Shown: positions 1 through 64,000 of the stretch, piece by piece
Layout of the letters: each line of letters opens with the position of its first letter
Numbering within the stretch: position 1 is the first letter of the stretch
Position numbers and translations under genes: made by a program
Assembly: GCA_034670305.1 (NCBI GenBank)
Contig: JAXMNT010000024.1
Location: 44,658-108,657 of the forward strand
Direction: 5' to 3'
Length of the DNA stretch: 64,000 bases
From: Deltaproteobacteria bacterium
GTDB taxonomy: Bacteria > Myxococcota_A > Polyangia > Polyangiales > Houyiibacteriaceae
The notes under the pieces: model-generated
Databases searched by the model: none
What the model was told of the DNA's origin: nothing
What the model saw: the letters and a program-made list of their open reading frames with translations, nothing else

Positions 1-2
1 GC

Positions 3-1952
3 CAGGGCCTCGACTACGCGCACCGCAAACGCGACATGAGCGGCGTGCCGCTCGACATCGTGCATCGGGACATCTCGCCTCAGAACATCCTGCTCAGCTT
101 CGCGGGCGAGGTGAAGATCGTCGACTTCGGGATCGCCAAGGCCGCCATGCGAAGCGGCCAGACCGAGGTGGGGGTGATCAAGGGCAAGTACTACTACATG
201 TCCCCGGAGCAGGCGTGGGCCGACCCCGTCGATCACAGCAGCGACATCTTTTCGCTCGGCATCGTGCTGCACGAGCTGTTGACCGGGAAGATGTTGTACG
301 ACGAGGACAACCTGCCGCGACTGCTCGACCGCGTGCGCAAGGCCGACATCGAACCGCCGTCCCGGCAGCGGACCGACATCCCACCGGAGCTCGATGCGAT
401 CGTCATGAAGGCGCTCGCGAAGTACCCGAACGAACGCTTCGGGAGCGCGCACGACTTCGGTCAGGCCCTCACGCGGTTTCTCTACCAGTTCCGCCCCTCG
501 TTCACGCCCGCGCGCCTCGCGGGCATGATGGGACAGCTCTTCCCCAGCGAGATCGCGTCGTCCACCGGCAGCGTGCATCTGCCGAGCGGGGAGCAGGTCC
601 TCTCCAGCATCTCCGCCGATCCGGAGCCACCTCTGAAGACCGAGTCGGGGGCGAAGACCCTCGATCCGATGAAGCCGGAAGAGTTTCGTCCCGATCCGCA
701 AAAGAGTGTGATCTTCGACCTCGGCGAGTTCGGCGACGAGACCACCAGCCGCGAGGTGCCGGCGGGGCTTCTGCCGAAGAAGAAGACGAAGTCGGGGCGG
801 CGTCCGATGCCTCCCGAGGTCGACGACGAGGGCGACGACGACGAGACCATCGTCGCCTCCGCGCGCTGGAAAGAAGCGGCGTTGGTCCCGACCGGCGGTG
901 CGCCACCTCCCCGTCCACCCCCACCGGGCATCGGCGGCGTGCCGGACCTCAGTCCCGCCAAACCGGACGATGGCTGGGAGGACGCGACGGTCGTCGATGC
1001 CGACGGCGACATCCTCGCGCGCATGCGCGAGATGCTCGAGCGCAAGGTGGCGCGCGAACGAAAGTCTCCCTCCAGCGACAAGCCGCTTCCGAGCCCGCCG
1101 CTCTCCGCCCAGGAACGGGAAGCACGCGACCGAGGCCTGCCGCCGCCGCCGCACCCGCCAGCTGCGCCGCCGCCACCGCCGCCCCGCGCGCTCGCCGAGG
1201 TGCCCGGCACGCTGCCCTTGATGGACGGCGCCACCGCCGAGCTCCAGCCTTCGTGGCCCCCGGCGATCGCGAGCCACGCGCCGGGCATTCCGGATCTCTC
1301 GACCGGCACGTGGGAACCGGGGTCGGAGCCGGGCGCACCGGGCATGGGCGGGCCGGGCGTGCCGCCTGCGTTCAGTGCGCCCGCAGCGCTCGCCGACACC
1401 TACGAGATGAAAGCCATCCCGGCTGCGAAGGGGTCCAAGGTCTTCTGGATCTTCGCGACGGTTCTGTCTTTGGCGATCGTGGTGGGGGCCGCGGCGGGTT
1501 ACTACGTCCGTTCGAACGCGGTGCCGCCGTTGACGCTCACCATCTCTTCGAGGCCTTCGGGCGCCTCGCTCGAACTGAACGGGCGACCGCTCGATTCGGT
1601 CACGCCGACCAGGCTCGGGGACGTGGAGGCCGGCACGTACGAAGTGCGGGCGTTCCTCGAGGGCTACGAATCCGAGACACGCACGGTGGCGGTGACGACC
1701 GGCCCGGTCGAAGTCGTGCTCGGACTGACGCCGCAGCGGCGGGACCTCATCCTCGACTCGCAGCCGAGTGGGCTCGAGGTCTCGGTGGATGGCGTCTCGA
1801 GAGGGCGGACACCGACCCGACTGGCTGGGCTCCCGCTCGGCCGCGCGATCCACGTCGAGGTCCGCCTCGACCGCACGCGGGTGGTGGCGCGGGACATCGA
1901 CGTCACCGAAGACCTCCCCGAGACCCTGACCCTCTCGGAACTCTCGAACTAG
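3..1952 (+). CDS. Hanks-type Ser/Thr protein kinase, 5'-truncated by the window; Pro-rich linker, TM helix, C-terminal PEGA-like domains
   Basis: HRDISPQN, DFG, KGKYYYMSPEQ, DIFSLG motifs; TM segment VFWIFATVLSLAIVVGAAAGYY; SRPSGASLELNG..TP PEGA-like repeats. Confidence 0.92.
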   Translation, partial: QGLDYAHRKRDMSGVPLDIVHRDISPQNILLSFAGEVKIVDFGIAKAAMRSGQTEVGVIKGKYYYMSPEQAWADPVDHSSDIFSLGIVLHELLTGKMLYDEDNLPRLLDRVRKADIEPPSRQRTDIPPELDAIVMKALAKYPNERFGSAHDFGQALTRFLYQFRPSFTPARLAGMMGQLFPSEIASSTGSVHLPSGEQVLSSISADPEPPLKTESGAKTLDPMKPEEFRPDPQKSVIFDLGEFGDETTSREVPAGLLPKKKTKSGRRPMPPEVDDEGDDDETIVASARWKEAALVPTGGAPPPRPPPPGIGGVPDLSPAKPDDGWEDATVVDADGDILARMREMLERKVARERKSPSSDKPLPSPPLSAQEREARDRGLPPPPHPPAAPPPPPPRALAEVPGTLPLMDGATAELQPSWPPAIASHAPGIPDLSTGTWEPGSEPGAPGMGGPGVPPAFSAPAALADTYEMKAIPAAKGSKVFWIFATVLSLAIVVGAAAGYYVRSNAVPPLTLTISSRPSGASLELNGRPLDSVTPTRLGDVEAGTYEVRAFLEGYESETRTVAVTTGPVEVVLGLTPQRRDLILDSQPSGLEVSVDGVSRGRTPTRLAGLPLGRAIHVEVRLDRTRVVARDIDVTEDLPETLTLSELSN

Positions 1953-1959
1953 ATCGCAG

Positions 1960-2793
1960 TCAGTCGAGCACGCGGTTGTCGATGAGGCGCGTGGTTCCGA
2001 TGTGGGCGGCGACCAGCACCACGCAGCCGGGGCCGTCGCCGTAGGGCTGGAGCGTTTGCGGATCCACGGCTTCGACGTAGTCCACCCGGTCGGCTGCGGC
2101 TTCGATGGGTTCGAGCGCCGCGCGTTGCAGCGCGTTCCGGTCGCGGATGCCTTCGACCCACAACGACTCGGCCGCGGCCAGACCTCGTGAGAGGGAGAGG
2201 GCGCGTGCGCGTTCGTCGGGCGAGAGGTAGCGGTTGCGCGACGAGAGCGCGAGGCCGTCGTCTTCCCGGACGATTGGACAGCCGACGATCTCGATGGGCA
2301 GGTTCAGGTCGCGGGCCATGCGCGTCACGATCTGGAGCTGCTGGTAGTCCTTCTGTCCGAAATACGCGGTGCTCTTGCCCACCATGCCGAAGAGTTTGGC
2401 GACGATGGTGGTCATGCCGTCGAAGTGGCCGGGGCGGTGCACGCCTTCCAGTCGGTCGGTCAGCCCGCCCACCCGGACCTGGCTCGAGAAACCGTCCGGG
2501 AACACCGCGTCGTGCGCGGGGGCGAAGAGCACGTCGACGCCGTGGGAGGCGCAGACCGCGCGGTCTGCGTCGAGCGTGCGCGGGTAGCGGTCGAGATCTT
2601 CTCCTTCGCCGAACTGGAGCGGGTTGACGAAGACACTGACCACGCAGAACGAGTCCGGCGCGGCCGCATCCATCAACGACGCGTGGCCGGCGTGAAGCGC
2701 GCCCATCGTCGGGACGAGCGACACCGTCCGCCCCTCTCGGCGCGCGCCCTCGCACAGGTCCCAGAGGACCGACAACTCCGCGACGTCACGCAC
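1960..2793 (-). CDS. panC: pantoate--beta-alanine ligase
   Basis: VPTMGALHAGH, SVFVNPLQF, RPGHFDG, FGQKDYQQ, REDDGLALSSRN, TRLIDN; GTG start just after the panB stop is estimated. Confidence 0.95.
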   Translation of the reverse strand: MRDVAELSVLWDLCEGARREGRTVSLVPTMGALHAGHASLMDAAAPDSFCVVSVFVNPLQFGEGEDLDRYPRTLDADRAVCASHGVDVLFAPAHDAVFPDGFSSQVRVGGLTDRLEGVHRPGHFDGMTTIVAKLFGMVGKSTAYFGQKDYQQLQIVTRMARDLNLPIEIVGCPIVREDDGLALSSRNRYLSPDERARALSLSRGLAAAESLWVEGIRDRNALQRAALEPIEAAADRVDYVEAVDPQTLQPYGDGPGCVVLVAAHIGTTRLIDNRVLD

Positions 2794-2803
2794 GGCGACG
2801 ACG

Positions 2804-3715
2804 TCAGGCTTGGGGGCCGTAGCCGTGTGCGGGAAGCGGCGGCTCGTTGTTCTCGGAGCGGGGTGCTTCGCCTTCACGGACCAATCCAAAACTGTGCGCT
2901 TCGGTGGGGAACACGCCGGCGCGCACTTCTTCGATGTACTGCGCGGTCGCCTCTTTGCCCTGCTCGAAGAACTCCGCGTAGCGTTTGACGAACTTCGGTC
3001 GCAGGTCCGGGGTGAGGCCGAGCAGATCGTAACAGACGAGCACCTGGCCATCGCAGTGCGGGCCGGCGCCGATGCCGATGGTCGGGATCGAGAGCAGCTT
3101 GGTGATGCGTTCGGCCAGATCGGTCGGCACCCCTTCGAGCACCAACGCGAAGGCACCGGCGTCTGCCACAGCAAGCGCGTCGTCGATGACGCGTTCGGCG
3201 GCTTCTTCGGTCTTGCCCTGCACCCGGAACCCGCCCATCGCGTGGACCGACTGCGGCGTGAGCCCGACGTGCGCCATCACCGGGATGCCCGCGTCGACGA
3301 TGCGCCGAATGGTCGGCGCGGCGCTGCGGCCGCCTTCGAGTTTCACCGAGTGGGCGCCGCCTTCGGAGAGAAAGCGGCCGGCGTTGCGGAGCGCGTCGCT
3401 TTCCGAGACCTGGTGGCTCAGAAAGGGCATGTCGCCGACGATGTGGGCGCGTCCCCGACCGCTGCGGATGCCACGCGCCACGGCGCGGCAGTGGTAGATG
3501 ACCTCGTCGACGGTGACGCCGAGGGTGCTGTCTTGCCCCTGCACCACCATGCCGAGCGAGTCGCCCACGAGCAGGATGTCGACTCCCGCGTCGTCGAACA
3601 TGCGCGCGAAGGTCGCGTCGTACGCGGTCACCATCGTGAGGCGTTCGTGCTTCTGCTTCATGCGCAGAATGCGCGGAACGGTGACGGGCCGGCTGGAAGC
3701 CAGTTCGCGGGTCAT
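2804..3715 (-). CDS. panB: 3-methyl-2-oxobutanoate hydroxymethyltransferase
   Basis: [45 protein letters not shown]. Confidence 0.97.
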
Positions 3716-3822
3716 GGAGTGCTTTCCATCTTCGTGGTCGCGGCCCAGCAGATTCCGGGTCCACGCCGTCGGACGTGCCCTCACTCTAACCAGGCCCACA
3801 GAACACGCCAAGGAGAATTCGG

Positions 3823-4227
3823 CTACTCCGCCTCCGGCCGGATCTTCCAAAGCCCCGCCCACGCGATCGGCCCCGCCATCGCCATCACCCCCCACCGAAC
3901 GAGCAACACAGTACGCGCATCGCCGACGTCGTCGGTGCCCATCGAGGCGAGCGCGACCGCCACCTGTCCTTCCAGCAACGTCTCCAAGAACCCGAGCGTC
4001 AGCCACAGGGTGGCGCCCACGAATCCGAGGGCAGCGCTCGAGACCGCCCACACGGTCAGGCGCACCTCGGACCCGTCCGCGCCTTGTCGCATCGCTACCA
4101 AGAGCACACCCACGAACGCCACCGGTGCCAGCGCGACCCCCCACGAGAGAAGGAACGGGCCGAGGGTGATGCCGGCGGCCACCCCCACGCTCAGGCTGAG
4201 TGGGACGACGAGCGGAGCAAGTCTCAT
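3823..4227 (-). CDS. small hypothetical membrane protein (about 4 TM segments)
   Basis: Hydrophobic ORF that fills the gap between co-oriented genes. Confidence 0.6.
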
Positions 4228-4242
4228 CGGGCTACTGGCCGC

Positions 4243-5517
4243 TCACGCGTCGGCGAGTTTGGCGAGCCGGCCTTCGATGGCGATTCGAAGATCCGAATCG
4301 TCGTCCTCGGGCAACAGCGCCAGGGCGCGCTTCAACATGCGCTTCGCTTCGTCGTCGAGGTTCAGCTCCATGAGGAGGCGGCCCGCTTCCGCGTGGTACT
4401 GCGCGTGGTTCGCGCGGTCCGAGCCACGGGTGAGCGCGGCAAAAAGATCCGCCGCGCGGTCCGGGGCGCCGACCTTCTCGTGGAGCGCGGCGAGTGGCAG
4501 CACGGTGCTGGGCGGAAAATCGAGCACCTTGCGTTCGGTCATGAACGACACCACCCGCTCGAGTTGCCCAATCGCTTCTTCGTCGCGTTCCACCGCCGCG
4601 TACGCGAGGCCGAGCTCTTGCAACATCCACCAGTCCGGTCGGATGTCGTCCATGAAAAGCGAACCGGCTTCGAGCACTTCCACCGCTTCTTCGGCCATCT
4701 CGTGTTCGAGCAAGAACCGCCCCATCGCCAGGTAGGGGCGGTGGTCGTCGTCGAACGTCTCGACCGCTTCTTCGAAGAAGCCCATCGCCTCTTCGAACTC
4801 ACCGTCCGCATCCGCGATGCGCGCGAGCTCGATGTACGCGCCGAGCAACGGCTCGCCGACCTCGTCGTCTTCGAGCTGATCGATGAACTCGATCAGCGCG
4901 TCGCGTCCGCCTTCGTTGTCTTCGGTCAGGAGACGCACGCGGCCGATTTCGAGCCAGAGGTACTTCGGCGGCGTCTCTTCGTCTTCGAGGGCTTCGGCGA
5001 GGATGGCTTCGAGCAAGGGTTTGGCGGCTTCGGAGTCGCCTTTGTGCACCAAGAGGATCGCGTCGGAGAACGCGTCGCCGTAGCCTTCGTACTCATCGGC
5101 TTGGTCAGGCTCCCAGCTGCCGGACACCGCGAGCAGGATCTCCTCGTCGGTCACCTCGGCGTCGGCCGCCGCTTCGACGGCTTCTTCGCGCTCGAGTTCG
5201 TCCAGGATGCTCTGCGCTTCCGCCCGCACCTTCGCGCTCGCGACCACCGTCAGCGCCCCCGCGAGTTCTTCGCGGGCCATCTCCTCGTCGTCCTGGTCCA
5301 GAAGCCGCTCGGCTTCGGCGATGCGACTGAGTGCGATCTCGTCGCAGGCGGCGTCGATGCGCTCGGCGATGGTGGCCTTCTCGGATTCTTCCGCCCGATC
5401 GAGCGCGCGTTCGAAGGCGAGCTTGGCCTCTCCGAACCGGCGCTGCTCGAAGAGCGACTCGCCTTCGCGAAGCGGACCATCGCTCTTGCCGCCGAACAGC
5501 TTGCCGAACAATCCCAT
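4243..5517 (-). CDS. acidic tetratricopeptide-repeat protein
   Basis: Start MGLFGKLFGG overlaps the upstream stop (TAATG); TPR-like helices such as GEAKLAFERAL, EEAMGFFEEAV, EAKRMLKRAL. Confidence 0.8.
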   Translation of the reverse strand: MGLFGKLFGGKSDGPLREGESLFEQRRFGEAKLAFERALDRAEESEKATIAERIDAACDEIALSRIAEAERLLDQDDEEMAREELAGALTVVASAKVRAEAQSILDELEREEAVEAAADAEVTDEEILLAVSGSWEPDQADEYEGYGDAFSDAILLVHKGDSEAAKPLLEAILAEALEDEETPPKYLWLEIGRVRLLTEDNEGGRDALIEFIDQLEDDEVGEPLLGAYIELARIADADGEFEEAMGFFEEAVETFDDDHRPYLAMGRFLLEHEMAEEAVEVLEAGSLFMDDIRPDWWMLQELGLAYAAVERDEEAIGQLERVVSFMTERKVLDFPPSTVLPLAALHEKVGAPDRAADLFAALTRGSDRANHAQYHAEAGRLLMELNLDDEAKRMLKRALALLPEDDDSDLRIAIEGRLAKLADA

Positions 5518-6638
5518 TACTTCTTGTCCTTCTTGTCGAGACGCTGCTTGGCGGCGGCCCGCACGGGACCGGCGACCCCGCGGCCCTTGGTGAGCAGCTT
5601 CAGATCGGCGGGGCGCATGTGGGAGATGAACTTCAGCGACAGACCCACGGGGGTCTTCGGGTTGAAGACCAGCGCGCGCTTGATGCCGTAGGTGCGGATC
5701 CACTCTTTGCGCTGCCCGATCGCACGCAGGATGGAGATGCTGATCTCTTTGCTGTGGGCGATCGCGGCGGCTTCCGCGGCGGTCATGGTCGGGCTCGTGA
5801 TCGCGGCGTTGGAGACCATCTTGTTGGGATCCCGCACGAGCAGCGAGCGGGCCGCGGCGTCGCCCACCATGGCGAGGCGAAGTTTGTCCGAGAGGCTCAT
5901 GTCCCGGATCCGGAAGCTGAGCGGCTTGAACTTGTCCTTGAGTTCCTCGTTGCCGTCGACGGGGTCTACGTCGATGGCGGCTTCGTCGAGTTCCTCCGCG
6001 AGGACCTCCGAGAAGGCGAGGTCGCTCGGAAGCGGCTCGTCGGTCGGCTCGGGGATGAGCTGTCCCTGAATCGCTTCCACGTGTGCGTGGAACGAGGGGA
6101 TGCCGTGCAGCTCCACGCCGTGTCGTGCACACAGCTCGATCAGCCGATCGGCGGTCGACATCCGGGTGTGTTTGTTCTTGTAGAGCGCTTCCACGATCAA
6201 CGGCGCGCCGATGAGCCGCTGCTGGTTGACCGCGATGAGTTCACTCATGCGTTCGCTGCAGACGCGCGCGATGCGGGCCAGGGTGCTGTTCGCGGTGTTC
6301 GGGTTCTGGATGAGCCGTTCGAGGACGGTGTCTTTGGCGCGGAACGTGTCCGCGAGCGCGTCGATCACCGCGGTGTGCAGGTCGTTCGCCTCGCACGCGG
6401 GCAAGAGCACCGCGTCGGGCAGCCCAGCCAAGCTCTCCGTCGCGGCCCGACCGACCATGTCGTCGTCGTCCGCGCTGAGCTGACAGAGCACCGTCACGAG
6501 GGCCGCGCCCTTGACCGGGACCAAACCCTTGGCCGCCATCATCTTGGCAGGCGTCGGCGCGTTCGGATCTGCGAACCGCCGGATGCTCTCGGGCAGGTCT
6601 TCCTTGGCGAGGGGGAGCGGTGGCGCGTTCTCGATCAT
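5517..6638 (-). CDS. conserved alpha-helical (HEAT/ARM-like) hypothetical protein
   Basis: Helical ORF with KLRLAMVGDAAARSLLVRDPNKMVS and LVFNPKTP segments; translationally coupled to the TPR gene. Confidence 0.7.
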   Translation of the reverse strand: MIENAPPLPLAKEDLPESIRRFADPNAPTPAKMMAAKGLVPVKGAALVTVLCQLSADDDDMVGRAATESLAGLPDAVLLPACEANDLHTAVIDALADTFRAKDTVLERLIQNPNTANSTLARIARVCSERMSELIAVNQQRLIGAPLIVEALYKNKHTRMSTADRLIELCARHGVELHGIPSFHAHVEAIQGQLIPEPTDEPLPSDLAFSEVLAEELDEAAIDVDPVDGNEELKDKFKPLSFRIRDMSLSDKLRLAMVGDAAARSLLVRDPNKMVSNAAITSPTMTAAEAAAIAHSKEISISILRAIGQRKEWIRTYGIKRALVFNPKTPVGLSLKFISHMRPADLKLLTKGRGVAGPVRAAAKQRLDKKDKK

Positions 6639-6703
6639 GCGTCCATGGGCATATCGACCCGCTCCAGGCAGGTCAACGCTTACCGTTCCGGACTGGCGGC
6701 CTA

Positions 6704-7492
6704 TTACCGGCCGTGGAACTCCGGGGTGCGCTTCTCCAGCAGGGCCGCCATGCCTTCCTTCGCGTCGTCCGTGGCGAGCGTCTCGGCCTGAAACCCTGCT
6801 TCGATCCGAGCGGCTGCGGCCGGATCCCAGTCGAGGCCATCGTAGAGCGTCTTCTTGATGAGCCGCACCGCCAGCGGGGCATTGGCGGCGATGGTGGCGG
6901 CCAGTGCGCGCGTGTGCGGCAGGACCTCGGCCGCGGGGAGGGCGCGGCTCACGAGGCCCATCGCCGCCGCTTCGGTGCCACTCACCAAGGCGCCGGTGAA
7001 GAGCATCTCGGCCGCCCGGGAGACCCCCACCAGCCGAGGCAAGATGTAGCTGATCGCCATCCCGGAGCTCAGACCGAGCCGGGCGAAGTTCGCGCCGTAC
7101 TTCGAGTCTGCGGCGGCGATGCGGACGTCGCACATCAGGGAGAGCCCGAAGCCGCCGCCGACCGCGTGCCCGTTGAGGGCGCCGAGCACGGGCACCTCGA
7201 GGGTCCGCAGACTCAGGAACGGGGCGTACATGGCGAAACTGCGCTCGTGGGGCAGACCGGCGCTGTCGAGCTGGACGACGGACTTGAAGTCGGCCCCGGC
7301 GCTGAAGCAGTGTCCTTCGCCGCGCACGACGAGACACCGCAGGCCCGGGTCGGCCTTGGCCGCCGTCACCGCCTCGCCGAAGGCTTCGAGCAGCTCCGGG
7401 GTCATCGAGTTGCGGTTGTCGGGGCGGTCGAGGACGATCTCGCCCACGTGGGGATCGGCCCCGGGTTCGTAGCGAACGGCCGGCGTGTGCAT
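6704..7492 (-). CDS. enoyl-CoA hydratase/isomerase (crotonase family)
   Basis: FSAGADF, LNGHAVGGG, CDVRIAA, DAKEGMAALLEKRTPEF. Confidence 0.92.
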   Translation of the reverse strand: MHTPAVRYEPGADPHVGEIVLDRPDNRNSMTPELLEAFGEAVTAAKADPGLRCLVVRGEGHCFSAGADFKSVVQLDSAGLPHERSFAMYAPFLSLRTLEVPVLGALNGHAVGGGFGLSLMCDVRIAAADSKYGANFARLGLSSGMAISYILPRLVGVSRAAEMLFTGALVSGTEAAAMGLVSRALPAAEVLPHTRALAATIAANAPLAVRLIKKTLYDGLDWDPAAAARIEAGFQAETLATDDAKEGMAALLEKRTPEFHGR

Positions 7493-7696
7493 GGTGCGGG
7501 TATGGCACAAAGGTCCACGGTTGGCTGCCGGGTCGCTGTCTTCGCGAGGTCGCGGGGAGGGTGACGAAAGTCACGCGCGAATGGTCTGCCGCGACGCGTG
7601 AGCGAGCGGGGCACGAGTGCTTGCTCGGTCGGTCCGGTACGATAGGGTGTGGGCGTATGTCGGACTGGGGGGTTCTCCTCGTCTGACCCGAGGAGA

Positions 7697-9775
7697 ATGA
7701 TGATTCGTTGGCTTGTCGAGCGCCGGTCCTACCCGGTGCAAGCACTCTTGGTCTGTCTTGCCTCTGTCGTTGGATGTGGGGACGATTCCGCGCCCACCCG
7801 CGACGCCGGGACCGACGCGCCGTTGATTCCGGACGCGCCCATGATGCGGGACGGTGGTCCCAGGTGCGAGAGCGAAGCCGAGTGCGACGACCGGGTGATG
7901 TGCACCCGTGACCTGTGCATCGACGGGACCTGCCGGAACGTCGTCGACAACACCAACTGTGCCGACGAGCTCTTCTGCAACGGCGTCGAGATCTGCGACC
8001 CCATCCGCGGCTGTATGCCGGGACCGCTCGAGACGTGCAGCGATGGAAACGTCTGCACCATCGACCGGTGCGACGAAGAAGCCAAGGTCTGCCAGTACGG
8101 CCCACGGGACTTCGACGAAGACGGGGAAGCCGACTTCTTCTGCGAAGGCGGCACCGACTGCGACGACCGCGATCCGACGCGTGGGTCGCTCGTGGCGGAG
8201 GTCTGCGACGACGGCGTCGACAACGACTGCGACGAGCTGACCGACGAAGCCACCTGTGGCCGGCCGCGTTACGACACCTGCGACGACGCGCTCGACGTGA
8301 GCGCGGGCGGTTTCTTCGAACTCGACTCCACCGGCGCGACGCCGGACTACGAGCTCGACTGCGCGCCGCGCGGCCGCCGCGACATGGTCCTGACGTTCAC
8401 GCTCACCGAATCCCAGAACGTCACCGTCACCGCGGAGGGACGTTCGACGACCTACATCGGGCTGCGCACCACCTGCGACGACAGCGACACCGAGACCGAG
8501 TGCGCGGGTGGGTTCCCCGGTCAGATGGCGGCCCGTGCCCTCGAGCCGGGCACCTACTTCCTGATCGTGGCCGACATCGGCGGCGACCTCGCGATCGACG
8601 TGGAGTTCTCTGAACCCACGCCGCCTCCGGCCAACGAGACCTGCGACATGCCCATGGACGTGAGCGCGGGCGGCTCCTTCCCCAGCACCTTCATCGACGT
8701 CAACGACGACGAGATGACCAGCTGTGGCTCCACCCGGGCGCCGGACCTCACCTACAGCTTCACCCTCACCGAGACCCGCGACGTGACCGTGTCGGCCATC
8801 GGCGAAGGTCCAGACAACATCGCGATCGGCGTGTACACGACGTGCGGCGAAGCCGGGTCCGAGCTCCGATGCGCACGCGGTGCGCCTTCGTCGGCGCACC
8901 TCTACTCCCTTGCGGCGGGCACGTACTTCATCGTGGCCGAGGGGTCGGCCGCCCGAGAGGCGAACTTCACGCTCGACGTGGTCTTCGGAGCGCCCACGCT
9001 CCCGCCGCCCGGCGACCAATGCAGCAACGCGATTCCACTCGTGGCCGGGGTCGAGGCGACCGGTACGCTGGCAGGGTTCCAGGACGACGAAGCGATCTCC
9101 TGCGGGTTCTTCTTCCGCGACGCGATTTACAGCTTCGAACTGACCGAAGCGAGCGACGTATTCGTCGACTTCGATGCAGGCGGCTTCGGGTACATGAGCG
9201 TCCGCTCGGACTGCGACGACATCGCGAGTGAGACCCGCTGCTCGACCGGCAACCCGACCCGGACTCGGCTCCGCAACCTGGCGCCGGGCACCTACTTCAT
9301 CATCGTCGAGGCGACCTCGGGCACGGGTTACAGCTTGAACCTGACGACCCAGTCGCCCCCGTCCGTACCGACCCCGGTCACGGGCAACGACGTGTGTGGC
9401 TCGGCGCACGTGATCCCGCCCACCGGCGGGCTCTACAGTGGGAGCACGGTGCCTGCGCTCAACGACCTGAGCACCCGGCTCTGTGGGAGCAACGCGACCT
9501 CGCGCGACGTGATGTTCGAGCTCACGCTCACCGAGCGCAAGAGCGTCTTCGCGACGCTCGACGGCAGCTCGTACGACACGGTGCTCCATCTGCACCGCAC
9601 CTCGTGCGTGGACCGTGGCGAGATCGCTTGCAACGACGACATGGGCGGTGGTTCCTCCACCAGCGCCCTCGACCGGGAGCTCGATCCGGGGACCTACTAT
9701 TACGTGGTCGATGGATTCGGGTCGGCTTCCGCCGGCGATTACATCTTCGAGGTGATCGTCTCCGATCCCGAGTAG
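7697..9775 (+). CDS. Cys-rich lipoprotein with a putative metal-binding (MopE-like) motif and about 4 repeated beta-sandwich (PPC-like) modules
   Basis: AGGAG RBS; lipobox-like VVGC; DCDDRDP..AEVCDDGVDNDCD; repeated (N/Y)D/ETC...D..F.FTL...L.PGTY.I modules. Confidence 0.8.
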   Translation: MMIRWLVERRSYPVQALLVCLASVVGCGDDSAPTRDAGTDAPLIPDAPMMRDGGPRCESEAECDDRVMCTRDLCIDGTCRNVVDNTNCADELFCNGVEICDPIRGCMPGPLETCSDGNVCTIDRCDEEAKVCQYGPRDFDEDGEADFFCEGGTDCDDRDPTRGSLVAEVCDDGVDNDCDELTDEATCGRPRYDTCDDALDVSAGGFFELDSTGATPDYELDCAPRGRRDMVLTFTLTESQNVTVTAEGRSTTYIGLRTTCDDSDTETECAGGFPGQMAARALEPGTYFLIVADIGGDLAIDVEFSEPTPPPANETCDMPMDVSAGGSFPSTFIDVNDDEMTSCGSTRAPDLTYSFTLTETRDVTVSAIGEGPDNIAIGVYTTCGEAGSELRCARGAPSSAHLYSLAAGTYFIVAEGSAAREANFTLDVVFGAPTLPPPGDQCSNAIPLVAGVEATGTLAGFQDDEAISCGFFFRDAIYSFELTEASDVFVDFDAGGFGYMSVRSDCDDIASETRCSTGNPTRTRLRNLAPGTYFIIVEATSGTGYSLNLTTQSPPSVPTPVTGNDVCGSAHVIPPTGGLYSGSTVPALNDLSTRLCGSNATSRDVMFELTLTERKSVFATLDGSSYDTVLHLHRTSCVDRGEIACNDDMGGGSSTSALDRELDPGTYYYVVDGFGSASAGDYIFEVIVSDPE

Positions 9776-9779
9776 CACC

Positions 9780-11939
9780 ATGACCTTTTCCCGCTCCGCA
9801 CTCCTTCTCCTCTTCTTGGTCGGCTGCACCACCGGCGGACCGCGACCCCTCCCGATGGAAGGGTTCGATGGCGATGTCGAGTTCGACGCGGGTCCCGTGG
9901 ATGCGCCCGACGCAGGCCCGCTGGAATGTTCGGCGGGTTCGACGGTCGGGGACGACTGCGCCAGCGACCCGCAGTGCTCGGATGGGTGCTTCTGCAATGG
10001 CATCGAAGCGTGCTCGGACGAGGGGGTCTGCGTCGCGGGCACGCCGGTGGTGTGCGACGACGAGATCGATTGCACCATGGACGCGTGCGACGAGATGGCG
10101 GACCGCTGCACCCAGGTGGCGATGGACGAGCTGTGCCAGGACGACGACGCGTGCAACGGCCTCGAAGTCTGCGACACCTCGCTCGGATGCCGGACCACCT
10201 CGCCGCTCTACTGCAACGACGAGAACTCTTGCACGGTCGACTCATGCGACACGGAGATGGGCTGTCTGTACAACCCGCGTGACCTCGACGGGGACGGCTT
10301 CACCGACGGCCGCTGCGGCGGCGACGACTGCGACGACGACCCCCGCTTCGGCACGATGATCTACCCCGGCGCACCGGAAGACTGCATGAACCGCCGCGAC
10401 GACAACTGCGACGGGTTCCGCGACTTCAACGACCCCACCTGCCTGCCGATGAACGGTACCTGTGCGGCGGCCCAGCCGCTCGACGGGCCGGGCACGTACT
10501 CCGGCTCCACCCGCGGGCTGACCGACGACGTCGACCTCTCTTGCAAGACGAGCGGCCCCGATGCGTTCTTCACGTTCACGCTCCCCGAGACCATGGACGT
10601 TCGGGTGACCGTCAGCGGCGCCTCCGGAACCGCCGTCTCGATCCGGCGCGCCGCGGTCTGCGCCGCCGGTCCCGACATCGGATGCAACGACTTCAGCCCG
10701 CCCACGCTGCTCCGCCGAAGCATGGCGGCCGGCGACTACGTCATCGTGGTGAAACAGTCTTCGGGGTCCACCTTCGACCTCACGCTCAACTTCGAGCCGC
10801 CCACGGTCATCCCCCCGGTGGACACGTGTGGTGCCGGCACCGTGGATGTGTCGGCCGGTGGCACGTTCGAGGGCATGTTCGGTGAAGTCGAGGACGACTA
10901 CCGCCTCAACTGCAACGGCAACAGCCGGCGGGACGCGGCCTACACGTTCACCATCGACGAGCCCAAGGACGTCGTGCTTCGGGCCTCGAGCACCGCGCCG
11001 AGCTTCAACACGACCTACATCTCGCTCGTGACCGACTGCGACGACTCCGACAGCACCATCGCGTGCCGCTCGAGCTCCGGCACCGCCGAAGTCAGCGTTC
11101 GGGACCTGCCGCCCGGCACCTACTGGGTACTCATCGAGGACAGCCACGCATCGGCCGGCACCTGGTTGCTCGATGTCTCGATCATGGACCCAGCACCCCG
11201 GTCTCCAGGAGACACGTGCTCGTCGGTCATCGACATCACCAGCAGCACCGGGACCGCCGCTTGGTCGACCGCGGCGCTCGATGTCGGCGCTTCGTGCGGC
11301 ACCTCGTTCTCACCGCGGGACGTCATCTTCACCTTCACGCTCGACACGCCGCGCGACGTGGAGCTCACCACGACCTCGAGCAGCTCCCACTGGACCGCTT
11401 TGCATGAGGAGTGCGGTCGGCCGTCCACCGAGCGCCGCTGTCGCAACGGCGGCACGACCCTGACGCAGAACTTCCGAAGCCTCGAGGCCGGCACCTACTT
11501 TGTCATCGTGCACTCGAGCTCCAGCTCCGGGAACGCGACCGCACGCATCGTGACCAGCCCGCCGACCCCGATCCCGCCGAACGACCGCTGCTCCGGTGCG
11601 ATCCCGATCGTGGGCAGCCGCGTGGCGACCGACACGCTCGTGGACTTCGAAGACGACTTGAACATGGGCTGCGGCGGCTCCAACCCCGACGCCTTCTACG
11701 AGATCACGGTCGCCACCCGCACGGGCATCACCGCGACGGTCGAGCCCGTGGCCGGCTTCACCCACAGCCACAACCTATCGCTCCGCAGCAGCTGCACCTC
11801 GGTTGCGCTCGAGTGTCACACCGGCCGCCCCGCCGTGATCGACACGGTCCTGGACCCCGGCACGTACTACCTGGTGGTCGAAGCGTCCCCGTTCTCGGCC
11901 TCCGACTACAACATCCGAGTCTTCACCTACATCCCGTAG
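9780..11939 (+). CDS. Cys-rich lipoprotein, tandem paralog of 7697..9775
   Basis: Lipobox LVGC; CFCNGIEAC, DCDDDP..YPGAPEDC..DDNCDG; about 4 repeated modules ending PGTY. Confidence 0.8.
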   Translation: MTFSRSALLLLFLVGCTTGGPRPLPMEGFDGDVEFDAGPVDAPDAGPLECSAGSTVGDDCASDPQCSDGCFCNGIEACSDEGVCVAGTPVVCDDEIDCTMDACDEMADRCTQVAMDELCQDDDACNGLEVCDTSLGCRTTSPLYCNDENSCTVDSCDTEMGCLYNPRDLDGDGFTDGRCGGDDCDDDPRFGTMIYPGAPEDCMNRRDDNCDGFRDFNDPTCLPMNGTCAAAQPLDGPGTYSGSTRGLTDDVDLSCKTSGPDAFFTFTLPETMDVRVTVSGASGTAVSIRRAAVCAAGPDIGCNDFSPPTLLRRSMAAGDYVIVVKQSSGSTFDLTLNFEPPTVIPPVDTCGAGTVDVSAGGTFEGMFGEVEDDYRLNCNGNSRRDAAYTFTIDEPKDVVLRASSTAPSFNTTYISLVTDCDDSDSTIACRSSSGTAEVSVRDLPPGTYWVLIEDSHASAGTWLLDVSIMDPAPRSPGDTCSSVIDITSSTGTAAWSTAALDVGASCGTSFSPRDVIFTFTLDTPRDVELTTTSSSSHWTALHEECGRPSTERRCRNGGTTLTQNFRSLEAGTYFVIVHSSSSSGNATARIVTSPPTPIPPNDRCSGAIPIVGSRVATDTLVDFEDDLNMGCGGSNPDAFYEITVATRTGITATVEPVAGFTHSHNLSLRSSCTSVALECHTGRPAVIDTVLDPGTYYLVVEASPFSASDYNIRVFTYIP

Positions 11940-11958
11940 CGCGAGCGCAAGCAAGCGC

Positions 11959-12060
11959 CCCTTGCCCATGCCCGTGCCCATGCCCTTGCCCGTGTCCGGG
12001 CGACCAGGCAGCGGCATCGGCTTTGCCATCGGGATCGCCATCGGCATCGGCATCGACTGC
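11959..12060. repeat. intergenic degenerate hexamer tracts (CCCTTG/CCCATG/CCCGTG, then GGCATC-type)
   Basis: 6-bp periodicity read directly from the sequence. Confidence 0.85.
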
Positions 12061-12188
12061 GCCGGCCGTGGGAGGCGCCGCCTGGCGCGTCCGACCCCGC
12101 GGCCGCAGGCCGCGACGCGGACCGGCGCAGCGCCGGTCTGCTTTGTCGTTTTTTGGACCCTCGCGACCCACTCCTATATCGCTGAGGC

Positions 12189-13022
12189 ATGGCGACGGAT
12201 GGAAAGGTGGTTCGACCGTTTGCGTTCTTTCGAGCGGGAGCTCGTTCGGAAGGAGCGCGGGTGGAACGACCGGTTCTGGTGTTCGAGGAGGTCTACAAAT
12301 ACTTCCGACGGGACCAGCCCACGCTGAGAGGGATCAACCTCACGATTGAACGGGGAGAGTTCTGTTTCGTCACCGGTCCAAGCGGGGCGGGGAAGAGCAC
12401 TCTTCTGCAGTTGGTCTACCGGAAACACACGGTGGATGCGGGCCGCATCCTGTTCTGCGGGCGAGACATCGCGCGTCTCAGAGACGATTCGATTCCGTTC
12501 TTGCGGCGCAACCTCGGCATCGTGTTTCAGGACTTCAAGATCGTGAAGCACTGGTCGGTGTTCGAGAACGTCGCGGTGGCGCTGGAGATCCTCGACATGC
12601 CGCAGCGGCTCATCCGCGCGCGTGTGTCGGAGGCGCTCGAGCGGGTGGGGCTTGCAGGGCGCGGTCGGGATCGCACCGAGAACCTCTCTGGCGGCGAGCA
12701 GCAGCGGGTGGCGGTGGCACGGGCCATCGTGACCGAGCCTGCGTTGATCCTCGCCGACGAACCGACCGGCAACCTGGATCCCCATCTGGCGATCGACATC
12801 CTGACCCTGTTCGAAGAGATCAACGAGACGGGCACCACGGTGCTCTTTGCAACCCACGACCACTCGCTCATGGCGAAACGGGATCACCGCATCATCGGAT
12901 TGGACGACGGACGGGTGCTCGAAGCACGACGTGGTCTGAGCAGTTGGGGCGGCGACGGCGCATCGGACATCGATGTGGCCGAACCCAGGGGTCTACACGC
13001 CGTGCCTGGCTCGGCTGGCTGA
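12189..13022 (+). CDS. ftsE: cell division ATP-binding protein FtsE
   Basis: GPSGAGKST, IPFLRRNLGIVFQDFK, LSGGEQQRV, LADEPTGNLD, FATHD; followed by ftsX. Confidence 0.93.
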   Translation: MATDGKVVRPFAFFRAGARSEGARVERPVLVFEEVYKYFRRDQPTLRGINLTIERGEFCFVTGPSGAGKSTLLQLVYRKHTVDAGRILFCGRDIARLRDDSIPFLRRNLGIVFQDFKIVKHWSVFENVAVALEILDMPQRLIRARVSEALERVGLAGRGRDRTENLSGGEQQRVAVARAIVTEPALILADEPTGNLDPHLAIDILTLFEEINETGTTVLFATHDHSLMAKRDHRIIGLDDGRVLEARRGLSSWGGDGASDIDVAEPRGLHAVPGSAG

Positions 13023-13032
13023 CGAGGAAATC

Positions 13033-13914
13033 ATGGACTGGAAGTCGACCTGGGCGAGGGCACGACGTGGCGTACGGGAGGAGTTTCGGCTCTACCTGGT
13101 GGCCGTCTCGAGTTTGAGTGTGGCGTTCGTGTGTGTGGGGGGCGCGCTCTTGGCGGTGACCAACCTCGATGCGATGGCCGAACGGTGGGGACGCAGCGGC
13201 AAGGTCAGCGTGTACCTGCACGATGGGGCCGAGCGCGACGATGTCTCGCAGATCCAAACCGTGCTCGAGGCGCTCCCCGAAGTGCTCGAGGTCGAGCTCC
13301 TCAGCTCGGCCGAAGCGCGGACGCGGTTTCTGGAGCAGTCGGAAGTGGGCGGTGACCTCACGGCACTCCCGGCCGAGATCTTCCCTGCGTCATTGGAAGT
13401 CCAGCTCGCGCCCGGCACCCCGCGCGCCCGCGTCCAAGAGATCGGGGAGCGCGTTGCCGGTCTCGGCGCAGTGGACGATGTCGAGACGTACGCCGGCTTC
13501 TTCACCCGGCTCGAAGGTCTGCTCTCGGCCGGCCGGGGACTCGCGGGTGCACTCGCACTGCTCGTCGGGCTCTGCGTGCTCGCGGTCATCGGCAACACCA
13601 TCCGCCTCGCGGTCGCGCGGCGGAAGGACGAGATCGAAGTGATGAAGCTTTGCGGCGCCACCGACACCTTCGTACGTCGGCCGTTCGTGGTGGAGGGCAC
13701 GCTGCAAGGCGCACTCTCGGCGGGACTCGCGCTCGTCGTGCTCTTCGCAGGGTTTCTGGTTCTGCGTGGCCACCTCGACGCGAGTGTCGGCGCGCTCGCC
13801 GGCATCAACGCCACCTTCCTTCATCCGGCCATCGTCGCCGCGCTCTTCTTCGGCGGCGGACTCATCGGCGCGCTCGGCAGCGCGTTCTCCCTCAAGCGCT
13901 ACCTGGCCGTCTGA
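13033..13914 (+). CDS. ftsX: cell division permease FtsX
   Basis: TM1, periplasmic loop, then IGNTIRLAVARRKDEIEVMKLCGATDTFVRRPFVVEG. Confidence 0.93.
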   Translation: MDWKSTWARARRGVREEFRLYLVAVSSLSVAFVCVGGALLAVTNLDAMAERWGRSGKVSVYLHDGAERDDVSQIQTVLEALPEVLEVELLSSAEARTRFLEQSEVGGDLTALPAEIFPASLEVQLAPGTPRARVQEIGERVAGLGAVDDVETYAGFFTRLEGLLSAGRGLAGALALLVGLCVLAVIGNTIRLAVARRKDEIEVMKLCGATDTFVRRPFVVEGTLQGALSAGLALVVLFAGFLVLRGHLDASVGALAGINATFLHPAIVAALFFGGGLIGALGSAFSLKRYLAV

Positions 13915-15032
13915 TGCGACTGCGACGTCTCCGGTTCCTCGTCATCGCGTTGCTCGCTGGGCTGGCTGCCACGCTGCCCGGTTCGGCGCAGCCGGCTTAC
14001 CCACTCTCCGCCGGCATTCCGCTGGCGCCGACCCAGTTCGCCCAGCCCCAGGGCCAGGCCTATGGGCCGTACGGACAGCCAGGCCCCGGTGCGCCCAGCA
14101 CCGGTGCGGCACCAGGGTCGCCGCTCGCTCAGATCGAAGGGCAGCTCGCGGTGTTGACCGCAACGGAAGCCGAACTCGAGACGAGCGGCCACGAGATCAC
14201 CGTCGAGCTCGAGCAACTCTCCGAGCGACGCGCGGCTGCGACACGATCGCTTCGCACCCGCGCCCGGGCGCTCTACCGCATCGAACGGGCCGGCATGCTG
14301 CCGCTGAGCGGCGGGTTCGACGCGATGCTCGGCCACCTCTCGCGGCTCGAGCGCCTGCGGCGCGTGGTCCGGTCCGACATGGCCGCGCTCCAGTTCTTGC
14401 GTCAGCGGGCGCGCGCACTTCGCAGCGATGCCGAGCGGATCCACGAACGCAGCGCCGATCTCGGCGTCGAGCGCGCCGGTCTCGAGCAGCGCGCCGCCGA
14501 GCTGCGCGAACAGTCGCGCATCCAGCAGAACTACGCGGGCGCATTCGACCCGCGTCTGTTGCCGCCGCTCCCGATGATGCAGCCGCAGGCCGCGCCTCGG
14601 CCGCAACCGAGCGGCCCGGTGTACGGACAGATCCGGCTCAGCGACACGCCGCGGCCCGAGGTCTCTGCCCGCGGCTTCGCGACGCTCCGCGGCGAGCTCC
14701 CGCTCCCGGTCGCAGCGGGCGGCAACGTGCGTCCGGGCACCCGCGACGGAGCCCAGGTGCTCGAGTTCCAGCCGCCGCGCGGCAGCTCCGCGATGGCCGT
14801 GGCCGATGGCCGGGTCGCGTTCGCGGACCGCTACCGAAGCTACGGCATGCTCGTCATCCTCGATCACGGCGGCGGCTACTACACGCTCTACGGTGGGCTC
14901 GACTCGGCGGCCGTGCAGAATGGCGAGTGGGTGGGCCGCGGCGCCCGCGTCGGCCGCGTGGGCGCGACCCTCGCGTTCGAAGTCCGGCGCGGCACCCGCG
15001 CACTCGACCCCTCCGCCTGGCTCGGCCTCTAG
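13914..15032 (+). CDS. EnvC-like murein hydrolase activator (coiled coil plus M23/LytM domain)
   Basis: Signal peptide, coiled coil, RGELPLPVA, YGMLVILDHGGGYYTLY, LAFEVRRG; TGATG overlap with ftsX; HxxxD/HxH zinc ligands appear to be absent. Confidence 0.85.
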   Translation: MRLRRLRFLVIALLAGLAATLPGSAQPAYPLSAGIPLAPTQFAQPQGQAYGPYGQPGPGAPSTGAAPGSPLAQIEGQLAVLTATEAELETSGHEITVELEQLSERRAAATRSLRTRARALYRIERAGMLPLSGGFDAMLGHLSRLERLRRVVRSDMAALQFLRQRARALRSDAERIHERSADLGVERAGLEQRAAELREQSRIQQNYAGAFDPRLLPPLPMMQPQAAPRPQPSGPVYGQIRLSDTPRPEVSARGFATLRGELPLPVAAGGNVRPGTRDGAQVLEFQPPRGSSAMAVADGRVAFADRYRSYGMLVILDHGGGYYTLYGGLDSAAVQNGEWVGRGARVGRVGATLAFEVRRGTRALDPSAWLGL

Positions 15033-15125
15033 CAGCAGCTGTATTCCGCGAGGTGGGATGGCGTGAACGCTTCCTACGCCGCTGGTCTCGCACACGAACG
15101 GCCGCCCGCAGCAGGACGAATTAGA

Positions 15126-15159
15126 GAATCCGCCCCGCACGAGTGCGTGGGGCGGATTC
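15126..15159. terminator. GC-rich hairpin between convergent genes
   Basis: GAATCCGCCCC...GGGGCGGATTC inverted repeat. Confidence 0.65.
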
Positions 15160-15179
15160 GTTGGTGCTGGGTTCGGGCT

Positions 15180-15563
15180 TTACTGGAACATGCCGTATTC
15201 GGACTGGAGGTGTGCGAGCACGTTCTCCAGGTCCGCGTCGCTGAGCTGGTCGGCGCTGAACGCGGGCATGCGGTCTTCACCGTGCCGCACCAGTTGGCGG
15301 ATCTCCGCCGCGTCGTCCGTCCGGCCGTGAAGGTCCGGACCGACGCCGGGGTGACAGCCCGCGCAGAAGTTCGCGAACACTTCGCCGCCGGCCGCTGCGT
15401 CGCCGCTGACCGGACCCTCGTACTGGCTGAGGTCTTCACCGCCGCCCGAGTGCTCGTGGTGCTCGGGGCCGTCGCCTTCGCCACCGCTGCCGTCGCCACC
15501 GCCACAGGCGAGCGCAACCACGCACACCACACCGACCAGGGTCGCCATCCAGGACGTCTTCAT
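15180..15563 (-). CDS. monoheme c-type cytochrome lipoprotein
   Basis: Lipobox ALAC; CAGCH heme motif; GPDL; distal Met in RMPAF. Confidence 0.88.
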   Translation of the reverse strand: MKTSWMATLVGVVCVVALACGGGDGSGGEGDGPEHHEHSGGGEDLSQYEGPVSGDAAAGGEVFANFCAGCHPGVGPDLHGRTDDAAEIRQLVRHGEDRMPAFSADQLSDADLENVLAHLQSEYGMFQ

Positions 15564-15601
15564 GAATCTGTCTCCGCTCTCTTGTTTCTTGTAGGGCATC
15601 G

Positions 15602-17392
15602 TCATGCGGACGGCGCGTCTTCGCGCCCACGCTTGGTGGAGATCTGTACCAGCTTTTTGGACTGGATGTGCTGCGCAGCGTCCGGGTCGACGAGGTCGCT
15701 GTGACACGAGGCCTTCTTGCCCTCGTCCGCGCCGACCGCGCCGCGCGTCTTGGTCGCGAGGCGGTGGATTTCATCGGGGGGAAGCACGCCGCGCTGCTCC
15801 AGGATCGCCTTCTGCTCGGGTGTGAGCGCGGCCGACTGAACCACCTTGAGCCGCTCGAAGTCGGGATCCTTGCCGCTGGCGAACTCGACGATCTCCTTGC
15901 TGATGCGTACCGAACACCAGTCGTGCCCGCACATCGCGCAGAAGTCGGTGTCGACGTCGAGGTCTTCGTCGTGCAGCGCGCGGGCGAACTCCCCATCGAA
16001 CGCGAGCTCGAAGTGTTTCTCCCAGTTCAGCGCCGCGCGGGCCCGGGTGAGGTCGTCGTCCCAGTCGCGGGTCTCGGGCACCCCGAGCGCGACGTCGGCG
16101 GCGTGGGCCGCGATCTTGTATGCAACGCAGCCCTGTTTGACGTCGTCGCGCTTCGGTAGACCGACGTGCTCCTTGGGCGTCACGTAGCAGAGCATCGCCG
16201 CGCCATGGTACGCCGCCGCGGTCGCGCCGATGCAGCTCGTGATGTGGTCGTAGCCGGGGAAGACATCGGTCACGAGCGGTCCGAGCACGTAGAAGGGCGC
16301 GCCGTGACAGACGCGGCGCTGCAGCTTCATGTTGAACTCGATCTGATCGAACGGGACGTGGCCCGGGCCCTCGACCATGACCTGGCAGCCCTTGCGCCAG
16401 GCCCGCTCGGTCAGCTCGCCGAGCGTCTGCAGTTCGAGCAACTGCGCGGTGTCGGTCGCGTCCGCGAGGCCGCCGGGGCGCAGGCCATCGCCCAGCGAGA
16501 ACGAGACATCGTATGCGCGCATGATGTCGCAGATGTCTTCGAAGAGCGTGTACGTCGGGTTCTCTTTGCCGTGGGTGATCATCCACTTCGCGAGCAAGGA
16601 ACCACCGCGCGACACGATGCCGATGAGGCGATCCTTCACGTACTTGAGGTGGTCGCGCAGCACGCCGGCGTGAATGGTGAAGTAGTCGACGCCCTGCGCG
16701 GCCTGGTGACGCAGCATGTCGAGAATGTCCTGCTCCGAGAGATCCTCGATCTTCTTGCCGATGATCATCGAGTAGAGCGGCACGGTGCCGATGGGCACGT
16801 TCGAGGCGCGGATGATCGCGTCGCGGCAGGCGTCGAGATCCCCTCCGGTCGACAGGTCCATCACGGTGTCGGCGCCCCAGCGCTCGGCCCAGTGGAGCTT
16901 CTCCACTTCTTCGGTCGTGCCGGAGGACACCGGTGAGGCGCCCATGTTCGCGTTGACCTTGGTCTTGCTCGCCCGGCCGATGCACATCGGGTCGAGTTTG
17001 TAGCCAAGGTGCACTCGGTTGGCAGGAATGATCATGCGGCCGGCGGCGACCTCGTCGCGGATCTGCTCGGCGGTCAGGTGCGGCTCGCGTTCGGCGACGC
17101 GCTTCATCTCCGGCGTCACGGCGCCGAGTCGCGCGTGCTCGAGCTGGGTGATCGGTTCGAATCCGGCCGGGGCTTCGGCGAAGCCGTTGGCGCCGCGCGT
17201 CCAGCCCTCGGGGAGGAAGTCCCAGGCGGTCTTGGTGCTGGGCGCCGGCATGCCGGGGGTGTCGGGGGACGAGAACATGAGCGGTCCGCCCACGTCCTTC
17301 GGGTTGGCGAACGAACCAGGGGTGGTGCCGGCCTTCGTGGAAGAAGGGTTGTCGGCGCCGTGCAGGGGCAGGTCGTGTTTCAGCTCGGTCAT
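15602..17392 (-). CDS. thiC: phosphomethylpyrimidine synthase ThiC
   Basis: [58 protein letters not shown]. Confidence 0.98.
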
Positions 17393-17442
17393 CTCGTCTC
17401 CATGTCTCTCTTGAGAATGCAGGAAACGGGTGAGCGGGTGCC

Positions 17443-17525
17443 CATCGCGTTCCCTACGCCGGTACAAACCGGATCAGGTTCGACGGGTACGTCTCAGCGC
17501 CCCATTGGGCGCGCCCCGCGCGATG
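17443..17525 (-). promoter_or_regulatory. TPP riboswitch
   Basis: Minus strand reads GGGG..GCTGAGA..ACCCGTCGAACCTGATCCGGTTTGTACCGGCGTAGGGA, the THI-box consensus, directly upstream of thiC. Confidence 0.95.
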
Positions 17526-17583
17526 CCTAGGACATAGTGCACGTGGGCGGCGTTGGGAAGGGCCGCGGCGGGAAAGGTCGGCT

Positions 17584-18678
17584 CTACAAACCCTGGTCGC
17601 GGAGCCAGGTGACGTACTCCGCGTAGAAGTCGAGGTGGTCCCAGCGGTTGAACCCGCCGGGTTCGTCGCCAAAAAGCTGTCCGACTTGGTCGAGGTGGTC
17701 GGCGGGAATGCATCCGAGGAACCGCCCCCACTTCGCGCTCGAGACCCGGACCACCCCATCGTTGGGCTCCGGGTCGCCGAAGCCGCCGTCGAAGAGGGCC
17801 TCGGCCACCGCGAAGAGCGGGTCGATCGGATCGCGCTCGGCGGCCCAGCGCGAGATGAACGGGGGCGCGTCGCCGTCGGGCCGGCACATGCGGAACGCGA
17901 GGTTCAGATCCGAGCGTCCCGCGATCGAGTAGTAGGGGATGCCCTCGACGTCTGGGTACCGTTCGTTGAAGGCGGCGGCGCCCTCGAAGCTGAGATCCTG
18001 CATGGACCGGAAGATGTCCGAGTCCTCGTCGAGCTCGTCCCAGAGCACGCCGCCGACGAGCTGAAGCAGTTCGTTCACGGCGTCGCGCAGGCGGGGGTCT
18101 TCCGCAGCTGCGTTCACGAGGTCGAGCAGCGGCGTGCCGAAGTGCGGGGTGGAGATGGTGGAGACCGACGCGACGAGATCAGGCCGCGTGTGGGCGACGT
18201 AGCGCACGTCGAGTCCGCCTTGGGAGTGACCGATGAGGTTCACCTTCGCGCGACCGGTCTCGGCCAAGATCATCTCGACGTGCGCGAGGAGCTCCTCCCC
18301 GCGGTGCTCCGAGCCGTTGAAGGGGTCGACCGCGGGCGTGAAGACCTCGGTTTCGCCGAGTTCGGTCTCGAGGTGCGCCGGGACGCCGTAGAAGTAGTCG
18401 GTGATGTCCCACGCGCCGACCGCGAGGGTCTCGAACCCAAAGAAGCCATGCGCCAGCACGATGGGGTAGGGCGCGCCCAGCGGTTCGGGCGCCGCGTCTT
18501 CCGCGGCATCCATCTCGCCCGCGTCGGGCTGGAGAAGTGCGTCGGATCCGGCATCGGCGATCATCGCGTCGACCGGGCGTGCGTCGGACGCACCGGCGTC
18601 CTCGAACGGGGTCGTGTCCGAACCACCGCATGCGCAGAGAAGCGCGAAGGCCGCGCCGAAACCCAATCGAATACTCAC
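17584..18678 (-). CDS. secreted or lipoprotein triacylglycerol lipase (alpha/beta hydrolase)
   Basis: YPIVLAHGFFG, KVNLIGHSQGG, PHFG, PNDGVV, ADHLD; CACGG lipobox-like; start estimated. Confidence 0.9.
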   Translation of the reverse strand: MSIRLGFGAAFALLCACGGSDTTPFEDAGASDARPVDAMIADAGSDALLQPDAGEMDAAEDAAPEPLGAPYPIVLAHGFFGFETLAVGAWDITDYFYGVPAHLETELGETEVFTPAVDPFNGSEHRGEELLAHVEMILAETGRAKVNLIGHSQGGLDVRYVAHTRPDLVASVSTISTPHFGTPLLDLVNAAAEDPRLRDAVNELLQLVGGVLWDELDEDSDIFRSMQDLSFEGAAAFNERYPDVEGIPYYSIAGRSDLNLAFRMCRPDGDAPPFISRWAAERDPIDPLFAVAEALFDGGFGDPEPNDGVVRVSSAKWGRFLGCIPADHLDQVGQLFGDEPGGFNRWDHLDFYAEYVTWLRDQGL

Positions 18679-18775
18679 CAGGACACCCCAGTCTGAACGC
18701 ACGTGGTCGGACTCCACTCCGACGCCGAGCGCGTGAACACCATACGCCAAAACGGGAAAAATGCCCGTGCGTGAA

Positions 18776-18995
18776 GCCCTTGCCCTTGCCCTTGCCCCTG
18801 CCCTTGCCCTCCCGAATCCGAAGCCGAAGCCGAAGCCGCGGCGACGCCGATCCCGAAGCGAATCCGATCCCGAATCCGAAGCCGAATCCGAAGCCGAATC
18901 CGAAGCCGAAGCCGAATCCGAATCCGAAGCCGAATCCGAAGCCGATCCCGAAGCCGATCCCGAAGCCGATCCCGAAGCCGCTGCCGCTGCCGCTT
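18776..18995. repeat. intergenic hexamer tracts (CCCTTG)n plus (CCGAAG/CCGAAT/CCGATC)n plus (GCCGCT)n
   Basis: Direct reading; 6-bp period. Confidence 0.9.
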
Positions 18996-19077
18996 TCCTT
19001 GCCTCCCCTACCAACGCGAAGAGCCGACCGCAGGTTGTGTGTGCGGTCGGCTGATCACGGTCGTTGGACGCGGCGCC

Positions 19078-21483
19078 TTACTCGGCGGTGGCTTCTTCTT
19101 CTTCGGTCGAGGGCACGGTGAACTGGACACCGGGCGCTGCGATGGGGGTGGTGGAGCGGCGGTTGGACATGCCGAGGAAGCCGCCGCCGCCGCCGATGGG
19201 CGTGGAGCCGGCGCAGGAGACGTTGCCGGCGGCGTGGAGGGCGCAGCAGAAGTTCCAGCCGCAGCCGGCTTCGACGATGTTGCCGAAGGCGGCGACGGCC
19301 GGATCGTTGTCGCGCAGCCATTCCCACGGCGCGGTCACGTCGTCGGTCTCGGACTCGTTGTGGCCCGTCTGACCGAAGTCGTTCGCGCCCCAGCAGCGCA
19401 TGGTGCCGTCTCGCAGGGGCGCGCAGGAGGAGTCCGCGATGTTGCCGAGCGAGGCGACGTTGCGCAGTCCGCGCACCGCGACGGGCGAGGTGGCGTTGTT
19501 GTCGCGGCCGGTCTTGCCGTCGCCGATCTGTCCGTCTTCGTTCGAGCCCCAGCACATGACCGTGCCGCCGCGGCGAAGCGCGCAGGCGTTGTAGCTCGCG
19601 CCGCCGATGTCGGTGGCGTCGGTGATGCCCGAGACCTGGACGGGCGTGGGCGAGGAGTCGGTCGCGCCGTTGCCGATCTGACCGTAGCTGCCGGAGCCCC
19701 AGCAGAAGACCTTGCCCTCGTTGTTGCGGGCGCAGAGCGACGAGGTGCCGATGGTGATCTCTTCGATGCCGGTGAAGTCCGGGATGCGCGCCGGCTCCAT
19801 CGTGGCTTCGCCGCGGGAGCCGCGACCGAGCTCGCCGCCGTTGTTGTTGCCCCAGCAGGAGACGCCGTCGTCGGCATGCACGACGCAGCCGACCATGCCG
19901 TAGGCGGTGCCGCCGACCGCCACGTACTTCGCGTCGGTGATGCCCTCGATCGGGATCGGGAGGCTCGTGGAGAGTCGGCCGGAGAGGTTGCCCCAGCAGG
20001 CGACCTGCCCGTTCTTGCGGAGCGCGCAGGTGCGTCCGAGACCGGTCGCGACCTGTACCGCGTCGGTGATGCCGTCGACGGGGGTGCCGCCGGTCGAGGG
20101 GTTCGGGCGGCTCGAGCCGGTGCCGAGCCGTCCTTCGGACCCTTCGCCGAAGCAGTAGACGCGGCCGTCCTGGATGCCGCAGACCTGGTGGCTGCCCACC
20201 GCGAAGTGCAACGCGTATTCGAGGTCGCCTTCGCCCGCCGCGAAGGTTGCGCGGGTGCTGGGCGTGGCTTCGAGCGCCGCGATGTTCGCGATGACCTCAC
20301 CGGCCTCGTGGAGCGAGTGCGGGTCGCCGTTGCCGAGCCGTCCGTCGCCGGCGGTGCCCCAGCAGATGAGCTTCTGCTCGGCGGTGATCGCACAGGCGTG
20401 GGTGTCGCCGGTCTGGATGCGCGCGGCGCCGGCCAATCCGGTGACCGCGGTCGGCGTCGGGATGTTGCCCTCTTCCGAACCGACGGCGAGGAGCTTCGCG
20501 GTGTAGTTGTTGTAGCCCCAGCACTTCACTTCGCCGGTGGCCAAGAGCGCGCAGCTGCGGCGGGTGCCGAGTGCGAGCTGGCTGACGCCGGTCAACGCGG
20601 GCACGGCGACCGGTGCGGTGGCCTTCTTGCCGGAGCCCTCTTCGCCGTTGCCGAGCTGGCCGGCGTCGTTCTGACCCCAGCAGTGCACGCCCGCGGCGGT
20701 GAGCGCGCAGGTGTGGTTGCCACCCGCGGCGACCTGGGTGACGCCGGTGAGTCCGGCGGCTTCGACCGGGGTGTTGGAGTTGCGCGAGGTCTCGCCGCCG
20801 CTGCCGAGCTGACCCTGGGAACCGCCGCCCCAGCAGCTGACCTGGCCACCGGTGCGGTGGGCGCAGGCGTGTCCGCGGCCGGCGCTGATCGACGCGGCGT
20901 CCGCGAGGGCTTGCACGGCGACCGGCGACGTGGAGTCGTTGGTGCTGCCGTTGCCGAGCTGTCCTTCGTTGTTGCGGCCCCAGCACTGCACGGCGGTGCC
21001 GATCCGGGCGCACGTGAAGCTGTGACCGGCCTGGACCTCGTCCACGCCGCTCAGACCCGCGACGGCGACCGGCACGTGCGTGACGTCCGTGTTCCCCGAA
21101 CCGAGCTGGCCGTAGTTGTTGTTGCCCCAGCAGGACACGGAGCCATCGCGGCGAAGTGCGCAGGTGTGCGCGTTGCCGCAGGTGATCGCCTTGGCGTCGG
21201 TCAGGCCCGACACGGGCACCCAGTTCCACCGGGTCTGCCCCGTGCTGTCACCGAGTTCGCCGTCGAGGTTGCGCCCGGCGCAGACCACTTCCCCGCTCGC
21301 CTTCATCACGCAGGTGTGACGAGCGGCCGCACAGACCTGGGGTTCGATCGGGGGAGGGGCCGCTTCGGTGGGCGTGCCGGTCGTGCCCTCTGTGCTTTCG
21401 GTGCCCTCGGGCGCCGCTTCTTCTCCACCACATGCCACGCCCAACAGCGACAGCACCACGATCGTCATCCACGTCATTCTCAT
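19078..21483 (-). CDS. RCC1/BLIP-II repeat lipoprotein (probably two beta-propellers)
   Basis: Lipobox GVAC; many repeats of G..HTCAL...G.V.CWG.N..GQLG. Confidence 0.92.
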   Translation of the reverse strand: MRMTWMTIVVLSLLGVACGGEEAAPEGTESTEGTTGTPTEAAPPPIEPQVCAAARHTCVMKASGEVVCAGRNLDGELGDSTGQTRWNWVPVSGLTDAKAITCGNAHTCALRRDGSVSCWGNNNYGQLGSGNTDVTHVPVAVAGLSGVDEVQAGHSFTCARIGTAVQCWGRNNEGQLGNGSTNDSTSPVAVQALADAASISAGRGHACAHRTGGQVSCWGGGSQGQLGSGGETSRNSNTPVEAAGLTGVTQVAAGGNHTCALTAAGVHCWGQNDAGQLGNGEEGSGKKATAPVAVPALTGVSQLALGTRRSCALLATGEVKCWGYNNYTAKLLAVGSEEGNIPTPTAVTGLAGAARIQTGDTHACAITAEQKLICWGTAGDGRLGNGDPHSLHEAGEVIANIAALEATPSTRATFAAGEGDLEYALHFAVGSHQVCGIQDGRVYCFGEGSEGRLGTGSSRPNPSTGGTPVDGITDAVQVATGLGRTCALRKNGQVACWGNLSGRLSTSLPIPIEGITDAKYVAVGGTAYGMVGCVVHADDGVSCWGNNNGGELGRGSRGEATMEPARIPDFTGIEEITIGTSSLCARNNEGKVFCWGSGSYGQIGNGATDSSPTPVQVSGITDATDIGGASYNACALRRGGTVMCWGSNEDGQIGDGKTGRDNNATSPVAVRGLRNVASLGNIADSSCAPLRDGTMRCWGANDFGQTGHNESETDDVTAPWEWLRDNDPAVAAFGNIVEAGCGWNFCCALHAAGNVSCAGSTPIGGGGGFLGMSNRRSTTPIAAPGVQFTVPSTEEEEATAE

Positions 21484-21645
21484 CTTGGAAGTCCCCTTTG
21501 CGAGGCCACCCAGGCCCCAAGCGGCGCTTGTAGAACGTGGTTCAGTTTTACGGAAGCACCATTTCTCCGTCGTCGAAGCAGCCCGCCGGGACACGAGGTG
21601 CGGGTGTGGGCAGTTTCGGAGGTCGCGTGATAAGGGAGGCGCAAG

Positions 21646-24321
21646 ATGGCCGACGAAGACGAGACCGCGCGATACACACCCGCTGACATCGAACCGCGCT
21701 GGCAGGCGTTCTGGGCGAAAGACGACACCTTCCGCACCCCGGAGTCGCCGGGCGACAAGCGCCTCTACCTGCTGGACATGTTTCCTTACCCGTCCGGCAA
21801 CGGACTGCACGTCGGTCACCCGCTCGGCTACACCGCGACCGACATCCTCGCGCGCGCCAAACGCGCCCAGGGCTACGACGTGCTCCACCCGATGGGATTC
21901 GATGCGTTCGGTCTGCCGGCCGAGCAGCACGCGGTGAAGACCGGCACCCATCCGGCCAAGAAGACCGCGGAGAACGTCGCGGTGTTTCGGGCGCAGCTCA
22001 AGGCGCTGGGCTTCAGCTACGACTGGTCCCGCGAGGTCAACACCACCGATCCGAAGTACGTGCGCTGGACGCAGTGGATCTTCCTCGAGCTCTTCAAGCG
22101 GGGACTGGCGTACCAGTCGGAGGTGCGGGTGAACTGGTGTCCCGCGCTCGGCACGGTGCTGGCGAACGAAGAGGTGATCGACGGACGCAGCGAGCGTGGC
22201 AACCACCCGGTGGAGCGCCGCGCGATTCGCCAGTGGGTGTTGAAGATCACCGAGTACGCGGACCGTTTGCTCGACGGCCTCGACGACGTCGACTGGCCGA
22301 CCTCGACCCGCACGATGCAGCAGGAGTGGATCGGCAAGAGCCAGGGCGCCGAGGTCGCGTTTCAAGCGGACACCCCCGATGGACCGCAGCCCCTGCTCGT
22401 CTACACGACGCGCCCGGACACGCTCTTCGGCGCGACGTTCATGGTGCTCGCGCCGGAACACCCGATGGTGCAGACGCTGACCACCGAGGCGCAGCGCGCA
22501 GCGGTCGAGGCCTACGTCGAGCAAGCGAAGCACAAGAGCGACGTCGACCGGCAGAAGACGAAGACCGGCGTGTTCACCGGCGGCTTCGCCGAGAACCCGG
22601 TGACCGGCACCAAGGTGCCGGTCTGGATCGCCGACTACGTGCTCTGGGGCTACGGGACGGGGGCCATCATGGCGGTGCCGGCACACGACCAGCGCGACCT
22701 CGAGTTCGCGCGCACCTACGATCTTCCGGTCGTCGAAGTCGTGAGCGCGGATGGCACCCCGAGCGGCGAGATCGAGACCGCGGTGGCGGACGCGGGCATC
22801 GCGCTGAACAGCGGCAAGTACGACGGTCAGAAGACCGAGGACATGAAGAAGGCGATCATCGCCGACCTCGAAGCGGCCGGACAGGGCAACGGACGCACCC
22901 AGTACAAACTCCGCGACTGGATCTTCAGCCGCCAGCGCTACTGGGGCGAGCCGATCCCGATCTATTTTCCGGTCACCCTCTCAGAGGGCGTCACCGATCC
23001 GAGGAAGGGCGAGGAGGGCGTCGACTTCGTGGTGGACTACGACGGAGCCATCGCGGTGGAGGCGGATGCGCTCCCGGTCGAACTTCCGGAACTGGACGAC
23101 TACCGGCCCGGTGAGGATCCGCGCGGCGTGCTCGCCCGAGTGCAGGACTGGCGGCTCTTCGAACGCGACGGACAGTGGTTCGCGCGCGAGACGAACACGA
23201 TGCCGCAGTGGGCCGGTTCCTGCTGGTACTACCTGCGCTACTGCGACCCGCACAACGACCAGCTCGCCTGGTCGGAAGAAGCGGCCTCGCGCTGGCTGCC
23301 GGTGGATCTCTACGTAGGCGGCGCCGAACACGCGGTGCTCCATCTGCTCTACGCGCGCTTCTGGCACATGGTGCTCTACGACGCGGGCTACATCCCGAAG
23401 CACGCGCCCGAGCCGTTCGCGAAGCTCGTACACCAGGGCATGCTGCTCGGTGAAGTCGAGATCTACGGATACGAGGGCGCCGACGGACCGGTGGCGCTGG
23501 AGTTCGTCCAGGAGACCGACGACGGCGTGTTCGTCGATGGCCGCGATCAGTCTCCGCTCACCCGCAAGGCGCTCAGCGAAGCCGACGTGCAGAAGAAGGG
23601 AAGCGCGCTGTCGTGGAAGGGCACGGACGTGCCGGTGCTCGCCAAGGCGTTCAAGATGAGCAAGTCGCGTGGCAACGTGATCAACCCGGACGACATCATC
23701 CGGGAACACGGCGCCGATGCCCTGCGCGTCTACGAGATGTTCATGGGGCCGCTCGAGGCCACGAAACCCTGGAACACCGCGAACATCGCGGGCGTCAGCC
23801 GCTTTCTCGAACGGGCGTGGCGGCTCGCCTCGCAGGCCGAGGACGTGCCGTGCGACGACGCGCTGGAGAAGTCGACGCACAAGTGCATCGACAAGGTCAC
23901 CGGCGACATCGAACACATGCGCTTCAATACCGCCATCAGCGCCATGATGGTGCTCTCGAGCGAGCTCGCGAAACAAAAGCCTCCGCCCAAGTCGGGCGTG
24001 TCGCGGCTCGCGCAGCTGCTGCATCCGTTCGCGCCGCACCTCGGCGAAGAGATGTGGCATCTGCTCGGCCACGAAGGGTCCATTCAGCGCGCGCCGTGGC
24101 CCGTCGCCGATCCGGAGAAGTTGATCGACTCGGAGGTCGAAGTGCCGGTCCAGGTCAACGGCAAGAAGCGAGGGGTCGTGCACTTGTCGCCGGACGCCGA
24201 CGAAGCGACTGCACTCGCGGCGGCGAAAGAGGTGCCCAACGTCGCGGAGCTTCTCGAGGGCAAGACACTGCGCAAGACCATCTGGGTCCCCGGACGGATC
24301 CTGAACCTGATCGTCGGCTAG
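21646..24321 (+). CDS. leuS: leucine--tRNA ligase
   Basis: MFPYPSG.GLHVGH, TTRPDT editing domain, YGTGAIMAVPAHDQRD, SRQRYWGEPIP, KMSKS, QVNGK. Confidence 0.99.
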   Translation: MADEDETARYTPADIEPRWQAFWAKDDTFRTPESPGDKRLYLLDMFPYPSGNGLHVGHPLGYTATDILARAKRAQGYDVLHPMGFDAFGLPAEQHAVKTGTHPAKKTAENVAVFRAQLKALGFSYDWSREVNTTDPKYVRWTQWIFLELFKRGLAYQSEVRVNWCPALGTVLANEEVIDGRSERGNHPVERRAIRQWVLKITEYADRLLDGLDDVDWPTSTRTMQQEWIGKSQGAEVAFQADTPDGPQPLLVYTTRPDTLFGATFMVLAPEHPMVQTLTTEAQRAAVEAYVEQAKHKSDVDRQKTKTGVFTGGFAENPVTGTKVPVWIADYVLWGYGTGAIMAVPAHDQRDLEFARTYDLPVVEVVSADGTPSGEIETAVADAGIALNSGKYDGQKTEDMKKAIIADLEAAGQGNGRTQYKLRDWIFSRQRYWGEPIPIYFPVTLSEGVTDPRKGEEGVDFVVDYDGAIAVEADALPVELPELDDYRPGEDPRGVLARVQDWRLFERDGQWFARETNTMPQWAGSCWYYLRYCDPHNDQLAWSEEAASRWLPVDLYVGGAEHAVLHLLYARFWHMVLYDAGYIPKHAPEPFAKLVHQGMLLGEVEIYGYEGADGPVALEFVQETDDGVFVDGRDQSPLTRKALSEADVQKKGSALSWKGTDVPVLAKAFKMSKSRGNVINPDDIIREHGADALRVYEMFMGPLEATKPWNTANIAGVSRFLERAWRLASQAEDVPCDDALEKSTHKCIDKVTGDIEHMRFNTAISAMMVLSSELAKQKPPPKSGVSRLAQLLHPFAPHLGEEMWHLLGHEGSIQRAPWPVADPEKLIDSEVEVPVQVNGKKRGVVHLSPDADEATALAAAKEVPNVAELLEGKTLRKTIWVPGRILNLIVG

Positions 24322-24326
24322 AGGAC

Positions 24327-25514
24327 GTGGCTCGGTCGGTCACGCGCGCGTTCGCTCGCACCGGAGTGCTTCTGGCGTTCTGGATGGGCGCGGTCCCGGT
24401 GCATGCCTGGCACGTCCTGCCTCCAGGCGCGGATGGGTGGCGCGGGCGTGAGGCCATCCGCGGCGTGACGATCGGCCCCATCGAGTCCATTCAACAACCC
24501 GGCCGTGGCTACGGGAGCGAAGCCTCGGGGCGGCTCTTGGATCACTTGGCGGCGATGGGTGCGAACTGGGTCTCGCTGACGCCCTTCGGCCGGGTGTGGG
24601 GACTCGAGGACACCCAGATCCAGATGGACTTCGAGGCGCCGTACGAGACGAACCGGCAGGACGTGCGGCGCATGATCGAGATGGCGCATGCGCGCGGCCT
24701 CAAGGTGCTGCTGATCCCACACCTCTGGGTCGAGACCGAAGGCTGGCGCGGCGAGATGGCGCCGACCGATTGGGAGACCTACCAACAGAGCTACCGGGCA
24801 TTCGTGATGGCCTGGGCGCGCGACGCGGCCGCGGCCGGCGCCGATGGGTTCAGCATCGGCGTCGAGTGCAAGAGTTGGTCGGGGCGGTTCGGACGCTACT
24901 GGCGTTCGCTCATCGACGAAGTCCGGTCGGTGTTCCCCGGAATGCTCACGTACAGCAGCAACTGGGACGAAGCGGAAGATGTGCTCTTCTGGGATCAGCT
25001 GGATCTCATCGGCATCAACGCGTTCTACCCGCTGCACCACGAAGACGACGCGAGCGACGAAGCCTACGCAGCCGGCGCGCGTGCGATCGTGCCGAGCGTC
25101 GAGGCGCTGGCGGAGACGCTTCAGATGCCCGTGCTCTTCGTCGAAGTCGGCTACACGACACGCGCCAACGCGGCGGTGCAGCCATGGCTGTGGCCGGACG
25201 GCATGGAAGGCGTCGTCGTCGACGAGCGCGAGCAGGCGAGGGCGCTTGCCGCGAGCTTCGATGCGTTTCTGGAACACGAGTGGTTCGCGGGCTTCTTCCT
25301 GTGGCGCTACTACGCGACGCTCGAAGACATCTCCCAGGAGAACATTTGGGGCTTCTCGCCCCATGCGAAGATCGCCGAACCGATGCTGATCGAGGTGTTC
25401 GACGCCCAGTTCGGGGTCGAGACGCTTCGGTGGCCGTGGGACCCCGAGTTCGAGGGCCCCTGGCAATCCGAGCCGCTGCTCTCGCCGGCCCCGTCGCTGG
25501 CGGAGTGGCGCTGA
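24327..25514 (+). CDS. TIM-barrel glycoside hydrolase-like protein (GH113/GTA-TIM-like)
   Basis: AHARGLKVLLIPHLW, IGVE, LTYSSNWD, FWDQLDLIGINAFYPL, PVLFVEVGY, WFAGFFLW. Confidence 0.78.
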   Translation: MARSVTRAFARTGVLLAFWMGAVPVHAWHVLPPGADGWRGREAIRGVTIGPIESIQQPGRGYGSEASGRLLDHLAAMGANWVSLTPFGRVWGLEDTQIQMDFEAPYETNRQDVRRMIEMAHARGLKVLLIPHLWVETEGWRGEMAPTDWETYQQSYRAFVMAWARDAAAAGADGFSIGVECKSWSGRFGRYWRSLIDEVRSVFPGMLTYSSNWDEAEDVLFWDQLDLIGINAFYPLHHEDDASDEAYAAGARAIVPSVEALAETLQMPVLFVEVGYTTRANAAVQPWLWPDGMEGVVVDEREQARALAASFDAFLEHEWFAGFFLWRYYATLEDISQENIWGFSPHAKIAEPMLIEVFDAQFGVETLRWPWDPEFEGPWQSEPLLSPAPSLAEWR

Positions 25515-25577
25515 CACCTTCGGTGCCCGGTCATCCCGGTGGTGTGCCCCATCGCCGCCTGCCCGCTGAGCGTCGCG

Positions 25578-25630
25578 GTGTTCCGCGCAGTGTTCCGCGC
25601 AGTGTTCCGCGCAGTCTTCCGCGCAGTGTG
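25578..25630. repeat. 12-bp tandem repeat (GTGTTCCGCGCA) x about 4
   Basis: Direct reading; one unit has GTCTTC. Confidence 0.85.
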
Positions 25631-25727
25631 CCTGGTCTCATTGGCCGCTTCCCGCACCCGTAGTATCAGTGCGGGGTGTGGTGACGAACGTCCGGTGTGT
25701 GGTCGGACGCAGAGGATGGTGTGTGTG

Positions 25728-27950
25728 ATGCTTGATCGTAGAACGTGCGGACGCCTCGGCGCCGCCATGTGTGCTGTGCTCGTGTTCGGAGTCGCGCCTG
25801 GTCGCGCGCAGCTCCTCGACCCGAACGAGGATGGCCTTCGACCGCCGATGCAGCGCGTGGAGACCTCCGGCGCGACGGTCCTCCGTCTGTTTCACCAGCC
25901 GGTGTCCCCTGGGGATCCGGTGGTGGCTGCGCGTGCGGTCCTCGCATCGGTCTCGGGCGCCGCGCATCTCGAGGGCATGGACCTGCGTCCCCGCCGCGTT
26001 CTGCGTGCGCATGGCGTGACCGTGGTGCGCTTCGATCGCTACGCGTTCGATCTCCCGGTTCTGTCGGCCGCCGTCAACGTGCGGTTCGATTCGCAGATGC
26101 GCGCGGAGAGTGTGATTCTGGCAGCGGGATCCGAGGCCGTGGAGCCGCCGCCGGTCGAACCGATCGAGGCGCCCCGGGCCAGCGCCGTGCGCGCCCTCGG
26201 CTGGGTGGCCGCCCGCCCGGTGGGGACCCGCCTGGTCGCGTTCGACGATGGCGAAATCGTCCGGGCCACTTGGGAGATCGAAGTCCAGGGCGCCTTGCAC
26301 GAGCGGGCGTTTGTGTACTTCGACGCCCGGAGCGGAGACGAGATCGCACGGAAGTCGATCCTTCGTCACGACCACGGCCGCGTGTGGGACCCGAACCCCG
26401 TCGCCAGCGACGACATGCCGATCGACGTCGAGCTTCAGAACCTCACGAGCAACCGTTTTCTCACCGGCCGCTACGTGCGCGCCCAGTCTTGCGACCCGGG
26501 CGGCGCCGGTTCCTGTGTGCCGACCCAGCGGGCGGTGGCGGACGCCGAGGGGCACTGGCTCTACGATCCCGACGAACCTTCGTACGAAGACGAGTTCGTC
26601 GAGACGAACCTCTACCACCACTCCGATGTGGTCGCCGGCTACTTCCGGGACACCCACGCCTTCGAGTGGACCTGCTGCGACTCCAGCTCGATCATCGAGG
26701 CCATCGGCAACTACGTCGAGCGTGGCGGTCGCCCCTACGACAACGCGTTCTACTCGCCGTCTGCATGCAGCCGCGACCAGTGCGCCATCATGGCGTTCGG
26801 TCAGGGCAACCGCATCGACTTCGGCTACGACGGCGACGTCGTCTACCACGAGTTCACGCACGGCATCGTGGACGTCACGGCGAACCTGGACATGTTCATC
26901 ATCGATCGGGAGCTGGGCATCAGTTACGAGCCGGGCGCACTCAACGAGGGCTACTCGGACTACTTCTCGTCCACCATCACCGGGGACCCGCAGCTCGCCG
27001 ACTACGTTTCCAGTGGCGGCGGTGGCGGCGAAGCCTCGCTTCGCGATCTCTCGAGCGGACTCGTGTGTCCGGGCGATCTGTTCGGAGAGGTGCACGCGGA
27101 CGGAACGATCTGGGGCGGCGCCCTCTGGACGGTCCGCGAACGCATTGGTGCGGAGAAGGCGGACGCGGTGGCCTTTGCAGCGCTTCTGACCCTCTCACCC
27201 ACCGCGACCCTCGATGAGGCCGCGACGCTCGTCGTCAGCACCGCAGAGATGCTCGATGCCCTCGACGACAGCGATCGTGCCGCGGTGACCGCGGTGATGG
27301 AAGAGCGCGGATTGCTCGGGTGCCGGCGCATCGTGCCGATCGAAGAAGGTCGGGCGCACGGCGGCTACAGCGGCGTCGAGTTCGCGACGGGCAGCCTGGG
27401 CGCGGGCGTGGTGCCGCTCCACTACTCGATCGAGATCCCGGTGGACGCGACCAGTCTCACCATTCGCATCCGCAACCTCACCCCCGCGGGCGTCTACGAT
27501 CTCTACCTGAAGACCGGCTCGCCGGTGGCGTACATCGGCCCACGCACGCCTGGGCTCATCGGCGACACCTCGTTCGAGGCGGCCCGCGTCGTCGCGCTTC
27601 GGGAGGGCACCGACTACCCGCTGCCGCGATGCCAGACGCTGTACATGGCGCTCCGCGCAACCGACCTGAACACCGCGGGTCAGAGCATCTACACGATCGC
27701 GGCCGAGATCGAACGCAGCGGCGATCTTTCGGCCGAGTGTCCCGTGATCATGGAGGACGCCGGCATGGATCCGGACGCCGGCACCGTGGAGGACGCGGGG
27801 GTCGCAGAGGACGCCGGGACCGAGCCTCCGGCCGACGAGGGAGGCTGCGGATGCCGCATTCTCGGCGCCGGCGCGCCAGATCCGGCTTCGAGCGCGGCCG
27901 GTTTGGGACTATTCGCGCTGCTCATGTGGCGGCGCGTCAGGCGTCGCTGA
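25728..27950 (+). CDS. secreted thermolysin/fungalysin-like (M4/M36) zinc metallopeptidase with MYXO-CTERM-like tail
   Basis: DNAFY, HEFTH, ALNEGYSD, GEVHADG.IW; C-terminal GGCGC...TM-RRVRRR. Confidence 0.88.
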   Translation: MLDRRTCGRLGAAMCAVLVFGVAPGRAQLLDPNEDGLRPPMQRVETSGATVLRLFHQPVSPGDPVVAARAVLASVSGAAHLEGMDLRPRRVLRAHGVTVVRFDRYAFDLPVLSAAVNVRFDSQMRAESVILAAGSEAVEPPPVEPIEAPRASAVRALGWVAARPVGTRLVAFDDGEIVRATWEIEVQGALHERAFVYFDARSGDEIARKSILRHDHGRVWDPNPVASDDMPIDVELQNLTSNRFLTGRYVRAQSCDPGGAGSCVPTQRAVADAEGHWLYDPDEPSYEDEFVETNLYHHSDVVAGYFRDTHAFEWTCCDSSSIIEAIGNYVERGGRPYDNAFYSPSACSRDQCAIMAFGQGNRIDFGYDGDVVYHEFTHGIVDVTANLDMFIIDRELGISYEPGALNEGYSDYFSSTITGDPQLADYVSSGGGGGEASLRDLSSGLVCPGDLFGEVHADGTIWGGALWTVRERIGAEKADAVAFAALLTLSPTATLDEAATLVVSTAEMLDALDDSDRAAVTAVMEERGLLGCRRIVPIEEGRAHGGYSGVEFATGSLGAGVVPLHYSIEIPVDATSLTIRIRNLTPAGVYDLYLKTGSPVAYIGPRTPGLIGDTSFEAARVVALREGTDYPLPRCQTLYMALRATDLNTAGQSIYTIAAEIERSGDLSAECPVIMEDAGMDPDAGTVEDAGVAEDAGTEPPADEGGCGCRILGAGAPDPASSAAGLGLFALLMWRRVRRR

Positions 27951-28087
27951 GTGCAATTGCTGCAAATTCGCAACATCGTGGACGAATTGGGGACGCCCCT
28001 TCAGGGATAGCGCTTGTCCTGGCGTGTCCGATTCTGGTACCACCACAGGCTCCCGGGCACCCGCTCGGGACTCTTTCGGAGGAGTGG

Positions 28088-28570
28088 ATGACGAACCCTC
28101 AGATGGTGATGTACGAGGAGGAGTTCAACCAGATCAAGACGATCGTCGATCGTCTGGTCCGGGAGGCGAACGCCCAAGTCGTGTTCATCATCGACAAGAA
28201 CGGTCAGCTCATCGCAGCGGCGGGCGAGACCGAACAGATCGACACAACCTCACTCGCGTCTCTGACCGCAGGCAACATCGCCGCGACGGGGGGCATCGCC
28301 AAGTTGCTTCGCGAGAACGAGTTCACCACCCAGTTCCATGAAGGCGAACGGGCCAACATCCAGATCAAGCTGGTGGGCAACCGGGTCATTCTGGTGGTGA
28401 TCTTCGACAACAAGACGAGCCTCGGTCTCGTGCGCCTTCGGGTGAAGAAAGCGAGCGAGGAGCTGGACACCATCTTTGCGGTGCTGGTGGCGAAGGTCCA
28501 AGACCCGAACCACGAGACGCCATTCGCCGAAATCACCGACGACGACATCGACAACCTGTTCAACGACTGA
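28088..28570 (+). CDS. mglB: gliding motility GAP MglB (roadblock/LC7 fold)
   Basis: MVMYEEEFNQI, DKNGQLIA, DTTSLASLTAGNIAATGG, SLGLVRLRVKKAS, FAEITDDDIDNLF. Confidence 0.97.
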   Translation: MTNPQMVMYEEEFNQIKTIVDRLVREANAQVVFIIDKNGQLIAAAGETEQIDTTSLASLTAGNIAATGGIAKLLRENEFTTQFHEGERANIQIKLVGNRVILVVIFDNKTSLGLVRLRVKKASEELDTIFAVLVAKVQDPNHETPFAEITDDDIDNLFND

Positions 28571-28588
28571 ACGCGAAGAGGATCAACG

Positions 28589-29203
28589 ATGTCGTTCATC
28601 AACTACCTGTCGCGCGAGATCAACTGCAAGATCGTCTACTACGGGCCTGGGCTCTGTGGAAAAACGACGAACCTGCAGTACATCTACAATAAGACGAACC
28701 CCGAAGCGAAAGGCAAGATGATCAGCCTCGCGACGGAGACCGAGCGAACGCTCTTCTTCGACTTTCTCCCGCTCGCGCTGGGCGAAATCCGAGGGTTCAA
28801 GACGCGCTTTCACCTCTACACCGTGCCTGGCCAGGTCTTCTACGACGCGAGTCGGAAGCTGATCCTCAAGGGTGTGGACGGTGTCGTGTTCGTCGCGGAT
28901 TCCCAAATTGCTCGTATGGAAGCGAACATCGAATCCATCGAGAACCTCCGCACCAACCTCGCGGAGCAGGGGTACAGCCTCGACAAGCTTCCCTACGTGA
29001 TTCAGTACAACAAGCGCGATATGCCGGCGATCGCACCGGTGGAAGAACTGCGCCAGGTACTGAACCCGCACGGAATCCCCGACTTCGAAGGTGTCGCCGT
29101 CAACGGCGACGGTGTCTTCGAGACGCTCAAAGCCATCGCCAAACTCGTGCTCACCGAGCTCAAACGCGGTGGGGCCGGGGCTGGCGGAACGCCGGGTCGG
29201 TGA
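28589..29203 (+). CDS. mglA: gliding motility small GTPase MglA
   Basis: [51 protein letters not shown]. Confidence 0.98.
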
Positions 29204-29565
29204 TGACCTGCGGCACCATGGTGTCGCGGCTCTCGACCCTGGTGTCGCGGCTCGCGCTCGTCGCCGTCGTCCTTCTCTGCGGTTGCGGCGAGGGCCCACC
29301 CACGAGTGCATTCGAGCTCGCGGGGTTCGTTCGAGCGGCCGGCACCGAGACGGCGGTCTCGGGGGCACGGGTGCGGTTCGTGTCCGACACCCTGTACGAA
29401 GTCGAGACGACGACGAATGGGGACGGGTTCTACGAGATGACCGTGGAGACCGATGCCCCCTTCGGCCAGGTCCGCGCCGAACACGCCGAGTACCAGCCGC
29501 GGGAGACCACGGTGTTCTTCGACTCCCCGTCGCGGCGCGTCGACCTCATCGTCCGCCCTCTCTGA
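29203..29565 (+). CDS. small lipoprotein, carboxypeptidase-regulatory-like (prealbumin-type) domain
   Basis: LLCGC lipobox-like; VSGARV..TTTNGDGFY motif; abuts the mglA stop. Confidence 0.65.
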   Translation: MTCGTMVSRLSTLVSRLALVAVVLLCGCGEGPPTSAFELAGFVRAAGTETAVSGARVRFVSDTLYEVETTTNGDGFYEMTVETDAPFGQVRAEHAEYQPRETTVFFDSPSRRVDLIVRPL

Positions 29566-29657
29566 GTTGACTTCGCGGCGGCTGGGCCGGAGTGAGGATC
29601 GCGTAGACCATTGCCGTGACCCTCGTGGGTCCCTACGGTGCAAGGGTGACATTCGCG

Positions 29658-31334
29658 ATGATCCGTGGGCTGTGGAACCTCCTCAAACTTCCGCTGCTCC
29701 CCTTGTGGTGGGTTGGACGCGCGGTGGGACGACCCCGCGGAGGTTGGCTGCACGTCAAGATCCGGCCGTCGGTCGTCGAGATGCAGGATCCCAAACGGTC
29801 GTTGCTCCGCCTCCTGCCAGGATTCGAGAAAAGCCTGCCAACGTCGCTGACGACACTGCGCAGGCTGGCTGACCACGCAGCCGAGGACGACGGCGTGCGC
29901 GGGGTGCTGTTCACACTTCCCCGGATCCAGACCAGTTGGGCGCTCGCCGAAGGGCTGCGCAACCTGATCGCCCGGCTGAGCGCCAGCGGGACGAAGGTCG
30001 CGGTCTACCTCCCGGATGGCGCGGGCCACCTCGAGCTCTTCGTGGCTTCGGCCGCGGGCCGCATCCTCATGCCGCCCCAGGCAACCCTCGTGACACTCGG
30101 CCTTGGCGCAGAGGTTCGCTACTACAAGGGCCTGCTCGACAAGGTCGGCGTGGGCATCGAACCGTTCGCGCGGGCGGAGTACAAGACCGCGGCCGAGTCG
30201 TTGTCCAAGGACGCGATGAGCGATCCGCAACGCGAACAGCTGGGGGCGCTGCTCGACACCCTGGACGGCGCGTTGCGCTCCGCGCTCGCCAAGCGCGGCC
30301 TCGATGCGGCGGCGGTCGACGAAGTCTTCGAAGCGGGCATGATCCGCGGGGAAGCCGCGATCGCCCGCGGGCTGATCGACGCCGTCTGCTACGACGACGA
30401 GTTGCCGCTTCACGTCGATCCCGGCGGGAAGGTGAAGTTGATGGCGGGGGGGCGCTTCCTCGCGTTCAAAGACGCCCGCTTCTTCCGTCGCGTGCTCTCC
30501 CGGCCGTCGATCGGCGTGGTCGCGGTCCACGGCGGCATCGGACCGGGTCGCCGAGCGGACCAGATCGTCGCGTCGCTCCGAATCGCCCGCAAGGATCCGC
30601 AGATCAAGGGCGTGATTCTCCACATCGACTCCCCCGGAGGCTCCGCGCTCACGAGCGACCTGATCCACCGTGAAGTGATCCGCCTCAAGGAGAAGAAGCC
30701 GGTCGTGGCGTGCTTCTCCGGGGTCGCTGCGAGCGGTGGCTACTACATCGGGGTCGCCGCGGACGCCATCGTGGCCGAACCAACCACCATCACCGGCTCC
30801 ATTGGCGTCGTTGCGGCGCGGCTCGTCGCCCGGCAGTTGCTCGACAGCCTCGGAGTCAAGACCGAGGTCGTACGCAAAGCCCCCCACGCCGACATGTTCT
30901 CGCCGGCGCGCGAGATGGACGCGTCCGAGCGGGCGATCCTCGACCGCGAACTGGACGAGTTCTACTCGGAGTTCGTGGACATCGTCGCAACCGGTCGCGG
31001 ACGGGATGCGAAGGAGATCGAGCCGCTTGCCCGAGGCCGGGTCTGGTCCGGTACCGCGGCCAAAGAGCGTGGGCTCGTCGATGTGCTCGGCGGTATGGAC
31101 GCCGCGATCGAACAGGTGCGCGAGCGCGTGGGTCGCGGCGGCGCCAAGCTGCCGGCCCGGCTTCTCATCCCCCGCCGGTCGGACGTTCCGCCCGCCGAAC
31201 CCCGCGCCGCGGCGGCTGCGATGGTCAGCCAGACCCTCGAAGCGATCGCCCCCGGAGCCTCCATGGCGCTCGAGCTGGCGACGACCGGAGAACGTTTCCT
31301 CTACCTCGCCCCCGGCATCCCCACGATTCGCTGA
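29658..31334 (+). CDS. sppA: signal peptide peptidase SppA (S49 family, two domains)
   Basis: EYKTAAE, IDSPGGSA, AASGGYY, TITGSIGV, ARGRVWSG, GLVDVLGG. Confidence 0.93.
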   Translation: MIRGLWNLLKLPLLPLWWVGRAVGRPRGGWLHVKIRPSVVEMQDPKRSLLRLLPGFEKSLPTSLTTLRRLADHAAEDDGVRGVLFTLPRIQTSWALAEGLRNLIARLSASGTKVAVYLPDGAGHLELFVASAAGRILMPPQATLVTLGLGAEVRYYKGLLDKVGVGIEPFARAEYKTAAESLSKDAMSDPQREQLGALLDTLDGALRSALAKRGLDAAAVDEVFEAGMIRGEAAIARGLIDAVCYDDELPLHVDPGGKVKLMAGGRFLAFKDARFFRRVLSRPSIGVVAVHGGIGPGRRADQIVASLRIARKDPQIKGVILHIDSPGGSALTSDLIHREVIRLKEKKPVVACFSGVAASGGYYIGVAADAIVAEPTTITGSIGVVAARLVARQLLDSLGVKTEVVRKAPHADMFSPAREMDASERAILDRELDEFYSEFVDIVATGRGRDAKEIEPLARGRVWSGTAAKERGLVDVLGGMDAAIEQVRERVGRGGAKLPARLLIPRRSDVPPAEPRAAAAAMVSQTLEAIAPGASMALELATTGERFLYLAPGIPTIR

Positions 31335-31523
31335 TTCGGGCTTGAAATCATAGGGCTTTTGTCTCTCTGACCCCGCGCTCACTTGCACGTGCAGTGGAGC
31401 TGTCAAACGGGCCTTTGCCGCTCCTCACGGACCCGTCTTGATGGTCTGTGCGGCACCTGAGAGGGTTCCCCCGTCACCAAGGGGTCTGCCCCGGGGTGCC
31501 TTGGGGGATGAGGAAATCCGAAC

Positions 31524-31805
31524 GTGCTCTCACTACGCAAATTGACCGACTCTGCCACCGACTGGCGCCGTTTCCTGCATGCCGAGCCCATCGGCGAATC
31601 CGACGTCCAGCGCCTCAGCTGGACCGAGATCTCCCGCCGCCCCGAGTTCGAGGGCCGCTGGGTCGCACTGCACGACTGCCGCTTCGACGAGCGCACCGGT
31701 CGCGCCACCGAGGGCGACCTCGTGGACGCGGACGAGGACCTGTCCACGCTCTGCGCCCGGGTTCAGGACCGCTGGAAGAACTGCGCGATCCTCTTCGTGC
31801 ACTGA
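31524..31805 (+). CDS. small hypothetical protein
   Basis: GC3-rich codons; LSWTEI..EFEGRWVAL..C..GDLVDADEDL..LC; start uncertain. Confidence 0.6.
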   Translation: MLSLRKLTDSATDWRRFLHAEPIGESDVQRLSWTEISRRPEFEGRWVALHDCRFDERTGRATEGDLVDADEDLSTLCARVQDRWKNCAILFVH

Positions 31806-31815
31806 TTTCCTGACG

Positions 31816-32098
31816 CTACGGGCCTGGCTCGCTTCGCTCGACTGGCGGCCCTGCGTTCTGGCGTCGCAAGGCCTGGCTCTGAGCACCTTCACGTGCTCGC
31901 CGCCTGTTCGTTGGGGTCACTGAAAAGGCATCTGGGGCACTTGGCGGCTGTGCGCGGTGAAGGCACTCCCGCCGCCTCTACGACTCACTTGGGGAGTGCA
32001 CCAGTTGCTCGGCCTGCGGCCTGCGCAGGTGACGGGTGGAGTCGCCTGACTCGCTGGCGCTGTTCGTGCCTGGCTCGCTTCGCTCGACTGGCGGCCCT
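31816..32098. repeat. modular palindromic repeat element, copy A
   Basis: Three hairpin modules homologous to 36878..37375; module H1 present at both ends. Confidence 0.85.
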
Positions 32099-32681
32099 AG
32101 CGGCTCGAGAGCAGGGTGTTCAAGCGGCCACGCCGCATTCGGTGGTGGAGCTCGACCGCGAACGTGAAGCCGGCGAAGGCCAGCATCATGATCCCGGTCG
32201 GCACCATGCCGATGCGCAGGTGGACGAGACCGAAGACCAGCAGCCAGACCGCGGCCATGCGCGACCAGGTCTCGGAGGGAATGCCCGAAAGGTCGAAACG
32301 CGGGGTCCGGTAGAGAGCGGCGACGAACTCGTCGATCCGTGGGTCCTGAATCGGGGCGACCGCGTCGCCCGTCCGGTGGAGGGGCACGCCGCAGCGGTGG
32401 CACTCGAGCCCATGGTCGAACCGGTCACCGCAACTGCGACAGCTGAGCGGGGCTTCCGCGACGGTGGCCCGCACTTCCGCAACGCCGGTACGGATCCGCT
32501 TCAAGGCCCGGACGAAGCTGGCGTGGGCCTGCTTGAACGTCTCTTCCGCAGCGGGATCACCAGGGTTGGCGTCTGGATGGAGTCGTCGGGCGAGGCGGCG
32601 CCAGCTGGCGCGGAGGGTGGGTTCGTCCTGAATGTGCGCGAATCGGCTGGCCATCGTCTCTCCCTGAAGCACGTCCGACAT
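32097..32681 (-). CDS. J-domain protein with zinc ribbon and C-terminal TM segments
   Basis: LRASWRRLARRLHPDANPGDPAAEETFK (HPD motif); CRSC..CHRC; two hydrophobic helices. Confidence 0.75.
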   Translation of the reverse strand: MSDVLQGETMASRFAHIQDEPTLRASWRRLARRLHPDANPGDPAAEETFKQAHASFVRALKRIRTGVAEVRATVAEAPLSCRSCGDRFDHGLECHRCGVPLHRTGDAVAPIQDPRIDEFVAALYRTPRFDLSGIPSETWSRMAAVWLLVFGLVHLRIGMVPTGIMMLAFAGFTFAVELHHRMRRGRLNTLLSSR

Positions 32682-32806
32682 CGCCCACCCCGAAAGGTTC
32701 CCCGAAAGGTTCGTTGGAGGGATGGGGATTGTTCGACTTGGCTGAGCGTCGACGCGTTGGGGTGCCCAACACAGCGATTCTACGCTGCCGATCGCCCCGA
32801 ACTCCC

Positions 32807-34804
32807 CTACATCGGTCCCATGGGGACTTCGATGCGGGGCGGCACGAGGAAGTAGACCAGCCGTGAGTCGAGCGGAGAGCCGTCCCCGAACACCGTGAGG
32901 CGGGCCCGGTAGACGAGAGGCGAGGTGGCCGGCTCCTGGAAGTCGTTCATCACCGGCACGACGTCCCAGCACACGTCCGTGCCCGGTGTCAGGGCGGGGA
33001 ACGCGTCGTCGTGCCCGTCCGCGTCGGTGTCCTCGGTCGCGAGGCCTGCGGTGCAGCGCCCGACGCCGCTCGTGTTGGTCTCCAGGTAGTCGATGAAGCG
33101 CAGGGCGTCCCCATCGTCCTCCGGCTCGTCCGTCGGTTCGATGGTGACCCGGATCGGTACGCCATTGACGATCTCGTTGATGGCGCCCGTCACCGCGGCG
33201 CGCACCGCGGCACCGTCTCCGTCGAAGACCAGCGGGCTGCCATCGGAGGCAAGGGAGTCGCTCTCGGTGGCGATCGAACGGAGGTTGGCGCGTGGCTCGT
33301 GGCCGGAGTCCGCGTCGACCCCGACGAAGGTGATCGACTGAGCGAGCAGCCGGGAACCAGCCGCCGCCGCGCTGTCGACCGCGCCGCAGCTGCACTCGTC
33401 CTGTTCGTCGGTGATGGTGACCAGGATGCGGACCGCTTCTTCGCGGTACCGAGGACAACCGATGGTCCCGGAACCACCGCATCGGGCCCCGCTGCATGCG
33501 GTCGGATCCGCCACGCATGCGACCGACTGGTACAGGCTCTCGTTGGCGCCGCCGCCGCTGGCCGAACCGGGGATCGCGCTCTGGGTGCTCGCCGGGTTCG
33601 GCTGGATGCCGAGCAGGTTGCGGTAGCTGTTGCCGTTCCCCTCGTAGGTTCCGACCCCTGTGTACACGGAGGCCACGCAGGAGCTCATGCCTGGGTCGGC
33701 GATGCAGGTGCCTTCGAAGCTGCACACCTGGCCGGCCGCGCACATGTCGTCTCCCATGCAGGGCGTGCCGAAGTCCTCGCACGTCAGATCGGAGATGATG
33801 TCTCGAACCGCGCTGCGCATCGCGCTGATCTCACCGTCCATCGATCCGGTGGTGTCGAACAAGAAGTACACGTCCGCGATCTGGATGTTGGTCCGGAACT
33901 CGAGCGTGTCGCGGTCCGGGGTCGGGGCCTCCTCGAACGGCACGACGAACACGAAGTCGCCGCGCGTGCGCGGGTTGTCGTCGGCGGCGAGCGGGTCGGT
34001 GCCGGCCGCGATCTCGATCAGATCGCTGACGCCGTCGCCATCGCTGTCCCCGTCCACCCTGGACGTGCCGGCGATGCGCTCGTCCAGGTCGCTCACCCCA
34101 TCGTTGTCGGAGTCCGGGTCCCGGAAGTCGGGGATGCCGTCCATGTCCGTGTCGACCGGAGGCGTGCTCAACTCGCGGTCGCCGGCTTCGTCGGCGTCGG
34201 ACACACCATCTGCGTCGCTGTCCAGGTCCGCCACGTCCAGGATGCCGTCCGCGTCGGTGTCCAGGTCGCGCTCGTCGCCATCCATGATCGTGTCGTCGTC
34301 CGAGTCGGGATCCTTGAAGTCGGGGATGCCGTCTCCGTCTGTGTCCACCCCAGGCCCACCGAGCGCGAGTTCCGCCGCGTCGTTCACGCGGTCGTTGTCG
34401 TCGTCGAGGTCCGCGAAATCGGGGCGGCCGTCGCCGTCCGAGTCCGCGACCGACTCTTCGAAGTCGAGGATCCCGTTGTCGTCGGAGTCTTCGTCCCGGA
34501 AGTCCGGGGTGCCGTCCGCGTCCGCATCCCGCGGAGGGGTGCGTGGGTCGTCGTCGCCCGCTTCGACCGAGTCGGAGATCCCATCCCCGTCGGAATCGAG
34601 ATCTTGGTAGTCGGGGGTTCCGTCTCCATCGGTGTCCGTCCCGTCCCGCCGACCTTCGTCCTCGTCCGAGATCCCGTCGCCGTCCTCGTCCTCATCGCTT
34701 CCAGGGGCATCGACCATGCCTCCGCCATCCCGTCCCGGGGTGCCGGGTGGGGCAGGCGAGCATGCAAACGCGAGCACGAACACGAAGAGAAAGCCGTTCC
34801 GCAT
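32807..34804 (-). CDS. CglD-like lipoprotein: thrombospondin type-3 Ca-binding repeats plus VWA domain
   Basis: Lipobox AFAC; many DxDxDGxPDFxDxDSDxDG repeats; DVYFLFDTTGSM MIDAS-like motif; ITDE. Confidence 0.82.
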   Translation of the reverse strand: MRNGFLFVFVLAFACSPAPPGTPGRDGGGMVDAPGSDEDEDGDGISDEDEGRRDGTDTDGDGTPDYQDLDSDGDGISDSVEAGDDDPRTPPRDADADGTPDFRDEDSDDNGILDFEESVADSDGDGRPDFADLDDDNDRVNDAAELALGGPGVDTDGDGIPDFKDPDSDDDTIMDGDERDLDTDADGILDVADLDSDADGVSDADEAGDRELSTPPVDTDMDGIPDFRDPDSDNDGVSDLDERIAGTSRVDGDSDGDGVSDLIEIAAGTDPLAADDNPRTRGDFVFVVPFEEAPTPDRDTLEFRTNIQIADVYFLFDTTGSMDGEISAMRSAVRDIISDLTCEDFGTPCMGDDMCAAGQVCSFEGTCIADPGMSSCVASVYTGVGTYEGNGNSYRNLLGIQPNPASTQSAIPGSASGGGANESLYQSVACVADPTACSGARCGGSGTIGCPRYREEAVRILVTITDEQDECSCGAVDSAAAAGSRLLAQSITFVGVDADSGHEPRANLRSIATESDSLASDGSPLVFDGDGAAVRAAVTGAINEIVNGVPIRVTIEPTDEPEDDGDALRFIDYLETNTSGVGRCTAGLATEDTDADGHDDAFPALTPGTDVCWDVVPVMNDFQEPATSPLVYRARLTVFGDGSPLDSRLVYFLVPPRIEVPMGPM

Positions 34805-34900
34805 GACGGCAAGGGTACTGGTTTCAAAGGCCGCCGGCCGTTGTCGGCACGAATTGATAGACATGCCGACCTGTTCGCACATTTCAGCCGTCGGTTGCGG

Positions 34901-35647
34901 TCAGACCCGGAACGCTGCGAGCGCGAAGAAAGGGTCCCCGATCAGGCGTTTCTTGCCCCGCAACAGCTCGTTGTGTTGCCCCACCACGTCCCGGCAGGCT
35001 CGAACCACCTGCTCGGCGGGGGTCTCGTGCTTGAGGAACTCGGCCAGCTGGGCATCCGACGCGCGGGCCATGCCCATCACGCCCTGGTGCTGCAGCATCA
35101 CGAGATCCCCCGTGGAGACGGTGACCTCCATCAGGTTGGGCACCCAGGGTCCCTCCCGCTGCCCATAGCTCGAGACCACGTACGGAAGCGGGTTGCCTGG
35201 GGTCTGAAGGCAGGTCCGATGCAGTCCGCGGTAGCCAAGAACCAGTGTGTCGATGGACCCGAGCCAGCCCACACGGAGTCGGTTGCCTTCCAGAACGGCG
35301 ACGGCCAACGAGGCCGACGGCCCGCCCACCATGTCGTCTTCGGGGTGGGGCTTGGCGCCTTCCAGGAACGCGGCGCGGACCAGGCCGAACAGCCCGACCA
35401 TGCCTGGGAGCGCGGCGGTCCGGTAGTCCTCGCCGCGGACCCAGCGGTGCACGGCGTCGAGCATCGGTGCGGAGATGGTCGCCGCCCCGGAATCCCAGCC
35501 GCACGTGCTCGCGGAGCTGGCAGCGACGACGAGGCGCTGGCCATCCGAGAAGACCCGGACGAAGTCGGTCGCGGAGGTGTCGTTGACGGCAAACCACACG
35601 CCATCCTGGTGATGCAGGGGCGCGTCGGCGGTGTCTAGATGGGACAT
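34901..35647 (-). CDS. PP2C-fold-like protein lacking the catalytic aspartates
   Basis: ASLAVAVLEGNRLRVGWLGS, VSTGDLVMLQHQGV and GDPFFALAAFRV align by eye with PP2C motifs. Confidence 0.55.
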   Translation of the reverse strand: MSHLDTADAPLHHQDGVWFAVNDTSATDFVRVFSDGQRLVVAASSASTCGWDSGAATISAPMLDAVHRWVRGEDYRTAALPGMVGLFGLVRAAFLEGAKPHPEDDMVGGPSASLAVAVLEGNRLRVGWLGSIDTLVLGYRGLHRTCLQTPGNPLPYVVSSYGQREGPWVPNLMEVTVSTGDLVMLQHQGVMGMARASDAQLAEFLKHETPAEQVVRACRDVVGQHNELLRGKKRLIGDPFFALAAFRV

Positions 35648-35654
35648 CCCGAAC

Positions 35655-36821
35655 TCAATCGAGCGCCGTGCGCAGCAAGAGCAGCACCGCGAACGCCTCG
35701 AGCGCGTCCCGGATGTCGATCGGACTCCCGTCCCGAGCCCGCCGCACGATCTTTCGGAACGCCAGCCAGCGCACACCCGGCACGCCGAGCCAAGGAACCA
35801 GCAGCGCGCCCTGGTCGACCGGGCTGCCCGCGTCGCGCGCCACCGCCCGGAGCACGTCGCCCACGAGTCCGTCGACCCGGACGATCGCATCCGACAACCT
35901 CGCGGCGGCCAGGTCGGCTTCGATCTGGCGTATCGCTTCTCCCTGCGCATCGGGAAAGAGCGGCGCCCAACTCGGGCCGGGAGGCGACGCACGAAACGGA
36001 ATCGAAGAACGGCTCAAAGCCTGGCCGCCACCACCAGGACGTGGCGCGGACTTCAAGGGTTCCACGGCGGAGGGGAACGTGGAGTTGCCGACGGGCAAGG
36101 TCCCCTGGGCGATGGCCCGCTCAATGCTCGTTTTCCAGACGGCTTCCGTGGCCGCACCGATCTGTTCCTCGAGCGCCTTTTCTGCGCGTGAGAACTCGGG
36201 GGACTCCGGTGCCGACTTCTGGGGTCCGCCGAGCACACCCCGGGCCTCGAGGTCGTCGAGCGATGCCTGCACGAGCACATCGAGCGCCGTCATCACCCCG
36301 TCGCCGTCCGTCGCGATGGTCCCAAAGCTCGGTCGGCCATCCGGGTTGAGAGAGCGGTTCAGTTCGTCCAGCCCCATCACGCCGGGCAGGTCGCGTTTGT
36401 TGAACTGGAAGACGATTGGCGTGTCTTCGAGGCTCCGCCCCTGCTCCGAGAGGTTCTGGACGAGGTTCTCCATGCTCTCGAGGTTGGCGTCGAACCGTTC
36501 GCGCTGCGAGTCCGCGACGAACACCAGTCCGTCCACGCCGGTGAGCACCAGCTTGCGGGTCGCATTGAAGTAGACCTGGCCCGGGACCGTGAAGAGCTGT
36601 AGCCGGACGTGATGCTCCCGGACCTCGTGGGCCCGCAACGGCAGAAAGTCGAAGTACAAGGTGCGGTCCACCGGGGTCGCGAGGCTCACCAGCTGTCCAC
36701 GAGACTCCGGTGGGGAGGCGGCATGAATGTGCTGTAGAGAGGTCGTCTTTCCGCCGAGACCAGGTCCGTAGTAGACCAGCTTGACCAGCAACTCCCGAGT
36801 GAGTGGATTGACTTGGGCCAC
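35655..36821 (-). CDS. MglA-family small GTPase paralog with a long C-terminal extension (SofG-like)
   Basis: KLVYYGPGLGGKTT, PVDRTLYFDFLP, TVPGQVY, FNKRD; about 190 extra C-terminal residues. Confidence 0.88.
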   Translation of the reverse strand: MAQVNPLTRELLVKLVYYGPGLGGKTTSLQHIHAASPPESRGQLVSLATPVDRTLYFDFLPLRAHEVREHHVRLQLFTVPGQVYFNATRKLVLTGVDGLVFVADSQRERFDANLESMENLVQNLSEQGRSLEDTPIVFQFNKRDLPGVMGLDELNRSLNPDGRPSFGTIATDGDGVMTALDVLVQASLDDLEARGVLGGPQKSAPESPEFSRAEKALEEQIGAATEAVWKTSIERAIAQGTLPVGNSTFPSAVEPLKSAPRPGGGGQALSRSSIPFRASPPGPSWAPLFPDAQGEAIRQIEADLAAARLSDAIVRVDGLVGDVLRAVARDAGSPVDQGALLVPWLGVPGVRWLAFRKIVRRARDGSPIDIRDALEAFAVLLLLRTALD

Positions 36822-36877
36822 GAGGTCGCGAGCGTGCACCGCGAGCGCTCAGACATCAACGGGCTTCCTTATTGCCA

Positions 36878-37375
36878 CTACGGGCCTGGCCCGCTTCGCG
36901 GGACTGGCGGCCCTAATTCGCGCCCGTCGCTGCGTGCACGTGCTCGCCGCCCATGCACTTGGAGGTGTTGAAGAAGCACTTGGAGCATCTGGCGGCTGCG
37001 CGCGTCCACGCGCTCCTATCGGCGCTCTCGGGGCCCACTTGGAGAGTGCACCAGTTGCTCGGCCTGCGGCCTGCGCAGGTGCACGGGTGGAGTTTGATTT
37101 CTTGGTACGACGGGCCTGGCCCGCTTCGCGGGACTGGCGGCCCTAATTCGCGCCCTTGTTTTTCGGCGGGGGAAGGGTTCCCCCTCCGCCCGTTGGGCTC
37201 CTCCCCACCTGGGCTGCGTGCACGTGCTCGCCGCCCATGCACTTGGAGGTGTTGAAGAAGCACTTGGAGCATCTGGCGGCTGCGCGCGTCCACGCGCTCC
37301 TATGCCTGGGGGCACGGCCCCCAAACCCCGTCCCGGTGACACGGCTGGCTCGCTTCGCTCGGCTGCACCGTGTCG
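36878..37375. repeat. modular palindromic repeat element, copy B (internally duplicated)
   Basis: Exact 91-bp duplication (36929-37019 = 37213-37303); about 46-bp duplication (starting 36880 and 37110); homology to copy A. Confidence 0.9.
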
Positions 37376-37493
37376 GTTCGGCGCTTGCTGGGGGCGAATG
37401 GGTGGGTTCTGACGCAACCCTCCACCCGGCTGGAGGTTTGCGCTATCGTCCGCCCGGCCCCGCGTGGGGTGGAACAGGACGAGGACAGGTCAG

Positions 37494-38096
37494 ATGCGTG
37501 TCATTGATGGTTGGAAGATGGGGCTGCTGGGCGTCGTCGCGATGTGTGTGGGATGCGGCGGCGGGAGCGCGAACCTGACAATTGGCGTCATGCCAGAGGG
37601 CGGGAGTTTCCACGGCGTCTGGCAGTCGCCGCAATACGGCAACATGCACCTGTGCCAGACCGGCTCGCAGGTGGTCGGCGACTACGAGAAGGACGAACGG
37701 CGCGGTCGCATCCAGGGCACGATCCAAGGCGACACGCTGCGCTTCACCTGGGAGGAGCAGCGCCAAATGGTCATCGGGCGGACCCAGACCACGCGTGGTC
37801 GCGGCTACTTCCAGATGACCCGCCGGCAGGACAACGACCTTTTCATCACCGGTGAATGGGGCGTCGACGATTCCGAGACCGGCGGCGGTCCGTGGAACGG
37901 TGTGAAGATGCGACGCGGTGCGCCAGAACGCTGTGTCGCGGCCAGCGATCAGGGTGGATCCAGCAGCGGCGATGGCTACGACGACTACGGCGACGACGAC
38001 TACGACGACGGCAGCGCCGTCGACAGCGGCGGCGGCGGCGGTGCGTATCAAGAAGACGCGGACACGGACGACCTCGAAGGTCTGGACGACTTCTGA
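37494..38096 (+). CDS. hypothetical lipoprotein with a beta-rich domain and acidic tail
   Basis: CVGC lipobox-like; SFHGVWQSPQYGNMHL; GEWG; D/G-rich C-terminus. Confidence 0.75.
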   Translation: MRVIDGWKMGLLGVVAMCVGCGGGSANLTIGVMPEGGSFHGVWQSPQYGNMHLCQTGSQVVGDYEKDERRGRIQGTIQGDTLRFTWEEQRQMVIGRTQTTRGRGYFQMTRRQDNDLFITGEWGVDDSETGGGPWNGVKMRRGAPERCVAASDQGGSSSGDGYDDYGDDDYDDGSAVDSGGGGGAYQEDADTDDLEGLDDF

Positions 38097-38098
38097 TC

Positions 38099-38293
38099 AT
38101 GGCCGAGACCGTGTTCAAGAAGGCGTCGGGTGGTGACTGGGTGGAGGCCTCCACCCACGCCGACCAGGAAGAAGCACTGGCCGCCGGCAAGGCACTGTTG
38201 CTCAGCGACAAGAGTGTGGAGCGGGTGCGGGTGGCCGGTGAGGTGTTCGCGCGTGGGCCAGGCGGCATCGTCATCGAAGTCATGAGCGACTGA
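38099..38293 (+). CDS. small hypothetical protein (64 aa)
   Basis: ATG begins 3 nt after the upstream stop; plausible globular sequence. Confidence 0.55.
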   Translation: MAETVFKKASGGDWVEASTHADQEEALAAGKALLLSDKSVERVRVAGEVFARGPGGIVIEVMSD

Positions 38294-38417
38294 CGGCCCG
38301 AAGCCGTGCCAGCGCGAAGGAAGTTGGGGAGGGGCTCTGCCCCGAACAGGTCGGAGGGAGATGCGCCCGTCCCCCGCGGACAACAAACGCATTGCGCGTG
38401 GTGGTAGGCTCGCGGGC

Positions 38418-39068
38418 ATGTCGGACGAACCGAAGACCTTCGAGGGCGAGAGCGCGGATGTGACCTGGGATGGTCGCCTCTGCATTCACATTGGCGAGTG
38501 TGGGCGGGCGGAGGGCGAGCTCTTCGTGGGTGGCCGCGAGCCTTGGTGTCAGCCCGACGTCTCGGCCGCGGATGATGCGCTGGACGTGGTCCAGCGGTGT
38601 CCCACCGGCGCGCTCTCGATTCGCCGCAAGGACGGGGGCGCCATCGAGACCGCGCCGAAGGGCAACCAAGTCGTGGTCGCGAACCACGGGCCGCTTTACG
38701 TCACGGGAGACTTGGCGATCGATGGGGCTGCCGACGACATGCCTGGCGTGAAGTTTCGCGCTGCGCTTTGCCGGTGCGGCCTCTCGAAGAAGAAACCCTT
38801 CTGCGACAACAGCCACGAAGAAGGCGGCTTTCAGGATCGCGGCGCCATCGGCTCCAAGGGCGACGGCTTCGAAGGGGAGGGCGGTCCGTTGACCATCTCC
38901 CGTGCGAAGAACGGCCCGTTGCTGCTCAGCGGCAAAGTCGAGCTGCGCACCGCGAGCGGTCGGCTGGCCTGGCGCGGAGAGAAGTGCGCGCTCTGCCGCT
39001 GTGGCCAGTCGAAGAACAAACCGTTCTGCGACGGATCCCACAAAGCGGCCGGCTTCGAAGCCGACTGA
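38418..39068 (+). CDS. CDGSH iron-sulfur domain protein with an N-terminal divergent 4Fe-4S domain
   Basis: CIHIGEC, CPTGAL; ALCRCGLSKKKPFCDNSH; ALCRCGQSKNKPFCDGSH. Confidence 0.93.
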   Translation: MSDEPKTFEGESADVTWDGRLCIHIGECGRAEGELFVGGREPWCQPDVSAADDALDVVQRCPTGALSIRRKDGGAIETAPKGNQVVVANHGPLYVTGDLAIDGAADDMPGVKFRAALCRCGLSKKKPFCDNSHEEGGFQDRGAIGSKGDGFEGEGGPLTISRAKNGPLLLSGKVELRTASGRLAWRGEKCALCRCGQSKNKPFCDGSHKAAGFEAD

Positions 39069-39107
39069 CCGCGTACTGAAGAGGCCGCGTGCAGGGCAGT
39101 GGGGGTG

Positions 39108-42100
39108 TCAGTGCGCGTTCCTGTCCATGAGCGCTTCGAGCGTCGTCCCGCTGTCCCGTTCGGAGTCCGTCAGGAGCTGCGCCGGGTCCTGCCGCCACGC
39201 GTTCAGGTCGAGCGGCAGCACGTACACCTGGCCTCCGGTCGCGAAGATCATGCGTCCGTCCGGGGTCCAACTCGCCGCGGTGGTGCGCTCATCGATGTCC
39301 AGCCGCGCTTCGAGGACACCACGCGCGTTGTAGACGCGCGCACCTCGATCGGTCGTCACGAGCATGCGCTCTCCGTCGGGGGACCAGGCCACCGAGCGGG
39401 CAACCTCGCCGTCCAAGAGCCGTTGCCCGCGCACGCGTTCGCCGTTCTGCGGATCCCACCCGCGCAGTTGCCCTTCCAGATCGACGGTGGTCAGTTCGCT
39501 CCCGTCCGGATGCCAGCTGGCGTCGTAGATGCGCGCTTCGTGCGCGCTCCAGCGGCGGATGACGCGGGCGTTGCCAGCGTCGATCAACGTGACGTGACCA
39601 TCGAACCCGGCGCTCGCGAGGAACTCGCCCGACGGATGGAAGCCCACCCACCATGTGCGCCCGTCCGCAATGGGGACACTTCGCAGTGCGCCGCTCGCCT
39701 GATCGCGCAGCAGGATGGCACCGTCCCCGCTCGCAATCGCGAGCGTCTGCCGATCCGGCGAAAGCGTCAGGGCGTCGCCAAAGTGGGGCAGCCGCGCGAC
39801 CAGCTCGCTGGTGCGCGCCGCAAGATCGTGAACCCGCAGGGTTCGGTCCATCCCGGAGGTGGCCACCGTGTCGGCGTCGACGAACACGGCGGCCCGGACC
39901 GGCGCGGTGTGCCCTTCGAAGACGTGGTCCATGCGGCCCGTGCGTGCGTCCCAGACACGCACGACCGCGTCGTCGCCCCCCGCCAGCAGCCAGTGCGAAT
40001 CGGGGCTCCAGACGGCGACATCGATCCGGCCGCGACTCGGGGCCACGAACGACACCCCCTCGCGGGTCGTTGGGATCTCCCACTCGACCACCCGGCGATC
40101 CACGCCCCCGCTGAACAGCCGGCTCCCCGACGAATTGAAGGCGAGTGCGGCGATCCTCCCCTCATGCCCGTCGAACCGCGCCACCGGTCGCATGCTCTCG
40201 GCGTCGATGATGGTGATCTCGTCGGCGGCCAGGGCGAGCCATCGTCCATCGGGAGACACGGTCACGATGTCGTAGCCGTCCCCGAATCGCGTCTCGGCGA
40301 CCAGGGCGCCGCCCGTGCGGTCGAATCGCCGCAGGACGCCCTCGTCATCCACGGTGACGATCTCCTGCGGCGTCAGATCGAGGCCTCGCATCCTGGAGCG
40401 GGCCCCGTTGACCAAACCGCCTCCGCCTCCGATCCGTCGAACGACCGAGGCGGAGGGCAGGTCGACCACGACCGCCTCGGGACCTGAACTGCTCAACACG
40501 GCGACGGACGCCTCGCGGGGGCAGAGGAGGCGCCAGGGAACGGCAGTCGTTGCTTCGATCGTCTGCCGCATCTCGCCGGTGTCTGCGTCGAACACGGCGA
40601 TCTGTCCGTCGCTCCCGGCACCCAGCAAGGTTCCGTCTGCAGCGAAACACACCCCGTACACCCGGTCGGCGGGGTGCTCGACAATCCGGAGCAACTCGCC
40701 TCGCGGGAACGACCAGATCCGAATTTCACCGTCGTACGCGCTCGTCGCGAGCCGTGCCGATGCTGAATCGAGCGCCGCCTGAAAGACCGTCCCACCGTGT
40801 CCTTCGAGCACTTGCTGTACGTGCCCGGTGTTCAGATCCCAGATCACCGCGCGCCGGTCTGCCGAAGTGGTCACAAGCCATCGGTCGTCGTCCGAGACGA
40901 GCACGTCGTAGATCCAGTCTTCGTGCTCGCCGAACGTCCGCGCCTGCTTGGCGAAACGCAGAGCGCGGGCCGCCGCCCAGGTGGCCGCGGGGCCCGCGAG
41001 CCAATCCCCGACCTGCGTGGTCTCACGCAGCGCGCGGTTGGGCCCGCGTGGATGCTCGGGGGACTCCGCCATCGCGGCCGCGGCAAACAACTCGGCGCCG
41101 AGGTGGTCGCCCCTTCGAAGACGACGCACGGCGCTCTGCCAGTGGACTTGGGCAAGGCGTTCGTGAGTCTCGCGCTCCTGGCCGCGCGCGCGCCGCTCGG
41201 CAACGACCGCTCGTTCTCGCTCGGCCTCGGCCACCTGCTGCTCTCGAACGATGAACACCACCGCAGCGACGGCGAGGACCACCAGGGAAGCCAGGGCCCA
41301 GGTCAGCGCCCGATTGCGTCGTACGAAGCGCGTCACGAGCTCCCACGACGTGTACTCGTAGGCTCCGACAAGGCGGCCCGTTTGAAAGGCTTCGAGGTCG
41401 CGCGCCAGCTCCCGTGCGTCGCGGTAACGTTCGGTCCGATCGCGCGCCATCGCCTTGTCGATGATGCTCACCAGATCGGGGGGCGCGTTCGGCGCCCGCT
41501 CGGACAGGGGCACCGGCGGTCCCTCGAGAAGCTGGCGGAGCGCATTGCCCTCGTAGGGAGGCCGTCCGCAGAGCGAGTGGTAGAGCAGGGCGCCGAGGGA
41601 GTACACATCCGCTCGCGCGTCGAGCGGCTCGGCACGCGCTTGCTCAGGCGGCATGTAGGCGGGCGTGCCCATGATGGACCCTTCGCGGGTGAGCGTGTCG
41701 TCCTCGTTGGCCGCGTCCAGGGTGTCGCGCGCGTCCGCCACATCGTCGGTGTCGCCGATGCCTTTGGCGAGTCCCCAGTCGATGACGATCGTCTCCCCGA
41801 ACTCGCCGAGCAGGACGTTGGCCGGCTTGAGATCGCGGTGAATGATCCCCTTCTCATGCGCGTACGCAATCGCCTCGACCGCCGGGAGAATTCGCGGGAC
41901 GAGCGCCAGCCGCGCTCCCGGATCGGACGCCTCGTCGACGACGACGTCGAAGGCTCGACCGCCGACGAGCTTCATCGCGAAGAAGGGGCGACCGTCCGGC
42001 CACTGACCAACTTCGTACACCGGCACGATGCTCGGATGTTGAAGTTGTGCCGTGATTCGCGCCTCGCGTTCGAAGCGCAGCCGCTGCTGAGGCCTCGGAT

Positions 42101-42320
42101 CGCCGAGGAGCTCTTTCACGGCAACCAGTCGTCCGGTGCGCGTGTCCCGCGCCTCACGCACGACGCCCATGCCACCTCGCGCGACATCGTCGCCGATGAC
42201 GTAGTGCGACGGGTCGACGGTTTTCAGCGAACCGTCTACGTCGGCGTCGCTCGTCGTGTTGTCGTCGTCGGCGGCGAGTGTCCGCGCCGCTTCCAACGAG
42301 TCGCGACCGGGGTCACTCAC
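39108..42320 (-). CDS. Ser/Thr protein kinase with TM segment and WD40 repeats
   Basis: ARGGMG, VAVK, HRDLKPAN, DWG, GTPAYMPPEQ; GH...WD repeats. Confidence 0.94.
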   Translation of the reverse strand: MSDPGRDSLEAARTLAADDDNTTSDADVDGSLKTVDPSHYVIGDDVARGGMGVVREARDTRTGRLVAVKELLGDPRPQQRLRFEREARITAQLQHPSIVPVYEVGQWPDGRPFFAMKLVGGRAFDVVVDEASDPGARLALVPRILPAVEAIAYAHEKGIIHRDLKPANVLLGEFGETIVIDWGLAKGIGDTDDVADARDTLDAANEDDTLTREGSIMGTPAYMPPEQARAEPLDARADVYSLGALLYHSLCGRPPYEGNALRQLLEGPPVPLSERAPNAPPDLVSIIDKAMARDRTERYRDARELARDLEAFQTGRLVGAYEYTSWELVTRFVRRNRALTWALASLVVLAVAAVVFIVREQQVAEAERERAVVAERRARGQERETHERLAQVHWQSAVRRLRRGDHLGAELFAAAAMAESPEHPRGPNRALRETTQVGDWLAGPAATWAAARALRFAKQARTFGEHEDWIYDVLVSDDDRWLVTTSADRRAVIWDLNTGHVQQVLEGHGGTVFQAALDSASARLATSAYDGEIRIWSFPRGELLRIVEHPADRVYGVCFAADGTLLGAGSDGQIAVFDADTGEMRQTIEATTAVPWRLLCPREASVAVLSSSGPEAVVVDLPSASVVRRIGGGGGLVNGARSRMRGLDLTPQEIVTVDDEGVLRRFDRTGGALVAETRFGDGYDIVTVSPDGRWLALAADEITIIDAESMRPVARFDGHEGRIAALAFNSSGSRLFSGGVDRRVVEWEIPTTREGVSFVAPSRGRIDVAVWSPDSHWLLAGGDDAVVRVWDARTGRMDHVFEGHTAPVRAAVFVDADTVATSGMDRTLRVHDLAARTSELVARLPHFGDALTLSPDRQTLAIASGDGAILLRDQASGALRSVPIADGRTWWVGFHPSGEFLASAGFDGHVTLIDAGNARVIRRWSAHEARIYDASWHPDGSELTTVDLEGQLRGWDPQNGERVRGQRLLDGEVARSVAWSPDGERMLVTTDRGARVYNARGVLEARLDIDERTTAASWTPDGRMIFATGGQVYVLPLDLNAWRQDPAQLLTDSERDSGTTLEALMDRNAH

Positions 42321-42382
42321 GCGTGGACCATCGCATCAGCGCCCAAGGGTCGCTTGGTCAGGTCTCGTTGACAACTGGGGTT

Positions 42383-43600
42383 TCAACCGGGGCCATCCTG
42401 GATCACGCTCCGGGGACCGGTGTAGCGCGCCCGGGGGCGCAGCAGGAAAGGCGCACCTCGCTGTTCCTCGATGTGGGCGATCCATCCGGCGAGGCGTCCG
42501 ATCGCGAATAGGGCGAGCGCTCCGCCGCGCGGCAGGCCGAGTGCGATCCGGGTGGCGACGAGGCCGACGTCTAGGTTGGGTGCGCCCTCGCCCGCGCTGG
42601 CCGCGGCTTCCACGACCGAGCGCAGCGTCACGCTGCGCTTCTTCCGGTCCGACGCGACCGCTTCGAGCAGCGACTTCGCCCGCGGGTCGCCGTCCGGGTA
42701 GAGCGGATGGGAGAACCCTGTCACGAGCTCGCCTCGTTGGCGGCGTGCCCGCAGGGTGGGCGCGGCTCGGTCGGGGCTGCCCGTTTCGTCGAGCAGCGCT
42801 TCGAAACGTTCGGTCTCGCCCCCGTGGCGTGGACCGGACAAGGCTGCGTTCGCGGCGGTGAGACAGACACACGTTGCTGCACCGGTGGACGCGACCACTC
42901 GAGCCGCAAACGAAGACACGTTGAGTTCGTGTTCCGCCGCCCACACCAGGGCCCGGTTCACGAGTCGCCGCTTGGGCGCGGTCGCGCGCACGCCATACGC
43001 CGTGAGCAGCGCGTGTACGGTGCTCGGGGACCGGAGGGCGAGGCGGGCATCGGCGGTGGCGACGGCGAGCCCGGCGGTGCAGTGGCGCACGATGGATTCC
43101 GCGCTCGGTTCGACGTCTCCCATCGCGAGACTCTGCAGCACGAACCCGAGCCGTGCGGTGACGGTCGTGGCAGCGGCGGGAATCGCGATCGGGCGCGTGG
43201 CGCGCGGAGCCACCCAGGGACGCTCGAGGAGCCACGCGACAACCTCTTCGAACGCGGCCCCCTGGTCGACGAGCGCTCCTGCGGGTCGTCCGCGGTAGAC
43301 AGGCCCCTCCGGGTCGATGCGCGAGATGCCGGAGTCGAGGACCGGTTCGCCCCAGCGCAGCGCACCAGCGGCCACCGCACCGTGTCCGGACCGGGCATCC
43401 CGCCGCGCACAGAGCCGCTCGACGTCGGCCTGGCTGTAGACCCGTCGCCGGCCGCCGCGACCGCTGCCCTCGCGGGCGGGTGCGCTGCGCACGAGCCCGC
43501 GGCTCACGTAGGCGTAGAGCGTCGCCTTCTGCACACCGAGCCGTGCACACGCGGCGTCGGCGCTGAGCCACGGTTCTTCGGTCGGGTCGGAGGGGTGCAT
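42383..43600 (-). CDS. HTH-citrate synthase family fusion (probable transcription regulator)
   Basis: [74 protein letters not shown]. Confidence 0.9.
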   Translation of the reverse strand: MHPSDPTEEPWLSADAACARLGVQKATLYAYVSRGLVRSAPAREGSGRGGRRRVYSQADVERLCARRDARSGHGAVAAGALRWGEPVLDSGISRIDPEGPVYRGRPAGALVDQGAAFEEVVAWLLERPWVAPRATRPIAIPAAATTVTARLGFVLQSLAMGDVEPSAESIVRHCTAGLAVATADARLALRSPSTVHALLTAYGVRATAPKRRLVNRALVWAAEHELNVSSFAARVVASTGAATCVCLTAANAALSGPRHGGETERFEALLDETGSPDRAAPTLRARRQRGELVTGFSHPLYPDGDPRAKSLLEAVASDRKKRSVTLRSVVEAAASAGEGAPNLDVGLVATRIALGLPRGGALALFAIGRLAGWIAHIEEQRGAPFLLRPRARYTGPRSVIQDGPG

Positions 43601-43616
43601 GGTCGAATCCACTATA

Positions 43617-43642
43617 TTGATCACATGATCAACGTTGATCAA
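43617..43642. promoter_or_regulatory. overlapping TGATCA palindromes, candidate operator
   Basis: TTGATCA-CA-TGATCAA and TGATCAACGTTGATCA lie in the short divergent intergenic gap. Confidence 0.7.
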
Positions 43643-43681
43643 TGTTGGGTGAGTCACGAGAGTGGGTCTCGGAGGTACCCC

Positions 43682-44830
43682 ATGTCCAGTGATTCCCAAA
43701 CCACGCCCGCACATGTCTCGTCCGGCGTCGACGAGCCGCAACCGCCCCCTGTCGTCGATGCACAGTCTGTGTCGTCCGGACTCGAAGGCGTGGTGGCGGC
43801 CGAGACCTCGGTCAGCGAGGTCGATGGCGAACGCGGCGTACTGATCCTGGCAGGCCAGCCGGTTCAGGCGTTCTCCCGCCACAGCTTCGAGGAGGTGATC
43901 GCCATCCTGCGCACCGTCTCGGGTGAGACCCGCCCCCGCGCACTCGACCCGCAGGTCATCCAGGTCCAACTCGCGCTCGCTCGGAAGGAAGCCTTCGCGC
44001 GCCTCGATCATCTCGGAGACGCGCTCGACGCGCCCGACGCGATGTCGGCGTTGCGCGCGGGCATCGCGCACTTCGACACGCGCGACGAAGACGCCGACGT
44101 CCAACTGGCGGGTGCGATCCCGGTGCTCGCGGCGGCCTGGCAACGCCGGCAGCGCGGCCAAGCCGCCATCGCTCCATCGTCGGGCGCAGCACACGCGGAG
44201 GACATGCTCCGTTTGTACGCGACCGGCGCGTCCCCGGAAGCCGCGGCGGCTCTCGGCGCGTACCTCGCGACGGTGGTGGACCACGGGCTCAACGCCTCCA
44301 CCTTTGCGGCGCGCGTGGTGGCATCGACCGCGTCCGACACGACGTCTGCGGTGGTGGCCGCCATCGGTGCGCTCAAGGGACCGCTGCATGGAGGCGCACC
44401 CGGTCCCGTGCTGGACATGCTCGATGCGATCGGCACCGCGGACCGAGCCGAGGATTGGATCACGGCCGAGCTCGCGGCGGGCCGCCGGATCATGGGCATG
44501 GGCCACCGGGTCTACAAGGTCCGAGACCCGCGCGCGTCGGCGCTTGAAGCAGCGGCTGCGAAGCTTGGCGGGTCGGGTCGCATCGCCCTGACCCATGCCG
44601 TCGAGTCGGCCGCCCAGCGCGTCCTCGAACGCGTCAAACCAGGACGCCGGCTGCGGGCCAACGTGGAGATGTGGACCGCGGTCCTGCTCGACGCGCTCGG
44701 CATCGACCGCGCCCTCTTCACCGCGACCTTCGCCGCATCCCGCGTCGTCGGCTGGTGCGCCCACGTCCGCGAGCAGCGGCTCCACGGCCGCCTGCTGCGC
44801 CCTTCGTCCAAGTACATCGGCCCGCGGTAG
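43682..44830 (+). CDS. citrate synthase/methylcitrate synthase family protein
   Basis: [54 protein letters not shown]. Confidence 0.92.
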
Positions 44831-44837
44831 CGGCGCA

Positions 44838-45030
44838 TCGATTCGGGTTCGGCTTCGGCGTCGGATTCGGCTTCGGATTCGGATTCGGATTCGGGGTCGG
44901 CGTCGGCTTCGGGGTCGGCATCGGATTCGGGGTCGGCGTCGGCTTCGGGGTCGCCATCGGATTCGGGGTCGGCGTCGGCTTCGCGCAAGCAAGGGGGCAA
45001 GGGCAGGGGCAAGGGCAGGGGCAAGGGGCA
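44838..45030. repeat. intergenic hexamer tracts (NNTCGG)n plus (GGGCAA/GGGCAG)n
   Basis: Direct reading. Confidence 0.9.
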
Positions 45031-45091
45031 CCCACCCACCGGCACGGGCATGGGCGAGGCACGTTCCGCGACTTCGAGTATGTTCGGTGAC

Positions 45092-46285
45092 ATGCGGAAC
45101 GCTCGAACACTCGGGGTGGCGGCAGCGCTCGTCGCATCCTTGGTCGGCGGCTTCCTCTGGTGGACCACGCGCATCCCGCCCGGTGGCCCCGACGAAGACC
45201 CGACGGCCCCGCGTTTCGCGGAGGACATCCCGAAGATCGACGTGCACGTGCACGTGCCGGCCGGCATGGCGGAGGGCACCGTCGACCTGCTCGGGCGGTA
45301 CGGCGTGCGCCTCGCACTCAACGCCTCCGGCGGCAGCCCGGGCCGCGGCCTCGAGCAGACGACGGCGGCCGCGCGCCGGACCAGCGGGCGCCTGCTGCCC
45401 TACTGCAACCTCGAGTGGCAGAACGTCGCCTACGAAGACTGGGCGCAATACGCCGTCACCACGCTCGAGCAGTGCAAGGCGATGGGCGCCATCGGGCTCA
45501 AGATCTACAAAGCGCTCGGGCTCGGCTACATGAACCGCGACGGCACCTTGCTCGCCATCGACGACCCCCGCCTCGACGTGGCGTTCGAGCGGGCCGGCGA
45601 ACTCGGTCTGCCGGTGCTGATGCACAGCGGCGATCCGCGCGCGTTCTTCGAACCGCCCACCGAGGACAACGAGCGCTACGCGGAGCTCGGCGCGCATCCG
45701 AGCTGGAGCTTCTACGGTCCCATTCCCACCCGTCCGGGCGACCCACCGCTTGGCAACTGGCCGAGCTGGATCGAAGTGCTCCGCCAGTTCGAACGGCGGG
45801 TCGGCCGCCACCCGAACACCACGTTCGTCGGCGCGCACTTCGGCAACGCGCCCGAGGACCTCGACTTCGTCGCGCGCATGCTCGACGCGAACCCGAGCTA
45901 CGTGATCGAGACCGGCGCCCGTGTCCCAGAGTTCGGCCGACATCCGGTCGCGCGGCTCAAGGCGTTCTTCGAGCGCTACCACGACCGCATCCTCTTCGGC
46001 ACCGACTTCCAGCGCATCCCCGCCGGCTTCGTGCTCGGTTCGGTCGGCGACGAACTCAACACGATCGGCGACGTCGCCCCCTTCTTCGAATCGCACTGGC
46101 GCTTCTTCGAAACCGAAGACGTCGACTTCCCACACCCGAGCCCGATCCAAGGCGACTGGACGATCAGCGGCATCCACCTCCCGCGCCCCATCCTCGAAGA
46201 CATCTACCACCGCAACGCCGAGCGCGTCTTCGGCCTAGAACTCCCCGCCCCCGACCCGCCAGCAACACCCACGCCGACCCAATAG
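45092..46285 (+). CDS. amidohydrolase-2 family metallohydrolase, N-terminally anchored
   Basis: [45 protein letters not shown]. Confidence 0.9.
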
Positions 46286-46297
46286 CTGGACCGGACT

Positions 46298-46445
46298 GCC
46301 TCGGAATCGGCTACGGCTTCGGAATCGGCTTCGGAATCGGCTTCGGCTTCGGGATAGGCTTCGGGATCGGCTTCGGGATCGGCTTCGGGATCAGCTTCGG
46401 CTTCGGCTTCGGGATCGGCCTTCGGGATCGGCGTCAGCGGCAGCA
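46298..46445. repeat. intergenic hexamer tract (CTTCGG/GATCGG/AATCGG)n
   Basis: Direct reading. Confidence 0.9.
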
Positions 46446-46457
46446 GCTGCCGCGACC

Positions 46458-48224
46458 CTACGTCAACCGCTCCACGTACCCCTCCGGCGCCACCGCGCGG
46501 TAGAGCCGCTCGACGAATGCGCCGACTTCCTCGCGCGCCACGGGAACCCGGCTCTCGCGCACGCCGAACTCGATCGGTGCGTCGCCTTCGCCGTGATCCT
46601 CGTAGGAGAACCCGCCGTAGGTCTCGAGGTGCCCGAGCCGGAAGCCATGCAAGGCGAGCCGGTAGAGCATGCGCGCCATCCAGTAGCGGGGCACCTCCGC
46701 GTGCGCGTCGCCCACCGAAACGCGTACGACCGTCGGGCTCACGTCTTGCACGCGAAGCCCGTCGGACTCGAAGGGGAGCGGGTGTCGCTCGGCGTCTTCG
46801 AAGGGCGGGAAGGGCGCTTCGGGGACCTCGTCCCAGGACGTCGGAGGCGCGTCGGGCGCGACATCGGCGGTGAAGACGAGCGCACGGCGGACCCCGGTCA
46901 TCTCGCACGTGGCGCCGGGCGCGACGAACACGAAGTCGCCGCGTGCGTAGGCGCCGTCGAGGTCCGCGTCGATCACGGCGACGAAACCACCGCGCTCGAA
47001 GGTTCGGGCTTTGCCGTCCACCAACTCGACCCGCGCGTTGCCCACTTCAGCGATGCCTCCCAGCGGCCCTCGCAGCAGATCGAAGAGTGCGGTGGGCGGT
47101 GACGGATCGACGTACGGCTTGATCGCTTCGGGCCGGTCGGAACGGAGCGTGCGTTCGCCCGGCGCGATCGGCCGGCGTCCACAGAAGACGAGCGTGTAGC
47201 CGCTGCGCCGGGTGCCCGGGGCGAAGACGAACGGCTCGTAGGGAGGACGCAAGCGGCCGGGCCAATGCAAGTGCCCATGCGGATGCAGGAGCAGGTCGCC
47301 GGCCAGGTGTTTGTAGCGCGCGGTCTCGTCTCGGGAGACGCGGTCGAGCACCACGGTGCGCATCGGAAATCCGTCGGCGAGCGAGTCGCCGGTCGGCATC
47401 GCAACCGCGTACTCGTCGGAGATGTTGGCGTGCGCGAAGTACACGGGCTCGGACGCGGTGGCGATCTCGATCTGCAGGTCGCCCACGGTGCCGACCACCA
47501 TCAGATGATGTTCGAACCGGCCCGGGCGCGCGGCGAGTTCGGCGAGGTTCGTGCGCCGGAGCGGAAGCGGCAGCGGCGTACGACTCGGCGGGAAGGTCCA
47601 GTGCGCGGTGGCGGGATGCCGGCGCGGGGCCGAGGGATCCGCGCCCGTGTCGACGTCGAGCGTGGGGCCACCCTTCCAGCGGAACGCAGTCCCCGCGACG
47701 CGGCGTCCGAGGTGGTGTGCCGTGCGCAGATCCCCGCTTGGGACACGTTGTCCCGACCGCGAGCGCGCCATCGCACCGAGCGAACTGCCAAAGCGGTTGA
47801 GGTCGGATTCCTGGTCGCCTCCGCGCGCGGCGAGGCTCGTCCAGATCATGCCGTGCTGGGCGGCAAAGACCGAGAGCTGGACGAGCACGTTGTGTTTGTC
47901 GCCGCCCATCGTGGAGGAGTGCGTGAACCCCGCGGCCGGTTTGTCGCGCCAGCGCTGGCCCACCCACGCCTGCTTGCTCGACGCATCCATGAAGGCCTTG
48001 AACGGTGCCGACACGCTGCCCATGAAGGTGGGGGAACCGAACACGAGCGCATCGGCGGCGTGGAGCACGTCCCAGTCCATGTCCGCATCCACCGCGTGCA
48101 GCGTGGCGACCGAGCCGGTTGCTTCCACCCCTTGCTGAACGGCTTCGGCGAGTGCGCGGGTGTGTCCGCGAACCGAGTGGAACACGATGGCGACCCGCAC
48201 CTCCTTCGCCGCCGGCTCAGACAT
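46458..48224 (-). CDS. WrbA/flavodoxin-like domain fused to a cupin (homogentisate dioxygenase-like) region
   Basis: FHSVRGHTRALA, FGSPTFMGS, WRDKPAAGFT; then FAHANISDEY and LLLHPHGHLHWPG. Confidence 0.75.
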   Translation of the reverse strand: MSEPAAKEVRVAIVFHSVRGHTRALAEAVQQGVEATGSVATLHAVDADMDWDVLHAADALVFGSPTFMGSVSAPFKAFMDASSKQAWVGQRWRDKPAAGFTHSSTMGGDKHNVLVQLSVFAAQHGMIWTSLAARGGDQESDLNRFGSSLGAMARSRSGQRVPSGDLRTAHHLGRRVAGTAFRWKGGPTLDVDTGADPSAPRRHPATAHWTFPPSRTPLPLPLRRTNLAELAARPGRFEHHLMVVGTVGDLQIEIATASEPVYFAHANISDEYAVAMPTGDSLADGFPMRTVVLDRVSRDETARYKHLAGDLLLHPHGHLHWPGRLRPPYEPFVFAPGTRRSGYTLVFCGRRPIAPGERTLRSDRPEAIKPYVDPSPPTALFDLLRGPLGGIAEVGNARVELVDGKARTFERGGFVAVIDADLDGAYARGDFVFVAPGATCEMTGVRRALVFTADVAPDAPPTSWDEVPEAPFPPFEDAERHPLPFESDGLRVQDVSPTVVRVSVGDAHAEVPRYWMARMLYRLALHGFRLGHLETYGGFSYEDHGEGDAPIEFGVRESRVPVAREEVGAFVERLYRAVAPEGYVERLT

Positions 48225-49452
48225 CGACGCGCTCCTCGATCCACGGCACGACGACGTCCATCAACCGCTCGACGTCCGGGGCGTGTTTGGCGCCGAGTTC
48301 GTCCGGTTGGAAGTAGTGCGCCGCGCCCTCGATCACCTGGAAGGTGGCGTCCTTCATGTGCATCGCGGCGCGGAGCCGCGCGACGTCGCTCGGGAAGACC
48401 TCTTTGTCCTTCTCGGCGTGCACCATCAGGGTGGGCAAACTCAGCGTGGCCAGCGTCGCTTCCAGGTTGGCGTTCGACGCGCGGCCCGACCAGGTCGAGA
48501 GCCAGCCGCGTGGCGTGACCGTGCGGGCGAAGCCGATCCGCGCGACGTTCATCAAGTCCGGTCGGTCGCTGATCAACGATCCGTACTCCCGCGGCGACGG
48601 GTCGAGGGACAGATCGGTGTAGTTCAAGTTGGCCATGGTCCGCGGCACCACCCACACCGTCTCCGCGTGCGCCGCTCTCATGGTGGCGCGCTGGGTGTCT
48701 GGGTCGAGTTGGTCGAAGTCGCGCGCGCCCGCTTTCGCCGCGGCTTCTCTCATGGTGCCAAGCACTGCGTGCGCGCGTTCGTCGAGCGCTTGCACCCGCA
48801 CCTCTTGCGCAGCGCGGTAGCGGCGCACGAACTCGGGATCGAACTGGCTCGATGCGGGGGCGGGCACGTGCCCGTTGCGCGGGTCGTACATGTCGAGGTC
48901 CCGGTTCCACTTCGAGCCGTCCTCGTCGACGACCGAAGGATCGATCGCACCCAAGAGCACCTGTCCCTGGCCGCGGTGCGCGGCGACCACGCACAGGAGA
49001 TCCGCCGGCATCAACGTCGCGCCGCGCAGCTTGGTGGGGTCGCCCGCGGCGGTCTGAGTCAGCCGCTCGGCGGGCGGAAGCTGGGCTTGGGATTGGTAGA
49101 AGCCGAAGAGCGAGCCGCCGCCGGAGTTGCCGAAGAGCACGACCTGTTCGATGCCGCGACGCTCCTTCAAGAAACGGATGCACGCGCCGACGTCGAGCAG
49201 CAGGTCTTCGTGCACGCAATCGGAGTCGTCGTTGGGGCTGCGCGAGTTGGCCGCGAGCACGGCGAAGCCGGCGTCGACGAGACGCGGCACGCAGTAGTGG
49301 TGGGTGAAGTCGACCCGCGGATGCATGACGACCACGCCGACACGGGGGGTGCGGCCACGCGGGGTCCACAGGAGTGCGTGCAGCTGCCGGAAGTCTTCGG
49401 TCCGCAGCCACTTGGACTCGAGGTCCGCGTCTCTCGGCGGCGCGCGAAACAT
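48217..49452 (-). CDS. alpha/beta hydrolase
   Basis: VMHPR, LFGNSGGGS nucleophile elbow, AEKD, EGAAHY. Confidence 0.85.
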   Translation of the reverse strand: MFRAPPRDADLESKWLRTEDFRQLHALLWTPRGRTPRVGVVVMHPRVDFTHHYCVPRLVDAGFAVLAANSRSPNDDSDCVHEDLLLDVGACIRFLKERRGIEQVVLFGNSGGGSLFGFYQSQAQLPPAERLTQTAAGDPTKLRGATLMPADLLCVVAAHRGQGQVLLGAIDPSVVDEDGSKWNRDLDMYDPRNGHVPAPASSQFDPEFVRRYRAAQEVRVQALDERAHAVLGTMREAAAKAGARDFDQLDPDTQRATMRAAHAETVWVVPRTMANLNYTDLSLDPSPREYGSLISDRPDLMNVARIGFARTVTPRGWLSTWSGRASNANLEATLATLSLPTLMVHAEKDKEVFPSDVARLRAAMHMKDATFQVIEGAAHYFQPDELGAKHAPDVERLMDVVVPWIEERVDV

Positions 49453-49516
49453 CCAGGGGAACCCGCCCCAGTAGGTCTTGGAGATGAGGATCACGGGCAG
49501 AGGGTACACTTGGCCC

Positions 49517-50005
49517 ATGCGTTTGCCTCTCACCCTCGCGACGACCCTGTGCTTGGCCCTCCTGGTCGGGTACGGCTTGCTCTCCCCCGCGCACTCCGAA
49601 GCGGATGCGATCGGTCTGCCACCCGAATGCGTCGACGGAACCTCGGTCGGGTTCTGTCATGGACCGCAGTACTGCCAGCGCGACACCTGCACGTCGGATT
49701 CGAGCTGCGGCGATGGGTTCGTGTGCCGCGAACGAAACCTGTGCCTCGAGACACACTTCTGCGGCGGTGGACGACCGCCACCCGACGCCGACTCGAGCGG
49801 CACCACCGTGCAGAACGTCACCGGGGTGTGCGGCGCGTGCGCGGGCACCTGCGAGGTCTCGATGGTCTGCGTGCCGGGCGCGTCTGAAGAAGGAGGCTGC
49901 GGCTGCAGCGCGCCTGGAATGCCCCGCTCGAAGTCGATGCCGATCGCGTTGCTCGGCCTGTCCCTCGGGGCAGTCTTCGGCGCCCGCCTCCTCCGCCGCC
50001 GCTGA
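49517..50005 (+). CDS. small Cys-rich secreted protein with MYXO-CTERM-like tail
   Basis: Signal peptide; many Cys; GGCGCSAPG...TM-RRR. Confidence 0.75.
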   Translation: MRLPLTLATTLCLALLVGYGLLSPAHSEADAIGLPPECVDGTSVGFCHGPQYCQRDTCTSDSSCGDGFVCRERNLCLETHFCGGGRPPPDADSSGTTVQNVTGVCGACAGTCEVSMVCVPGASEEGGCGCSAPGMPRSKSMPIALLGLSLGAVFGARLLRRR

Positions 50006-50030
50006 CAGCGCCGGCCACTGGGCTGCGGGT

Positions 50031-50801
50031 CTACGTACCTGTGAACTTCGCTTCGCGGCGTTCCACGAACGACTTCAGTCCTTCGGCCGCGTCGTCGGTG
50101 TCCATCAAGGTGCGGGCTTCGTCGAGCAACGCGGCGGCTGCTTTCTCGGGACCCTCTTCGAACGTGAGCCACGCGCTCCGAAGCGTGGCCTGCACCCCGA
50201 GCGGTGCGCGCGAGGCGACGGTGGCCGCGAGCTCGAGCGCGCGCGCGTCCGGGTCGTCGTGCAGCTCTTGCACGAGACCGACCCGCAGCGCTTCGTTCGC
50301 GGGCATCCGGTCCCCGGTCAGGATCCATCGCATGGCGTTGCCCCAGCCAAGCTGGGTTGGCCACCGCATCGTGCCACCGCCAAACGGGAAAATGCCTCGA
50401 TTGATTTCGATCTGACCGAAGCTGGCGTCCGGCGAACACACGCGGATGTCGCACGCGAGCGCGAGTTCGATGCCGATCGTGAAGCAGTAGCCACGGATCG
50501 CGATCACCACCGGCTTTCTCCGGCGGCGCCCATGGAGCCCGAGCGGATCGACGCCGTCGGGTGGAAAGAGCGCTGCCCCCGACGCCACCGCGGGGCCCAC
50601 TTCGGCCAAGTCCAGCCCAGCCGTGAAGGCTTTGCCCTCAGCGCTGACGACCAGACATCGAACGTCGTCGTCGTCGTCCGCGAGCGTGTACGCCTCGGCG
50701 AGTTCGCGCAGCATGGTCAAGTCGAACGCGTTCAGTTTGTCGGCGCGGTTCAGCCGAAGGTGCGCGACGTGGTCGGCGACGGAGTAGGTGATGCGCTGCA
50801 T
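50031..50801 (-). CDS. enoyl-CoA hydratase/crotonase family protein
   Basis: LNRADKLNAF, FTAGLDL, GIELALACDI, EINRGIFPFGG, DAAEGLKSFVERREAKF. Confidence 0.92.
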   Translation of the reverse strand: MQRITYSVADHVAHLRLNRADKLNAFDLTMLRELAEAYTLADDDDDVRCLVVSAEGKAFTAGLDLAEVGPAVASGAALFPPDGVDPLGLHGRRRRKPVVIAIRGYCFTIGIELALACDIRVCSPDASFGQIEINRGIFPFGGGTMRWPTQLGWGNAMRWILTGDRMPANEALRVGLVQELHDDPDARALELAATVASRAPLGVQATLRSAWLTFEEGPEKAAAALLDEARTLMDTDDAAEGLKSFVERREAKFTGT

Positions 50802-50814
50802 GCGCCGGAGTCTA

Positions 50815-50970
50815 CCGAAGCCGAAGCCGATGCCGAAGCCGGTGCCGAAGCCGATGCCGAAGCCGACGCCGAAGCCGAAGCCGAAGCCGAAGCCGATGCC
50901 GACGCCGATGCCGATGCCGAAGCCGATGCCGTAGCCGAAGCCGATGCCGTAGCCGACGGCGAAGCCGATC
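50815..50970. repeat. intergenic hexamer tract (CCGAAG/CCGATG)n
   Basis: Direct reading. Confidence 0.9.
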
Positions 50971-50985
50971 GCGACGAGTGGTGAC

Positions 50986-51759
50986 TCAGCCGAGGGCGGC
51001 GATGCCGCTGCCGTCTGGGTCGGTGCCGTCGACGTAGCGGGCCATTGCTTCGCTGAGGTTGGCGGCGAGCGCCATGATGCCTTCGTCGTCGAGGTCGGTC
51101 GTCTCGATCTGGGGGCCGATGTAGACGTCCACGTCGCCGGGTGCGAAGAGCGCGCTGCCCTTGCGGTTGACCTCGAACATGCCGCGGACCGCGATCGACG
51201 CGACCGGGAGCGCGGAGTCGCGGGCCATGAAGAAGACGCCGCGTTTGAATGGCTGCACTTTGCCATCCGCGGTCCGGTGGGCTTCCGGGAAGGTGAGGAT
51301 CGAGAGCCCCTTCGAGGCGCGGTCGCGCGCTTCGGCACAGAGCAGTTCGGTCTGGTTGGACGCGCCCTTGTGCACCGGGATGCCGTGGGTCGCGCGCATC
51401 ATCCAGCCGTAGCCGGGGATCTTGAAATGCCACGCGAGCATCAGTCCGACGAAGGGCTGCGGAATGCTCGCGCACGCGGTGTGCGCGTCGAGCACATTCA
51501 CGTGGTTCTGGCAGAAGACCGTGGGGCGCTCCGGATCGAAGTCGGGATGGAAGGTCACACGCAGGTTGCTGCGCGACACGCCGAGGACCTTGGAGAATGC
51601 CTTGGCGGACCAGAGGGACTGAGCGGCCGGGGACCTCAACCGTTGCGCCGCCACCGACACGAGCGACGTCCCGATCATGACGCCGAAACCGGCGCCCCAA
51701 ACGAAGGCGGAGAACGGAACCTGCCAGAGCAGTTGCGTGGGGGGCGGGGAGTCGCTCAC
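50986..51759 (-). CDS. 1-acyl-sn-glycerol-3-phosphate acyltransferase family (PlsC-like)
   Basis: NHVNVLD (HX4D), FPEAHRT, PFKRGVF. Confidence 0.88.
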   Translation of the reverse strand: MSDSPPPTQLLWQVPFSAFVWGAGFGVMIGTSLVSVAAQRLRSPAAQSLWSAKAFSKVLGVSRSNLRVTFHPDFDPERPTVFCQNHVNVLDAHTACASIPQPFVGLMLAWHFKIPGYGWMMRATHGIPVHKGASNQTELLCAEARDRASKGLSILTFPEAHRTADGKVQPFKRGVFFMARDSALPVASIAVRGMFEVNRKGSALFAPGDVDVYIGPQIETTDLDDEGIMALAANLSEAMARYVDGTDPDGSGIAALG

Positions 51760-51858
51760 GCGGGTCTGGATAGCATGAGACGGCAATGCTGAAAATTGCA
51801 GTTCTGATCCCGCCGCCCGCGCGTTGAAACGCGTTGCAGTCGAAAAGCGCGGAAGCGC

Positions 51859-52167
51859 TCAGCGGATGGCGGACAGCCGCTTCGGGAGCTCGAGCGCAAG
51901 GTGGTAGACGACCCAGCCCACCCACTGCACGAACATCAGGAGCGACAGGATCCGGCACCCGAGGAAACCGAGCGCGGCCAGGATTGCTTCTTCGGAGAGG
52001 CCCTGCGAGGGGCTCAGCAGCGCGGCGCTCGCGTCGATGTCGAGTGCCCATCCGCCGAAGAGTTCGGCGAGCCCGAACATGATCAGACACATCACGGCGC
52101 CACCGACCGCTCGCCTCACGAGGCGTTTGGGCTTCTTCTTCTTCGCTTCTTCGCGGCGCGTGCTCAT
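51859..52167 (-). CDS. small membrane protein
   Basis: ATGA overlap with the upstream stop; basic N-terminus and two hydrophobic segments. Confidence 0.65.
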   Translation of the reverse strand: MSTRREEAKKKKPKRLVRRAVGGAVMCLIMFGLAELFGGWALDIDASAALLSPSQGLSEEAILAALGFLGCRILSLLMFVQWVGWVVYHLALELPKRLSAIR

Positions 52168-53363
52168 CGCGCTCTGCCGTTCTGGTCGCGGGCCACGGCG
52201 GTGGTGAGGGCGAACATCAGCGCGTCGCCGATGGGCCCACCCATCACGTAGTGCGCGGCGTGGTCTCCTTGCCGGGGCGCGCCGAACAGGGCGGCGGTGG
52301 CGTAGAGGGACATGAAGGTGTCGCGGTCGCCGTGCTGCCGCGCGAGCGCGAGCGTGAAGCCGGTTGTGCTGACGGCTTGGCCGAGGATGACCGGACCCGA
52401 GTCGATGTCGCCCGACCCGCCGTTGCCGCGTGGGTACTCGCGGACCGCACCGAAGCCGAACAACGATCCGACGAGCTCGCCCTGAATGGATCCGTAGAGC
52501 GATCGGCTGAGCTCCATGTCGGCGAAGGAGACGAAGTAGGCGGCGAACGCCGTGCCGCTGCCGCGTGGTTCGTCGACCGGCCGGCCTCGAAGATCGACGC
52601 GCTGGATCAGCAGCCCGGTCGCGTCGTCTCTGTAGCGGGTCTGCAGCGTCTCGAGCAGTCGGGTCAAGAGCGCGCTGTGGTCTTCGCCGGTCGCCCGGTC
52701 GTGCAGCGCCAACGCGCCAAAGAACGTGACGTTGTCGATCGGGAAGATCTGTCCCGGGTAGGTCTCGAGCAATCCGATCTCGCGCGCGCGGCCCGACTCC
52801 ATCAGCCGCACCAGATGCGCGATGACGCGCCCTTCGAGCGCGGCGTGCGGCGAGTCGGGCCGGAGAAACCGATCGTACGCAAGGGAGAGCGAGAGGTAGC
52901 CGAGGTAGCCCATGTGCGGCCGGCTGCTGCCGAGGTCGTCGAGCGGGTCGTAGCCGCGCCACGCTTCTTCATCGAACGCGCGCGCCCGTTCTTCGACCAG
53001 CGCGTCGAGGCAGACGTCGATCTGATCGAACCAGTGCGCGACGACGTCGGGGTCGTCCGGGTGGGTCTCGATCAGTTGCCCGTAGCCGAGCACGGCCATC
53101 TGACGCGTCGCGAACGCCCACTCGCCGTCGAGCAGGGGGCTCCCGGTCGCGAACTGTCCGCGGTCGACCTCGGAGGCGACCCAGTGATCGACCCCCTCCG
53201 CGAACGCGGCTTGGGTGGCGAGCTCTCCGTCATAGAGGTCACGGCCGGGTGCAGCGATCCACCAGGCCGCCAGTTGGAGCGTCAGGTACATGGCCAGCAG
53301 GGCGACGCCGAGGGCAGCCAGTCTTCGCACGTGGGTCATGTACCAGACAGCGCGCTCAGACAT
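52164..53363 (-). CDS. linalool dehydratase/isomerase-like (alpha/alpha barrel) protein with N-terminal TM
   Basis: GEW, LLETYPGQIFPIDN, RGSG, REYPRG..GDIDSGPVI motifs, recalled for this family. Confidence 0.6.
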   Translation of the reverse strand: MSERAVWYMTHVRRLAALGVALLAMYLTLQLAAWWIAAPGRDLYDGELATQAAFAEGVDHWVASEVDRGQFATGSPLLDGEWAFATRQMAVLGYGQLIETHPDDPDVVAHWFDQIDVCLDALVEERARAFDEEAWRGYDPLDDLGSSRPHMGYLGYLSLSLAYDRFLRPDSPHAALEGRVIAHLVRLMESGRAREIGLLETYPGQIFPIDNVTFFGALALHDRATGEDHSALLTRLLETLQTRYRDDATGLLIQRVDLRGRPVDEPRGSGTAFAAYFVSFADMELSRSLYGSIQGELVGSLFGFGAVREYPRGNGGSGDIDSGPVILGQAVSTTGFTLALARQHGDRDTFMSLYATAALFGAPRQGDHAAHYVMGGPIGDALMFALTTAVARDQNGRAR

Positions 53364-53416
53364 TCCCGGACGTGGCCGCGGCCAGTGAGTTCGAGCCTTC
53401 GGTCGATTTCGACTTG

Positions 53417-53482
53417 CCAACCGACCGCCGGTTGGTTATTAACCGACTGCCGGTTGGCTATTACCCGACCAGCGGTTGATTA
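53417..53482. promoter_or_regulatory. three tandem imperfect palindromes (AACCGACNNNCGGTT), candidate TetR operators
   Basis: AACCGACCGCCGGTT, AACCGACTGCCGGTT and ACCCGACCAGCGGTT, 21-22 bp apart, directly upstream of the TetR start. Confidence 0.75.
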
Positions 53483-53484
53483 CG

Positions 53485-54156
53485 ATGACCTTCCAACGCG
53501 CCAGACAGCCCGAACAGAAAGCCCTTCGCCGGACAGCCATCCTGGAAGCCGCCGCGGATCTCTTCGATGAGAAGCGCTACGACGACGTGAGTCTGCAGCA
53601 GGTGGCCAAACGAGCGGGCGTCGGAAAAGCGAGTCTTTACACGTACTTCCGGACGAAGGAGGAGATCTTTCTCCAGCTCTACCGCGAGGACATCGAAGCG
53701 TGGTTGCTCGAGATGCAAGACCGGCTCGCCACCATTCCCGTCGGGAGTCCCCGAGTGCTCGCGGAGCAACTGTCTGCGGCTGTGCTGGCCTGTCCGCGCG
53801 CCTGCCGTTTGGGCGTGCTGCTCTCCTCGGCGCTGGAACGGAACGTTCCGGTCCCCGTCCTGCTCGAGTTCAAGTTCGGGGTCTTGGCGATCTCCGCCAA
53901 GTTCATGGCGTCGCTCGCGCGGGTGCTGCCCGGCGTGCAGCCGGCCGAGCTGATGGGCTTCATGGTCGACCACTTCGCGCTTGTGGGCGGGCTGTGGCCG
54001 ATGGCCCACCCGCCGCCCGAGGTGGAGGCGGCCCTCGAAGGCGTGGACGAGCTCGAGCCGTTGCGCGTGCAGATGAAGCCAGCGCTCGAACGGAGCCTGC
54101 GCCTGATGTTGGTGGGGCTGCTCGCGGAAACGGAAACGCCCCAGAAGCCGGCTTGA
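53485..54156 (+). CDS. TetR/AcrR family transcriptional regulator
   Basis: FQRAR..RRTAILEAA, VSLQQVAKRAGVGKASLYTYFRTKEEI. Confidence 0.95.
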   Translation: MTFQRARQPEQKALRRTAILEAAADLFDEKRYDDVSLQQVAKRAGVGKASLYTYFRTKEEIFLQLYREDIEAWLLEMQDRLATIPVGSPRVLAEQLSAAVLACPRACRLGVLLSSALERNVPVPVLLEFKFGVLAISAKFMASLARVLPGVQPAELMGFMVDHFALVGGLWPMAHPPPEVEAALEGVDELEPLRVQMKPALERSLRLMLVGLLAETETPQKPA

Positions 54157-54228
54157 AGACCATGTCCTCGGAGTTCCGGGGACCGAAGAACGACGACCGC
54201 TTCGGCGGAGAGAAAGATGGAGATGACC

Positions 54229-55164
54229 ATGGCAAAGTGGACGGCAGAGAACATCGGCGATCAGAGTGGCAAGACGGCGATCGTCACCGGTGCGAACAGC
54301 GGGCTCGGTTTTGCGACCGCGTGCACGTTGGCGGACAAGGGCGCGCACGTCGTGCTCGCGTGTCGCAGCAAGGAGCGCGGGGAAGCGGCGCTCGAGAGGC
54401 TCACGCAAGCGCACCCGAGCGCGCGCGCCGAGTTGATCCTCGTCGACCTTGGAGACCTCGCTTCGGTGGAGGCGTTCGCCAAGACCATCACGGAGAAGTT
54501 CGACGCGCTCCACGTGCTGGTGAACAACGCCGGCATCATGTTCCCGCCGTTCCAGAAGACGGTCGACGGGTTCGAGTCGCAGTTCGGCATCAACCACCTC
54601 GGCCATTTCGCGCTCACCGCGCAGCTGATGCCCCTGCTCGCCAAGACCCCCGGTGCGCGGGTCGTCAACGTCTCGAGCGTCGGCCACAGACTTGGTCCGG
54701 TCGATCTCGAAGACCCCAACTTCGAGTCGCGCAAGTACGGGAAGCTCAAGAGTTACGGGCAGAGCAAGCTCGCGAACCTGCTCTTCACGTACGAGCTGCA
54801 GCGTCGGCTCGAGGCCGCGGGGCTCGACGTGCAGGCCATGGTCGCGCACCCGGGCTGGACCAACACCAACCTGCAGGACGAGACCGCCTGGATCCGCTGG
54901 TTGAACCCGATCTTCGCCATGCCGCCCCATCAAGGCGCGCTTCCGACGCTCTACGGTGCGCTCGCCGAACAAGCGGAAGGCGGCGCGTACTACGGGCCCG
55001 ACGGCCTGCTCGAGTGGCGCGGCTACCCCAAGCGCGTGCAGTCGAGCAAGGCCTCGCACGACCTCGAGAAAGCGGCCGGTCTCTGGGACCTCTCCGAACG
55101 GCTGACCGGCGTTCGGTTCGACCTGACGAAGAAGAAGCCCGCCGCTGTCCGCGCCGTCGCGTAG
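54229..55164 (+). CDS. short-chain dehydrogenase/reductase (retinol dehydrogenase/WWOX-like)
   Basis: TGANSGLG, NNAGIM, NHLGHF, VSS, YGQSK, HPG. Confidence 0.95.
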   Translation: MAKWTAENIGDQSGKTAIVTGANSGLGFATACTLADKGAHVVLACRSKERGEAALERLTQAHPSARAELILVDLGDLASVEAFAKTITEKFDALHVLVNNAGIMFPPFQKTVDGFESQFGINHLGHFALTAQLMPLLAKTPGARVVNVSSVGHRLGPVDLEDPNFESRKYGKLKSYGQSKLANLLFTYELQRRLEAAGLDVQAMVAHPGWTNTNLQDETAWIRWLNPIFAMPPHQGALPTLYGALAEQAEGGAYYGPDGLLEWRGYPKRVQSSKASHDLEKAAGLWDLSERLTGVRFDLTKKKPAAVRAVA

Positions 55165-55172
55165 CCCAGGTT

Positions 55173-55200
55173 CCGAGCGCCGCCTGGGGGCGGCGCTCGG
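55173..55200. terminator. perfect 12-bp hairpin between convergent genes
   Basis: CCGAGCGCCGCC-TGGG-GGCGGCGCTCGG. Confidence 0.7.
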
Positions 55201-56820
55201 CTACGGCTCTTCGTAGCCTTTGCCGGTTTTCTGTTCGATGAGCTTGTCGGCGCTGGCTTGCATCGCGGCTTCGGAGGGGAACGACTTCGTCTGGCTCCGG
55301 CCGTCCGAGCCGATGCGGCCGTAGCGCACCGTGTGTTCGGTGCCGCTTGTCGTGATCTCCCAGAACTTCGAAGACGAGCCATCGACGAACTCGAAGTATC
55401 GCGTCGTGCCAGCGGCCGGCGCGGAGGGGGCGTTTGCGCTCGGCGCGCTGCCCTTGGCGCTGACCACACTCTGGGCAGGAGCCTTTGTTTTGGCCGCCTT
55501 GGCTTTGGCCGCCGCCTTGGCTTTGGCGGCCGCTTTGGCTTTGGCGGCCGAGCTGGCTTTCGCCGCAGTGTTCGAACCGGTCGCGCGGGCGCGCGCGATC
55601 TCCGCGAGCTTGGCTTTCGTCTTCTCCCGGGCAGCGGCTTTGGCTTTGGCAACGGCGGCCGATGCGATGGCGCCGACCGCGGCGGACTTGGCCAAACTCG
55701 ACTGCTTCGGTTTCGAAGTCGCCGCCGCGCTTCCCTGGGTGACAGACGCCTTCGATGAGGAGGCCTTCGGTGAGCCCTTCGAGAGCGAGGGCGCGGTCAT
55801 CGTCGCGTCGATGCGCACGCCGATGTAGCTCGGGAAACGCGGCACGCCCTTCTTGGTGAGCTCCTGGTAGCGGTAGGTGACGATGTCACCGATGTCCGGG
55901 GGATCTTCACGCTCCTTGTCGGTGAGGCCCGTGCCCACGTTGAAGCGGGTGCCGTCCGCGAGCTCGAGGGTCAGGGCGCCGCATCGGCCTTTGTGTTTGC
56001 CCTTGCCCGCGACGTGTCCGACCACGACGCCTTCCGCGTCGTGGAACGTCTTCACCTTGAGCAGCGTCGTGGAGCGGCCCGGCACGTAGGAGGACTTCGG
56101 CTTGCGGAGCATCAGCCCCTCGCCGCCGAGCGCTTCCACGCGCGCTAGCTCGTCGCGAAGGTGGGTCTCGCCTTTGCAGACGATGTGTTCGAGTGCGCTC
56201 GCATGGGTGCAGTCCTCGAGGTGCTCGTGCAGGAACTCGATGCGGTACTCGAAGTGTTTGTCCTTCTTCGGCGCGTCGAAGACGACGTACTTCACTTCCT
56301 TCCAGTGGTCGCTGCGATCTTGGCGCCGCACGATGCTCACGGTCCGGTTGAACTCACCCCGGTCCACCCAGAGCTCACCATCGAGCGGTTCGGAACCGAG
56401 GTCGTCGACGAACCAATCCGGCGCGTAGAACTCGTTGCCGAGCCGGGAGAGGAACGTCTTGCCCGTCCAGAACGCGCGCACGCCGTCGAGCTTCTCGCTC
56501 ATCCACCATCCCACCATGCTCTCGACCCCGTCCCATTTGTGGGCGAGCAGCAGCGGTGGCACGGCCGCAGCTTTGGCGGCTTGGGCGGCGGTGGTTTTCT
56601 TCGACGGAGTGAAATGCGCGCCGCCCACCCGGGCCTTCTCCGCGTCGTCGCCGCGCAGCCGTTTGAGGTGCTTGCAGCTGCGCTTCTCGATCGGCGCGCC
56701 CTGGTGTTTCCAGGCCGGACAGGTGCAGCTGTAGACGCCGCCGGTGTTCGTCAGGGTGTACTTGTTGCTGCCGGAGCCATCGACTTCGATCGAGTCGCCG
56801 TCCGCGAGGTCATTCGCCAT
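55201..56820 (-). CDS. ATP-dependent DNA ligase with N-terminal SWIM zinc finger, Ala/Lys-rich linker and C-terminal WGR domain
   Basis: CTCPAW..CKH; SEKLDGVR, LDGEL, GGEGLMLR, LLKVK, PRFP; RYFEFVDGSSSKFWEI..YGRIG..K..KGY. Confidence 0.93.
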   Translation of the reverse strand: MANDLADGDSIEVDGSGSNKYTLTNTGGVYSCTCPAWKHQGAPIEKRSCKHLKRLRGDDAEKARVGGAHFTPSKKTTAAQAAKAAAVPPLLLAHKWDGVESMVGWWMSEKLDGVRAFWTGKTFLSRLGNEFYAPDWFVDDLGSEPLDGELWVDRGEFNRTVSIVRRQDRSDHWKEVKYVVFDAPKKDKHFEYRIEFLHEHLEDCTHASALEHIVCKGETHLRDELARVEALGGEGLMLRKPKSSYVPGRSTTLLKVKTFHDAEGVVVGHVAGKGKHKGRCGALTLELADGTRFNVGTGLTDKEREDPPDIGDIVTYRYQELTKKGVPRFPSYIGVRIDATMTAPSLSKGSPKASSSKASVTQGSAAATSKPKQSSLAKSAAVGAIASAAVAKAKAAAREKTKAKLAEIARARATGSNTAAKASSAAKAKAAAKAKAAAKAKAAKTKAPAQSVVSAKGSAPSANAPSAPAAGTTRYFEFVDGSSSKFWEITTSGTEHTVRYGRIGSDGRSQTKSFPSEAAMQASADKLIEQKTGKGYEEP

Positions 56821-56889
56821 GCCCAAGAATCCTCTGATCGGTGGTTTGCATCAATGGTCGCGGAACGGGAGCCGCACCCGCTCGCACGG

Positions 56890-57546
56890 TCAGAACGAGA
56901 GCCGGTAGGTCTCGAGGGTGCCGTTGATGGTGCACACGGTTCCGTCGCTCGGGTTCTGCAGAGTCACGCCGACGAAGTCCATGTCGATCATGCCGGCCGC
57001 TTCGTCGTACGTGCGCACGACCAGGCTGCCGCCGATCGGGTCGGGTGCGCCTTCGCTCAACACCGCGGCGGAGTCCCGCGCGATGTTCGTCCAGGTGGTC
57101 GAGACGACGACGTTCACCACCGAACCCGTGTCCACGCGATGGCGGGTCGAGAGCGCGTAGGTTCCCGTGCCCTCCATCAGATCGAGTTGCACGCTGCCGA
57201 TGAGGCTTCCGCCGGAGGTCGCGCTCACGGCGATGGAGTCCGAGTTGCGCACCACGACGACGTCTCCGTCGAACCGGGGCCCGCAGCCGCTGAAGGTCAG
57301 GTCGACCCGGGCGTCCATGCGGCCGGCATCGACTTCGCCTCCGCCGCTGTCTTCTCGGGGCCTCGGCGCGTCGAGGCCGTTGGCGTCCTCGGGCGGTGCA
57401 TCGAATGCCGAGAGCGCATCGATGGCGGCGTCCGAACCCGGGCCACCGTCGCTGCCCATGCGCACGTCGTCGGTGCAGGCGACCAGCAAGAAGGAGAGGG
57501 CGGCGATTCCCGAAGACAGGAGCGGCGACAAGAGGGTGAGTGGCAC
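56890..57546 (-). CDS. hypothetical lipoprotein
   Basis: LLVAC lipobox; D/A/G-rich linker, then a beta-rich domain with two Cys; start estimated. Confidence 0.65.
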   Translation of the reverse strand: MPLTLLSPLLSSGIAALSFLLVACTDDVRMGSDGGPGSDAAIDALSAFDAPPEDANGLDAPRPREDSGGGEVDAGRMDARVDLTFSGCGPRFDGDVVVVRNSDSIAVSATSGGSLIGSVQLDLMEGTGTYALSTRHRVDTGSVVNVVVSTTWTNIARDSAAVLSEGAPDPIGGSLVVRTYDEAAGMIDMDFVGVTLQNPSDGTVCTINGTLETYRLSF

Positions 57547-57584
57547 GCGCCGTTGTACGTCGGGCCGGTGCCGATCTCCCGCCG

Positions 57585-57660
57585 GATCGAAACGCAGTGT
57601 CGCATGGTCGAAACGCAGTGTCGTCCGGTCGAAACGCAGTGCGGTCTCGTCGGAGCGCAG
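57585..57660. repeat. 21-bp tandem repeat (core TCGAAACGCAGTG) x3 plus a degenerate fourth unit
   Basis: Direct reading. Confidence 0.8.
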
Positions 57661-57662
57661 CC

Positions 57663-58730
57663 TCACAGACCTGCCACCGGCAGTGTAACCGCGTACAGGC
57701 CCTGACGGGCGGTGATGTACAGGGTGCGCCGGTCGGCGCCGCCGAACGCGCAGTTGGCGGGCTGACGGTCCACCGCGATCGTGCCCCACGAGGTTCCGTC
57801 TGGATGGAAGACTTCGACGCCCGCGCTGCCGGTCACGTAGACGTTGCCGGTCTCGTCCACCGCCATGCCGTCCGGGCCAGACACATCCGCGAAGCGCCGC
57901 TCACCAGAGAGGGTTCCGTCGGCCGCGACGTCGAACGCGCGGACCAGCGCGCGCTCGGTGTCGGCCACGTAGAGCACAGACTCGTCCGGCGAGAGTGCGA
58001 TGCCGTTCGGGCGGCGAGAGTCCGCGTCCGTGTACTCGGCGATCAACGTGCCGTCTGGCGTCACGCGGAACACGCCTCGGAAGTCGAGGTCCTGGTCGCC
58101 TTCGGAGCCGTAGCCCGGATCGGTGAAGTACCAGGTGCCGTCGCCTCGAAACACCAGATCGTTTGGCGCGTTCAGGCGCATGCCCATGTACTGGTCGAAC
58201 ACCAACGTCTCCGTCGCGAGGCCACGCACCACGCGCCGCGCGGCCTGCGCGCAGGTGGTCAGGCGGCCGGTGGCGTCGGTGGCGTTGCCGTTCGCCCCGT
58301 TCGAAGGACGCCGCACGATCTCGATCGTGCTGGGTGGCGTGAGCGCGTAGATGGTGGCGTTCCCCGGATCCCCGAACGCGAGGTCGGAGAAGACGAGACG
58401 CGCTTCGGAGTCGCGCCAATGCGGTCCCTCGAGGAATCGAAAGGCGACGTCTTCGTGCCGCTCCGCGACGAGCTCGACCGTGCCGATGCCGTCGAAGGGG
58501 TCGACCGGGTCGCGGGGGCCGGCGTCCGTTCCGGCGTCCTCCGGCACCGGTGCATCGACGCTGGCGTCGAGGTCCGCGGTGTCGGCTCCGGGCGCGTCGC
58601 TGGTGGGCGCGTCGACGGCCGAGTCGGTGCTGCGGGCATCGCGGCCGGCGTCCGTGCCTGCGTCGTCGTCGCCGCAGGCGACCAGAAAGAGTGCGCACGC
58701 GAGCCATGTCGGAGAGGTTCGGAAGGTCAT
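57663..58730 (-). CDS. SMP-30/gluconolactonase family lipoprotein
   Basis: FLVAC lipobox; FLEGPHW, LNAPNDL, YFTDP, PNGIALSPD, GPDGMAVD, NCAFGG. Confidence 0.93.
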   Translation of the reverse strand: MTFRTSPTWLACALFLVACGDDDAGTDAGRDARSTDSAVDAPTSDAPGADTADLDASVDAPVPEDAGTDAGPRDPVDPFDGIGTVELVAERHEDVAFRFLEGPHWRDSEARLVFSDLAFGDPGNATIYALTPPSTIEIVRRPSNGANGNATDATGRLTTCAQAARRVVRGLATETLVFDQYMGMRLNAPNDLVFRGDGTWYFTDPGYGSEGDQDLDFRGVFRVTPDGTLIAEYTDADSRRPNGIALSPDESVLYVADTERALVRAFDVAADGTLSGERRFADVSGPDGMAVDETGNVYVTGSAGVEVFHPDGTSWGTIAVDRQPANCAFGGADRRTLYITARQGLYAVTLPVAGL

Positions 58731-58787
58731 CGTCGAACGGTCTCGTTCCCCCGCCCGGGAGTCAATCGTGCGGGCCGTGTCCGTTGC

Positions 58788-58980
58788 GGAAGCCGACGCC
58801 GATTCCGCCGGCGATGCTGAAGGCGAAGCCGACTCCGAAGCGGATGGCCGAAGCCGAAGCCGATGCCGAAGCCGATGCCGAAGCCGATGCCGAAGCCGAA
58901 GCCGAAGCCGAAGCCGATCGCCGAAGCCGAAGCCGAAGCCGAAGCCGAAGCCGATGCCGAAGCCGATCCCGACTCCGACC
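58788..58980. repeat. intergenic hexamer tract (CCGAAG/CCGATG)n
   Basis: Direct reading. Confidence 0.9.
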
Positions 58981-58988
58981 CGCGCCGG

Positions 58989-60746
58989 TCAACCGCTCGA
59001 CGGATCGAGGCTGCTGGCGGGCGCGTGGGAGGCGCTGAGGCGTTCGGCCAATCCGGCGGCCACGTCGCCTCCGACCAGGGTGAGTTTTCCGGGCGCGACC
59101 TCGGCGGTGCGCATCCAGGGCACGAGCAGGCCCGGTAGAGGCGGACGGCACCAGCACTTTTGGGGGCCAGCTTCGTGCGGACAGATCACGACCTCCAGAT
59201 CTCTGAAGGTGGCGTCGATCGCACGCTGCTGGTCGACCTCGGCGAGTCCTGGCCGCCATCCGAAGATCAACACCTTCGCGTCTTGTGCCCGGAGCGCGTC
59301 GATCCGTGCCTGACGCACCACGCCCTTGGGCCAACTCGGGGCGACCAGCGCGTCCAGCGAAACCGCGAGCCCCGCGTGGTGGTGTCCTGGATCGATCCGC
59401 TCGAAGGGCACGGTCTCGATCTCGGTGAACCCCTCGGCTTCGGTCGGCGGCTCGAAGTGGTCGTAGAAGCTGCGCTGCGCCACCGGCGGGATGAAGCGCG
59501 GATCCTGTTTGGAGAGCTTCTTGATCTCGTCGGGCGATGGGAGCCGGCCGTGCGCAGCGACCATGCGGTCGATGACGTTGATCTCGGCGTCGGCTCGGGG
59601 CGTGTCGAAGAAGACGCAACGCACGCTCGCGCCGGCGGCCCACGCCGCTTCCATGGCGACGCTGCGCTGCGCGCGGCTCGGGTACGTCGCATCCATGAGG
59701 ATGCGCGTGGTGCCTTCTTCGAGTTCGTCGGTCATCGTTTGGGCGAGCTGGTTCAAGCTGCCGCCGCGATCGTCGCGGCTCAGCCGAACGAAGCCTTCTG
59801 CGGTGAGCGCCTTCGCGCGGGTGGACTTGCCGGCGCCCTGCACGCCGACCGTGAGGACGACCTCGCGTTTGGTGGTGCGCACCGCGCGTTCGAGCCGTGG
59901 TTCGCGCACCAGCCGGCCGAGTGGGTATTGCTCGTCGAGCAGGGCGCGTTCGTCGTCGCGCAGGTCGAGGGCGGCGGCCTCTGCGGCCCATCGCGCGGTC
60001 TCGGGCCGGCGCGCGCCGGGGAGCGGGACGAGGAGCGGATGGAGCGAGTAGAGCCACGCGAGCACGATGGTCTGAGGCGACACACCGCGCTGTTCCGCGA
60101 CGAAGCGCAGGTCCTCGTTCTGTCCTAGGCGCTTCCACCGTTTCGGGCCGCCGAGCGGCGAGTGCGCCAGGACGGTGAGGCCATGCGCCAAGCAGTGTTC
60201 GACCACCCCGTTGCGGGCGGCGGTGTCGTCGAAGGGGCTCAGCGCCACCTCGACCATCGCGATGTCTTCCAGTGCCATCGCTTCGCGGAGCTGGTCGAGC
60301 CGCACGTTCGACAGGCCGATGCTTCGGGTCAGGCCTTCCTTCTTCGCGGTCCCGAGCGCGCGGATCGAAGTCGAGAAGGTCGTCTGTCGATCGGGCGCGT
60401 GCAAGAGCAGCACGTCCGGCGCGCGACCGAGCGCGTCGCGACTCTTCGACGCGTGCGCGAGGATGGTTTTGCGGCGCCCATCCGGCCGCCAGCCCACTCG
60501 GCCGCCCATCGCGGTGCGCAACATGCCGCACTTGGTGACCACCGTCAGACCCTGCATCTCACCGAGCACTCGGCGCAGAAGGGCTTCGTTCTGATGCAGG
60601 TCTTTCGGGGTCCGGCCGTAGGCGGCGGCGGTGTCGAAGAGGGTGACCCCCGCTTCCTTGGCGGCGCGCAGCGTCTCCTCCGCGGTCGCGGCGGAGACGG
60701 CCGCTTCGCTCAACCGCATGCAGCCCATTCCGACGTGTCGATGCAC
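58989..60746 (-). CDS. aldo/keto reductase fused to a P-loop (PNK/AAA_33-like) kinase and a degenerate HAD-like domain
   Basis: GMGCMRLS, FDTAAAYG, TKCG, SIGLSNV, HSPLG; GVQGAGKST, DATY; CPH..CWCRPPLPG; start estimated. Confidence 0.82.
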   Translation of the reverse strand: MHRHVGMGCMRLSEAAVSAATAEETLRAAKEAGVTLFDTAAAYGRTPKDLHQNEALLRRVLGEMQGLTVVTKCGMLRTAMGGRVGWRPDGRRKTILAHASKSRDALGRAPDVLLLHAPDRQTTFSTSIRALGTAKKEGLTRSIGLSNVRLDQLREAMALEDIAMVEVALSPFDDTAARNGVVEHCLAHGLTVLAHSPLGGPKRWKRLGQNEDLRFVAEQRGVSPQTIVLAWLYSLHPLLVPLPGARRPETARWAAEAAALDLRDDERALLDEQYPLGRLVREPRLERAVRTTKREVVLTVGVQGAGKSTRAKALTAEGFVRLSRDDRGGSLNQLAQTMTDELEEGTTRILMDATYPSRAQRSVAMEAAWAAGASVRCVFFDTPRADAEINVIDRMVAAHGRLPSPDEIKKLSKQDPRFIPPVAQRSFYDHFEPPTEAEGFTEIETVPFERIDPGHHHAGLAVSLDALVAPSWPKGVVRQARIDALRAQDAKVLIFGWRPGLAEVDQQRAIDATFRDLEVVICPHEAGPQKCWCRPPLPGLLVPWMRTAEVAPGKLTLVGGDVAAGLAERLSASHAPASSLDPSSG

Positions 60747-60868
60747 GCGACGACTATCGCACGTTCCGCATGGAGTAACGTTGCGCCTCGGGCAGCGACC
60801 CTCTCCCTCCGAGGGATGCTCGTCCCTGCGGGCCAACTCATTCCCTCATCCACCCCACGGAGCCGTTT

Positions 60869-62140
<1,272 letters not shown>

Positions 62141-62155
62141 CCCAGTCTTCCGCGA

Positions 62156-62913
62156 CTACTTCGTGGTCGGGGATTTCTTGGCCCCAGGCTTCTTGGCCGG
62201 GGACTTCTTGGCCGCAGACTTCTTGGCCGGGGATTTCTTGGCCCCAGGCTTCTTGGCCGGGGACTTCTTGGCCGCAGACTTCTTGGCCGGGGACTTCTTG
62301 GTCGGGGACTTCTTTGTCGGGGACTTCTTTGTCGGGGACTTCTTGGTCGGGGACTTCTTGGTCGGGGACTTCTTGGCCGGGGACTTCTTGGTCGGGGACT
62401 TCTTGGTCGGGGACTTCTTGGTCGGGGACTTCTTGGCCGGGGACTTCTTGGTCGGGGACTTCTTCCCGGCTTTGGTCTGCGCCCGGACCGCTTCGTAGGA
62501 CGCGATGTAGCCGTCGACGCCGACCTTGGCGATGGCTTGGCCCACGACCTCGAGCGGCACGTCGTCGATCGACCTGAACCGAACGCAGCTCTTGCCCATG
62601 TCGAGCTTCTTGCCGGTGGCTTTCCACGCTTCGCGGAACCAATCGCTGAGCGATTCGTCGCCGTAGACGCACGCCAGGTAGAGCGCCATGTGCTTCTTCT
62701 GGGACGCGATGGCGGCCAGCTGGAGCGGCTGTCCGTTGTACGTGTCCGGATAGCGGGTCAGCGGGATCGTCCAACCGATCATGCCGTACTGAATGCCTTC
62801 CTTAAAACCAGCGGGGAGGTTCTTGTTGATCACCGCCCGGAGTTTGGTGAGCGCGGCTTTGCGGTCCGGCGGGGCAGGGCGGCGAGGTAGGCGGCGGGGG
62901 TGAGGGTGGGCAT
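62156..62913 (-). CDS. DUF1801-like domain protein with histone-H1-like KKSP tail; apparent frameshift near the 5' end
   Basis: [41 protein letters not shown]; 20 KKSP(T/A)-type units. Confidence 0.8.
62165..62465. repeat. 15-bp coding tandem repeat x20 (encodes [10 protein letters not shown])
   Basis: Units such as GGGGACTTCTTGGTC. Confidence 0.95.
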
Positions 62914-62959
62914 GGGGTCGGAAGCTATCAGAGCTGGGTGACATGGGGCCCGCGTCGAA

Positions 62960-63262
62960 ATCCGAAGCGGATGCCTCTGAAGCCGATGCCGACGCCGATG
63001 CCGACCCCGAAGCCGAATCCGAATCCGAAGCCGAAGCCGATGCCGACGCCGAAGCAGACGCCGAAGCCGAAGCAGACGCCGAAGCCGATGCCGAAGCCGA
63101 AGCCGAAGCCGATGCCGAAGCCGATGCCGAAGCCGATGCCGAAGCCGAATCCGAAGCCGAAGCCGAATCCGAAGCCGAAGCCGAAGCCGAAGCCGAAGAA
63201 GACGCCGAAGCCGAAGAAGACGCCGAAGCCGATGCCGGTGCCGAAGCCGATGCCGACTCCGT
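62960..63262. repeat. intergenic hexamer tract (CCGAAG/CCGATG/CCGAAT)n, about 300 bp
   Basis: Direct reading. Confidence 0.92.
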
Positions 63263-63271
63263 TCCGACTGG

Positions 63272-63772
63272 TCAGTCGCCGCGGGTCAGCCGGTCGACGC
63301 GTTTGAGCAGCGTAGGCATGCGGTGTGGGCCCGCCATCTGCTTCACCCACGCGGCGGCTTCGTCGATCGGGCCGGTGGAGGTGACGAAGAGGGGGCGTTT
63401 GGAGTCGCCTCGGAAGACTTCGCGGCCGGGGGCGCCGTGGAACGAGGTCTTGGCGACGCCGACCACGGTGAGGTTCGCGGCACGCTCGCCGAGCGCGTCG
63501 TACAGGTGTCGGCCGAGGCCGGGACGGCCTGGGCCCAGATCCACGTAGCCGTCGACCACGACGCAGCGCGCGTCGGGGAACGCTTCGAGCAGGGGCAACA
63601 CACAGGGGAGCTCGCGGAGGTAGAACTGTCCCGGCTGGTACCCAGCGAACGACTCGAACGTGCGCACCTCTTCCTGGTCCGGCGTCGCCTGGTCCCAGCG
63701 CAGAAAGCCGACGCCCGCGGCGCGCGCCTGGGGAATGGACTCGTCGTAGAGCACGTCGACCGCAACCAGCAT
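63272..63772 (-). CDS. nfi: endonuclease V (short form)
   Basis: [58 protein letters not shown]. Confidence 0.9.
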
Positions 63773-63809
63773 CGCCGCATCCTAACCACCGCCGCTGAGC
63801 CCGCTTCCT

Positions 63810-63918
63810 GGATCGGCGTCGGCTTCGGAGTCGGCTTCGGGATCGGCTACGCGCCCTCGGCTCGGCGTTCCCGCCGCAGCCTGCCCCTTGCCCCTGCCCT
63901 TGCCTTTGCCCTTGCCCG
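63810..63918. repeat. short hexamer tracts (NNTCGG)n plus (CCCTTG)n
   Basis: Direct reading. Confidence 0.8.
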
Positions 63919-63922
63919 CGGA

Positions 63923-64000
63923 TCAGCGGTCAGATCGCTTGATCAGCGCGACGAGCATCGCGACGACCTGCTCGAGGTGGGCGAGAGCCCGTTCGATATC
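63923..64000 (-). CDS. 3' end of a truncated gene, possibly a four-helix bundle (IVP/Avd-like) protein
   Basis: Reads DIERALAHLEQVVAMLVALIKRSDR*; an L..VVAML..L amphipathic terminal helix. Confidence 0.4.
   Translation of the reverse strand, partial: DIERALAHLEQVVAMLVALIKRSDR

Follow-up and report, generated by a model that had tools for sequence, protein, structure and literature searches.

Two arrays of the same hairpin modules

The window, by which we mean the whole 64,000-nt stretch of DNA that was analysed, carries on its plus strand two arrays assembled from the same hairpin modules. Copy A (31806-32099) reads leader-H1-H2-H3-H1, and copy B (36864-37374) reads leader-H1-H2-H3-H1-X1-H2-X2H1b. 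An earlier note on this DNA had claimed that the two loci share their modules in the same order and orientation, and our comparison bears this out, with matching coordinates and identities; absent from that description were the second H1 that closes each unit and, in copy B, X1, the second H2 and X2H1b. The likeness of the two loci is far beyond chance, because at the very edges of each element the genome-wide count of 14-mers rises from 1-2 to 16-128 and because a 30-nt H1 pattern, allowing up to three mismatches, finds 165 matches in its own genome and 0 when reversed. Between the copies H1 is 91-97% identical and H3 98% identical (31986-32031 in copy A, 37036-37081 in copy B), and H2 has diverged (31886-31963 and 36933-37010).

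Before the first H1 of each copy stands a T-rich, degenerate leader whose last bases are CTAC. In copy A this leader (31806-31819, recognised from the sequence and from the logo of 49 first H1 copies) lies directly 3′ of the stop codon of the upstream ORF (31803-31805). The first H1 (31819-31852, with the hairpin itself at 31820-31851) was assigned by nhmmer and typing to subfamily III, its inner arms CTCGC and GCTCG leaving two mismatches. It is followed by the long hairpin H2 (31886-31963), with invariant arms, a hypervariable apex and the basal stem CCTTCAC/GTGAAGG that had been described before. H3 (31996-32033), which in the alignment has one C fewer in its 3′ arm than the family, does carry the proposed GACTC/GAGTC extension (31981-31985 and 32039-32043). 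The tail between H3 and the closing H1 (32034-32064) is kept in most units, as seen in alignment columns 263-300 and in the k-mer profile. The closing H1 (32065-32099), again of subfamily III, is 97% identical to the first, and its last bases, CTA (32097-32099), form the stop codon of a DnaJ-domain ORF on the minus strand.

Copy B opens with its own leader (36864-36881; sequence, k-mer profile and logo) and a first H1 (36881-36914, with the hairpin itself at 36882-36913) of subfamily II, in which the arms CCCGC and GCGGG are compensated. The basal stem of its first H2 (36933-37010) is present too, in the form CGTGCAC/GTCCACG with one C-C mismatch. There follow H3 (37046-37084, delimited by repeat-family comparison and stem analysis), a second H1 of subfamily II (37111-37144) with a T-rich leader of its own (37095-37112), and X1 (37161-37211), which nhmmer finds in 36 genome copies. 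The second H2 (37213-37303) is 100% identical over 91 nt to 36929-37019, and is explained by duplication at this locus or else by a collapse in the assembly. The array ends with X2H1b (37307-37374; 115 genome copies), made of two hairpins, of which the second has a 13-nt core in common with H1; what could be taken for an H1 at 37340-37373 is this second hairpin, 68% identical to H1.

Four public DNA metagenome runs, all from one study, contain the stretch; no RNA run is listed for it. No contig from these runs spans array A or array B, the pieces ending inside H1, so that the order of modules inside the two copies rests on the given assembly; the junctions listed from run contigs derive from other genomic copies. 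Summed contig depth over the modules was about 30-90 times that of the flanks in the four runs, in line with a high copy number.

A genome-wide family of co-oriented mosaics

Searching the whole genome with nhmmer yielded 496 modules in 232 arrays (H1 191, X2H1b 115, H3 78, H2 76 and X1 36), and these roughly 500 modules cover 25.8 kb. There are at least five hairpin modules, and a short T-rich leader stands at the start of every one. About 270 nt long, the canonical composite reads leader-H1-H2-H3-tail-H1, and 40 canonical H1-H2-H3-H1 units were found, each site having different unique flanks. H2 nearly always sits between H1 and H3, arrays of the form (H1-H2-H3)n-H1 exist, and 64 copies of H1 stand alone. 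All modules lie on one strand in 81 of the 84 multi-module arrays, which are hence strictly co-oriented.

The family is largely extragenic: 12% of module bases fall inside called genes, against 75% genome-wide (genes were called by a GC3-based ORF picker, which gives 75% coding and misses some genes). Arrays lie between convergent genes in 41 cases and between divergent genes in 21, compared with 738:728 for the genome (p = 0.015), counts from which 20 arrays at contig ends and 82 with no called gene within 600 nt were omitted. With respect to neighbouring genes no orientation is preferred (36 same, 32 opposite). Orientation does follow local GC skew modestly (odds ratio 2.1-2.6, p = 0.0007-0.03, the direction of replication being inferred from contig skew), and composite arrays show no such bias (16/13 versus 17/17, p = 0.80).

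Conservation and partial compensation of the stems

H1, an imperfect palindrome of 32 nt, has the conserved tetranucleotide CTAC on its 5′ side, and H3 is a hairpin of 39 nt; H2 resembles an inverted doublet in which two conserved arms flank a free-running spacer. In the logo of 49 first H1 copies T accounts for 46-83% at positions -17 to -8, and the CTAC bases before the hairpin foot are conserved at 67% (C), 77% (T), 97% (A) and 97% (C). GTAG occurs on the other strand only, 3′ of the H1 stem.

Compensatory changes had been proposed for the basal stem of H2, and across the family they are found at pairs 13-97 (CG 26, AU 9, GC 3), 15-95 (GC 22, CG 9, UA 6) and 16-94 (CG 10, GC 9). In H2 95.5% of cells are paired, and its covariation score of 0.144 compares with 0.044 in shuffles, none of 500 reaching 0.144, and with at most 0.045 for slid partners. 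Compensation is also seen in H3 (GC 23, CG 15) and in the inner stem of H1 (UA 22, CG 10); for H1 and H3, 95.9% of cells are paired and 8 pairs are changed on both sides, against 3.0 ± 0.7 in shuffles (0/500). A measure of further pair types was not above shuffles for the stems of the three modules. One 380-nt unit with an insertion (L023) was omitted from alignment A1 and kept in A2. The compensations trace to few subfamily-level events, and template-switch 'palindrome correction' could be their source without selection.

The claim that the inner stem of H2 is compensated as well does not extend to the family. Native apex halves are no more stable when folded together than chimeras made from different copies (-21.6 versus -21.3 kcal/mol, p = 0.43, n = 62), a comparison by which we rejected copy-specific compensation in this hypervariable region. 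In H1 subfamily III, which includes copy A and comprises 24 of 172 typed copies, two pairs of the inner stem are broken, and the persistence of this subfamily at 24 copies counts against the explanation that we favour below. Both strands fold about equally well, and folding energies give no clear strand choice.

Distribution of the family

Among the genomes searched, the repeat family is restricted to this lineage. Real module matches numbered 0 among 40 relatives, the H1 pattern that finds 165 matches in its own genome had none in 87 same-family genomes, and the repeats were present in 0 of 400 genomes of the order. The exact 24-nt core of H3 had no match in a public genome collection, which may omit the genome of origin. 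In the literature collection consulted, a search for such repeats in myxobacteria returned no relevant description; a repetitive sequence in Myxococcus xanthus is said to have been the subject of a 1991 paper.

Modules are reassorted, duplicated and inserted

Modules have been reassorted between copies and duplicated in tandem inside arrays. Adjacent H1 copies in an array are of one type in 37 of 52 cases, where 45.6% would be expected (p = 1.7e-4). Two loci (L017 and L022) have their H2 in common and differ in both H1 type and H3 type, and identical hypervariable H2 apices form four groups at distant loci and four groups within arrays. What stands before an H1 depends on its place in the array: the T-rich leader for first copies, the cassette tail for internal and closing ones.

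For X1 an insertion event can be read directly. In two RAYT units (C11 and C15) X1 occupies one inverted-repeat arm, its position and orientation being identical in both units, and the paralogous arms examined are uninterrupted, providing a filled-versus-empty site at which no bases were duplicated. The three kinds of X1 insertion site have no recognisable target motif in common, and no filled-versus-empty pair was found for H1-H2-H3-H1. X2H1b presents another picture: ATAT stands on both sides of 14 of the 41 parsed solo copies, and a doublet of X2H1b lies within the reading frame of an IS5-like transposase, which it divides between GATAT and C. Such flanks look more like those of a DDE-type MITE with target duplication, and the modules may therefore not have one common mechanism.

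RAYT-like Y1 genes and other candidate enzymes

An HUH-type enzyme encoded elsewhere had been suggested as the mobilising agent, and the genome indeed contains 11 intact Y1_Tnp genes with HUH and Tyr motifs, 68-92% identical in DNA. Two clades of the protein, C68-like and C15-like, are distinguished. The protein is above the Pfam Y1_Tnp cut-off; it reaches 38.4 bits with NCBIfam REP_Tyr_transpos, where the cut-off is 80, and 23.8 bits with IS200, where it is 55. These genes are flanked by an inverted repeat of their own, 150-190 nt long and present at those loci alone, and BLAST aligns the flanks with one another only (53 rows, with a coverage of about 10-26 at each position). The REP/REPIN-RAYT relationship raised in the earlier note finds no support here: its defining link is missing, since the flanks of all 11 RAYT-like genes are free of H1, H2 and H3. 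Four of the 11 Y1 genes do have a module no more than 500 nt away, a proximity shared by 7.75% of all called genes (p = 0.008), and the modules concerned are X1 and X2H1b, never H1-H2-H3. The Y1 clade was matched in one of 24 same-family relatives, weakly (two hits, best E 4.8e-15, 33-38% identity), and those 24 relatives are also devoid of the repeats. In other families of the order the clade has multi-copy relatives, one genome having 10 copies. Published work describes Y1 REP transposases as active on only one strand of hairpin DNA in its folded form, dependent on a conserved tetranucleotide on the 5′ side of the stem and cutting at a CT close by (PMC8266576); the layout of H1 is that of the substrates so described.

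No IS110, TnpB, Y2, rve or serine recombinase was found in the assembly. Tyrosine recombinases number only three, and DDE_Tnp_1 fragments occur at three places, two of them at contig ends. Comparison of coordinates placed none of three reverse transcriptase genes near an array. No recurrent gene that could be an autonomous partner lies between neighbouring arrays, be they in opposite or in the same orientation, and clustering of the 354 ORFs within 500 nt of arrays revealed no recombinase family, only ordinary large families and three group-2 Y1 genes.

Comparison with known repeat systems

REP and BIME sequences of Gammaproteobacteria are described as short, G+C-rich, imperfect extragenic palindromes present in more than 100 copies, which form mosaics with defined linkers, keep their palindromy by complementary changes and prefer convergent intergenic regions. 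H1 is likewise a short, extragenic, imperfect palindrome in more than 100 copies (191 by nhmmer, 165 by pattern), and the mosaic clusters, complementary stem changes, preference for convergent regions, 5′ tetranucleotide and presence of a Y1 HUH relative in the genome are also as in REPs and BIMEs. In contrast, the head of H1 is CTAC and not the GT(A/G)G of known REPs, modules are co-oriented (81/84 arrays) whereas REPs are reported to alternate within clusters, and the host is a myxobacterium.

By architecture only, the arrays are akin to BOX and NIME elements. BOX elements are laid out as boxA-boxB-boxC, and those of Streptococcus pneumoniae are described as non-autonomous and transcribed. 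Fixed module order and orientation with a variable number of internal modules are common to both, as are stable predicted folds, intergenic location, a copy number of the order of a hundred and the lack of an own transposase; unlike BOX, the present unit comes from another phylum and has, at its end, its first module repeated in direct orientation. The likeness to NIME lies in larger repeat units bounded by a short repeat and forming arrays. Neisserial RS units are bounded by dRS3, a repeat of about 20 bp that is a target of phage and IS integration, whereas no phage or IS integration partner was found here.

RAYT genes are described as present in one or two copies and flanked by a dispersed repeat (PMC5581495), and criteria for REP-RAYT systems are two inverted REP copies flanking the RAYT and about one RAYT per replicon; here, unlike this, there are 11 diverged Y1 genes with private 150-190-nt inverted repeats. 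A REPIN consists of two inverted REPs around a variable spacer that form one hairpin (PMC3337134). H2 has this shape, with conserved, imperfectly complementary arms and a poorly conserved spacer in one long hairpin, but it is nearly always embedded between H1 and H3 and is not the unit that flanks the RAYT gene, and its arms were not found as free REPs. The IS200/IS605 model has same-strand subterminal hairpins, no terminal inverted repeats and no target duplication (PMC8266576). Expected of elements derived from this family are also insertion 3′ of a fixed tetra- or pentanucleotide and a strong bias of orientation with replication. The present repeats resemble such elements in the directly oriented H1 at both ends of 40 units, the lack of terminal inverted repeats, the lack of target duplication (for X1 only) and the guide-like tetranucleotide 5′ of the stem; unlike them, the repeats show no constant target motif on the 5′ side of the left end and at most a modest orientation bias, and no TnpB was found. 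Classical MITEs, defined by terminal inverted repeats plus target-site duplication, differ in that the unit here ends in direct repeats, ATAT flanks being confined to those 14 of 41 parsed solo X2H1b copies.

Alternative explanations

Conserved and partly compensated stems would also be expected of structured ncRNA genes or of cis RNA motifs, such as mRNA 3′-end stabilisers, with the H2 apex as a specificity loop, and the enrichment of arrays between convergent genes, the G-U pairs fixed on the plus strand of H2 and H3 (39/39 each) and the slightly better folding of that strand with RNA parameters (36/39 for H3) are compatible with such a role. We nevertheless regard it as remote. At the gathering threshold Rfam gave a TPP riboswitch (17433-17528) as its sole match in the whole window, and a search relaxed to E ≤ 1, covering copy B and its surroundings, yielded nothing but a chance match to mir-598 outside the array, in agreement with the earlier view that no known RNA family is involved. 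The undescribed ncRNA gene proposed in its place fared less well: a dedicated ncRNA gene is unlikely because the element exists in some 230 copies, is neutral in orientation to its flanking genes (36 same versus 32 opposite), contains no promoter- or terminator-like site and was not found in 87 family genomes or in any other related genome searched. A guide function of the apex was rejected, its longest match to its own flanks being that of controls (7.49 versus 7.50 nt), and the apex halves do not covary. The presence of long ORFs across the arrays, which a G+C content of 68% leads one to expect, and the breaking of public-run contigs inside H1 might evoke a decayed gene or a metagenome assembly artefact, which we find scarcely credible. 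Seven overlapping ORFs gave 0 Pfam families at E ≤ 0.1 and column variability has no period-3 pattern, which together rule out a decayed protein-coding gene; the 40 units with different unique flanks and the depth of about 30-90 times the flanks in four runs speak against an artefact. Of the original proposal, a repeated, structured and non-coding element, with no Rfam family and distinct from decayed coding DNA, stands, as do the compensatory changes in the H2 basal stem and an HUH-type enzyme encoded elsewhere.

Two other explanations invoke other routes of mobility. H1 could be a double-stranded recombination site, comparable to integron attC or neisserial dRS3, at which circular H2-H3-tail-H1 cassettes integrate and excision leaves a solo H1. 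The leader before first H1 copies and the cassette tail before internal and closing ones, the 64 solo copies, the (H1-H2-H3)n-H1 arrays and the neighbouring H1 copies of one type (37/52) all agree with this, and co-orientation in 81/84 arrays would be expected from an asymmetric core site. We hold it to be distinctly unlikely, since the genome has only three tyrosine recombinases and no serine or IS110-type enzyme, with none adjoining an H1-H2-H3 array, the initial spread of about 190 H1 sites is left unexplained, and compensated stems point to a folded single strand rather than a duplex site. Alternatively, these could be MITE-like elements moved by a DDE transposase, for instance IS5-like, with incidental hairpins, as the ATAT flanks of X2H1b (14/41), the doublet in the IS5-like frame and the three places with DDE_Tnp_1 fragments would suggest. 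This we judge very improbable for the family: H1-H2-H3-H1 ends in direct and not inverted repeats, X1 was inserted without duplication, and 81/84 co-oriented arrays are not expected from DDE-type insertion.

A model for the family

The best reading is that of a new repeat family of a familiar bacterial 'selfish' kind, REP/BIME-, NIME- or BOX-like, and the arrays very probably constitute a selfish or neutral mosaic repeat family. As the best explanation as a whole we propose, tentatively and without quite calling it probable, that both loci belong to a lineage-specific family of small non-coding mosaic repeats whose modules would spread as single-stranded DNA hairpins by strand-specific cutting and joining, leaving no target duplication. 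New modules would insert at the foot of existing hairpins, and arrays would be co-oriented because of this proposed landing at hairpin feet. H1 is the junction or boundary element of the arrays and is also found alone, and recombination between H1 copies would remodel arrays by tandem growth or by collapse to a solo H1. As the enzyme that would drive this in trans, the 11-copy RAYT-like Y1 (HUH) family is the most plausible candidate, and this is the weakest step. Movement as single-stranded DNA is possible, with our judgement leaning somewhat against it, and it is doubtful that the Y1 proteins of this genome move H1-H2-H3.

A bolder version of this mosaic-repeat model, which we consider unlikely, is a REP-like system with another logic: a multi-copy, IS-like Y1 clade would cut and join hairpin modules with T-rich leaders as single strands, inserting them directionally at the feet of other modules without target duplication and so generating co-oriented, self-nesting mosaics whose parts reassort. 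If this is true, Y1-driven repeat biology would reach into Myxococcota and take in an architecture without GTAG and without alternation.

Our results document a rich, lineage-restricted 'repeatome' in an uncultured myxobacterium, made of repeats that break short-read assemblies at H1 and that could pass for RNA genes; they are of no relevance to health or safety. Co-orientation, nesting of modules, conserved arms with a free spacer and an expanded Y1 clade make it a tractable case, useful for asking how REP-like repeats arise and spread beyond Gammaproteobacteria.

The two copies and the family to which they belong

Copies A (31806-32099; leader-H1-H2-H3-H1) and B (36864-37374; leader-H1-H2-H3-H1-X1-H2-X2H1b) are intergenic arrays of hairpin modules in a region of 66-68% G+C. 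A repeat search recovered the modules that the earlier note had described at both loci: H1 (34 nt) occurs five times, with 91-97% identity for four occurrences and 68% for the fifth, H3 (46 nt) occurs twice with 98% identity, and a 91-nt H2 is present twice within copy B, 100% identical. Genome counts of 14-mers climb from 1-2 to 16-128 precisely at 31808-32098 and 36868-37373. The window comes from contig C24 of the host assembly (7.93 Mb, 105 contigs, 96% complete), and the module order within copies A and B is that of this one assembly.

Copy A sits between convergent ORFs. The upstream one (93 aa, no Pfam family) ends at 31805, and the other, a DnaJ-domain ORF on the minus strand, has its stop codon (32097-32099) made by the final bases of copy A. 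The H1-H2 linker of this copy carries a 15-nt insertion (31853-31867; columns 69-83 of alignment A1) that is absent from the other 38 aligned units. Copy B sits between divergent ORFs, namely an Arf/MglA-like small GTPase of 394 aa with a long C-terminal extension (35655-36839, minus strand, start at 36839) and an ORF starting at 37464 on the plus strand. Between the copies lie three ordinary genes, for the DnaJ-domain protein, for a TSP3-repeat/VWA protein and for the GTPase; no mobility gene is among them. ORF 32807-34882 encodes a 691-aa protein, whose VWA matches are weak and below cut-off. Its Asp-rich calcium-binding repeats, of the bacterial TSP3 type, correspond to a 74-nt coding repeat present in six copies (34080-34636, minus strand) that are 68-74% identical and spaced 84-108 nt apart. 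The GTPase and a Ser/Thr kinase bearing WD40 repeats (1070 aa; 39108-42320, minus strand) are typical myxobacterial gene content, and these two genes and the TSP3 repeats fit a myxobacterial host.

An iterated nhmmer search of the genome, with the five modules of copy B as queries, gave 499 raw matches and, once overlapping matches were removed, 496 modules (191 H1, 115 X2H1b, 78 H3, 76 H2 and 36 X1) grouped in 232 arrays. The further copies that the earlier note had proposed to look for are present elsewhere in the genome. Solo modules make up 70 (X2H1b), 64 (H1) and 10 (X1) of the arrays, and 20 consist of H1-H2-H3-H1 alone; many are compound, for example (H1-H2-H3)n-H1 with X1 or X2H1b intercalated, and consecutive H1-H2-H3-H1 is found 40 times in the genome. 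All modules lie in one strand orientation in 81 of the 84 multi-module arrays. The modules occupy 25,780 nt, or 0.33% of the genome.

Two other repeats were seen in the same genome. One is a further family related to X1, in which a conserved segment of about 70 nt comes after a longer double hairpin; it forms tandem arrays with a period of about 75 nt (contigs C2:163716-163930, C17:36125, C21:80719, C23:4488, C54:26319 and C69:28808). The other, on C68 (about 17950-17990), is a (GGCTTC)n hexanucleotide microsatellite made of 14-mers with more than 500 genomic occurrences.

Covariation in the module hairpins

Structure was tested on 39 aligned units (A1) and on 40 aligned H2 copies (A2). In a hand-set structure of 17 pairs for H2, 95.5% of cells were paired and the covariation score was 0.144. 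Column shuffles gave 0.044, with none of 500 reaching the observed value, and sliding the partners gave at most 0.045. Across copies, at least four complementary versions of the 7-bp basal helix are found: CCTTCAC/GTGAAGG, CATCGAC/GTCGATG and CCTGCAC/GTGCAGG are fully complementary, and CGTGCAC/GTCCACG and CCTGCAC/GTCCAGG have one C-C mismatch each. For H1 and H3 together (34 pairs, 95.9% of cells paired), two-sided changes were found at 8 pairs versus 3.0 ± 0.7 in shuffles (0 of 500), with a covariation score of 0.075 versus 0.031. The number of further pair types was not above shuffles in either test. H1 has three main forms: form I (CTCGC/GCGAG, 110 copies), the compensated form II (CCCGC/GCGGG, 26 copies) and form III (CTCGC/GCTCG, 24 copies), in which two pairs are lost and the 3′ arm now repeats the 5′ arm directly. 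The hairpins are supported, and the compensatory events are few and subfamily-wide.

The apex of H2 (37-41 nt) is hypervariable, with 62 distinct sequences in 73 parsed copies and a column entropy of 1.03-1.18 bits versus 0.06-0.22 for H1. Its halves do not co-vary: native apices fold at -21.6 kcal/mol versus -21.3 for between-copy chimeras (p = 0.43), and apices with shuffled halves fold at -19.6 kcal/mol. The earlier note had argued for compensatory pairing in both stems of H2; because covariation is found in the basal helix and none between the apex halves, the argument holds for the basal stem but fails for the inner one. Folding is about equally good on the two strands: RNA parameters slightly favour the plus strand, and DNA parameters give no consistent strand difference.

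Coding potential, RNA families and distribution

A decayed protein-coding gene, named in the earlier note as a finding that would overturn a structural reading, is not borne out: seven ORFs overlapping arrays matched no Pfam family at E ≤ 0.1, and no three-base periodicity is seen in how the columns of the 39-unit alignment vary. The same note had recognised no RNA family, and we agree. Against Rfam at the gathering threshold, neither copy matched, the only match in the whole window being a TPP riboswitch elsewhere (RF00059, 17433-17528, minus strand; 71.6 bits, gathering score 54.3); at E ≤ 1, copy B and its surroundings gave only a chance miRNA match outside the array. No sigma-70-like promoter or intrinsic-terminator pattern was found at either copy.

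Among the genomes searched, the family is restricted to this lineage. Allowing up to three mismatches, a 30-nt H1 pattern has 165 matches in the genome (79 forward, 86 reverse), none when reversed, and none in 87 genomes of the same family. Copy A gave no real match in 40 relatives (four chance-level matches of 24-33 nt, E 5e-5 to 1e-3), and a search of 400 other genomes of the order with the copy B unit, in which only two candidates per genome were scored, gave none at E ≤ 1e-5.

Genomic context and orientation

A crude GC3-based ORF picker called 4,566 ORFs, which make up 75% of the genome, and 12% of module bases fall within them. Of the 232 arrays, 41 lie between convergent, 21 between divergent and 68 between tandem genes; a further 82 are over 600 nt away from any called gene, and 20 are at a contig end. 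The convergent-to-divergent ratio of 41:21 differs from the 738:728 seen genome-wide (p = 0.015), and in tandem contexts 36 arrays point with the genes and 32 against. Arrays tend to be oriented according to the sign of local GC skew; the odds ratio goes from 2.6 (±10 kb, p = 0.0007) through 2.5 (±25 kb, p = 0.002) to 2.1 (±50 kb, p = 0.03). This signal comes mostly from solo X2H1b arrays; composite arrays show no association (p = 0.36-0.80). IS200/IS605 elements have a strong orientation bias, much stronger than the one observed here. IS608 and ISDra2 target the lagging-strand template, according to PMC6006769.

Y1 transposase genes and signs of module movement

Eleven RAYT-like transposase genes, with open frames of 233-249 aa, are present in the genome; they score above the Pfam cut-off for Y1_Tnp and carry the HUH and Tyr motifs. 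Their best NCBIfam match is REP-associated tyrosine transposase (38 bits, cut-off 80), and no relative of solved structure was found by sequence. Each gene lies in a unit of about 1.25 kb (contigs C20, C31, C38, C68, C1, C11, C59, C14, C55, C15 and C63; loci L001-L008 and L050), the units being 68-92% identical in DNA. The transposase gene is enclosed by inverted repeats of 150-190 nt in eleven diverged copies, so that the unit behaves as an insertion sequence does. The clade matched only 1 of 24 same-family relatives, weakly (best E 4.8e-15). In four other families of the order it is present in multiple copies. The earlier note had proposed an HUH enzyme encoded elsewhere; such genes do exist, but their flanks, which are present in the genome only at those 11 loci, contain no H1, H2 or H3. 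Four of the 11 Y1 genes have modules within 500 nt, versus 7.75% of all called genes (p = 0.008), and these modules are X1 or X2H1b only. The assembly contains no IS110, TnpB, rve or serine recombinase, no Y2 (for which the control likewise gave no match), three tyrosine recombinases and three DDE_Tnp_1 fragments, two of them at contig ends. Since such assemblies often lose multi-copy IS elements, this scarcity is weak evidence.

X1 is found inserted between ...CACGGCAGT and TCAAAGCGG... in the inverted repeats flanking Y1 genes, in the upstream arm on C11 and in the downstream arm on C15, with identical orientation relative to the arm. Matching arms are uninterrupted at the other loci examined, and comparison of filled and empty sites reveals no duplicated bases. 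X1 also occurs inside H1 and, like X2H1b, between H1 and H2; X2H1b is further found between H2 and H3. The nested modules are co-oriented with their host in all these cases. A TTTCT-like leader opens all three independently occurring modules. Of 41 parsed solo X2H1b copies, 14 have ATAT on either side; this pattern suggests a palindromic target or a target duplication of 4 bp, and X2H1b may therefore move by a different route.

Identical H2 apices inside single arrays (four cases, copy B among them) indicate tandem duplication. They are also found at distant loci with different flanks (four groups). Loci L017 and L022 have an H2 in common, including a rare compensated pair, and differ in H1 and H3 types; modules have therefore been exchanged independently. 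Within arrays, neighbouring H1 copies share the same type in 37 of 52 cases versus 45.6% expected.

Separately, at L001 (C20:45163-45310, downstream of a Y1 gene) an X2H1b doublet splits the 3′ part of an IS5-like transposase frame between GATAT and C; 14-mer counts put the flanking IS sequence at 16-64 copies in the genome.

Comparison with known repeat systems

In the literature, REPs number more than 100 copies per genome, have a GT(A/G)G head, maintain their palindromy via complementary mutations, form BIMEs of alternating orientation and flank RAYT genes in inverted orientation. According to PMC5581495, RAYTs number 1.3-1.8 copies per replicon, with abundant flanking 16-mers in groups 2 and 3 only; in PMC8266576, TnpA-REP works on one folded strand and cuts at CT. 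The REP/REPIN-like element proposed in the earlier note stands in part: the family resembles REP-type systems in its general nature, its hairpin, its 5′ tetranucleotide, its CT-rich leader and the lack of duplication at X1 insertions, but the repeats differ in three defining features, the head sequence, alternating orientation and RAYT flanks. Closest in architecture are BOX, which likewise has ordered, co-oriented modules, and NIME, whose units are likewise bounded by a short repeat; H2 taken alone resembles a REPIN. The modules may move as single-stranded DNA, and the Y1 transposases could be linked to this movement. Copies A and B belong to a real, abundant and lineage-specific mosaic repeat family.
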